Virus record (IMG/VR): IMGVR_UViG_3300027777_000091
Coordinates: 1 to 32,281 of that record
DNA: 32,281 nt
Source: a virus
Lineage: Duplodnaviria > Caudoviricetes
Reading direction: 5' to 3' (one strand)
Position 1 is the first letter of the stretch; every line of letters starts with the position of its first letter. The notes below the pieces were generated by a model that saw only the letters and a program-made list of their open reading frames with translations, did no database searches and had not been told where the DNA came from. The translations under genes and the position numbers were made by a program. Shown one piece after another: positions 1 to 32,281 of the stretch.

Positions 1-461
1 AGGTAGTACGCTACATCAGGGCCAGCATCAGAGGCTTGAATCGCTTGCGCCATCACGGTCGTGATTTTAAGACTTGGGTTGTACGCGACCTGTTCAAAGT
101 CATCGTACTTGGTCCGAGCCTCTTCTTCACGCTCGTGATACGCCTCAAGAATCTCCGTCTGTTGGCGCTGCTGCTCACGCTGCTCAATTAATTTGATTGC
201 TTTGGCCTCTGCGTAAGCATCAACCGAATCAAACTGATCTACAGGTGGAACATCAACGGCAACGTGCGGCGGTGCTTGACGCTCACGCTCCCACTTTCGC
301 TGTTCTCTTGCGAGACGTTTTTGAATCGCGGCATCAAGTTCCTCTTGCGAGAATGTCTTGGGCGAAACTTCCGGCGTATCTACTACAGGTTCTGGGGCTG
401 CCGTGGCTTCCAGTTCCGGCGCGGGCGCTACTTCCGCTTCAATCGCTACTTCTTCGGTCAT
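1..461 (-). CDS. Capsid scaffolding protein, N-terminal part (runs off the left edge; absent from the ORF track)
   Basis: Manual translation from ATG at 461: MTEEVAIEAEVAPAPELEATAAPEPVVDTPEVSPKTFSQEELDAAIQKRLAREQRKWERERQ...DDFEQVAYNPSLKITTVMAQAIQASDAGPDVAYY, open to position 1. Acidic Pro/Ala-rich N-terminus and the KTFSQEELDAAI..RLARE coiled-coil motif are typical of phage scaffolds. Confidence 0.8.
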   Translation of the reverse strand, partial: MTEEVAIEAEVAPAPELEATAAPEPVVDTPEVSPKTFSQEELDAAIQKRLAREQRKWERERQAPPHVAVDVPPVDQFDSVDAYAEAKAIKLIEQREQQRQQTEILEAYHEREEEARTKYDDFEQVAYNPSLKITTVMAQAIQASDAGPDVAYY

Positions 462-502
462 TGTGAATCCTGAGATTCCCCGGTGAGCCGCGCCGGTACG
501 GT

Positions 503-532
503 ATTATACGGTATTATTTAGCATTTTGTCAA
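503..532 (-). promoter_or_regulatory. Consensus sigma70 promoter for the scaffold/capsid operon
   Basis: Minus strand TTGACA (532-527), 18-nt spacer, TATAAT (508-503), about 40 nt upstream of the scaffold ATG. Confidence 0.75.
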
Positions 533-539
533 GTTGTGC

Positions 540-573
540 AAGCCTATACTGGTGGTCCGTACCAGTAAGGCTT
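540..573. repeat. Inverted repeat / stem-loop immediately after the beta-helix gene stop
   Basis: AAGCCT-A-TACTGGT-ggtccgt-ACCAGTA-AGGCTT: 13-bp stem with a one-base bulge and no U-tract. Confidence 0.7.
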
Positions 574-2041
574 AACATTTGTACAAATTTCTTACGTCAG
601 CTAAAGCATTGTTTTGAAGCATTGTGTTGTCAGCCAAATAACATTCTTGGATTTCAATAAAATCATTTGCCGCACAATTTATAGCAAGAAATTCAATGAT
701 TGTGTAAGCAGCATTAGACGCGGTTTGATCCAATTTAATGTATGTAGTTGTTACTGAGGCATTTGGTGGAAAGCCTAAAGAAACAGTGGGTGCGCCACCG
801 AAAGAACTGCCACTTAATTTAACATCCAATGTGCCAACAGTGCTGGCCTTATAAACAATAACTAAATATAGTTTTTGACCATCCAACCATTGGGAATTAT
901 TCACAAGAGTTGATTGCAAACCGATAATTGGAGTCGCGCCAATAACTGTGTTACAGGTATTTCTTCGACCATTATTTCCAATTAACGCAGATGTTGACGT
1001 AGTGTTGTTTGTTGTTGCTGTCCAATTTTTACCAAGGCGCTGGCAAAATACTTGATTTTGAGGGCCATAGTCTAATATGTCACCAGTGACTACTTGATTG
1101 CCGCCAGTTGTTGCTCCAATATCGCAGTCTTGAAAACGATATGTATTTTTACCGTCACCTGCAATTAGTTGTGATATTGAACCGTAAACTTGACCAGAAA
1201 CTTTTGCGTTTCTTATGACAACATTCCCTTGCGTACCTGTTATAGCAAATGAGTTAGTTGTGTAACCAAAAAACACAACTCCACTGTCAACAACAATGTT
1301 TCCACCATCTACAAAAAAAGATGGCCCATTAAGGTTTTCACCCATGTAACAGCCGTAGAACGCAGCACTTGTTACGTTCAAATACGCACCAAGTCCTGTA
1401 CCAAATTCAACATCGCAATTGTTAAACACAAGCGCCATGTTTCCGTCCAATGCAGTTCCATTGGATCGGGCATTAATACCAGTATTTGTGCATCCAATAA
1501 AACTGCAAGAATTTACAGTTGATCTGTGATTGCTACCCTCCAAGGTTATTCCGTTGTAGCAAGCATTAACTTGGCAATTTGAAAAAATACATAAAAATGA
1601 ATCAATCGCATAAATGCCAGCCGCACCTGTAGCAGATGCGTTTTTAATTAAACAAGTATCAATTTTTGCAAAATGACGATACCGCATGGAAATTGCCGAT
1701 GCGGTTACTAAACCATTCCCGTCAATAGTAAGATTGCTAATTAGCAAGGGAGAAATTTGAACATCACTTGCATCAGCAGCGTCAAAAATTGTTGTAATAG
1801 AAGAACGGGCTTTAATAATTGTCTGACTAATACCATCGCCAATAATATTAGGGTATTTGCCTTTTAAGTCTAATGTTGTAACCGAATACGTGCCAGTTGG
1901 AATCCACACAGTTTGACCGGTGTTAATCGCTGCTTGGATAGCAGCAGTGCTGTTAGCCACACCAGTTGAATCAGCACCGTAATCAAGGACGTTAACTGCG
2001 GCCCCGTTGATCATTGAGTACGAAACTTTGGTCAAAGACAT
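572..2041 (-). CDS. Pectate-lyase-superfamily right-handed beta-helix protein (tailspike/depolymerase-like)
   Basis: N-terminal VNVLDYGADSTGVANSTAAIQAAINTGQTVWIPTGTY is the Pectate_lyase_3 signature, followed by Asn/Cys/Ile beta-helix ladder repeats. Confidence 0.85.
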   Translation of the reverse strand: MSLTKVSYSMINGAAVNVLDYGADSTGVANSTAAIQAAINTGQTVWIPTGTYSVTTLDLKGKYPNIIGDGISQTIIKARSSITTIFDAADASDVQISPLLISNLTIDGNGLVTASAISMRYRHFAKIDTCLIKNASATGAAGIYAIDSFLCIFSNCQVNACYNGITLEGSNHRSTVNSCSFIGCTNTGINARSNGTALDGNMALVFNNCDVEFGTGLGAYLNVTSAAFYGCYMGENLNGPSFFVDGGNIVVDSGVVFFGYTTNSFAITGTQGNVVIRNAKVSGQVYGSISQLIAGDGKNTYRFQDCDIGATTGGNQVVTGDILDYGPQNQVFCQRLGKNWTATTNNTTSTSALIGNNGRRNTCNTVIGATPIIGLQSTLVNNSQWLDGQKLYLVIVYKASTVGTLDVKLSGSSFGGAPTVSLGFPPNASVTTTYIKLDQTASNAAYTIIEFLAINCAANDFIEIQECYLADNTMLQNNALADVRNLYKC

Positions 2042-2061
2042 TTGAATTCCTTAAATTTAAC

Positions 2062-2391
2062 CTATGCTGGAATTTGTTTCCAAGGCACGCCATAAATCAA
2101 AGATTGACTGTTTGCTTTCTGTATTTCGTCGCGCAAATTGGCTTCAATCTCAACAATTCTTTTTGGCTTTATTTTTTCCAAACCCCATTCCAAAACTTGT
2201 GACTCTGTAAGTTCTTCAAATTTCACAAAGGTTGTATCAGAAGGGTCTTTTTGATCAAGATGGACAAGTTCGGAATGGTATGCCAGTCCAACTTCTTGCA
2301 GACTAAATTCAATCAGTACACCAGTCACAACTCCTGAATCTAGAAATCGCTCTATGTTTGCAATTCTGTTTTTCATTATTATCTGCATCAA
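2062..2391 (-). CDS. Small fibre-associated protein (possible fibre chaperone)
   Basis: FVKFEELTESQVLEW and C-terminal GVPW motifs are seen in small proteins next to phage fibre genes; tightly packed with its neighbours. Confidence 0.55.
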   Translation of the reverse strand: MMQIIMKNRIANIERFLDSGVVTGVLIEFSLQEVGLAYHSELVHLDQKDPSDTTFVKFEELTESQVLEWGLEKIKPKRIVEIEANLRDEIQKANSQSLIYGVPWKQIPA

Positions 2392-2912
2392 GACAAACGG
2401 ATTGCAAAAAACATCCCGCCTGGCTGCGTTCCACCAGATGACTGGGTGTATTGAATATTCAATCCACTAACACTAATCACGCCAAGAGCAGATGTAACGA
2501 GTGGTGTAACACTCACATCCGTGTTATTTGCACGAACAATTGCTACTGAATGATATACGCTTGTCACGTTACCATTACAGTTTGCAATCACAAACCATGT
2601 CTGTGCAGCGCCAAGGTCTGCCAACGTAAATAACGTATTTGCTCCGGCAGGGAATGAAATTCCAGACTGGTGCAATGTTGTAAAGACGCCACCAATAGTT
2701 TTGTTGGTGTTGGTTGCACTTCCACCAGAACTGGTTGTGCCAAACCGTGTTTCGCCAGTTGTTTCAACAGTGGAAGCATTAATAGCTCGACCAGCGGTCA
2801 AGTTTGCAACAGATACTTGTTTGGTAGTGCTGCCCTGAACAATAGGCAAAACTTCCGTGCCAGCAAGCGGCGTTGTTGCCCCTGTTAGCGCGGAAATTTT
2901 ACTGTTAGACAT
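2388..2912 (-). CDS. Short tail fibre / adaptor-like virion protein
   Basis: N-terminal SKISALTGATTPLAGTEVLPIVQGSTTKQVSV fibre-anchor motif; Thr/Gly/Ser-rich beta C-terminus. Confidence 0.6.
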   Translation of the reverse strand: MSNSKISALTGATTPLAGTEVLPIVQGSTTKQVSVANLTAGRAINASTVETTGETRFGTTSSGGSATNTNKTIGGVFTTLHQSGISFPAGANTLFTLADLGAAQTWFVIANCNGNVTSVYHSVAIVRANNTDVSVTPLVTSALGVISVSGLNIQYTQSSGGTQPGGMFFAIRLS

Positions 2913-3405
2913 ATAGCACTTCGATGCTGGCCGTGTATGGAGGAGCGGTTGAGAACGTCAGCGAAGTACCAACAACCGTGTATGTGTTTTTTTGCTGGTA
3001 CACACCATTGATGTACACCTGAGTGGTGTTTTCATTAAACGGCGCGTTGGCAAGAGTGAACACAGTTTGAGAACCAGTGCCGGTAAAATTCTCTACAAGA
3101 CCAGCGCCGGAAATGCCAGTAATGTTGTCGGCGCTCCACAACTGCGTATCGACGCTGGTGTTAAGTACAAATTTGTACGAAACGCCAGTAAGCAACCAGA
3201 TCTGCCCGCCAGCAGACACTCGACCCGCAGAATCCAAAATAATTGGATTGGCATGGGCAGTTGCACCGCTGACAGTAGTATAAGTGGCTTGCGGAGTGGT
3301 AGTACCGGCAGCGTATGTGTACAGTTTGCCGCCAGTCAACGGAGCGCCGTTGTTGTCAAAAAACTGCCAACCCGCACCACCAATCGGTGAAAGACTAACG
3401 GCCAT
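2905..3405 (-). CDS. Tailspike head-binding-like N-terminal domain plus small beta-sandwich domain
   Basis: QFFDNNGAPLTGGKLYTYAAGTTTPQATYT...NPIILDSAGR resembles particle-attachment domains of podovirus spikes; C-terminal FTGTGSQTVFTL...VYINGVYQ...LTFSTAPP module. Confidence 0.65.
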   Translation of the reverse strand: MAVSLSPIGGAGWQFFDNNGAPLTGGKLYTYAAGTTTPQATYTTVSGATAHANPIILDSAGRVSAGGQIWLLTGVSYKFVLNTSVDTQLWSADNITGISGAGLVENFTGTGSQTVFTLANAPFNENTTQVYINGVYQQKNTYTVVGTSLTFSTAPPYTASIEVLYV

Positions 3406-3413
3406 TTTGTGTC

Positions 3414-3902
3414 CTACGCAGTAAGTGCAGCAACTTTATCTTGGAACGCTTTGATGCGGGCGTCCAAGGCGGCAGTCTGGGCTTTCAAATCGGCTTGTTG
3501 GCTATCAATATCAACCTGGGCAGCAGTCTGATAAGCCTCACGATCTGCCACAGCTTTCTCGCGCAACTCAACCGCAGTCTCACGGTCTACCGCATCGGCA
3601 AGCGCAGCCTTAGCCTGGGCATTTAGATCTTTGGCTTTGGCCTTGGCATCAGCAAGTTCCTGCTTTGCCGCTGCGCGGTCAGTTGCTGCATCAGCCCGTA
3701 GTGAGGCTGCTTCTGCGTTAGCCGCATCTAGCTCTTGCTTGGCGCGTTCTCGGTCAGCCATCGCATCTTGGGCGGCAGACAAAGCACCCTGTCGAACAGC
3801 CAGCTCGTCACGCAACGCGGCCATGTTAGCCAGATCAATTGGAAACTGCTTGGTGAAATAATCAACGTAGTTCACAGCAGCGGAGTCGTTAGAGACTTGC
3901 AT
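3414..3902 (-). CDS. Ala-rich coiled-coil protein (162 aa), function unknown
   Basis: Start moved to ATG 3902 (GAGG RBS upstream, just after the stop of the 3910-4215 gene); continuous heptad pattern. Confidence 0.7.
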   Translation of the reverse strand: MQVSNDSAAVNYVDYFTKQFPIDLANMAALRDELAVRQGALSAAQDAMADRERAKQELDAANAEAASLRADAATDRAAAKQELADAKAKAKDLNAQAKAALADAVDRETAVELREKAVADREAYQTAAQVDIDSQQADLKAQTAALDARIKAFQDKVAALTA

Positions 3903-3909
3903 TTCAACC

Positions 3910-4215
3910 TCAAGAATAATAGGTGATGTTGAGTTTGGCGCTGGCAGTCTGTTCAATGAACTGGATCTGAGACAGATCACCGTCGTACTGCAACGTAACA
4001 CCAGCAGCTAACGGCATCCCAACTGTAGCGGTAGGGGCCACGCCATCGTCCCGCCAACGCACTGCTTGCGTCTCAGGCGTAATGATCGCAATCCGAGGTG
4101 AGCCAATCAATCCGCTTATATCGCGGGGCGGCACGGTCAGTTTGGTAGCAGAACTCAGACTTGTGATCTGCTGATACCCCATTACAGAGGTAATCGCCTT
4201 GAGGTTAATAGCCAT
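3910..4215 (-). CDS. Conserved phage beta-rich virion protein
   Basis: AAGGAG RBS; GYQQITSLSSAT...VRWRDDGVAPTATVGMPL motif; lies in the structural operon. Confidence 0.7.
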   Translation of the reverse strand: MAINLKAITSVMGYQQITSLSSATKLTVPPRDISGLIGSPRIAIITPETQAVRWRDDGVAPTATVGMPLAAGVTLQYDGDLSQIQFIEQTASAKLNITYYS

Positions 4216-4331
4216 TAGAATCTCCTTCTTTCGGTAAATGACCGAAGTTTAATCAACAATTGTTCTGCGCCAGTGACAACAGACTGAAAAAAATCTCCAG
4301 CAAAAAAAGCACCGCCAAAAAATGAGTTCAT
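4215..4331 (-). CDS. 38-aa Phe-rich microprotein (absent from the ORF track)
   Basis: MNSFFGGAFFAGDFFQSVVTGAEQLLIKLRSFTERRRF; ATGA overlap with the upstream gene and TAATG overlap with the downstream gene. Confidence 0.7.
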   Translation of the reverse strand: MNSFFGGAFFAGDFFQSVVTGAEQLLIKLRSFTERRRF

Positions 4332-4744
4332 GTCGGCCAAGTAATTTTAAACGGGTCATCTTGCGTAGTTATATCACGAAGTGCTTGGCGATAGGTTGTC
4401 CATTTTGCCTTGTCTACCAGGGAATCTTCTAACTGCGTCCAGTCTGAATCTTTGAGCATCTGGTTACGCTGACTACGGATCACGGACCATTGGGTGTCAA
4501 TACGTGACTGAAGTTCTTCAGCGGTCAACGGCTCAACGTCAACGATGCAGCACATCCCGTCATACAGATGCGGGGCAGCAGATACCAGCTTTTCCGTTGT
4601 GTGGTCGTAGGGTTTCCACACTGTGATGACGTAGTAACCTTGCTCGGCAACCCAATCAAGAGTAGGACCGCGATCACCGAACGAAGTGTTGGGAAACCAC
4701 TCTGTGTGGTCTTTAATAATGAGGTCTTGGTTAGAAAGCTGCAT
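4328..4744 (-). CDS. Tail fibre assembly chaperone
   Basis: C-terminal WSVIRSQRNQMLKDSDWTQ...WTTYRQALRDIT...ITWP is the phage tail-assembly-chaperone signature. Confidence 0.85.
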   Translation of the reverse strand: MQLSNQDLIIKDHTEWFPNTSFGDRGPTLDWVAEQGYYVITVWKPYDHTTEKLVSAAPHLYDGMCCIVDVEPLTAEELQSRIDTQWSVIRSQRNQMLKDSDWTQLEDSLVDKAKWTTYRQALRDITTQDDPFKITWPT

Positions 4745-4746
4745 GA

Positions 4747-6843
4747 CTACCTCGTTGGGAATGCTGCGGTTGGCGTTGTGGTTACAGTGCGAGCAAAACC
4801 TCTGGTAATTCGAACGTCTTGGAGATAGCCGTTAAGTGGGTTTGTTCCAGTACGGCTAGCTCCAACGTACAAAATATTAGTCTGGTTAAAGTTGTCCGTC
4901 ACAGCGCCGCCGCTAGTGGCTTCAAGCGTTCCGTTAATATAAATTTTGAGGTTCCCGGTTGCAGACCCAGACCTAACTACCGCAAAGTAATACCAAGTTG
5001 TTGCTGCCAGCGTAGTCGTTGCGCCCGTCAAGGTTGATGCGGTGTAGGCAAATTGCAAACGATTGCTAGACGTTACGTTTACAGACCATCCAGTGCTTGC
5101 CGTACCCTTGCTTACAAGTCCGTAAGCCACACCGTTTGCAGACAAATAAAACCATCCCTCAACCGTAAAGTCACTTGTGCCAAGCTGAAGTTGCGGACCG
5201 TCAATAGACGTTAACCAATCCCCAGTGCCATCAAACTTCATGCTTGTTGGCGACCACTTTGATACCGTGGTTGACGATTGAGCATCCCCAACTGTGATCG
5301 CGTTGTTTTGAACAGAGGCGTCATAAACCCCCGAATTTGTAAAGTCAAGAAGTAGACTGGTGTTTGCCGCCGCAAAAGTTATATCTACGTTGGTCGTGCT
5401 TGAATAACTTGCCGCGCTTGTAGAACCGGCAGTTTTTATTGGTGCCAAGGTTGGCGGGGCAAATGCGCCGGTGTAAACCGGGGTGCCTTTTACTATTCTA
5501 ATATTTGAAGAATAACCATTTAAAGGTAAAGTAGCCGTTCTACTAGCAGAAATGTACATTATGCTAGTTTGGTTAAAGTTATCGGTTACTGCGCCCGCAC
5601 TTGCAACCTCCTGTACACCGTTAATATAAATTTTTAAATTACCAACCGAACTACCAGATCGAACTACTGCAATGTGGTACCAAGCATTTTGAACAAGCGT
5701 TGTAGTTGCACCCGTTAAGTTTGACGCTGTGTAACTAAATTGAATTCTTGCGCCAGTAGTAGTGTTTAATGACCAACCAGTTGTGGCAGTACCTTTGCTG
5801 ATCAAATTGTAAGCAGTTGAAGTGGCCCCAGAAATGTAGAACCAACCTTCAATTGTAAAATCTCCAGCAGCAAGTTGCAATGCCGCATTGTCAGCAATAC
5901 TTAAATAATCGGTGCTCCCGTTAAAATAACCGCTCGCCCCATACGCTGCAGTAGTATAAGAGGCGACGGGTGAGAATGGCTGAAATGCTTGGGCTATGGG
6001 AGTCCCGTTAACCGTAATAGCAAAAGTATTAGGGCTATTGTTAATAAATCGGTTGCTTTGGCAAGTGAGAAATGATGTTTGGGTTCCAGTAATTTGGGAA
6101 ATGTTGGTGCCAGAAGACTGCGTTGAAGCAAGCGGGGTTGTTGGCGGCGTAAATGCCCCTGTATAAACGCCAACACCTTTAACAATTCGCAATGAAGAAA
6201 TGTAACCAATCATTGAGGTGGTGGCGCCCTCTGTTGAATATCTCCCCACATTAGTAAAAAGTGCTGAGTTAATTGTTACGGCAGACGTTGCCGTTCCTCT
6301 AGATACCCCGTTTACATACAGGGCAAATGCGCTTCCAATACGAACTGCTGCAATGTGGTTCCACACCCCTGTTTTTATAAGACCCGTAGCAGACGTAATA
6401 TTTGCTTGGGTTGCGCCAGAACACCATCCAAGATAAACAGCACCCGTTGAAAGAACAACAAAAAGAACACCAAGGTCGGTGTTTGATTGTGCGGCGTTTT
6501 TTTCTTGTATTGTTATGTATCGATTGTTGCTTAAATCGTTGACGTTGACCCACGCCTCAATAGTAAAATCTGACGCACCAAATTGAAGCGGGGCAGTGTT
6601 TGATGTTGTTAAATAATCCGCGCCACTAAAATAATTACTCCAATACCCATTAGGCCAATACGGAGTGACAGAACCTTGTGTTGGAGTGCCGTTACGGGTG
6701 ATGGTGAATGTGTTGCTGCTGGAATCTAAGAACGTGTTGTTCTGCTGCCCGTTTGTGCTGGTTGTCTCCAACAGCAGAGGAACATACGGAAAATATGGGT
6801 CCGCAGCCGCCGCTGCTTGGCCTGATTTAGATGCAGCAAACAT
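4747..6843 (-). CDS. Concanavalin A-like lectin/glucanase (LamG) repeat adhesin, three domains
   Basis: Three DFT(I/V)E(A/G)W ... W(N/Y)xxAxVR ... LYVNG/IYING ... (L/I/V)RIxxG units. Confidence 0.85.
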   Translation of the reverse strand: MFAASKSGQAAAAADPYFPYVPLLLETTSTNGQQNNTFLDSSSNTFTITRNGTPTQGSVTPYWPNGYWSNYFSGADYLTTSNTAPLQFGASDFTIEAWVNVNDLSNNRYITIQEKNAAQSNTDLGVLFVVLSTGAVYLGWCSGATQANITSATGLIKTGVWNHIAAVRIGSAFALYVNGVSRGTATSAVTINSALFTNVGRYSTEGATTSMIGYISSLRIVKGVGVYTGAFTPPTTPLASTQSSGTNISQITGTQTSFLTCQSNRFINNSPNTFAITVNGTPIAQAFQPFSPVASYTTAAYGASGYFNGSTDYLSIADNAALQLAAGDFTIEGWFYISGATSTAYNLISKGTATTGWSLNTTTGARIQFSYTASNLTGATTTLVQNAWYHIAVVRSGSSVGNLKIYINGVQEVASAGAVTDNFNQTSIMYISASRTATLPLNGYSSNIRIVKGTPVYTGAFAPPTLAPIKTAGSTSAASYSSTTNVDITFAAANTSLLLDFTNSGVYDASVQNNAITVGDAQSSTTVSKWSPTSMKFDGTGDWLTSIDGPQLQLGTSDFTVEGWFYLSANGVAYGLVSKGTASTGWSVNVTSSNRLQFAYTASTLTGATTTLAATTWYYFAVVRSGSATGNLKIYINGTLEATSGGAVTDNFNQTNILYVGASRTGTNPLNGYLQDVRITRGFARTVTTTPTAAFPTR

Positions 6844-8081
6844 TATGTGTAGTTCTGCCCAATAGTCGTTCCGTACCAGCTAGTTCCGTCAGAGAAGAAC
6901 GAATAGATGTCCTTCTTGCTGGCGGTGCTAGTAATTGTGGGTGCGGTCGCTGAAGGCCATGATACTGTTGACCAAGTAACCGTCCGGCTTCCAGTGGCGT
7001 CTTGTGCCAAAATAATAATAAATGACTTGCCAGCCACCGCTGTGGGCATTGTGATCGTTGCGTTACCAGTCAACGTCAGAATTTGAACCGTACCGTTAGT
7101 TAAAGCAACAGTAATTGCGGTGCTGGTGTTGGCTGTATACGCCGTCTCAACATAGTTAGTGACCGTTGGGTTGGTCAGCGCAGGCGTATTGTTAAAGACC
7201 AATATCCCTGTGCCAGTCTCATCAGTAACCGCTGAGATTAAATTGGCGCTGGATGGTGTGGCTAAGAATGTAGCAACGTTAGTTCCTAACCCTGAAACGC
7301 CTGTAGATATTGGCAATCCAGTCGCGTTAGTCAACGTCCCACTTGATGGAGTGCCTAAAGCTCCACCGCTAACCAATAATGTTCCAGTAGCATCAGGAAG
7401 CGTTAACGTGCGGCTAGCAGTAAGCGTTGTTGGGGTAAGTGTTACGCCATAGCTAGATGTGCCGCCAGCTCGCCCTTGCAGGATTACAGAGTCTTGCGTT
7501 GCCGCCGCTCTAGCCGTTGCAGTAGTAAACGCCCCGGTCGTCGGAGTCGTAGCGCCAACAGTACCGTTGATGTTGATTGATGCGGTGCCGGTTAGATTTG
7601 TTACTACACCGGCAGAGGGGGTTCCAAGATCCCCACCGTTGACTACAAAAGCCCCAGAAGAACCCGTATTTATGCCAAGCGCCGTGACAACCCCAGTGCC
7701 AGTCGTAACTGTAGAAGGCGCAGAACCAGCCCCGCCGCCGACAACCAGCGCATTAGAAGCAAGCGCGGCGCTGGAAGCCCAGGTCGTGCCGCTTGAAAAA
7801 TACGGCACGCCACCGCTTGTACCGGCAACCGTTAGGGCCAGCGTTCCGGAAGTAGAAACTGGAGAACCAGTAACAGAAACAATACCGCCAGTAAACGATT
7901 GGCCTACGGAAGTAACAGTACCAACCGCCGCGTAAGCAAGGCTATTCCAAGCCGTTGACCCAGTGCCAATCTTAAACTTTCCGGTATCTGTCTCTGCGCC
8001 TAATTCACCAACAGCGAGCGTAGGATTAGCAGAAGTCCATTGAGCGGCAGTGCCATTTCTAAGTTGAATCTGAACGGCCAT
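6843..8081 (-). CDS. Tail fibre with major-tropism-determinant-like N-terminal domain
   Basis: IQLRNGTAAQWTSANPTLAVGELGAETDTGKFKIGTGSTAWNSLAY is the Mtd_N motif; Gly/Thr-rich shaft (LGTPSSGTLTN repeats); C-terminal QDATGSRTVTW domain. Confidence 0.8.
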   Translation of the reverse strand: MAVQIQLRNGTAAQWTSANPTLAVGELGAETDTGKFKIGTGSTAWNSLAYAAVGTVTSVGQSFTGGIVSVTGSPVSTSGTLALTVAGTSGGVPYFSSGTTWASSAALASNALVVGGGAGSAPSTVTTGTGVVTALGINTGSSGAFVVNGGDLGTPSAGVVTNLTGTASININGTVGATTPTTGAFTTATARAAATQDSVILQGRAGGTSSYGVTLTPTTLTASRTLTLPDATGTLLVSGGALGTPSSGTLTNATGLPISTGVSGLGTNVATFLATPSSANLISAVTDETGTGILVFNNTPALTNPTVTNYVETAYTANTSTAITVALTNGTVQILTLTGNATITMPTAVAGKSFIIILAQDATGSRTVTWSTVSWPSATAPTITSTASKKDIYSFFSDGTSWYGTTIGQNYT

Positions 8082-8626
8082 TACGGTGTACCTCCGTCAA
8101 TTGCGGTGATCCCGCCATAATTGCTGCTTGGCGTGCCGCCGTCCAAGTTAGGACTACCCCCGCCGCCAGTATATTGCGGGATATTAAGCGTGGTGCCATT
8201 AAACGTGGCTGCGCCAGAACTTCCAGTTGTAGTCAGCGTAATAGGCGACTGATAGTCTGTGTTTGCCGTTGCAGCACTGATTGCAGTGCCATTTCCTTTG
8301 AGTAGCCCAGTAACGGTCGTAGAAAGGCTTATCGCAGGGGTTGTAGTGGGGTTGGTTACAGTGCCTGCAAGTCCGTTTGCCGAAGTAACAGAAACGCTTG
8401 TAACAGACCCGGAACCCCCACCACCCGACGAATTAATTGTCTGATTAGGCCAGGTTCCGGTGATCGTGACGTTTGTACCGGCCACTAATGCTGGCGTTGC
8501 CGTGCCGGTGCCGCCGTTTGCTACGTCTAAAACACCAGTAAACGAGTGTGTGGCATTCCACGCAGCCGCGCCAGTGGCGCTAAACGAGCCGTCCGCTGGC
8601 GTAGTGTGGGTTACCGAAATTGTCAT
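8081..8626 (-). CDS. Gly/Thr-rich fibre-like virion protein
   Basis: VANGGTG, GSVTSVSV, TTTPAISL and C-terminal LDGG/IDGG motifs are common in fibres. Confidence 0.65.
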   Translation of the reverse strand: MTISVTHTTPADGSFSATGAAAWNATHSFTGVLDVANGGTGTATPALVAGTNVTITGTWPNQTINSSGGGGSGSVTSVSVTSANGLAGTVTNPTTTPAISLSTTVTGLLKGNGTAISAATANTDYQSPITLTTTGSSGAATFNGTTLNIPQYTGGGGSPNLDGGTPSSNYGGITAIDGGTP

Positions 8627-8985
8627 GCCAAGAAGCGCAGCCGATACAAGGCGCGTAAGTAAATTTCAATAATGTTGTCAATCAACTGCTGCAAAGCCAT
8701 ATCTGTCTTGTCAACAATTTCGTATCGGGCCGATTCAATCTCAGCAAGTTGAGTTTCTAAGAACTCAACAATATTAGTCGTTTTCTTGGCGGTCATTAGT
8801 GTAATCGGACCGATCAACCCATGCCGACCTTGGTACGCTTCGGCAAAATCATCTGCCGCTTCAATAATCAGTTCGTAAAAATGCCCAAGCGCCTTGTGTT
8901 TGCTGTAGCTGCGCGTGTTGAGATGTACGCTATGGGCTACATCTCGCGCCAAGAACAAAAGCCCAACAAAATCCGCGCATTTCAT
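8623..8985 (-). CDS. Ferritin/Dps-like four-helix protein (DUF5856-like)
   Basis: AHSVHLNTRSYSKHKALGHFYE..DDFAEAYQG mirrors the Dps H...H..(F/L)..Y...D..AE pattern; ATGA-coupled to the portal gene. Confidence 0.6.
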   Translation of the reverse strand: MKCADFVGLLFLARDVAHSVHLNTRSYSKHKALGHFYELIIEAADDFAEAYQGRHGLIGPITLMTAKKTTNIVEFLETQLAEIESARYEIVDKTDMALQQLIDNIIEIYLRALYRLRFLA

Positions 8986-11168
8986 GACATCATTCCTTGC
9001 TGTGGTGCGTATTCAACCTGTTCAGGCATCATTTCCATTTGCGTAGGCTGCTCACGCATCTCAGGCATCAGCATACTTTGCGACTCCATAGCCGCAGCCA
9101 CCACGCCCATCGCAATGTCTTGGATCTGTTCTTCGGACATACCAGCCTGAACAGCGGTAATGCGCTTAGTCTCAGCGTCAAACGCCTTGATCTTAGCCTC
9201 AAAATCCTTGCGCTCCATGTCCTGCGCTTCCATTGACTTGCCAACATTTTGCAGCATATTGTGCAATTGATCCAACTCTGCCGCCATCGCTTGCATCTGC
9301 TGCTGCGCTGCTTGCAAAGCCGGATTGTCCTCGGCGTCGCCCATCAATTTGGGGTCAATCGTCTTGGCAAACCGCTTTGCCATCTCCTGCGCCCCAGGCC
9401 AGTCCATATTTTTGACGAATAGGTCACCAGCCACCGCCCACAGTTGCGGATTACCTTGCAGTAGTTGCGCCATCGCCTCAAGAGCCTCTTGGCGCTTGGT
9501 GGCATAGCCTGGACCCGTCGCAACCACTACGTCGTACTTACCGACCGCCGGATTGTAGATCTTGTCGATCACAATCCCTTCTTGGTTCTGGATCTTACGC
9601 ACCGGCTCGGCCTGAGTCGGGTCAATCTTGACCATCTTTGTCTCGCCATCTAATCCAATGATTCTGGCAATACGCTGCGTGTCGTAAATCTTGGGGATTA
9701 GGTCAACCAACTGCCGACCAACGTAGCGAACTGCCCGTGCCAAGTTGTCTTGGTAGTGGTAAGTGCCAACGTCACCCTCACGCTGGCGGGCCAAAATAGC
9801 CCTGCCAGAACGCTCGTTCGATTGTTGCCCAAGTGATGCGTTGTACTGTCCAGTTGCGGACTTGATGTCCTCGGATGCGCCCATTTTGGCTTGAATCAAG
9901 CCAGTTTGGGCCATTGGCGGCAGCGCACGTTGCGGTAACGGTAATACAGCACCCTGACCGTCCGTTACATCTGGATTGACCTCCAAATAAGGCCAATTCT
10001 GCGTGTTTGCAGTCTTCCATTGGGTTTCATACCCCTCAAACTGACCGCCATAACCAATAAACGGGGCTTTTGGAGCCAGCGCCAGCATCTCTGCTTCTTG
10101 GCTAGTCCAGTAGTTGTACATCCGTTGTGCATCTTTGGCGTTACGAACCAGCCCACTAATGTAAATCCGGCCCTCAACCTCGTATTCGTTGCCAATTACC
10201 CGCACAACAGGGATGCAACTACCGGCCCATTCCTGCTCTTCAAGGATTTCGTAGCCATTAATCTTGCACCACTTGATCTTCTTGCGATCCGCTTGGCGTG
10301 ATTTCTTTGGTTTGCCGTAAACCGCACGTAATTCTTTGTCTTCCGGCGTTCCTTGAAACGCAGTCACGTTGCCGGGGTACAAATTCAGCGTCTGCTTGTC
10401 GTATTCAATATAAAAATACTCAGCAATACGGATCGTATCCGTATTTAGCCATTGGCTTAAATTTTGATCCCCAATACCTAGCGTTTCCAGCGTAGACAAT
10501 GGCGACGCATTCGGGAAAAGCCGGTGATATTCCTCTTGGCTCAAGTCCTCGGTGATAAAACACCACTTTGCATCTGAGCCGCATGGGTCTTGAATCAGCG
10601 GGTCCATGTAAACGCTGAAACTATTGCGTACCCGAGCTATTTTAATATCTTGGTCAAACGTATTGTCATCACAATACTCGGTCAAAACTCGGATGTAACC
10701 CTCGCCATACGCAACCTGGTTCTCACAGGCAGTATCGTAGGCCACATCTGCATCCGAGATGTACTCGATATGCCGAATCATGCCGTTGAAAATCTCGGCA
10801 ACCTCAACGTCTGCGTTATCATCAACCGGAATAACCTTCACGCTAGGCCGGTTCTGGCGCTGATCATTGGTGATCTGATGTACGTGCTGCGGCAGCTTAT
10901 TTATGGTCAAGCATGGCCGCGCATTAATCGTCTGTCCCTGCACCGCACCACGGGTCGCCAGCACATCTGCGGGCCACTGCCACTGGTTATCAGGACTGCC
11001 AGCGTAGAACCGCAGGTCGTCTAGCTCATCCTCTCGACTTTCCGAGTACGCCGAGATTGCCATTGACAGGCGATCCCGCGCTGTTGACAGCACATCCGAG
11101 TCGCTCTTGAGTGGCTTACCACCCAAAGCGACGTTGCCAACAGCGTTAATTCCGGTGTAGTCAGACAT
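8982..11168 (-). CDS. Portal protein, P22-like
   Basis: 728 aa; DDLRFYAG..QW, RPCLTINKL, GLVRNAKDAQRMYNY, SGRAILARQREG and GKYDVVVATGPGYATKRQEA motifs; Gln-rich C-terminal barrel helix. Confidence 0.93.
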   Translation of the reverse strand: MSDYTGINAVGNVALGGKPLKSDSDVLSTARDRLSMAISAYSESREDELDDLRFYAGSPDNQWQWPADVLATRGAVQGQTINARPCLTINKLPQHVHQITNDQRQNRPSVKVIPVDDNADVEVAEIFNGMIRHIEYISDADVAYDTACENQVAYGEGYIRVLTEYCDDNTFDQDIKIARVRNSFSVYMDPLIQDPCGSDAKWCFITEDLSQEEYHRLFPNASPLSTLETLGIGDQNLSQWLNTDTIRIAEYFYIEYDKQTLNLYPGNVTAFQGTPEDKELRAVYGKPKKSRQADRKKIKWCKINGYEILEEQEWAGSCIPVVRVIGNEYEVEGRIYISGLVRNAKDAQRMYNYWTSQEAEMLALAPKAPFIGYGGQFEGYETQWKTANTQNWPYLEVNPDVTDGQGAVLPLPQRALPPMAQTGLIQAKMGASEDIKSATGQYNASLGQQSNERSGRAILARQREGDVGTYHYQDNLARAVRYVGRQLVDLIPKIYDTQRIARIIGLDGETKMVKIDPTQAEPVRKIQNQEGIVIDKIYNPAVGKYDVVVATGPGYATKRQEALEAMAQLLQGNPQLWAVAGDLFVKNMDWPGAQEMAKRFAKTIDPKLMGDAEDNPALQAAQQQMQAMAAELDQLHNMLQNVGKSMEAQDMERKDFEAKIKAFDAETKRITAVQAGMSEEQIQDIAMGVVAAAMESQSMLMPEMREQPTQMEMMPEQVEYAPQQGMMS

Positions 11169-11210
11169 CTCTGCTTAAACCAATTAAGACCAAGGGATGA
11201 GAGTCAGACA

Positions 11211-11468
11211 TCAACACTTCCAGCGTTTAAGTGAAGCCTTAGCCCGCTCTGCATCGCCTTTGGCGTGGGCTACAACCCCTTCCATTCTAGCGCAAAAGCT
11301 AGACTTCCTACCCTTATCCGCTTCCGTCTTTGGATTGGGCGCTGGCGCTTTTAAGTTACTACCAGTCTCACGATTGTATTTCTCGCGCCCCTTCTCGGTC
11401 AGACCTGCGCCTTTGCTAACCGGCAACTTCTCGCTGCGCCCGACCGATAGCGACACGCCTTTCTTCAT
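11211..11468 (-). CDS. Small basic phage protein (DUF6321-like)
   Basis: GAGLTEKGREKYNRETGSNLKAP...RKSSFCARM...SLKRWKC motif. Confidence 0.7.
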   Translation of the reverse strand: MKKGVSLSVGRSEKLPVSKGAGLTEKGREKYNRETGSNLKAPAPNPKTEADKGRKSSFCARMEGVVAHAKGDAERAKASLKRWKC

Positions 11469-11614
11469 TTCTTCTTTGCAGTCTTCGCAGACTCTTTGAA
11501 GTCTTTGGCCGTTGGTGCATTCTTGCTGCCAACCTTATTCATCTTCTCGCCAGAACCAGCCTTAATACGTTCCTGCTTCGCATGAATATTGGCGTATAAG
11601 CCAGTCTTACTCAT
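11465..11614 (-). CDS. 49-aa Lys-rich protein (absent from the ORF track)
   Basis: MSKTGLYANIHAKQERIKAGSGEKMNKVGSKNAPTAKDFKESAKTAKKK; ATGA overlaps at both ends. Confidence 0.8.
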   Translation of the reverse strand: MSKTGLYANIHAKQERIKAGSGEKMNKVGSKNAPTAKDFKESAKTAKKK

Positions 11615-11742
11615 TTCTTCTTCGCCGCTTCACGCTTGGTAGCATATGCAATTGCAACTGCTTGCTTGACCGGCTTACCGGCCTTTACTTCAGTCTTGAT
11701 GTTTTCTTTGAACGCTTTAGGAGAAGCAGACTTTTTAAGCAT
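11611..11742 (-). CDS. 43-aa Lys-rich protein with KQAVAIA motif (absent from the ORF track)
   Basis: MLKKSASPKAFKENIKTEVKAGKPVKQAVAIAYATKREAAKKK; starts immediately after the terL stop. Confidence 0.8.
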   Translation of the reverse strand: MLKKSASPKAFKENIKTEVKAGKPVKQAVAIAYATKREAAKKK

Positions 11743-13266
11743 TTATGATCCCATCCAAGATCCAGACATTGTAGACCCACTAGACTTTAACGTCCTAGGT
11801 GGCTCTTTGTATTCTCGATGCGCCACAGGGTAAGCGAACGTCACGGCTAGTGCATCAGCCGCATCGGGACTCGCTAAACCCCTAGACTTCATCTCCTTCT
11901 TTCCCTCAAGGAAGATCGTTCCCGCCGAGTTGGGCTTTTTCATCGGGCCAACCAGATCGGCCTTTAATTGCCGATCCTTCGGAATGCTCGCAGACCGCAA
12001 CCAGTCACGCATAGCACCCCACATCTCTGCCCGTTTATTTCCCCACATCACCGGGTTTTTAGCCTTCCAGCCAAAATTGACCCCTCGCACCTTATACCTT
12101 TGCTCAACCAATCGGTCAAGTATCCCATACCCCAAACCACCCTCATCAATTACCGTCAACGTTGGCTTGTATTCCTCAATCGCGTCAATCACATTGCCAA
12201 CCGTTGTCATCGTATCGTCGCCCCGAAACCGCTTTATCGCAACAATGTCGCGGCCCTGCCTAACCACAATCACCGTTGAATCCAAACCTCCTCGAGCCGG
12301 ATCAACCCCAATAACAATCGGCGCGGTCTGATCCTTGTATTTTTCCCTCTCCATGGCATCGTCCACCAAACCTGGCCCAATAAATTGGTCATCCCCACTA
12401 GCCGGAAACTCTCCGTACACCTCCACCCGCGCTTGAGGCGAATCCTCCCCATACTCGGCAATGATCTGCTCATACGTATTCTTATCCGTCCCCTCAACCT
12501 CCCTGGCATCAATCTGCCGGCCCTTCCAAAAATCCCGCTTGCCATGAAATGTCTCAAAGAAATACCCACTATTTCTCCTCGGATTACTAAACGCAAACCA
12601 ATACCTGTCTAGGATATTCTCGGTAAAGAACCCCGCACCCACCGCCCAGATCGGGTCTGGTATCCCGCTCGCCTCGTCAAAGATCAACATCATCCCGTCA
12701 TGGTTGTGAACCCCGGCATAGGCGTCTGGGTTTTCTTCGCTCCACAACTTGCCCTCTGCCGCCCAGTAGCGCGTCCCCTTTTTTAGATCACGCTCAACCA
12801 GTTCCGTTAACCACTGCGCCGGCACAATCTTCGTCGCGCTGATCTCCCACCAGTAGCTGTTGATAATCATCGCCTGCCACTTGGTCAACTCGCCCCAGGT
12901 CACCGAGCGTAGCTGGCTCTCGCTGTTGGCGCTCACGATCACCGTTGAGCCGATCCGGGTAGAGAGCATCCACAGAATCAACCAACTCACCAGCGCGGAC
13001 TTGCCAATACCCCGGCCACTAGACACCGCCTCACGCAGCGTCTCCATGTCAACCTTGCCCTGGTTGTCCTTAATGTGCTTGGCAATATCCCTCAAAATCT
13101 CCCGCTGCCACTTCCTCGGCCCGCTGAACTTAGCCAACGGCGTGTTTGCCTGACCCCACGGGAACGCAAACAAGACGAACGCCTCCGGGTTATCAGCAAT
13201 CGTTGGCGACCATAACTTGGTCATCAAAATCTGTTCGTCTTCGGCGCTATAACGAGTTTTTTGCAT
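11743..13266 (-). CDS. terL: Terminase large subunit
   Basis: Walker A SGRGIGKS, Walker B LIFDEASG, motif III FSNP, nuclease motifs GVDPARGGLD and SPDAADALA. Confidence 0.95.
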   Translation of the reverse strand: MQKTRYSAEDEQILMTKLWSPTIADNPEAFVLFAFPWGQANTPLAKFSGPRKWQREILRDIAKHIKDNQGKVDMETLREAVSSGRGIGKSALVSWLILWMLSTRIGSTVIVSANSESQLRSVTWGELTKWQAMIINSYWWEISATKIVPAQWLTELVERDLKKGTRYWAAEGKLWSEENPDAYAGVHNHDGMMLIFDEASGIPDPIWAVGAGFFTENILDRYWFAFSNPRRNSGYFFETFHGKRDFWKGRQIDAREVEGTDKNTYEQIIAEYGEDSPQARVEVYGEFPASGDDQFIGPGLVDDAMEREKYKDQTAPIVIGVDPARGGLDSTVIVVRQGRDIVAIKRFRGDDTMTTVGNVIDAIEEYKPTLTVIDEGGLGYGILDRLVEQRYKVRGVNFGWKAKNPVMWGNKRAEMWGAMRDWLRSASIPKDRQLKADLVGPMKKPNSAGTIFLEGKKEMKSRGLASPDAADALAVTFAYPVAHREYKEPPRTLKSSGSTMSGSWMGS

Positions 13267-13480
13267 TTTTCAAAAAATAAAAAAAATTCTTGTGGGGCCC
13301 CACCGTTACCGTGACCGGTCGCCCGCCGGCCCTCCCCGCCCCCTCGCGGCGCTAGGGGAAAACCCTCGGTCGGACCCTCGGGGCTTGAATTTTGGCCGTT
13401 AAACCGTTGATTTCATTGGATTTTTGCCGTCAGCGTTGCGACTCATCGGAATGATGGCGGAGGATATGTCCGCCATCGAC
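13267..13480. other. terS-terL intergenic region; candidate packaging initiation (pac) region
   Basis: A-tract 13272-13286, palindrome GTGGGGCCCCAC 13292-13303, C-runs 13322-13343, IHF-consensus match TAAACCGTTGATT 13400-13412. Confidence 0.45.
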
Positions 13481-14017
13481 CTAGGATTCATGCGGGTTTG
13501 CGGGATGTTTCGCGTCAATACATACCTTCTCACTTACCGTAACCGCATCCGTAACAAGCGTAACAGGCTCTGTTACGGTCAGTAACGGCGCATCCACCTC
13601 CACGATCTCAGCCTCAATCAGCCGAGCCTGCGCCTGGGCGAGCGCGTCGGTGATGGAGATGTTGCCGCTCAGCTCGATCTGGCGCGGCGCTTCAGTCCAG
13701 CGCATCTGCGTCTTAGTCCACCAGATTAGCGAAGCCACGTCGCCTGCCATTGCCTTCTGGAACAGCGTCTGCCCGATGCCAGCACTAGCTTTAGCCCTGC
13801 CGCGCTCAAGCTCGGTCATGAAGTACTTACGCAGCGTGGTCGTGTTTATGCCATCGCCAATCAGCGGGGCGATGTGATGCTCGGCCACTCCCCAGTTCGC
13901 CAGCTTCTCGACCATCTCTCGATCCTTGTCATTCGGCTCAAACGGATTCCGACCTGCGTTTGGGCGAGCGCCTCCATTCTTCTTCTTTTCTTGATTTGGA
14001 ATTTCACTTTTCGCCAT
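13481..14017 (-). CDS. terS: Terminase small subunit
   Basis: GGARPNAGR N-terminal motif, HTH (VEKLANWGVAEHHIAPLIG..TTLRKYF..EL), LFQKAMAGDVASLIWWTKTQMRW; directly upstream of terL. Confidence 0.8.
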   Translation of the reverse strand: MAKSEIPNQEKKKNGGARPNAGRNPFEPNDKDREMVEKLANWGVAEHHIAPLIGDGINTTTLRKYFMTELERGRAKASAGIGQTLFQKAMAGDVASLIWWTKTQMRWTEAPRQIELSGNISITDALAQAQARLIEAEIVEVDAPLLTVTEPVTLVTDAVTVSEKVCIDAKHPANPHES

Positions 14018-14049
14018 TTCCCGATTTTCCCCTCAAGGTGAAACCTTTG

Positions 14050-14182
14050 CGTAACGTAACGCTCCGCATCGTACCGTAACACCGTAACACCCTAAAGGGT
14101 GTGTTACGTTACGTTACGGTAAACTCGCCTTTGCCGCCGTAACAATGTTACGGCATATTACGGCTTGTTACGGTTGTTACGG
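14050..14182. repeat. CGTAAC/GTTACG iteron-like array with dyad symmetry; candidate replication origin
   Basis: About 12 copies arranged around ACACCCT-AA-AGGGTGT (14087-14102) and GCCGTAACA-A-TGTTACGGC (14136-14154), immediately downstream of the primase-helicase gene. Confidence 0.7.
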
Positions 14183-16078
14183 ACTAACTTTTAGAACGAG
14201 TTTAGATCCCAAGACTGTATCTTTAACCAGCCATCCTTTATCGTGCTTGCCTATAATTTCAGCATCTGTAAGGTCCCTGATAATCATCCCCGGTCTGGCT
14301 GAAGACTTGAGGTGCTGATTGACGGAGTTGGCTTTGATGCCCTGCTCAAGAAAAAACGTCTTAAACGCCTCCCGGCTGATATATGGCATCTGATCCATAA
14401 TTTCCGCACCACCAACAAACCAAGCGCGTTCCAGATTGGTTTTGTGTTCTGCCAACTTGTCATCCTTTGGTTGTGGGATACGAAGATCGCCCTCGGCAAA
14501 CATCTCGAATACCGCCCCAGGCAGCGGCATCCCATCTTCGTCCTGCCAACCTAGATCTACTGGGCTGAGACATCCAAACAGGTCTGCTGGCTCTGGCGCA
14601 TCCTTTTGTTTGGTGCAGCTAACGATAATCTCGTGACTCTTACCGTGAACCAGAATGCTCGCGTCCAATGCCCCGCGCCACGCGCTAGAACCTCGCGCAC
14701 GCTGCTTGGCTTCGTTGCTGTGACCAAGGTGGTGGATCAGCATTGTTGTGGCGCTGAGAGCCATTGAGACCACGTTACAGGCATTGATCATGGCGCGTGA
14801 GTCTTTGGCGCTGTTCTCATCCCCTGACATATGGTTGTTAAGGGTGTCGATGTTAACTAGCGCCACTGGTTCTGAGGTCAACGCCCGGACTGCGGCGATC
14901 ACCTGCGTTGCAGCGCCTGGTCCATCCATGTCAATGGCCTTGTTGCTGATTAGCAAGTTGTCCAAACTGTTTACGTTGTTCCGCTTGCACCAGCTCGCAA
15001 TACGCTGGCGCATCCCGTAGTTCCCCTCACCGGCCAGATACACCACAATCCCAGGTTTGGTACGGATGCCGTGCCAGTCAATACCGCTGGCGATACAACA
15101 GGCCATATCTAGTGCAACGAAGGTCTTACCCACGCCTGACTCGCCATACATCATTGTTGTGGAGTATGCGGGAAGCCAACCCTTCACAATCCACGGCACG
15201 GGGCTTGGTTGGCCCAAGAAGCTCGTTGCGCGGGTTAGGAAGTAGTCACGTGTCGGTGACTCGGACAAAAGCGCGTCTGCGGCCTCTGAGCCGATTGCAC
15301 TACTTGCGGCAACATCTGCGTCTGGTTCGTAGCGTGAGACAGAGCGTGCAATCTGCTTGATCTCGCTGCTTGGTAATGGAATCTCGCATCGTGTCTCATT
15401 TGCAACACTGATCGCGGCCAGAATCTCTGCTTCGGTCATCCCAAACGAGCGCATAGCACCGGCCAAGCTCGTCAGGCCGTCGTTACGGTTGCCTTGGATT
15501 AGATCCCCGTTAGTGGTTGGCACTACCTTACGCTGGCCGAGCATCGGCAACCAATGGACTGGTATCACACTTGGTGCTACAACGTCTAACGGATCGCTAG
15601 ACGCCTCCCATTCGTAGGCGCGGTGCTCGATTGTGGACGGGTAAACAATGAAGTAGCGGCCATCGGCCAGCAGGTCTATCCCGTCGGCCAGCTTGCAGGA
15701 TCGAATGCCATCCACGTGCTTGGCGACGTAGTGCTGCCCGCCGCCTGCGGTAAGCGCCATAGCACCGTCTGGCATTGGGCCGTGATCCGATAGCCATTGC
15801 TGCCAACTAGCATCGCCTCCGTTGCGCGGGTCAATGTCAAACACCACGATCCCGCTGGTGCTGCCGCAAGCGATGCCTACGTTCAAGTTCGGATTCTGCC
15901 CCCACCAACGCTTAATTTGCTCTGGGTCTGTGGTTGCGTCATTGACCCCGTGGGCGGTTGCAGGAACCTTGCCATTCGGCACCACTGGCAACACTCGCCA
16001 GCCCCATGAGGCGTAAGTCAGGGCGGCTTCAATCTTGCTCTCTGCTCCATTGCCTTGCGTTGGTTCAGTCTTGTTCAT
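14177..16078 (-). CDS. Bifunctional primase-polymerase + PriCT + AAA_25/RepA-like helicase
   Basis: Prim-Pol motifs ALTYASWGWRVLPV..GKVP, NVGIACG, VVFDIDPRNGG, TAGGGQH; PriCT GNRNDGLTSLAG; Walker A GESGVGKT and VNIDTL, HHLG, RGSSAW. Start set at ATG 16078 because the longer ORF overlaps cro. Confidence 0.9.
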   Translation of the reverse strand: MNKTEPTQGNGAESKIEAALTYASWGWRVLPVVPNGKVPATAHGVNDATTDPEQIKRWWGQNPNLNVGIACGSTSGIVVFDIDPRNGGDASWQQWLSDHGPMPDGAMALTAGGGQHYVAKHVDGIRSCKLADGIDLLADGRYFIVYPSTIEHRAYEWEASSDPLDVVAPSVIPVHWLPMLGQRKVVPTTNGDLIQGNRNDGLTSLAGAMRSFGMTEAEILAAISVANETRCEIPLPSSEIKQIARSVSRYEPDADVAASSAIGSEAADALLSESPTRDYFLTRATSFLGQPSPVPWIVKGWLPAYSTTMMYGESGVGKTFVALDMACCIASGIDWHGIRTKPGIVVYLAGEGNYGMRQRIASWCKRNNVNSLDNLLISNKAIDMDGPGAATQVIAAVRALTSEPVALVNIDTLNNHMSGDENSAKDSRAMINACNVVSMALSATTMLIHHLGHSNEAKQRARGSSAWRGALDASILVHGKSHEIIVSCTKQKDAPEPADLFGCLSPVDLGWQDEDGMPLPGAVFEMFAEGDLRIPQPKDDKLAEHKTNLERAWFVGGAEIMDQMPYISREAFKTFFLEQGIKANSVNQHLKSSARPGMIIRDLTDAEIIGKHDKGWLVKDTVLGSKLVLKVSP

Positions 16079-16238
16079 GGTCTGCACGTAATCTGCCCTC
16101 AGTCTTAACTTCGATCTCATATTGACGGGCCATCGGGGGGCGGTCACCCCATCTGTATATAACTTGGGGCCATATTCCAAGCGCATCGGCGAGCTTTTTC
16201 AGCCCGCCAAAGTGCTTGATCGCTTCCTCTGTTGTCAC
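16065..16238 (-). CDS. Cro-like HTH transcriptional regulator (57 aa)
   Basis: GTG start with AAGGTG RBS; TTEEAIKHFGGLKKLADALGIWPQVIYRWGDRPPMARQYEIEVKTEGRLRAD is a classic N15/P22-type Cro pattern. Confidence 0.85.
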   Translation of the reverse strand: MTTEEAIKHFGGLKKLADALGIWPQVIYRWGDRPPMARQYEIEVKTEGRLRADHEQD

Positions 16239-16265
16239 TTTTTCACCTTGGGTTGAAACTCTCTG

Positions 16266-16294
16266 TTGACACTCTACGTGGAAACCGATACAGT
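16266..16294 (+). promoter_or_regulatory. sigma70 promoter for the rightward early operon
   Basis: TTGACA (16266-71), 17-nt spacer, TACAGT (16289-94). Confidence 0.7.
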
Positions 16295-16299
16295 AGCAA
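16271..16299 (-). promoter_or_regulatory. sigma70-like promoter for the cro/primase operon
   Basis: Minus strand TTGCTA (16299-94), 17-nt spacer, TAGAGT (16276-71). Confidence 0.55.
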
Positions 16300-16354
16300 C
16301 AACTGCACGAACCGATGGCCGGACGGTGCAGCAACAACCAAGGATAGTGATGTT

Positions 16355-16636
16355 ATGAAATTCGTCAACGAAGAACTTCAGGCCTGCTACGAAGCAAAGG
16401 ATTGGACCGGCTTGATGAAGGAGGCCGACAAGATCTCCTACCAAGGCAAACTTCCCGCGACCAGCGAAGGGGGAGTGAAACTTTTCCCTAACGGAAAGTT
16501 GTTGATAACCGAAGGGGAAACCTTTCGGTCGATTGACACGCTCACCTTTGGTGGGCAGGTCAACGGCCATTGCAAGGTGGTGGCGAATAATCCTCGCCGT
16601 GGTCTGTACAACGCCGCTATTTTACTTAAGGAGTAA
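16355..16636 (+). CDS. Hypothetical early protein (93 aa)
   Basis: ATG 16355 after AAGGA; first gene downstream of the early promoter. Confidence 0.6.
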   Translation: MKFVNEELQACYEAKDWTGLMKEADKISYQGKLPATSEGGVKLFPNGKLLITEGETFRSIDTLTFGGQVNGHCKVVANNPRRGLYNAAILLKE

Positions 16637-16638
16637 CC

Positions 16639-16809
16639 ATGAAGGTAGTTTTTACCAGGCAAGAGGTAGAGGAAATTATTTTTGTTCATGTTCATCGTGA
16701 GTTTCACGAGGAATTCAACACGATTGACTTTTGCGAACATAGCGAAGACGAGTACGTTACGGTCTTTTACTCAAATAAAAGAGAAAAGGAGAAAGGAAGC
16801 AATGAATAA
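16639..16809 (+). CDS. 56-aa acidic hypothetical protein (absent from the ORF track)
   Basis: AAGGAG RBS; MKVVFTRQEVEEIIFVHVHREFHEEFNTIDFCEHSEDEYVTVFYSNKREKEKGSNE. Confidence 0.7.
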   Translation: MKVVFTRQEVEEIIFVHVHREFHEEFNTIDFCEHSEDEYVTVFYSNKREKEKGSNE

Positions 16810-16915
16810 GTTTGAACCTAAAGAAGACCCGCCTTGGGTCATTGTGCTGGCGTCGATTGCCGTAGGCGCATCTGCTGCCATCGTCCTGTTTCTTGCGCTA
16901 AGTGGAGGCATCTGA
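16802..16915 (+). CDS. 37-aa single-TM membrane peptide
   Basis: MNKFEPKEDPPWVIVLASIAVGASAAIVLFLALSGGI; AAGGAAG RBS; TGATG-coupled to the next gene. Confidence 0.65.
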   Translation: MNKFEPKEDPPWVIVLASIAVGASAAIVLFLALSGGI

Positions 16916-17586
16916 TGGCAATTCAGTTAAAGAGAACCAAAGAGGCAACCGCGCAAGCGGTCAAGTTGCTGGTCTACGGACAAGCCGGCGCAGGAAAGAC
17001 CAGTCTCATTCCGACCTTACCAACGCCGGTCATTTTGAGTGCCGAAGGCGGTTTGTTGAGTATTGCCGATACTAACTTGCCGTTCATTGAGATCACCTCG
17101 ATGCAGGAGCTTCAGGAGGCCTACAAGTGGCTTACCAGCAGCGCCGAAGCGGGTGAGTTTCAGTCTGTGGCTCTGGACAGCATTTCGGAGATCGCCGAGG
17201 TGGTGCTGAACGCTGAGAAGAAGATCAATAAAGACCCCAGAGCGGCGTATGGCGCGATGCAGGAACAGATGGCCGATGTAATCCGGGCCTTCCGCGATCT
17301 ACCCGGCAAGCACGTCTATATGAGCGCCAAGTTGGAAAAGACTCAGGACGAGATGGGCCGCGTGTTGTATGCACCAAGTATGCCGGGGAACAAGACGGGT
17401 CAGAGCTTGCCGTACTTTTTTGACGAGGTACTGGCTTTGCGGGTAGAAAAAGACGCCGAAGGGATGACCCGCAGAGCGTTGATGACTGATAACGATGGGT
17501 TGTGGCTTGCTAAGGACCGTAGCGGCAAGCTGGATGTTTGGGAAGACGCCGATCTTGGCGACATCATAAGGAAGATTGGATCATGA
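16915..17586 (+). CDS. Sak4-like AAA_24 ATPase (phage recombinase / single-strand annealing)
   Basis: KLLVYGQAGAGKT Walker A, SAEGGLLS, VALDSISE Walker B, LAKDRSGKL; GGAGG RBS. Confidence 0.85.
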   Translation: MAIQLKRTKEATAQAVKLLVYGQAGAGKTSLIPTLPTPVILSAEGGLLSIADTNLPFIEITSMQELQEAYKWLTSSAEAGEFQSVALDSISEIAEVVLNAEKKINKDPRAAYGAMQEQMADVIRAFRDLPGKHVYMSAKLEKTQDEMGRVLYAPSMPGNKTGQSLPYFFDEVLALRVEKDAEGMTRRALMTDNDGLWLAKDRSGKLDVWEDADLGDIIRKIGS

Positions 17587-17987
17587 GAGTTTTTGACGAT
17601 ATTACGCTTGACGAACTTGCCGAGCGGTGGATTGGTTATAAGGAAGCCGAGAAGGTTGCCGTTGAGTGCCGCCGCGAGATTGAAGACCAGATCGCCAAAA
17701 AGGTTCAGTTCCCCGAGACGTTTGAGGGGACTGAGAACGTGGTGCAAGTCGGGTCACCTTTCGCTATTAAGATTGAAGGTCGGGTCAATCGGACGGTCAA
17801 CGCTGACAAGTTGTTAATCATCGCCCATGAAACGGGTAATGAAGAGCATTTGTCCACGGTGTTCCGCTGGAAACCTGAGATCAATATGACCGTCTGGAAA
17901 GCAACAGACGAGTCAATCACCAAACCGTTTGCGGCAGCGATTACTGCCAAGCCCGGTCGCCCATCGTTCACCATCACAAGGAAGTGA
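17583..17987 (+). CDS. Conserved hypothetical protein of the recombination module
   Basis: ATGA-coupled; LAERW...K.AE...RREIEDQI, FRWKPEIN and KPGRPSFTI motifs. Confidence 0.7.
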   Translation: MRVFDDITLDELAERWIGYKEAEKVAVECRREIEDQIAKKVQFPETFEGTENVVQVGSPFAIKIEGRVNRTVNADKLLIIAHETGNEEHLSTVFRWKPEINMTVWKATDESITKPFAAAITAKPGRPSFTITRK

Positions 17988-17988
17988 A

Positions 17989-18468
17989 ATGCTTTTAGAC
18001 GAAACCTTTGACGTTGCCTCGCTACCTCAGTCGGAGCGCAACTTTGAACCCCTGCCCGCTGGCTGGTACACCGCAACAATCTCCAACGCAGAAGTGATGC
18101 CAACGAAGATGGGCAACGGAAAGTACATCAAGATTCGCTATGACATCCAAGGCCCAACGCATCAGGGGCGTGTTGTGTTTGGCAACTTGAATGTACGCAA
18201 CCCAAACCCGAAGGCCGAAGAGATCGGACGCCAGCAGCTTGGCGAGATCATGCGAGCGATTGGCCTGACCAGCTTAAAAGATACGGATCAGATGATCGGC
18301 GGCAACTTGTTGATCAAGTTGGATATTCGGATCTCTGAGCAGTACGGCAACAGCAACGAGGTTAAGGGGTTTAAGTCGTTGTCTGGCGGTGCTGCACCTG
18401 CACCTAAGGCTGCACCATCGGTGCCGGCTTCTGGTGTGAAGGCAGCGCCACCGTGGGCTAAGAAGTAA
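17989..18468 (+). CDS. DUF669-like single-stranded DNA-binding protein
   Basis: FEPLPAGWY, GRVVFGNLN..NPNPKAEEIGRQQL, NEVKGFK and a Pro/Ala tail ending PPWAKK; follows the Sak4-like gene. Confidence 0.8.
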   Translation: MLLDETFDVASLPQSERNFEPLPAGWYTATISNAEVMPTKMGNGKYIKIRYDIQGPTHQGRVVFGNLNVRNPNPKAEEIGRQQLGEIMRAIGLTSLKDTDQMIGGNLLIKLDIRISEQYGNSNEVKGFKSLSGGAAPAPKAAPSVPASGVKAAPPWAKK

Positions 18469-18473
18469 CAGGC

Positions 18474-18503
18474 AAAAAAATGCCCCGGTGGAGTGCCGGG
18501 GCA
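18474..18503 (-). terminator. Intrinsic terminator oriented for minus-strand transcripts
   Basis: Hairpin TGCCCCGG-tggagtg-CCGGGGCA (18481-18503) preceded on + by A7, i.e. followed by a U-tract on the - strand. Confidence 0.65.
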
Positions 18504-18529
18504 AATCGATACCAAGGAGAGAGCACGAA

Positions 18530-19555
18530 ATGAAAATACCTGACGCTCAGTATAGCATCCCAGAACTTGTAGACCAATACCACGCAAGCAAACCTGAGAA
18601 GCCTAGAGCGCATCTTGGCGCAAGTCAGTTGGGTCACGCTTGCGACCGTTGGTTATGGCTGTCGTTCCGATGGGCCGTGGCATCCAAGTTTGAAGGTCGC
18701 GTGTTACGGATGTTTCGTCGCGGCCAGAACGAAGAAGCCACGATCAAGGATGATCTCCAAGCCATAGGCATTGAGTTCAAGCCAGGGACGGCGCAAGAGC
18801 GTGTTGACTTTGGTTGTCACATCAGCGGGAGCATAGATGACATCGCACTATCTGGAGTGCCGGGAGCGCCACAGAAGAAACACGTTTGTGAGTACAAGAC
18901 ACACAACAAAAAATCGTTTGAACAAGTTGAAGACAAGGGTGTGGAGCGTGCAAAGTTTGATCACTTTGTGCAAATGCAGTCTTATATGCACGGCACTGGT
19001 ATTGACAGGGCGTTGTATGTGGCTGTCTGCAAAGATGACGACAGAATTTATACCGAGCGGGTGGAGTACGACAAAGGCGTTGCCGAAAACGCAATAGCCC
19101 GTGGTAAGCGGATTGCATTGTCTGACCGGATGCCTGAGCCTTTAAGCGCAGACCCCAGCTGGTATCAATGCAAGTGGTGTGCGGCGCATGAGTTCTGCCA
19201 CGGCGACCGCCTGACCAAAGAGGTCAACTGCCGCACCTGCGCCCATAGCACTGCGACCGAGGATTCCAAGTGGATCTGTGAGCGCCATGCTGGTAACGAG
19301 ATTCCGGTGGAATGGCAGCGTGAGGGTTGCAACGCCCATGTTTTGCACCCTGATATGGTCCCGTGGCAGCGCAAGGAGGCCGGTGACGAGTGGCAGACGA
19401 TCTACGTCATCAAAGGCAAGGAAGTGGTTAACGGTGAGCCAAGTGATAGTGTGTACGGGTCTAAGGAACTGGTTGCCAACGCGCAAGCCTGTGCTGAGTC
19501 TGACGAAAGGATGATTGAGTTTCGGAAGATGTTTGATGCGCGGGTAGTTGGATGA
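18530..19555 (+). CDS. Cas4-like PD-(D/E)XK exonuclease
   Basis: LGASQLGHAC, GSIDD, CEYKT, QMQSYM and CKWC....FC (Cys 1+3 Fe-S pattern); AAGGAG RBS. Confidence 0.85.
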   Translation: MKIPDAQYSIPELVDQYHASKPEKPRAHLGASQLGHACDRWLWLSFRWAVASKFEGRVLRMFRRGQNEEATIKDDLQAIGIEFKPGTAQERVDFGCHISGSIDDIALSGVPGAPQKKHVCEYKTHNKKSFEQVEDKGVERAKFDHFVQMQSYMHGTGIDRALYVAVCKDDDRIYTERVEYDKGVAENAIARGKRIALSDRMPEPLSADPSWYQCKWCAAHEFCHGDRLTKEVNCRTCAHSTATEDSKWICERHAGNEIPVEWQREGCNAHVLHPDMVPWQRKEAGDEWQTIYVIKGKEVVNGEPSDSVYGSKELVANAQACAESDERMIEFRKMFDARVVG

Positions 19556-21153
19556 TCCTTCGTGACTACCAGCAGCGGGCCATTACCGACTTGTACAACT
19601 GGTTTCTTGCCGGCTACTTGGGAAACCCTTGTTTGGTGTTGCCCACAGGCTCAGGCAAGAGCCACATCGTTGCCGCTATCTGCGAAGACGCGCTGACCAA
19701 GTGGCCTGAGACTCGCATCTTGATGTTGACCCACGTTAAAGAACTGATTGAGCAAAACGCCGAGAAGATGTACGTACATTGGCCGGACGCCCCGCTTGGT
19801 ATTTATAGCGCGGGCATAGGGCGGCGTGAGTTACACCAGCCGATCACGTTTGCTGGCATTCAGTCTGTGCGGGACAAGGCGGCGCAGATTGACCACGTTG
19901 ATCTGGTGATCATTGACGAATGCCACCTAGTAAACCATAAGGACACGGGCGGCTATCGTGATCTGCTGCGCCAGCTACATCGCATCAACCCAAACCTGCG
20001 TGTCATTGGCCTGACTGCTACGCCGTACCGGCTAGGCCACGGCATGATCACCGATGAGCCGGCAATCTTCAACGCACTAATTGAACCAGTAACGATTGAA
20101 GAGTTGATCTTCAAAAAGCACCTTGCTCCGCTGCGCTCCAAGCTAACGTCAACGGCGTTAGATACCACTGGCGTTGCCAAGCGTGGTGGTGAGTTTGTTG
20201 AAGGCGAGCTACAGAAGGCGGTCAACACCAAAGACCAAAACGTGCGCGTGGTCAGCGAGGTGATTGCGTTGGCAGAAGATCGGCAGCATTGGTTGTTCTT
20301 TTGTACCGGCGTATCCCACGCCCAGAACGTCTGCGAGATCCTAAACTATTGGGGTGTGCCGTCCAAGTGTGTGACCGGCGAAACGCCCAAGAAAGAACGC
20401 GAGAAGATTATTGAGGAGTTCAAGACCGGAAAGATCAAGGCGTTGACCAACGCCAACGTGCTGACCACAGGGTTTGACTATCCAGACATTGACCTGATTG
20501 CAATGCTGCGGCCAACGATGTCCCCTGGGTTGTACATTCAGATGGCCGGTCGAGGGATGCGTCCTAAAAGCCACACCGATCATTGCTTGGTGCTGGACTT
20601 TGCCAAGGTGGTTGCAACGCATGGCCCGATCACCAACGTGCAACCACCAAAGAAAGGCGGTTCTGGCGACGGTACTGCCCCGGTCAAGGTATGCGACAAC
20701 TGCAACGAGATCTGTGCGCTGGCGGTGCGCGTATGCCCCGCTTGCGGAACGGATTTCCCCGCTGTTGAGCCTAAGAAACTAAGGCTACAGTATGACGACA
20801 TTATGGGCGACAGCGGGACCGAGATGGCGGTCACCGACTGGTCTTGGCGGCGGCACGTTAGTCAGGCCAGCGGCAAGCTAATGGTGTCAATCACCTACTA
20901 CGGTGGCTTGAGTGATACGCCCATCACCGAATACCTGCCAATACTGCATTCTGGTTTTGCCGGTGAGAAGGCGTTGGGTACGCTGTATTACATCGCTAAC
21001 AAAGCCCAAACAGTACTAAATCAGATCAACGAAGTCGCCGAGTCAGACGCGGTTGATTATGTTGTGGCGCAGATGAACCAAGGGTTTCCCCCAGTATCCA
21101 TTGAGTACAAGCGCGATGGAAAATTCTTTAGGGTTGTGAGCAGGAAGTGGTGA
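19552..21153 (+). CDS. Superfamily 2 DExH helicase (RadD/YejH-like) with Zn finger
   Basis: LRDYQ, PTGSGKS, IIDECH, GLTATPYR, LTTGFD, QMAGRGMR and CDNC..CPAC. Confidence 0.92.
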   Translation: MILRDYQQRAITDLYNWFLAGYLGNPCLVLPTGSGKSHIVAAICEDALTKWPETRILMLTHVKELIEQNAEKMYVHWPDAPLGIYSAGIGRRELHQPITFAGIQSVRDKAAQIDHVDLVIIDECHLVNHKDTGGYRDLLRQLHRINPNLRVIGLTATPYRLGHGMITDEPAIFNALIEPVTIEELIFKKHLAPLRSKLTSTALDTTGVAKRGGEFVEGELQKAVNTKDQNVRVVSEVIALAEDRQHWLFFCTGVSHAQNVCEILNYWGVPSKCVTGETPKKEREKIIEEFKTGKIKALTNANVLTTGFDYPDIDLIAMLRPTMSPGLYIQMAGRGMRPKSHTDHCLVLDFAKVVATHGPITNVQPPKKGGSGDGTAPVKVCDNCNEICALAVRVCPACGTDFPAVEPKKLRLQYDDIMGDSGTEMAVTDWSWRRHVSQASGKLMVSITYYGGLSDTPITEYLPILHSGFAGEKALGTLYYIANKAQTVLNQINEVAESDAVDYVVAQMNQGFPPVSIEYKRDGKFFRVVSRKW

Positions 21154-21833
21154 TGATTCATTATCATGGAACGCCTATTACCCCCAACCGAGCTATTGAA
21201 ACGATGGGAGGCAAGCATTTTTGCGTCAGTTACGCCAGACCAGACCAGTTGGAGCGTTGCCTTCGGTTGGGACAATCGTTGATGTTAGACAACGGGGCGT
21301 TTAGCGCCAAGACTCGTGGTTTGCAGTTTGACCGCGATGGGTTTTACAAATGGGTTGAGCCAATCTTGCGTCATCCAAATTGGGGCGTTGTGCCGGATGT
21401 CATTGACGGTACGGTTGAGCAGCAGCGCGAGATGGTGGCATCTTGGCCGTTTCGCAAAGAGTTTGGGATCCCCGTCTGGCATCTTGGTCTTTCGATTGAT
21501 TACCTTCTTGAACTTTGCGACCAATGGGGTCGCGTCTGTTTTGGGTCAGCTGGTGAGTATTGGCAGATCGGAACGCAGAAATGGACCGCCAGAATGGACG
21601 AGGCGTTCAACCAACTTGCCATTACTTTTGGGTCTGTGCCTTGGGTTCACGGCATGAGGATGTTGGGACAATCTGAAGGCCCATGGCCGTTAGCAAGCGC
21701 AGACTCTACCAATGTTGCAGTCAACCATTCTGGTTATGTGCAATGCGCTGGTTGTATGGCAAAAAGAATAGATGCAACCAACCCGCCAACCTTGCAATGG
21801 AAAGTAAAACCAACTCAAAAGACTTTATTATGA
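21153..21833 (+). CDS. tRNA-guanine-transglycosylase (TGT)/DpdA-like TIM-barrel protein
   Basis: Ordered motifs LMLDNGAFS, VPDVIDG, PVWH, WVHGMRMLG and SADST match the DSG.F / D / H..G / S.DS pattern of TGT/DpdA; TGATG-coupled to the helicase. Confidence 0.65.
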   Translation: MIHYHGTPITPNRAIETMGGKHFCVSYARPDQLERCLRLGQSLMLDNGAFSAKTRGLQFDRDGFYKWVEPILRHPNWGVVPDVIDGTVEQQREMVASWPFRKEFGIPVWHLGLSIDYLLELCDQWGRVCFGSAGEYWQIGTQKWTARMDEAFNQLAITFGSVPWVHGMRMLGQSEGPWPLASADSTNVAVNHSGYVQCAGCMAKRIDATNPPTLQWKVKPTQKTLL

Positions 21834-22090
21834 ACATTTACGAAACTTCTTTCTATTGCAAATGCCCTGTGAACAAAATTAGAATTTTGTATGAATTAAA
21901 GATAGAAACAAAGCAAATTATTGCAGTTGAGGAGTTGCTTAAACATATTGACCACTGGTATCAGGATGGGTTTCACGAGCTAATTGCAGATCATCTTGCT
22001 GAAAGTTTTGGCGGGATTCAAACATTAAAAGCCGATCATCATTCTGTAAAAATAACCACAACCAGAAAAGGAAATGAGCGTACCAACTGA
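21830..22090 (+). CDS. QueF-like tunnel-fold protein (86 aa)
   Basis: Start at ATG 21830 (ATGA overlap); FYCKCPVN...IAVEELLKHID...GFHELIADHL reproduces the CP, E and HE landmarks of QueF/QueF-L. Confidence 0.6.
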   Translation: MNIYETSFYCKCPVNKIRILYELKIETKQIIAVEELLKHIDHWYQDGFHELIADHLAESFGGIQTLKADHHSVKITTTRKGNERTN

Positions 22091-22403
22091 ACACGAAGAA
22101 CAACGCGAACTGGTGCGATGGTTTCGCCAGACGTATCCAGACGTTCGCATCTTCGCTATCCCAAACGGGGAAAAGCGCAGCATTAGCGTGGCGGCAAGGC
22201 TCAAAACCGAAGGCGTTAGCGCCGGGGTTCCTGACTTGTTTGTGCCGTCGTGGGGTTTGTGGATTGAGATGAAACGCCAAAAAGGAGGTGTGTTAAGACC
22301 GGAACAAAAAGATTGGATTGATTACCTACAGGGCTGCGGGCATCGGGTCATTGTGGGGTATGGGTTTGACGATGCCAAAACCAAAATTGGAGAGCAGAAA
22401 TGA
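22074..22403 (+). CDS. VRR-NUC domain nuclease (Holliday junction resolvase-like)
   Basis: EHEEQ, FAIPNG, GVSAGVPDL, IEMKRQKGG.L...QKDW. Confidence 0.88.
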   Translation: MSVPTEHEEQRELVRWFRQTYPDVRIFAIPNGEKRSISVAARLKTEGVSAGVPDLFVPSWGLWIEMKRQKGGVLRPEQKDWIDYLQGCGHRVIVGYGFDDAKTKIGEQK

Positions 22404-22720
22404 CCAAGAAACAAAAACCAGAGTTCAAAGTTAACTTTAGCCTTGCTGAGATGCTTCAGCGTTTTTCTGACTACGCCTTGGAGCCTGTATTCAGGTTGCC
22501 CAACAGCGAGCAGATTGTTGTGCCACATTTTATTGAGCCGCACAAATGGGTGGGATTGGGTGGGTTTATGTACACAACCGAGGAGTTGCTTAACTCCCGT
22601 GCCGTCCCAGAACTTCAATGCCTGTGGTCAAGACCGTGGACTGAAAAAATCATCTTCCAAGGTAAAGACAGGGCGTTTAGCAGCGCAGAACTCAAAATCT
22701 TAATAAAGGCACGGCTATGA
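22400..22720 (+). CDS. Hypothetical protein
   Basis: GGAG RBS; ATGA overlaps at both ends. Confidence 0.65.
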   Translation: MTKKQKPEFKVNFSLAEMLQRFSDYALEPVFRLPNSEQIVVPHFIEPHKWVGLGGFMYTTEELLNSRAVPELQCLWSRPWTEKIIFQGKDRAFSSAELKILIKARL

Positions 22721-22968
22721 ACAAAGCAGAAGCATGGCGCGAGTGGTGGTCCAAGATTCACAAAACGGTCCCCGCTGGCAGTTACACACCAAAGGAAGCG
22801 TATATGTACGAAGCGTGGGTTGCGGCGTGGGATGCGGCAGACAAGCAATCTCAAGCTGAGATCATTCATCTTAAAGAACAGTTGATGCGTGCCAACACCA
22901 ATGATGGTGCGTATAAGGCTGCGTTTTTGGCCGGTCAAATGACGGCGCGGGGAGGTAGTTGGAAATGA
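22717..22968 (+). CDS. Hypothetical protein
   Basis: ATGA-coupled; AW.EWW...AW.AAW pattern. Confidence 0.65.
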   Translation: MNKAEAWREWWSKIHKTVPAGSYTPKEAYMYEAWVAAWDAADKQSQAEIIHLKEQLMRANTNDGAYKAAFLAGQMTARGGSWK

Positions 22969-23222
22969 TTGACGATCTATCAGCACAAAACCCTGCGTCT
23001 TGTATCAATAGATCAGACATCATCCGCATAGCGCGGGAGGCTGGGTTTGCCGATGGGGTTGTAGATATCGTTGGGTTTGAGGGGTTTGAACGCTTCGCCG
23101 CCCTTGTTGCCGCGCATGAGCGGGAGGCGTGTCGCTTGATAGTGCTAGACAACAGCGACACCGAAGGCATTTGCTGTACTGATGATGTGCTTGAAACCTT
23201 CCGACAAAGGGTAGAGAAATGA
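22965..23222 (+). CDS. Hypothetical protein
   Basis: DIIRIAREAG...ERFAALVAAHEREAC motif common in proteobacterial phages; GGAGG RBS. Confidence 0.7.
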   Translation: MIDDLSAQNPASCINRSDIIRIAREAGFADGVVDIVGFEGFERFAALVAAHEREACRLIVLDNSDTEGICCTDDVLETFRQRVEK

Positions 23223-23572
23223 CTGACCGCGAACTAATGCAAAAGGCGCTAGAGGCCCTGCAATACGCATCAGAAGAAACAAAACCAGAGAACTTGCACG
23301 GATGCGATTGTTTGATTTGCAAAACCATTCTTGCTTTGCGCGATAGGCTGTCGCAACCAAAGACCCCCGAAGTCACCCCCGATGTGACCCCCCATGTGAT
23401 TGATTGCCCCCGGTGCGGTCATTGCTGTCCACAGTGGGTCGGTCTGACGGATGAGGAGATCAAATCCTTGCCAAGTTGGTGGCCTAGTTACGAAGACACC
23501 CCGGCTTTGGTTCAATTAGTTAAAGATGTTGAGGCCAAGCTGCGGGAGAAAAATGAGATACGGAATCCTTGA
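23219..23572 (+). CDS. Hypothetical protein with CxxC motifs
   Basis: MTDRELMQKALEAL...WVGLTDEEI...EAKLREKN pattern; CDCLIC and CPRCGHCC. Confidence 0.7.
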   Translation: MTDRELMQKALEALQYASEETKPENLHGCDCLICKTILALRDRLSQPKTPEVTPDVTPHVIDCPRCGHCCPQWVGLTDEEIKSLPSWWPSYEDTPALVQLVKDVEAKLREKNEIRNP

Positions 23573-23696
23573 CGACGAAGGCAACGTAGTGCGGTGGGTC
23601 TGGCATATGCCGCCGTACCCACACATCGTCCAGAAAATCAAACGCCAGCGCAAACCGAAGCTGGATCTATCTAACGTACCAGACGCATTGTTTTGA
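23553..23696 (+). CDS. 47-aa hypothetical protein (absent from the ORF track)
   Basis: GGGAG RBS; MRYGILDDEGNVVRWVWHMPPYPHIVQKIKRQRKPKLDLSNVPDALF. Confidence 0.65.
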   Translation: MRYGILDDEGNVVRWVWHMPPYPHIVQKIKRQRKPKLDLSNVPDALF

Positions 23697-23703
23697 GGTG
23701 AAT

Positions 23704-23958
23704 ATGAGCCAACAGAAGGTTCTTGATTACTTGAGTCAACATGGAGAGATGGCAAGGAAAGAAATGAAAGTGCCAGGTGTAACGCCCAAAGCGTTGTTTG
23801 GAATACTGAACCGTTTGTGCGCTAATGGTTCCGTCTCCAAACGTGAAGTTGGAGAAGAAAACAGAAGGTATTTTGTTTTTAATATCGGCCCTCCTTCGGT
23901 AGAGCCAGAGTACTCGTATATTCTTAGAAACTTACCCAGAAAGGAATTTCATGGCTAA
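23704..23958 (+). CDS. Putative winged-helix DNA-binding protein
   Basis: KVLDYLSQHGEM..KEM...GVTPKAL...LNRL...G.V followed by a beta wing; GAGGTG RBS. Confidence 0.5.
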   Translation: MSQQKVLDYLSQHGEMARKEMKVPGVTPKALFGILNRLCANGSVSKREVGEENRRYFVFNIGPPSVEPEYSYILRNLPRKEFHG

Positions 23959-24160
23959 TTTTGAAACGTGGCAGTATGACAACCTTGTCAAGTTTGCAGT
24001 AGAAGCAAACCAGCGGCTGGCGCTGCTTAATGCGGAGATTGACGCACTAAACGCCGACTTAAAGACGGCGATTAACGCCTACCGCGACTTACTTCGCCGC
24101 GACGCCCTTGGATTTTTCGAAGCTCCGCATCCCGCCAAAACCAAGAAGACCGGCGAGTAA
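23951..24160 (+). CDS. Coiled-coil hypothetical protein, last gene of the early operon
   Basis: AAGGA RBS; NFETW..DNLVKFA.EA...DLKTAINAYR. Confidence 0.7.
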   Translation: MANFETWQYDNLVKFAVEANQRLALLNAEIDALNADLKTAINAYRDLLRRDALGFFEAPHPAKTKKTGE

Positions 24161-24526
24161 CGTCATCAACTGTTCAACTTGGAGGTCTGGCGGTGCGGCC
24201 AGACCTTTCGGGATCAGGTCAACGCCCTGCCCAAACGCCCAGATCCATTGCATCAGAGGGTAGCCGAGGAACTGGTAGGCTAGGCCAGCAACCCCAACCC
24301 AACCAACAGCAGGACGCCAGCCAGAGACAAATACGCTAGTAGACGCAGCTTCAATTTTATTGATGTCCACCTGGGCGAGATCGGTGGCTTGATCAATTTT
24401 CTTTTCCTCCAGAGCGAGTTTGCGCTCTTCGAGCGCCATCTCAAGTCTCTCCTTGTCGGTCGTAATGAGATCACCTGCAACTTTGCCAACTCCTTCGATG
24501 ATTGACCCGATACCTATCAAGTCCAT
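24089..24526 (-). CDS. Holin, 3TM gene-transfer-agent type
   Basis: AQVDINKIEAAS.S.FVSGWRPAVGW...LLGFGGMRSFEK signature; adjacent to the endolysin. Confidence 0.88.
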   Translation of the reverse strand: MDLIGIGSIIEGVGKVAGDLITTDKERLEMALEERKLALEEKKIDQATDLAQVDINKIEAASTSVFVSGWRPAVGWVGVAGLAYQFLGYPLMQWIWAFGQGVDLIPKGLAAPPDLQVEQLMTLLAGLLGFGGMRSFEKSKGVAAK

Positions 24527-25041
24527 TACTTGAGTCCTTTCAGAGTGCGATTTAACCAGCCCAACAGAAACTTAGACTGCGTGCGGTTCTTATTGCAGAT
24601 GTCAACGTATCGGGTAATTTTGGCAAGTGCGTAGGATTTTCTAAACGCTTCTGGTTCAACATTGTTGAACTTTTGCAAGGTCACGTTGCCAACAGCGCCG
24701 TCTGGGGTAGCGCCCACGATCAACTGCGCGAGCTTGACCGCAACTTTGATGCCGGTGTTTACGCCGAAATTGAAGATGTTTTCTGCAACAACTTGCTGCG
24801 TAATTTCATCCCCTCGGACACGATCCCAAAACTCAACTTTATAAAAGTTGCGAACCATACTAGTGAGGAGCGGGTTATCAACAGCGCCGTTGTCAATGAG
24901 GTTCCAGCCGGGCCAGTGCGGGTTTGGGTTTCGAGCAATTCCAGCATAAGTCATCCCCCCGGTATCCCCGGCAACAGTGTGTAGAACGTAACCGCCTTCA
25001 TCGACGATCATCTTGTCAAAAGCGGGATTGAAGTCAGCCAT
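24526..25041 (-). CDS. Endolysin, glycoside hydrolase family 108 with peptidoglycan-binding domain
   Basis: EGGY...D.GG.T.AGI catalytic motif, FNFGVNTG, DG.VG..T and C-terminal FLLGWLNR; start at ATG 25041. Confidence 0.9.
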   Translation of the reverse strand: MADFNPAFDKMIVDEGGYVLHTVAGDTGGMTYAGIARNPNPHWPGWNLIDNGAVDNPLLTSMVRNFYKVEFWDRVRGDEITQQVVAENIFNFGVNTGIKVAVKLAQLIVGATPDGAVGNVTLQKFNNVEPEAFRKSYALAKITRYVDICNKNRTQSKFLLGWLNRTLKGLK

Positions 25042-25192
25042 TGTGTGGTCTCTTGTTGATGAGGTCAAAAAGCGTCTTGACCTTTTCCTCAAGCACCGCG
25101 ACGCGCAGGTCGAGCTTGGCTAGGACGACAATCAACGTGATCAGCGCAAGAATCGCTGGCGACGCTTTTAGGATAAGTTCAAATGCGTCCAT
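25034..25192 (-). CDS. 52-aa TM + coiled-coil protein of the lysis module (absent from the ORF track)
   Basis: MDAFELILKASPAILALITLIVVLAKLDLRVAVLEEKVKTLFDLINKRPHNG; TGATG-coupled to the upstream gene. Confidence 0.75.
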   Translation of the reverse strand: MDAFELILKASPAILALITLIVVLAKLDLRVAVLEEKVKTLFDLINKRPHNG

Positions 25193-26142
25193 CAGAATTT
25201 ACTCACATCAATAAGTTGACCACGGAAGTTGATGATACCTTCTGCGTACTTGCTGACCAACTCAGGCCATAGCGGTTTGCTGTCTTTCATCGTTATAACC
25301 GCGAACCCGCTGCACCAGTTGACCGGGCCGTCTTCAAGGTAGTCTATAAACTGCGGCCCATCAATCTCAGCAAGCGTACCAGTATCAACGCCCCATCGAG
25401 TCCCATTATAGTCCCCAAACGGCGTGACCTTGAGACTATGCAAGTGGCCGGTGATAGTCGTGACGCCAGAATTCACGGTGTTGTTGTGAGTCGCATGAAC
25501 GCCGCTCTTGTAGCGATGTTTAATCACTACGTTATCCGACAGCCAGCAACTCCAACACGGATGCCATTTGGGAAAGTGATCTTTAAGCGCCGTGCCGCCA
25601 ACCCCCTCAAATTGTGGTGCAGCTTCGGACAGGCGCGACTCAAAGCGCGAGTCATGGTTACCTAACGGCCAGATCAGTTGCGTGTGATGCCGCGCCTTCT
25701 CGCAGGCGTCTTCAATCTCTTTAAGCGCCTCCTGACACGCTTGCAGTTCCTGCTTTACGTTTGGGACGCTGCTCCAATTTATTCTAGCGTGACGGCTAAT
25801 TGAGCTTCCGTCAAAAATATCGCCGTTGGCGACTACAACGTGCGGTTTAAGTTCGTTTATCGCCCATAACAATCCCTTGAAGGCGGTTGTCCTAATCCCA
25901 GGCCAGAAGTGCGCGTCAGAAAAAATGATGGCGATGCCATCAGTCAGGCCAGCTTCGTGTCTGGCTTTCTGAATGTGGATTGGTTTGCCTGTTGATAAGT
26001 TGAGGTTCAACTTATTTTCTAATCTGCGCCGCCGAGTGTGGACGCGGCGTTCAGAAAGGCCAGTTGCTTTAGCTACTTTGATTGGTGATTTGTGCTCATC
26101 CCATAACCGCAAAAACTCTTCGTCTGTGATTTTCATTTTCAT
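25192..26142 (-). CDS. Calcineurin-like metallophosphoesterase with N-terminal HTH
   Basis: All five metallophosphoesterase motifs: SDAH, GDIFD, GNHD, H(RY), GHLH; N-terminal SPIKVAKATGLSERRVHTRRRRL. Confidence 0.85.
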   Translation of the reverse strand: MKMKITDEEFLRLWDEHKSPIKVAKATGLSERRVHTRRRRLENKLNLNLSTGKPIHIQKARHEAGLTDGIAIIFSDAHFWPGIRTTAFKGLLWAINELKPHVVVANGDIFDGSSISRHARINWSSVPNVKQELQACQEALKEIEDACEKARHHTQLIWPLGNHDSRFESRLSEAAPQFEGVGGTALKDHFPKWHPCWSCWLSDNVVIKHRYKSGVHATHNNTVNSGVTTITGHLHSLKVTPFGDYNGTRWGVDTGTLAEIDGPQFIDYLEDGPVNWCSGFAVITMKDSKPLWPELVSKYAEGIINFRGQLIDVSKF

Positions 26143-26202
26143 GATTCTTCATCCTTTTAGAAGAACCACAGCAAATATCACAGTTTTGTTGCGGTTGGGT
26201 GA

Positions 26203-26223
26203 CCCCCCGAGGTCATCGGGGGG
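26203..26223. repeat. GC-rich stem-loop between the acidic protein and phosphoesterase genes
   Basis: CCCCCCGA-ggtca-TCGGGGGG; no U-tract on either strand. Confidence 0.6.
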
Positions 26224-26231
26224 CCAGATCA

Positions 26232-26456
26232 TTACTCGTCGGTCTGTTCGTCAAACTCTTCTGCTTCAACTTCTTCTTCGTCTTCTTCTTCAGCATGGGC
26301 TTGGAAGAGGGCGTCAGCGGTTGAAGAAAACAGCGAAGACAGGGTGAACTCGTTGATGTTTGATGCTTTAGCAACCAAGAAGGCCACCGAGAACAGAGCG
26401 TTCAAGGCGTCAACTGGCTCAGAGTCATTGATCGCGGCAAGGATGTCGTCTTTCAT
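26232..26456 (-). CDS. 74-aa protein with highly acidic C-terminus
   Basis: GGAG RBS before ATG 26456; ends AEEEDEEEVEAEEFDEQTDE. Confidence 0.75.
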   Translation of the reverse strand: MKDDILAAINDSEPVDALNALFSVAFLVAKASNINEFTLSSLFSSTADALFQAHAEEEDEEEVEAEEFDEQTDE

Positions 26457-26481
26457 GTCAGGCTCCAAGAAAAGGAACTTC

Positions 26482-26515
26482 ATATTACGAACTGATGATG
26501 ACTTTTTAATGACCT
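26482..26515 (-). promoter_or_regulatory. Pho-box-like (PhoB/OmpR-family) promoter
   Basis: Minus strand AGGTCAT-TAAA-AAGTCAT (26515-26498), 10-nt spacer, TAATAT (26487-26482). Confidence 0.55.
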
Positions 26516-26697
26516 CTAGTCAGTATGGTCAGCAACAGCAGGATGATTGACCCGCATCCGGTAACCAAGATCTGCTCTAGCCGCTTGATCCGGGCGTGGA
26601 TACCCCGCGTTTCTTTTTCAATACCTTCGTACCGAATCGCGCAGATGTCAACGTGGGCATCAATCTTGTGATCAACTTCAGATAATGTAACCATCAT
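26506..26697 (-). CDS. Small coiled-coil + C-terminal TM protein (XhlA/holin-like)
   Basis: IDAHVDICAIRYEGI...ARIKRLEQIL followed by a hydrophobic helix. Confidence 0.7.
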   Translation of the reverse strand: MMVTLSEVDHKIDAHVDICAIRYEGIEKETRGIHARIKRLEQILVTGCGSIILLLLTILTRGH

Positions 26698-28733
26698 GGG
26701 GTCCTGCGTTTTTGTCCAAGTAAAGCATTTTGAGTCATTTGAGCTTCAAGTTCTTGCGCTCGTTTCAGTTCGTTTTTACCACCAAGAAATCCTTGAAGTT
26801 TTGTCCCAGCAAATCTTCCTGCCGTAGAAGCAAATGGAACACCAGATAACGCTCCAAGTTCTTGCCCAGTAGTAGGTAAAGCACCAACAATTCCGCTAAC
26901 TCTTTTACTTTGCAATCCAGCGCCTTCATATGGAAGAGAACCTGGCATTAAGTAACCGCCGTAGTTGAGAACGTGAAAGGCTCGTTGCTCATCAGGGTCA
27001 AAAGCGTGTCTAATCTTTTGATCTCTAGCGTTCATCGTTTTGTTTGCGTCTTCAGCGTTCCAGACGCCAGCCCTTTTTGACCCAGACTCGTAGATTTCTC
27101 TTGCAATGTTGCCCTTGATCTCTGCTCTAGCAGCGGCAGCGGCTTGTTGAAGTTCTGGGCTGACAACAAAATCTGGTGATTTAGGAATTTTACCGTTAGC
27201 AACCGAATCAACCAAATCGTAAATGTGACGCCACTGATCAAACGGCATACTGTTCATTCTCTGCGGAATTCTTTCAAAATCCACGCCTGTCTGAACTCCG
27301 TTTGGATCAACAGAACCAAATAGATCTTTGATACCTTTTGACTCAAAAAGAGTTTTTTGAACGCGATGCAAATTATCTGCTTTTTTCAACAACTCAATGC
27401 CGCCGGCAGCGCCAATGTCTTTTTCAATTGCTTCGTTGATTCTTTTGATAACCCTAGCGTTGTCTGGCGTCCAGTCTTGATTCAACGATTTTTGAACTGC
27501 AACCCAAGCGTCAACCGTGTTTGGTGCGTGTACAACTCCAGAATCATCTCTAAAACCAGTTGTTCTCGCCAAATTGATTAGTTTCTCTGCGCTTGAAGCA
27601 ACCCCTTCGTTTCCTTTCAACCCAAGGCCAGCCCTAAACTGTTGGTCTTTGAGAAGGTCCGAAACGTGAGTGGATTGAATTGGATTTGCCCCAACTTTTG
27701 ACTTGACTTCGTTGTAAAGATTGCGTTTTTCTAAATTCAAAGCGCCAGTCAGACCTTGATATGGCTCTTCAATTGGGTTTGTCGGAAACAATGCACTGTT
27801 GATCCGTTCTCCGCGTTCATACGGGTTCATCAAGGTACGGCTGGCCCCAGTGTTTTCAACACGCTGTTGAGCGTAGCGACTAAGAGCAGTTTGTTCGTCA
27901 GCCAACTGACGCTTGAGCAACTCGCCGCTCGGTGTTGGTTGCGGCATCTTGGCTTCTGTGTACTCTGTACGCAGCGTGTTTTCGTTACCAGTCAAGACGC
28001 CAGGGCGAATACGGTTAACATCACCAAGAATTTCTGCGGCAATCGTTGCCCTAGTTTCTTGTTCTGGGATCGCAACATCTGCTGCAGTTTTTGATTGTTT
28101 GACCGAAGGGAAATTGCCTCTAGCAGTTTCTTCCCCGGTGATACCAGAAAACGGATTGTTCTTGGCTCGTTGAGCGCCAACGCTTGCAGCAGGTGCAGCA
28201 GGCGAAATTGGAAGCGCAGCAGGAAACGTAGATGGTTGGGTTGCTTGCGTTTCTGGCGTCCGCATCAGAGCATTCTGTACAGTCTGAACAGCACGTTGTG
28301 CCGCTGGAGTAGCGCGAGCGGCAAGCGCGTTAGCTGTTTGGGCAATTTGCCCCGCCTGGCCAACGGCTGGCACAAACGCGGGGAGGTTTGGCATTAAATT
28401 GCCAACCGATTGTAGGTTGGCTTGTGCAGCCCGACTGATTGGTACTTCGTTACCCAACTCCGTAATTTTACGAGCAACCTCCTCTTTGGGAGTACCAGTA
28501 AATATTTCAGCGCCTAAACCAATAGGCGCTGCGGCCAACCCAGTCAGACCACCGTAGATCATTCTTGCTGCCGTTTCCGGCGCTGCACCTATTCTTTCAA
28601 AGAAAGATGGTTCTTGGGCAAGTTCTGGTTGTGGGATAGCGCCAGGGATGTCTGCTGGCGTTGCTTTAGGCGTGACAAACTGGGCAAAAGGGTTGGTTTG
28701 CTTAACAAATTGGGCAAACGGATTTTCAGCCAT
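26694..28733 (-). CDS. Large DNA ejection / internal virion protein
   Basis: 679 aa, Ala/Gln-rich and helical, N-terminal NPFAQF repeat; third gene of the ejection trio by position. Confidence 0.65.
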   Translation of the reverse strand: MAENPFAQFVKQTNPFAQFVTPKATPADIPGAIPQPELAQEPSFFERIGAAPETAARMIYGGLTGLAAAPIGLGAEIFTGTPKEEVARKITELGNEVPISRAAQANLQSVGNLMPNLPAFVPAVGQAGQIAQTANALAARATPAAQRAVQTVQNALMRTPETQATQPSTFPAALPISPAAPAASVGAQRAKNNPFSGITGEETARGNFPSVKQSKTAADVAIPEQETRATIAAEILGDVNRIRPGVLTGNENTLRTEYTEAKMPQPTPSGELLKRQLADEQTALSRYAQQRVENTGASRTLMNPYERGERINSALFPTNPIEEPYQGLTGALNLEKRNLYNEVKSKVGANPIQSTHVSDLLKDQQFRAGLGLKGNEGVASSAEKLINLARTTGFRDDSGVVHAPNTVDAWVAVQKSLNQDWTPDNARVIKRINEAIEKDIGAAGGIELLKKADNLHRVQKTLFESKGIKDLFGSVDPNGVQTGVDFERIPQRMNSMPFDQWRHIYDLVDSVANGKIPKSPDFVVSPELQQAAAAARAEIKGNIAREIYESGSKRAGVWNAEDANKTMNARDQKIRHAFDPDEQRAFHVLNYGGYLMPGSLPYEGAGLQSKRVSGIVGALPTTGQELGALSGVPFASTAGRFAGTKLQGFLGGKNELKRAQELEAQMTQNALLGQKRRTP

Positions 28734-30284
28734 TTAATTCCCCAGAACTTTTTTAGCCGAGCCTGCGCCAAATTGAGCGTCAAATTGTTCTCTTGTTCCT
28801 AGACCTTTCTTTAAGAAATCTATGGCGGCTTGAGGTATGTCTGATGCTACGGATTTCCTAGATTCAGATTTACTAGGCAGAACAACGGGTTCAACAGAAA
28901 GACCAGTACCTTGAACAGCAGATCTTGGTATTTGTTGAATTCTTGTGTTCCATTTTTCGGCAGTTGCTTCTGCTGATCTTCTTGCCAATTCAGCGGTTCG
29001 GCGCAAAGTTTCCGGCGTCATATCTATGTTGCCGCTTTTTGCCTTTTCCAAAAAGTCGCGGTCAACATTTGTGAACCCTGCCCCAGTTCCCAAACCAGAA
29101 GTTTTAATTGCATCCAAAGTTTGAGACGCCAAACCCATTTGCAACTGTTCGGTGTTAGAAATTAACTCCGTATTGTCTTTCCCAACAAACCCCGGCAAAC
29201 CAGAAGCATTCAATAATTTTGCGGCTTTTAGTTTCCATTCCGCTCCGGGTCCTGCAATTATGTTCCCAGTAGATAAAACTTCAAGAATTCTGTTTGCATT
29301 TCTTGCCGCATCTGGTGCGTTTGCTGCGGCGTCTCTTAAGTTAATATCGCTTTCTGCAAGTTTCCCAGCAAAAGCCCCGCCATATTTTCCTTCTGTTGAA
29401 ACGCTTAGATTTACACTTGTATTTGGTTTGTTAGACTTTTGAAATCTATCAAACGCTGCCTGTTGTTCAGGCGTCATATTCATGTACGCATTAAACATTC
29501 GTTGATCAGCCGGCATTCCTTCCGGCGCAGGAGGCGTCAGCATAGAAACGTCGCCCATCATCAGCAATCTGTTTGGCTCAATAGATTGCATTTTCCGTAA
29601 AGAATTTGCGTATTCGCGGGCTTGTTTTGCTTCGTCTTTAAATCCTTTAGGATCACGCGCTGCTTGAAGTTCATAGTACCTAGCAAATTTTTCTGCTCTA
29701 GCTAACTCGTTTTGTATTTTTTGCTTAAATTCTTCAGGAATCAAAGCATTAGTAGACGCCGCAGCAGCAGGGCTAACATTGCCACCGCGTTCAGCAGTCC
29801 CTACAGTAACCCCCGCCATTCCCGGCGGCGCGTTTTGAAACGTGCGTGGGGCAGCGCCTTCTGGCCCTGTCTCAAGCAAAGAAAGTTTTGGCGCAATATA
29901 TGGTGATACCGTTGCGCCGGTAGTTGGGGCAACTGGTTGATCTTCTGGGTTAAGGTTTTTGTACTCAGCCAACCGATCAAGACGATCAAGATGTTCTTGA
30001 ATTGCTCCCGCAGCTTGTCTAATTTTAAGGTTTGGGTGAACAAGCATTTGCGGTACTGCTTCACGCAGACCGGGACCACCCTCTTGTTTAATTCTGTTTT
30101 GTATGTCTGTCAAAAATGTTCTAGACTCATTTTCACTTGCCAAATCTTGCTCACGGATTTGACGAGACATCCGAGCGTTTTTAATTTGTTCCATAGCCGC
30201 CACATCCTGCAAAGGATCTGGCATATTGAATTTGGTAGCTTGGTAAGCGTTGACGATTGACGGGTCAAGAGGTCGAAGTGCCAT
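28734..30284 (-). CDS. DNA ejection / internal virion protein
   Basis: 516 aa, helical; follows the gp7-like gene; C-terminal EQFDAQFGAGSA.KVL motif. Confidence 0.65.
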   Translation of the reverse strand: MALRPLDPSIVNAYQATKFNMPDPLQDVAAMEQIKNARMSRQIREQDLASENESRTFLTDIQNRIKQEGGPGLREAVPQMLVHPNLKIRQAAGAIQEHLDRLDRLAEYKNLNPEDQPVAPTTGATVSPYIAPKLSLLETGPEGAAPRTFQNAPPGMAGVTVGTAERGGNVSPAAAASTNALIPEEFKQKIQNELARAEKFARYYELQAARDPKGFKDEAKQAREYANSLRKMQSIEPNRLLMMGDVSMLTPPAPEGMPADQRMFNAYMNMTPEQQAAFDRFQKSNKPNTSVNLSVSTEGKYGGAFAGKLAESDINLRDAAANAPDAARNANRILEVLSTGNIIAGPGAEWKLKAAKLLNASGLPGFVGKDNTELISNTEQLQMGLASQTLDAIKTSGLGTGAGFTNVDRDFLEKAKSGNIDMTPETLRRTAELARRSAEATAEKWNTRIQQIPRSAVQGTGLSVEPVVLPSKSESRKSVASDIPQAAIDFLKKGLGTREQFDAQFGAGSAKKVLGN

Positions 30285-30286
30285 GA

Positions 30287-31030
30287 TTAACCCCAGTCGT
30301 AGCCAAGAGACGGTTTATTTCTGCCATATAAATCAGCCAACGCATTTGTACGCTGTCCGTACTGATACATTTGCCCCGCCGACCCAAGTGCACTAGATAG
30401 CGCGTTTGATTGACCAAGATAACCAGAGGCGCGGACGGTTCCTATATCTTGCAAATTTTGACCCGTTTGAGCGCCAAACTGTTGCGCTGCATTAGTCAAC
30501 GCTCCAGTTGCAGTCTGACCAACACCGGCTAATGATTGCAGCGGGTTAAGTTGAGCATTTCTTTCAGTTTGGTAACGGTTAAAAGCGTTTGTATATTCTT
30601 GCGATGCAAGATCTTGACCGTAACGCTGCGCTCCTTTAAGCGTAGCGCCAGACAACAACCCGCCACGCGCTGCTGCCGTGCGGTCAAGTGCTTTCATTCC
30701 TTCCGACAGTCGAAAAGCGTAGCCAGGATCGGCTTGGAATTGATCCATGCCAAACTTTGTATAGTCAGATAACGGAATCAGTTTGTTAAGCGCGCCGATG
30801 CCTGCTTGACGAAACGGTTCTTGCAACTCAAGTTGCTTGTTGAACATCCGTTCTTGAGCATCTTGCGCCGCCTGAGTTGCTTGCGCTTGCGTATTGGCTG
30901 CATTTTGAGCAGCAGACGCGCCGCTAATGCCAGATCCTAATGTAGCGCCTATTGCTGCGCCAGCAGGACCGCCTACTAAAAATCCACCGACGCCGCCTAA
31001 GATTGGGGCAAGACTGTCAAGCCAACTCAT
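30287..31030 (-). CDS. DNA transfer (pilot) protein, P22 gp7-like
   Basis: Gly/Ala-rich hydrophobic N-terminus; DPGYAFRLSEG..A....AAARGGLLSGATLK motif. Confidence 0.78.
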   Translation of the reverse strand: MSWLDSLAPILGGVGGFLVGGPAGAAIGATLGSGISGASAAQNAANTQAQATQAAQDAQERMFNKQLELQEPFRQAGIGALNKLIPLSDYTKFGMDQFQADPGYAFRLSEGMKALDRTAAARGGLLSGATLKGAQRYGQDLASQEYTNAFNRYQTERNAQLNPLQSLAGVGQTATGALTNAAQQFGAQTGQNLQDIGTVRASGYLGQSNALSSALGSAGQMYQYGQRTNALADLYGRNKPSLGYDWG

Positions 31031-31362
31031 TATGTTACCTCCCGCCCAGAAACCCGGATATTGATCGCGCTGGCCGTACCTGCAATTGTACTGATAAAGT
31101 CGCCAACTCCTAGAACTTGACCGACCAACTCTGGGAACGTATAGACCTCAGACGCGGCAAGCGTCTTGGTCTTGGTGATCAAGTTGGTGTTTCCGGCAGA
31201 TCCAGCTACTGTGACCAAGTTGACAGAGATTGTAGCAGCGGAAGCGCTGATGTTGGTCGCTGTAAACTTGTCAATGATCGCGGTGACGCCAGTCGCGGTG
31301 TACTGAGTTGTTTGCGTATTTTCGGCAAACTTTGCCGGAACTAGAACTTTGACGGTAACCAT
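31030..31362 (-). CDS. Conserved beta-rich virion protein
   Basis: GGAG RBS; IIDKFTATN...YTFPELVGQVL...SGRE; lies in the tail region. Confidence 0.65.
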   Translation of the reverse strand: MVTVKVLVPAKFAENTQTTQYTATGVTAIIDKFTATNISASAATISVNLVTVAGSAGNTNLITKTKTLAASEVYTFPELVGQVLGVGDFISTIAGTASAINIRVSGREVT

Positions 31363-31365
31363 TAG

Positions 31366-32070
31366 TTACTCCAGAAGCAGAATATTGTTAGGCACATACT
31401 GCATCATTATCCAGTTTGTACCGTTAGAAACAAGCGTACATTGATCCCCTGCGCTTGCCAGCAGGATTGAAGTGTTAGCAGCACCACCACCAATTGCCAC
31501 TACGTTGCTTGAAGCCGAGATCAGCGTCTGCGATTGGTAGTTCTGGAAATGCAAAACCCGTCCTGAATAGCTAGACGCGGCGGGCAGCGTCGCGGTGCAA
31601 GACGAGCCAGACTTGTTGTTGATGATCCATACATCTGTAGCCGCAATCAAAAAGTTTGCCGTGTACGTTACTGGTGCGCTGTATAAAGCAGCAATCGCCG
31701 AGTTAATAGCACCAACGTCCACAACTGGTTGAACCTGCAACCCATCAATCTGCTTTTGTAACTCCGCAATCTGCGGCAAAAGCGCAGCCAACTGATTTTC
31801 TAACCCAAACGCATCAAGCTGTTTAATTAGCTCTGCGCTAGAATCAACTGGCAGTGGTTGGCTATCTACGTTCTGCGTTAACTCTTGAAGCTCGGCAGCA
31901 TAAGACGCAATCAACGATTCTGGGCTAGGCCCAACGGCAGGGTTGTCGTAGACTTCTACAGCCGCGTTGTTGAGAGACAGAAAGAACAAATACCAAGCGC
32001 GATCAATAAACCCCGTGCGAGGATCAATTAGCGGTACTCGCGGCGGCGTGATCGGCGTCACGTTAGGCAT
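31366..32070 (-). CDS. Tail needle/fibre-like protein (occupies the P22 gp26 position)
   Basis: PRVPLIDPRTG.I.RAWY.FF N-terminus, central coiled coil, C-terminal TLPAA...GR....N...LVSNGTNW knob. Confidence 0.6.
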   Translation of the reverse strand: MPNVTPITPPRVPLIDPRTGFIDRAWYLFFLSLNNAAVEVYDNPAVGPSPESLIASYAAELQELTQNVDSQPLPVDSSAELIKQLDAFGLENQLAALLPQIAELQKQIDGLQVQPVVDVGAINSAIAALYSAPVTYTANFLIAATDVWIINNKSGSSCTATLPAASSYSGRVLHFQNYQSQTLISASSNVVAIGGGAANTSILLASAGDQCTLVSNGTNWIMMQYVPNNILLLE

Positions 32071-32281
32071 TTGTGCCGCTCAAAATCAACTCTGCGCCCA
32101 TGATCACTGTCTTGACCGGATCGGTCCCAGATACTTCGTAGACCCGATCACGCAACTTCAAGGTCATCCCCAGCCGCCGCCAAAACACCCGCTGTTGATA
32201 GACGCCGATCTTGCCAACTGGCGACCAGTGTTCGTTTGACCAAGTGTGGCCCGCGTCATCCGACCAGCGCAGCATGATTTG
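32063..32281 (-). CDS. Tail hub / packaged-DNA stabilization protein (P22 gp10-like), C-terminal fragment
   Basis: QIMLRWSDDAGHTWSNEHW...GKIG.Y..RV.WRRLG...RV.EVS.TDPV; the frame is open to the right edge. Confidence 0.85.
   Translation of the reverse strand, partial: QIMLRWSDDAGHTWSNEHWSPVGKIGVYQQRVFWRRLGMTLKLRDRVYEVSGTDPVKTVIMGAELILSGTNA

What the first reader, a model, noticed from the sequence alone, without database searches (positions are those of the whole stretch)
21153..22090. Minimal two-gene TGT/DpdA-like + QueF-like cassette: candidate stripped-down 7-deazaguanine DNA-modification system
Seen: two translationally coupled genes (TGATG and ATGA overlaps) wedged between the helicase and VRR-NUC genes, the second markedly AT-rich. 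Gene 1 (226 aa) has LDNGAFS / PDVIDG / WH / HGMRMLG / SADST in TGT order. Gene 2 (86 aa) reads CKCPVN...IAVEELLKHID...GFHELIADHL. Established: phage DpdA transglycosylases swap guanine in DNA for 7-deazaguanines, which blocks restriction enzymes, and QueF/QueF-L T-fold enzymes act on the preQ0 nitrile through a Cys thioimide. Characterised clusters often also carry folE, queD, queE and queC. Inference: none of those four is in the window, and the unseen part should be capsid genes, so this phage would scavenge host preQ0. The transglycosylase is short and has DNG instead of DSG, so it may be an uncharacterised subfamily that installs a different base.
Basis: partly seen in the sequence, partly recalled or inferred. 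Interest (0 to 1): 0.85.

Follow-up and report, generated by a model that had tools for sequence, protein, structure and literature searches.

The report
Phage DpdA with miniature QueF-like partner
This phage carries a member of a known enzyme family that likely swaps guanine in its own DNA for a host-made 7-deazaguanine, next to an unannotated 86-residue gene that is predicted to fold like archaeosine synthase, lacks that enzyme's catalytic aspartate, almost always sits beside the swapping enzyme, and likely prepares the base that gets inserted.

Summary
Observation confirmed. Gene 1 (21153-21833) is a phage DpdA of the known 'DpdA-only' group (Salmonella phage 7-11, Pantoea phage MED16). It keeps every DpdA catalytic residue. 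The DNG motif and short length are family traits, and both tested relatives carry trace dADG, so it is not a new subfamily. Gene 2 (21830-22090) is the new part. It belongs to a family with no Pfam match (549 clusters at 50% identity) and is predicted as a minimal T-fold whose best match is archaeal QueF-Like (5JYX). It keeps the thioimide Cys and the base-binding Glu/His residues, but lacks the catalytic Asp (0 of 150) and the NADPH motif. 83 of 86 viral loci with gene 2 have gene 1 within 470 bp, whereas gene 1 often lacks gene 2. Its other partners and fusions (YhhQ transporter, Cys-less QueD-like, nucleoside deoxyribosyltransferase-like) handle free bases. Best reading, untested: gene 2 works on free host preQ0, likely hydrating it to ADG for DpdA (0.4). 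Rivals are dG+ synthesis or covalent trapping. I found no paper on gene 2. This scan noted the same pair twice before on other genomes.

The parts
21153..21833 (+). Gene 1: phage DpdA (7-deazaguanine DNA transglycosylase) of the 7-11/MED16/SEN1 'DpdA-only' group, 226 aa
   Evidence: phrog_887 E 1.9e-48; tblastn to SEN1/SW9 46%, MED16 37%, 7-11 gp32 33%; model pLDDT 88.5 matches Cap10, arcTGT, TGT and DpdA 7UI4 at Z 12.8-14.7
21288..21302 (+). D46-N-G-A-F50: general acid/base Asp and base-stacking Phe (Salmonella DpdA D95/F99 equivalent, inferred from motif order)
   Evidence: D46 in 110 of 110 family rows, N47 in 107 of 110; DpdA residue roles from PMC10164549
21396..21398 (+). D82 (PDVIDG): Watson-Crick-edge Asp (DpdA D130 equivalent, inferred)
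   Evidence: 110 of 110; invariant also with Dp-1 DpdA1
21480..21482 (+). H110 (WH): base-edge His (DpdA H181 equivalent, inferred)
   Evidence: 110 of 110
21702..21704 (+). D184 (SADST): nucleophile Asp (DpdA D256 equivalent, inferred)
   Evidence: 110 of 110
21830..22090 (+). Gene 2: minimal QueF-Like-type T-fold protein (core about 80 aa), unannotated family, AT-rich
   Evidence: phrog_37496; model pLDDT 96.2, beta-beta-alpha-alpha-beta-beta; Foldseek top ten all QueF-Like, best E 5e-4, TM 0.79; VIA Z 11.6, rmsd 2.9, 85 aligned
21863..21865 (+). Cys12, equivalent of the thioimide-forming Cys21 of QueF-L and Cys55 of QueF
   Evidence: 149 of 150 diverse representatives, 111 of 111; model 1..86 aligns to 5JYX 10..105, an offset of 9; hhalign pairs it with the QueF CP motif, weak score
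21884..21886 (+). Ile19: position of the catalytic Asp (Cys+7) of QueF and QueF-L, here never acidic
   Evidence: Ile/Val/Met in 150 of 150; Asp or Glu in 0 of 111
21926..21931 (+). Val33-Glu34, equivalent of QueF Val77-Glu78 (preQ0 N2/N9 contacts); the rest of the NADPH motif is absent
   Evidence: E34 in 147 of 150, motif in 0 of 150; residue roles from PMC13740343
21971..21979 (+). Phe48-His49-Glu50, equivalent of QueF Phe95-His96-Glu97 (T-fold Glu binding N1/N2)
   Evidence: E50 150 of 150, H49 140 of 150
22037..22042 (+). His70-His71: family-specific; His70 is the candidate substitute acid/base or metal ligand (inferred)
   Evidence: H70 148 of 150, H71 99 of 150
19552..21153 (+). Upstream flank: superfamily 2 DNA helicase (not part of the module)
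   Evidence: flanks differ among relatives
22074..22403 (+). Downstream flank: VRR-NUC nuclease (not part of the module)
   Evidence: PF08774 E 1.3e-7

Best explanation
Gene 1 is a DpdA-family protein with a full transglycosylase active site that likely exchanges a small share of guanines in the phage DNA for a host-derived 7-deazaguanine, and gene 2 is an optional partner, predicted to be a minimal QueF-Like T-fold, that likely captures free preQ0 on Cys12 and likely hydrates it to 7-amido-7-deazaguanine (ADG) for gene 1 to insert. Shown here: family membership and active-site conservation of gene 1; the linkage of gene 2 to gene 1, its gain and loss as a single gene, and its partners; loss of the Asp and the NADPH motif. 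Predicted: both folds. From papers: dADG in two relatives that lack gene 2. Inferred: that gene 2 binds preQ0 (about 0.8), acts on the free base (about 0.65), and releases the amide, with His70 or His49 or a bound metal doing the job of the lost Asp. In this reading gene 2 raises the supply of a base that this DpdA group otherwise gets only in traces, and does not create a new base.
For: Gene 1 keeps D46, D82, H110 and D184 in 110 of 110 rows, matching the DpdA residues whose mutation abolishes exchange (PMC10164549). The two tested members carry dADG, not dPreQ0: 7-11 50 against <6 per 10^6 nt, MED16 354 against 3. CAjan in E. coli has 70,628 dPreQ0 and <6 dADG, so general host or spontaneous hydration does not explain this. 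Gene 2 keeps the preQ0 pocket of QueF (C55, V77, E78, F95, H96, E97 equivalents) and has no NADPH motif, so reduction is excluded. Its core is slightly acidic (median net charge -3, positive in 4 of 111), which fits a free base better than DNA. Its recurrent neighbour is the preQ0/preQ1 transporter Vut_1/YhhQ (36 of 86 loci). Single ORFs fuse it to Vut_1 (P0359), QueD-like domains (P0257, P0266, P0295 by Pfam; P0281 by motif only) and a nucleoside deoxyribosyltransferase-like domain (P0376), and none of 150 is fused to DpdA. DpdAs 221 of 223 identical occur with and without gene 2, a clean 233-bp indel, and no active-site column tracks gene 2, so DpdA specificity need not change. One of the two gene 2 copies with no DpdA in the fetched flanks (L099, 1.4 kb upstream only) has lost the Cys.
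Against: No chemistry was tested. The Asp missing here is essential in QueF: D197N, D197A and D197H lose all activity, and it is shared with QueF-L, so thioimide formation itself is uncertain. dADG forms in 7-11 and MED16, where no gene 2 was found (a search of limited sensitivity), so gene 2 is not needed for it and the amide source there stays unexplained. DpdA plus YhhQ without gene 2 is the commonest layout (63 of 80 nearest loci), which suggests this DpdA can use what YhhQ imports unchanged. The two tested phages form their own long-branched clade apart from this gene 1. Some fusions of gene 2 are to unrelated upstream ORFs (P0298, P0300, P0363, P0385), so fusions can be accidental. The closest fold, QueF-L, makes an amidine on nucleic acid and its adduct with free preQ0 does not turn over.
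Confidence: 0.4

Rival explanations
1. Gene 2 is a true QueF-L analogue: gene 1 inserts preQ0 and gene 2 then adds ammonia to the nitrile on the DNA, giving dG+ (archaeosine). It would be the phage counterpart of the third G+ synthase, beside Gat-QueC and ArcS.
For: QueF-Like is the best fold match in both searches (Z 11.6 against 9.8 FolE and 9.2 QueF). No NADPH motif. QueF-L acts after base insertion and needs only NH4+, which also fits identical DpdAs with and without gene 2. Phage nt-1 DpdA2 plus ArcS gives dG+.
Against: Catalytic Asp absent; acidic core; partners are supply-side genes; relatives without gene 2 hold dADG and almost no dPreQ0 for it to act on.
Confidence: 0.2
2. Gene 2 is a non-catalytic or very slow trap. 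It binds preQ0 (perhaps covalently), keeps it from host QueF and TGT, and holds a pool for DpdA; the inserted base is the same as without gene 2.
For: Pocket kept but essential Asp lost. The QueF-L adduct with free preQ0 is stable. Gene 2 is dispensable and mobile.
Against: A stable covalent trap would withhold the base from DpdA. Cys12 and His70 are nearly invariant and N2, Y4 and R79 are strongly kept, more than binding alone would need.
Confidence: 0.2
3. Gene 2 works on another intermediate or product: hydrolysis of preQ0 to the acid CDG, or chemistry on CDG, possibly together with the Cys-less QueD-like protein it is sometimes fused to, giving dCDG, dDG or an unknown base.
For: QueD-like partners lack the CxxxHGH cysteine in 6 of 6 inspected, as does the proposed decarboxylase DpdL. 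dCDG and dDG exist in viruses. phiST DpdA3 also has DNGA.
Against: Most gene 2 loci have no QueD-like gene (1 of 86 with a two-sequence profile). The family profile matches DpdA1 of Dp-1 (E 1e-14) and not phiST DpdA3 (E 0.24).
Confidence: 0.12
4. The pair does not mainly modify phage DNA. It acts on tRNA, or interferes with deazaguanylation-based defence (type IV CBASS Cap9/Cap10, QatABCD) by draining or mimicking the 7-amido-7-deazaguanine mark.
For: Cap10 is the top fold match of gene 1 (E 8e-6; Z 14.7) and also keeps a TGT-like catalytic Asp. DNA modification in relatives is trace and gave little restriction protection.
Against: Cap10 is within 1 Z of arcTGT, at 10% identity, so the rank is a tie. 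Relatives do carry modified DNA. The genes sit in replication or early regions with base-supply genes.
Confidence: 0.08

Closest known systems
Phage 'DpdA-only' group (group 3 of Hutinet 2019; DpdA/TGT_1 cluster of the MED16 paper): Salmonella phages 7-11, SEN1, SPN3UB, BTP1, Pantoea phage MED16
   Same: Sequence family (33-46% identity), length, DNGAFS and SADS motifs, no preQ0 pathway, occasional YhhQ.
   Different: No gene 2 was found in the two tested members. No row in Hutinet Supplementary Data 1 (part 1 of 2 read) or Cui DS1 (all 92 rows) has DpdA with QueF or QueF-L and no upstream pathway.
QueF-Like archaeosine synthase of Crenarchaeota (Pyrobaculum calidifontis, PDB 5JYX, 5K0P)
   Same: Predicted single T-fold, Cys at the same place, base-binding Glu/His, no NADPH motif.
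   Different: About 80 against 109 residues, about 20% identity, catalytic Asp replaced by Ile/Val, conserved His70, acidic core, viral, tied to a DNA transglycosylase. Cui 2023 found no phage QueF that aligned with QueF-L.
QueF nitrile reductase (Bacillus subtilis 4F8B; phage QueFs of Dp-1, phiSM, VH7D)
   Same: T-fold, CP, VE and FHE motifs.
   Different: No E(S/L)K(S/A)hK motif and no Asp62 equivalent; phage QueFs come with folE, queD, queE and queC.
DpdC of bacterial Dpd systems
   Same: Gives the product proposed here, the 7-amide, from the nitrile.
   Different: Unrelated family (DUF328), acts on preQ0 already in DNA.
Cap10 of type IV CBASS (PDB 9NTN)
   Same: Stripped-down TGT barrel that binds 7-amido-7-deazaguanine; top fold match of gene 1.
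   Different: Host defence protein acting on a modified protein, 325 aa, 10% identity; no CD-NTase or Cap9 among the recurrent neighbours.

Membership tests
Phage DpdA (gene 1) | TGT-type barrel | tested here: met
   Predicted model matches Cap10, arcTGT, TGT and DpdA 7UI4 at Z 12.8-14.7; one unrelated barrel (PdxJ, 13.0) scores in the same range
Phage DpdA (gene 1) | Three catalytic Asp, base-edge His, stacking Phe | tested here: met
   D46, D82, H110, D184 in 110 of 110; F50 is Phe, Tyr or Trp; equivalence by motif order, not by superposed coordinates
Phage DpdA (gene 1) | Sequence homology to DpdAs of phages with measured 7-deazaguanine DNA | tested here: met
   7-11 E 4e-35, MED16 E 8e-34, Dp-1 DpdA1 E 1e-14 by profile
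Phage DpdA (gene 1) | Inserts a 7-deazaguanine into DNA | not testable with these tools
   No direct assay of this group seen in the papers read; only dADG in virion DNA
DpdA3 subfamily (gene 1) | Sequence similarity to phiST CGPG_00065 | tested here: not met
   Profile E 0.24-0.3, only the DNGA motif aligns, one reference tested; Cui DS1 lists SE131 (99.6% identical to 7-11 gp32) as DpdA3 on a 17% hit
QueF nitrile reductase (gene 2) | T-fold with Cys55, Glu78, His96, Glu97 | tested here: met
QueF nitrile reductase (gene 2) | NADPH motif E(S/L)K(S/A)hK(L/Y)(Y/F/W) | tested here: not met
   0 of 111 and 0 of 150
QueF nitrile reductase (gene 2) | Catalytic Asp at Cys+7 | tested here: not met
   0 of 111 and 0 of 150
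QueF-Like amidinotransferase (gene 2) | Single T-fold, thioimide Cys, no NADPH site | tested here: met
QueF-Like amidinotransferase (gene 2) | General acid/base Asp shared with QueF | tested here: not met
   Ile/Val/Met at Cys+7; the Asp is stated in PMC5485725
QueF-Like amidinotransferase (gene 2) | Basic nucleic-acid-binding surface (recalled from the structure paper, which is not held) | tested here: inconclusive
   Net charge only: median -3; no surface calculation was possible
QueF-Like amidinotransferase (gene 2) | Homodecamer; converts nucleic-acid-bound preQ0 to G+ with NH4+ | not tested
   No oligomer prediction run; the activity needs experiment
GTP cyclohydrolase I / FolE (gene 2) | Cys-His-Cys zinc site (recalled) | tested here: inconclusive
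   Second fold match (Z 9.8); profile comparison not significant; the positions expected for the His and second Cys hold Asn/Asp and Gly

The most novel reading that the evidence does not exclude
Gene 2 founds a widespread viral family of minimal T-fold enzymes that have replaced the QueF/QueF-L catalytic aspartate and carry out a reaction new to this fold (nitrile hydration to ADG, amidination of DNA, or formation of an undescribed base). Together with a transporter, a Cys-less QueD-like protein and a deoxyribosyltransferase-like protein it forms a plug-in salvage kit around a small DpdA, so phages with the two-gene cassette carry a guanine modification different in kind or far higher in level than the trace dADG of 7-11 and MED16.
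Probability: 0.4. Interest if true: 0.8.

Novelty: new variant of a known kind. Interest (0 to 1): 0.6.

Why it matters
The largest published group of deazaguanine phages encodes DpdA alone, and how its members end up with dADG was left open in print (PMC6884629, PMC8306585). This work gives that group a recurrent, unannotated partner with a testable active site, found in three cultured phages (RHph_X2_30, Mae-JY30, Epa33) whose DNA can be analysed at once. If catalytic, it would be the first phage relative of QueF-Like (Cui 2023 found none) and a T-fold enzyme working without the aspartate held to be essential. A two-gene, roughly 940-bp system would also be a compact tool for writing a modified guanine into DNA. 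The limits: gene 1 and host scavenging are already known, and protection from restriction is not shown for this group.

Tried and rejected
Sequence searches of both proteins and their profiles against PDB sequences gave nothing meaningful; only fold searches placed them. Pfam, NCBIfam and PADLOC do not cover either gene. The ESM Atlas gave QueF at 0.87 for gene 2, a lead only. Profile comparisons of gene 2 with single QueF, FolE and DpdL sequences were not significant. The longer upstream starts (21147 for gene 1, 21683 for gene 2) were rejected because relatives begin at the MIHYHG and MNxY positions. 'DNG marks a new subfamily' was rejected. Mutual exclusion of gene 2 and YhhQ, suggested by 1 of 80 nearest loci, was rejected: 36 of 86 gene 2 loci have both. 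Columns of gene 1 associated with gene 2 lie outside the active-site motifs and follow clades. The first DpdA1-versus-DpdA3 test was circular because Dp-1 was in the profile and was redone without it. A predicted gene 1-gene 2 complex gave no answer (score 0.00, mark 0.32). Prokaryote genomes could not be scanned with the gene 2 alignments, so they were surveyed from gene 1 only. The QueF-L structure paper is not held, so its residue list beyond Cys21 and the Asp was not read. The BREX paper passages held nothing on this pair.
Full report
Observation. The two ORFs, overlaps, motifs, flanks and GC drop are as described. The window is a whole linear virus record, about 89% complete, with a P22-like portal, terminase, primase-polymerase and recombination genes. 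A complete relative, G001 (35,906 bp, terminal repeats; 80.6% identity over 5.8 kb that includes the pair), also has no FolE, QueC, QueD or Vut_1 match, with control genomes ringing. These searches start from a loose first look and could miss very divergent copies. QueE was checked only among 42 window ORFs.

Gene 1 is a known kind. It matches phrog_887 (E 1.9e-48), 7,916 of 8,000 scored protein candidates and 107 of 50,697 phage records. These include SEN1, SPN3UB, BTP1, HK106, SfI, PEAT2 and Athena1, all listed as DpdA-only by Hutinet 2019, and MED16 gp38. It aligns with 7-11 gp32 at 33%. Its model (pLDDT 88.5) matches Cap10, TGTs and DpdA. D46, D82, H110 and D184 are present in 110 of 110 dereplicated family rows and correspond by motif order to Salmonella DpdA D95, D130, H181 and D256. 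DNG is the family norm (107 of 110) and is shared by 7-11 and MED16. Those phages carry dADG at 50 and 354 per 10^6 nt, with little or no dPreQ0. The authors left the source of the amide open, and MED16 DNA was cut by the restriction enzymes tested that lack Dam sensitivity. The subfamily label is unsettled: Cui 2023 lists the 7-11-like SE131 protein as DpdA3 on a 17% hit, but a profile of 182 family rows finds Dp-1 DpdA1 (E 1e-14) and not phiST DpdA3 (E 0.24; one reference each).

Gene 2 is an undescribed family. A profile finds 441 proteins among 610 candidates and 549 clusters at 50% identity, 317 below 1e-10 (best 150 inspected). The model from 111 sequences is confident (pLDDT 96.2). The top ten Foldseek rows are all QueF-Like (best E 5e-4, TM 0.79). 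VIA gives QueF-Like Z 11.6, FolE 9.8, QueF 9.2, then other T-folds. Across the 150 representatives C12 is kept in 149, E34 in 147, H49 in 140, E50 in 150 and H70 in 148; the Cys+7 position is Ile, Val or Met in all 150, and none has the NADPH motif. These sets are the best-scoring hits, so conservation is somewhat inflated. By the residue table of PMC13740343 the preQ0 pocket is kept and the essential Asp is lost. Gene 2 therefore works like, but is not a member of, QueF or QueF-L.

Linkage. From gene 2: 83 of 86 viral loci (one search kept the best 80 of 212) have gene 1 within 470 bp, 67 within 120 bp, 60 upstream and 23 downstream. After grouping gene 2 at 80% identity the count is 41 of 43. 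Of the three exceptions one is at a contig end and one has lost the Cys. From gene 1: gene 2 is present in 8 of the 80 nearest viral loci (best 80 of 131; seven are near-copies of this window), Vut_1/YhhQ in 64, neither in 9; in prokaryote assemblies (best 80 of 163) gene 2 in 9 and Vut_1 in 30. Three cultured phages have the pair adjacent: RHph_X2_30, Mae-JY30 and Epa33. On a FastTree of 111 gene 1 rows (fragments under 185 aa, absences with under 700 bp flank, and copies over 90% identical with the same label were dropped) gene 2 needs 18 gains or losses, 12 forced by well-supported branches, against 37 for shuffles. L054 and L059 have DpdAs 221 of 223 identical and differ by a 233-bp indel that is gene 2. 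So gene 2 depends on gene 1, not the reverse.

Other partners point to base supply. Vut_1 lies in 36 of 86 gene 2 loci. A deoxyribosyltransferase-like gene sits between the two in L098 and L134, and a QueD-like gene in L097. Single ORFs fuse gene 2 to Vut_1, to QueD-like domains in both orders, and to the deoxyribosyltransferase-like domain; none of 150 is fused to DpdA. Four other long ORFs join it to unrelated sequence, so fusion evidence is moderate. The six QueD-like partners inspected lack the catalytic cysteine.

Mechanism. Most likely gene 1 exchanges guanine in phage DNA after replication for a host 7-deazaguanine (about 0.85). Gene 2 likely binds free preQ0 and uses Cys12; with no hydride source and an acidic core, water is the simplest second nucleophile, giving ADG, the base seen in this group (0.4 overall). 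Amidination on DNA (0.2), a non-catalytic trap (0.2), CDG-type chemistry (0.12) and a non-DNA role (0.08) remain open. The main results against the best reading are the missing Asp, dADG in phages where no gene 2 was found, and the frequency of DpdA plus YhhQ alone.

Literature seen. PMC6884629: main text parts 1-4 of 7, supplementary table part 1 of 2, and a supplement search. PMC10516641: parts 1, 3, 4, 5 of 7, sheet DS1 whole, and two supplement searches. PMC5485725: parts 1-2 of 5. Passages only: PMC8306585, PMC10164549, PMC12839542, PMC13740343, bioRxiv 10.1101/2025.04.06.647259 (abstract in 84). Seven full-text searches showed no paper on a small T-fold partner of phage DpdA; most hits were seen as listings only. 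Subscription journals and bioRxiv supplements were not searchable and could hold such a report. Two earlier notes of this scan describe the same pair on other genomes; they are not independent evidence.

Verdict. A real two-gene module: a known DpdA type plus an optional, undescribed minimal QueF-Like partner. New variant of a known kind, interest 0.6.

Noticed in passing
L087:3678-3938, L085:4723-4977, L082:3512-3757: A second small (81-86 aa) unannotated family lies next to this DpdA or its cassette in three unrelated cultured phages (Pam5, DMCA, RHph_X2_30); unrelated to gene 2, no Pfam match for the Pam5 copy. A possible further module member.
   Followed up: no
L003:5690-6064 (gap of the same size in L004): Near-identical relatives have a gene of about 124 aa inserted between gene 1 and gene 2, resembling a phage outer-membrane beta-barrel (Atlas 0.95, Phage_OMP on 49% of that cluster).
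   Followed up: partly
L085:3705-4001, L097:5245-5649, P0257, P0266, P0281, P0295: Short QueD-like proteins beside DpdA or fused to gene 2 keep the HGH/HSH motif but lack the catalytic cysteine, and do not match the DpdL motif either.
   Followed up: partly
L098:5243-5644, L134:5246-5626, P0376, P0384: A nucleoside 2-deoxyribosyltransferase-like gene lies between gene 2 and gene 1 or is fused to gene 2; it could free the modified base from a nucleotide.
   Followed up: partly
L188-L225 (Solirubrobacterales assemblies): Many actinobacterial assemblies carry Vut_1 directly upstream of this DpdA on large contigs, without gene 2, near methyltransferase-like genes; possibly an integrative element, not a phage.
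   Followed up: no
L017:1614-2429 and others among L001-L080: A PAPS-reductase-like (PP-loop) gene occurs within the fetched flanks in 18 of the 80 nearest loci, often close to the DpdA gene.
   Followed up: no
L099:1459-1698: A gene 2 copy that has lost the Cys and His49 sits between small and large terminase-like genes with no DpdA in the fetched flanks.
   Followed up: partly
window 21693-22090: The GC drop begins in the last 140 bp of gene 1 (GC3 0.32 against 0.55), suggesting that gene 2 arrived by recombination inside the 3' end of gene 1.
   Followed up: no
L170:30787-31491: The 7-11/SE131 DpdA is filed as DpdA (2019) and as DpdA3 (2023, on 17% identity); the profile test here puts the group nearer DpdA1.
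   Followed up: partly
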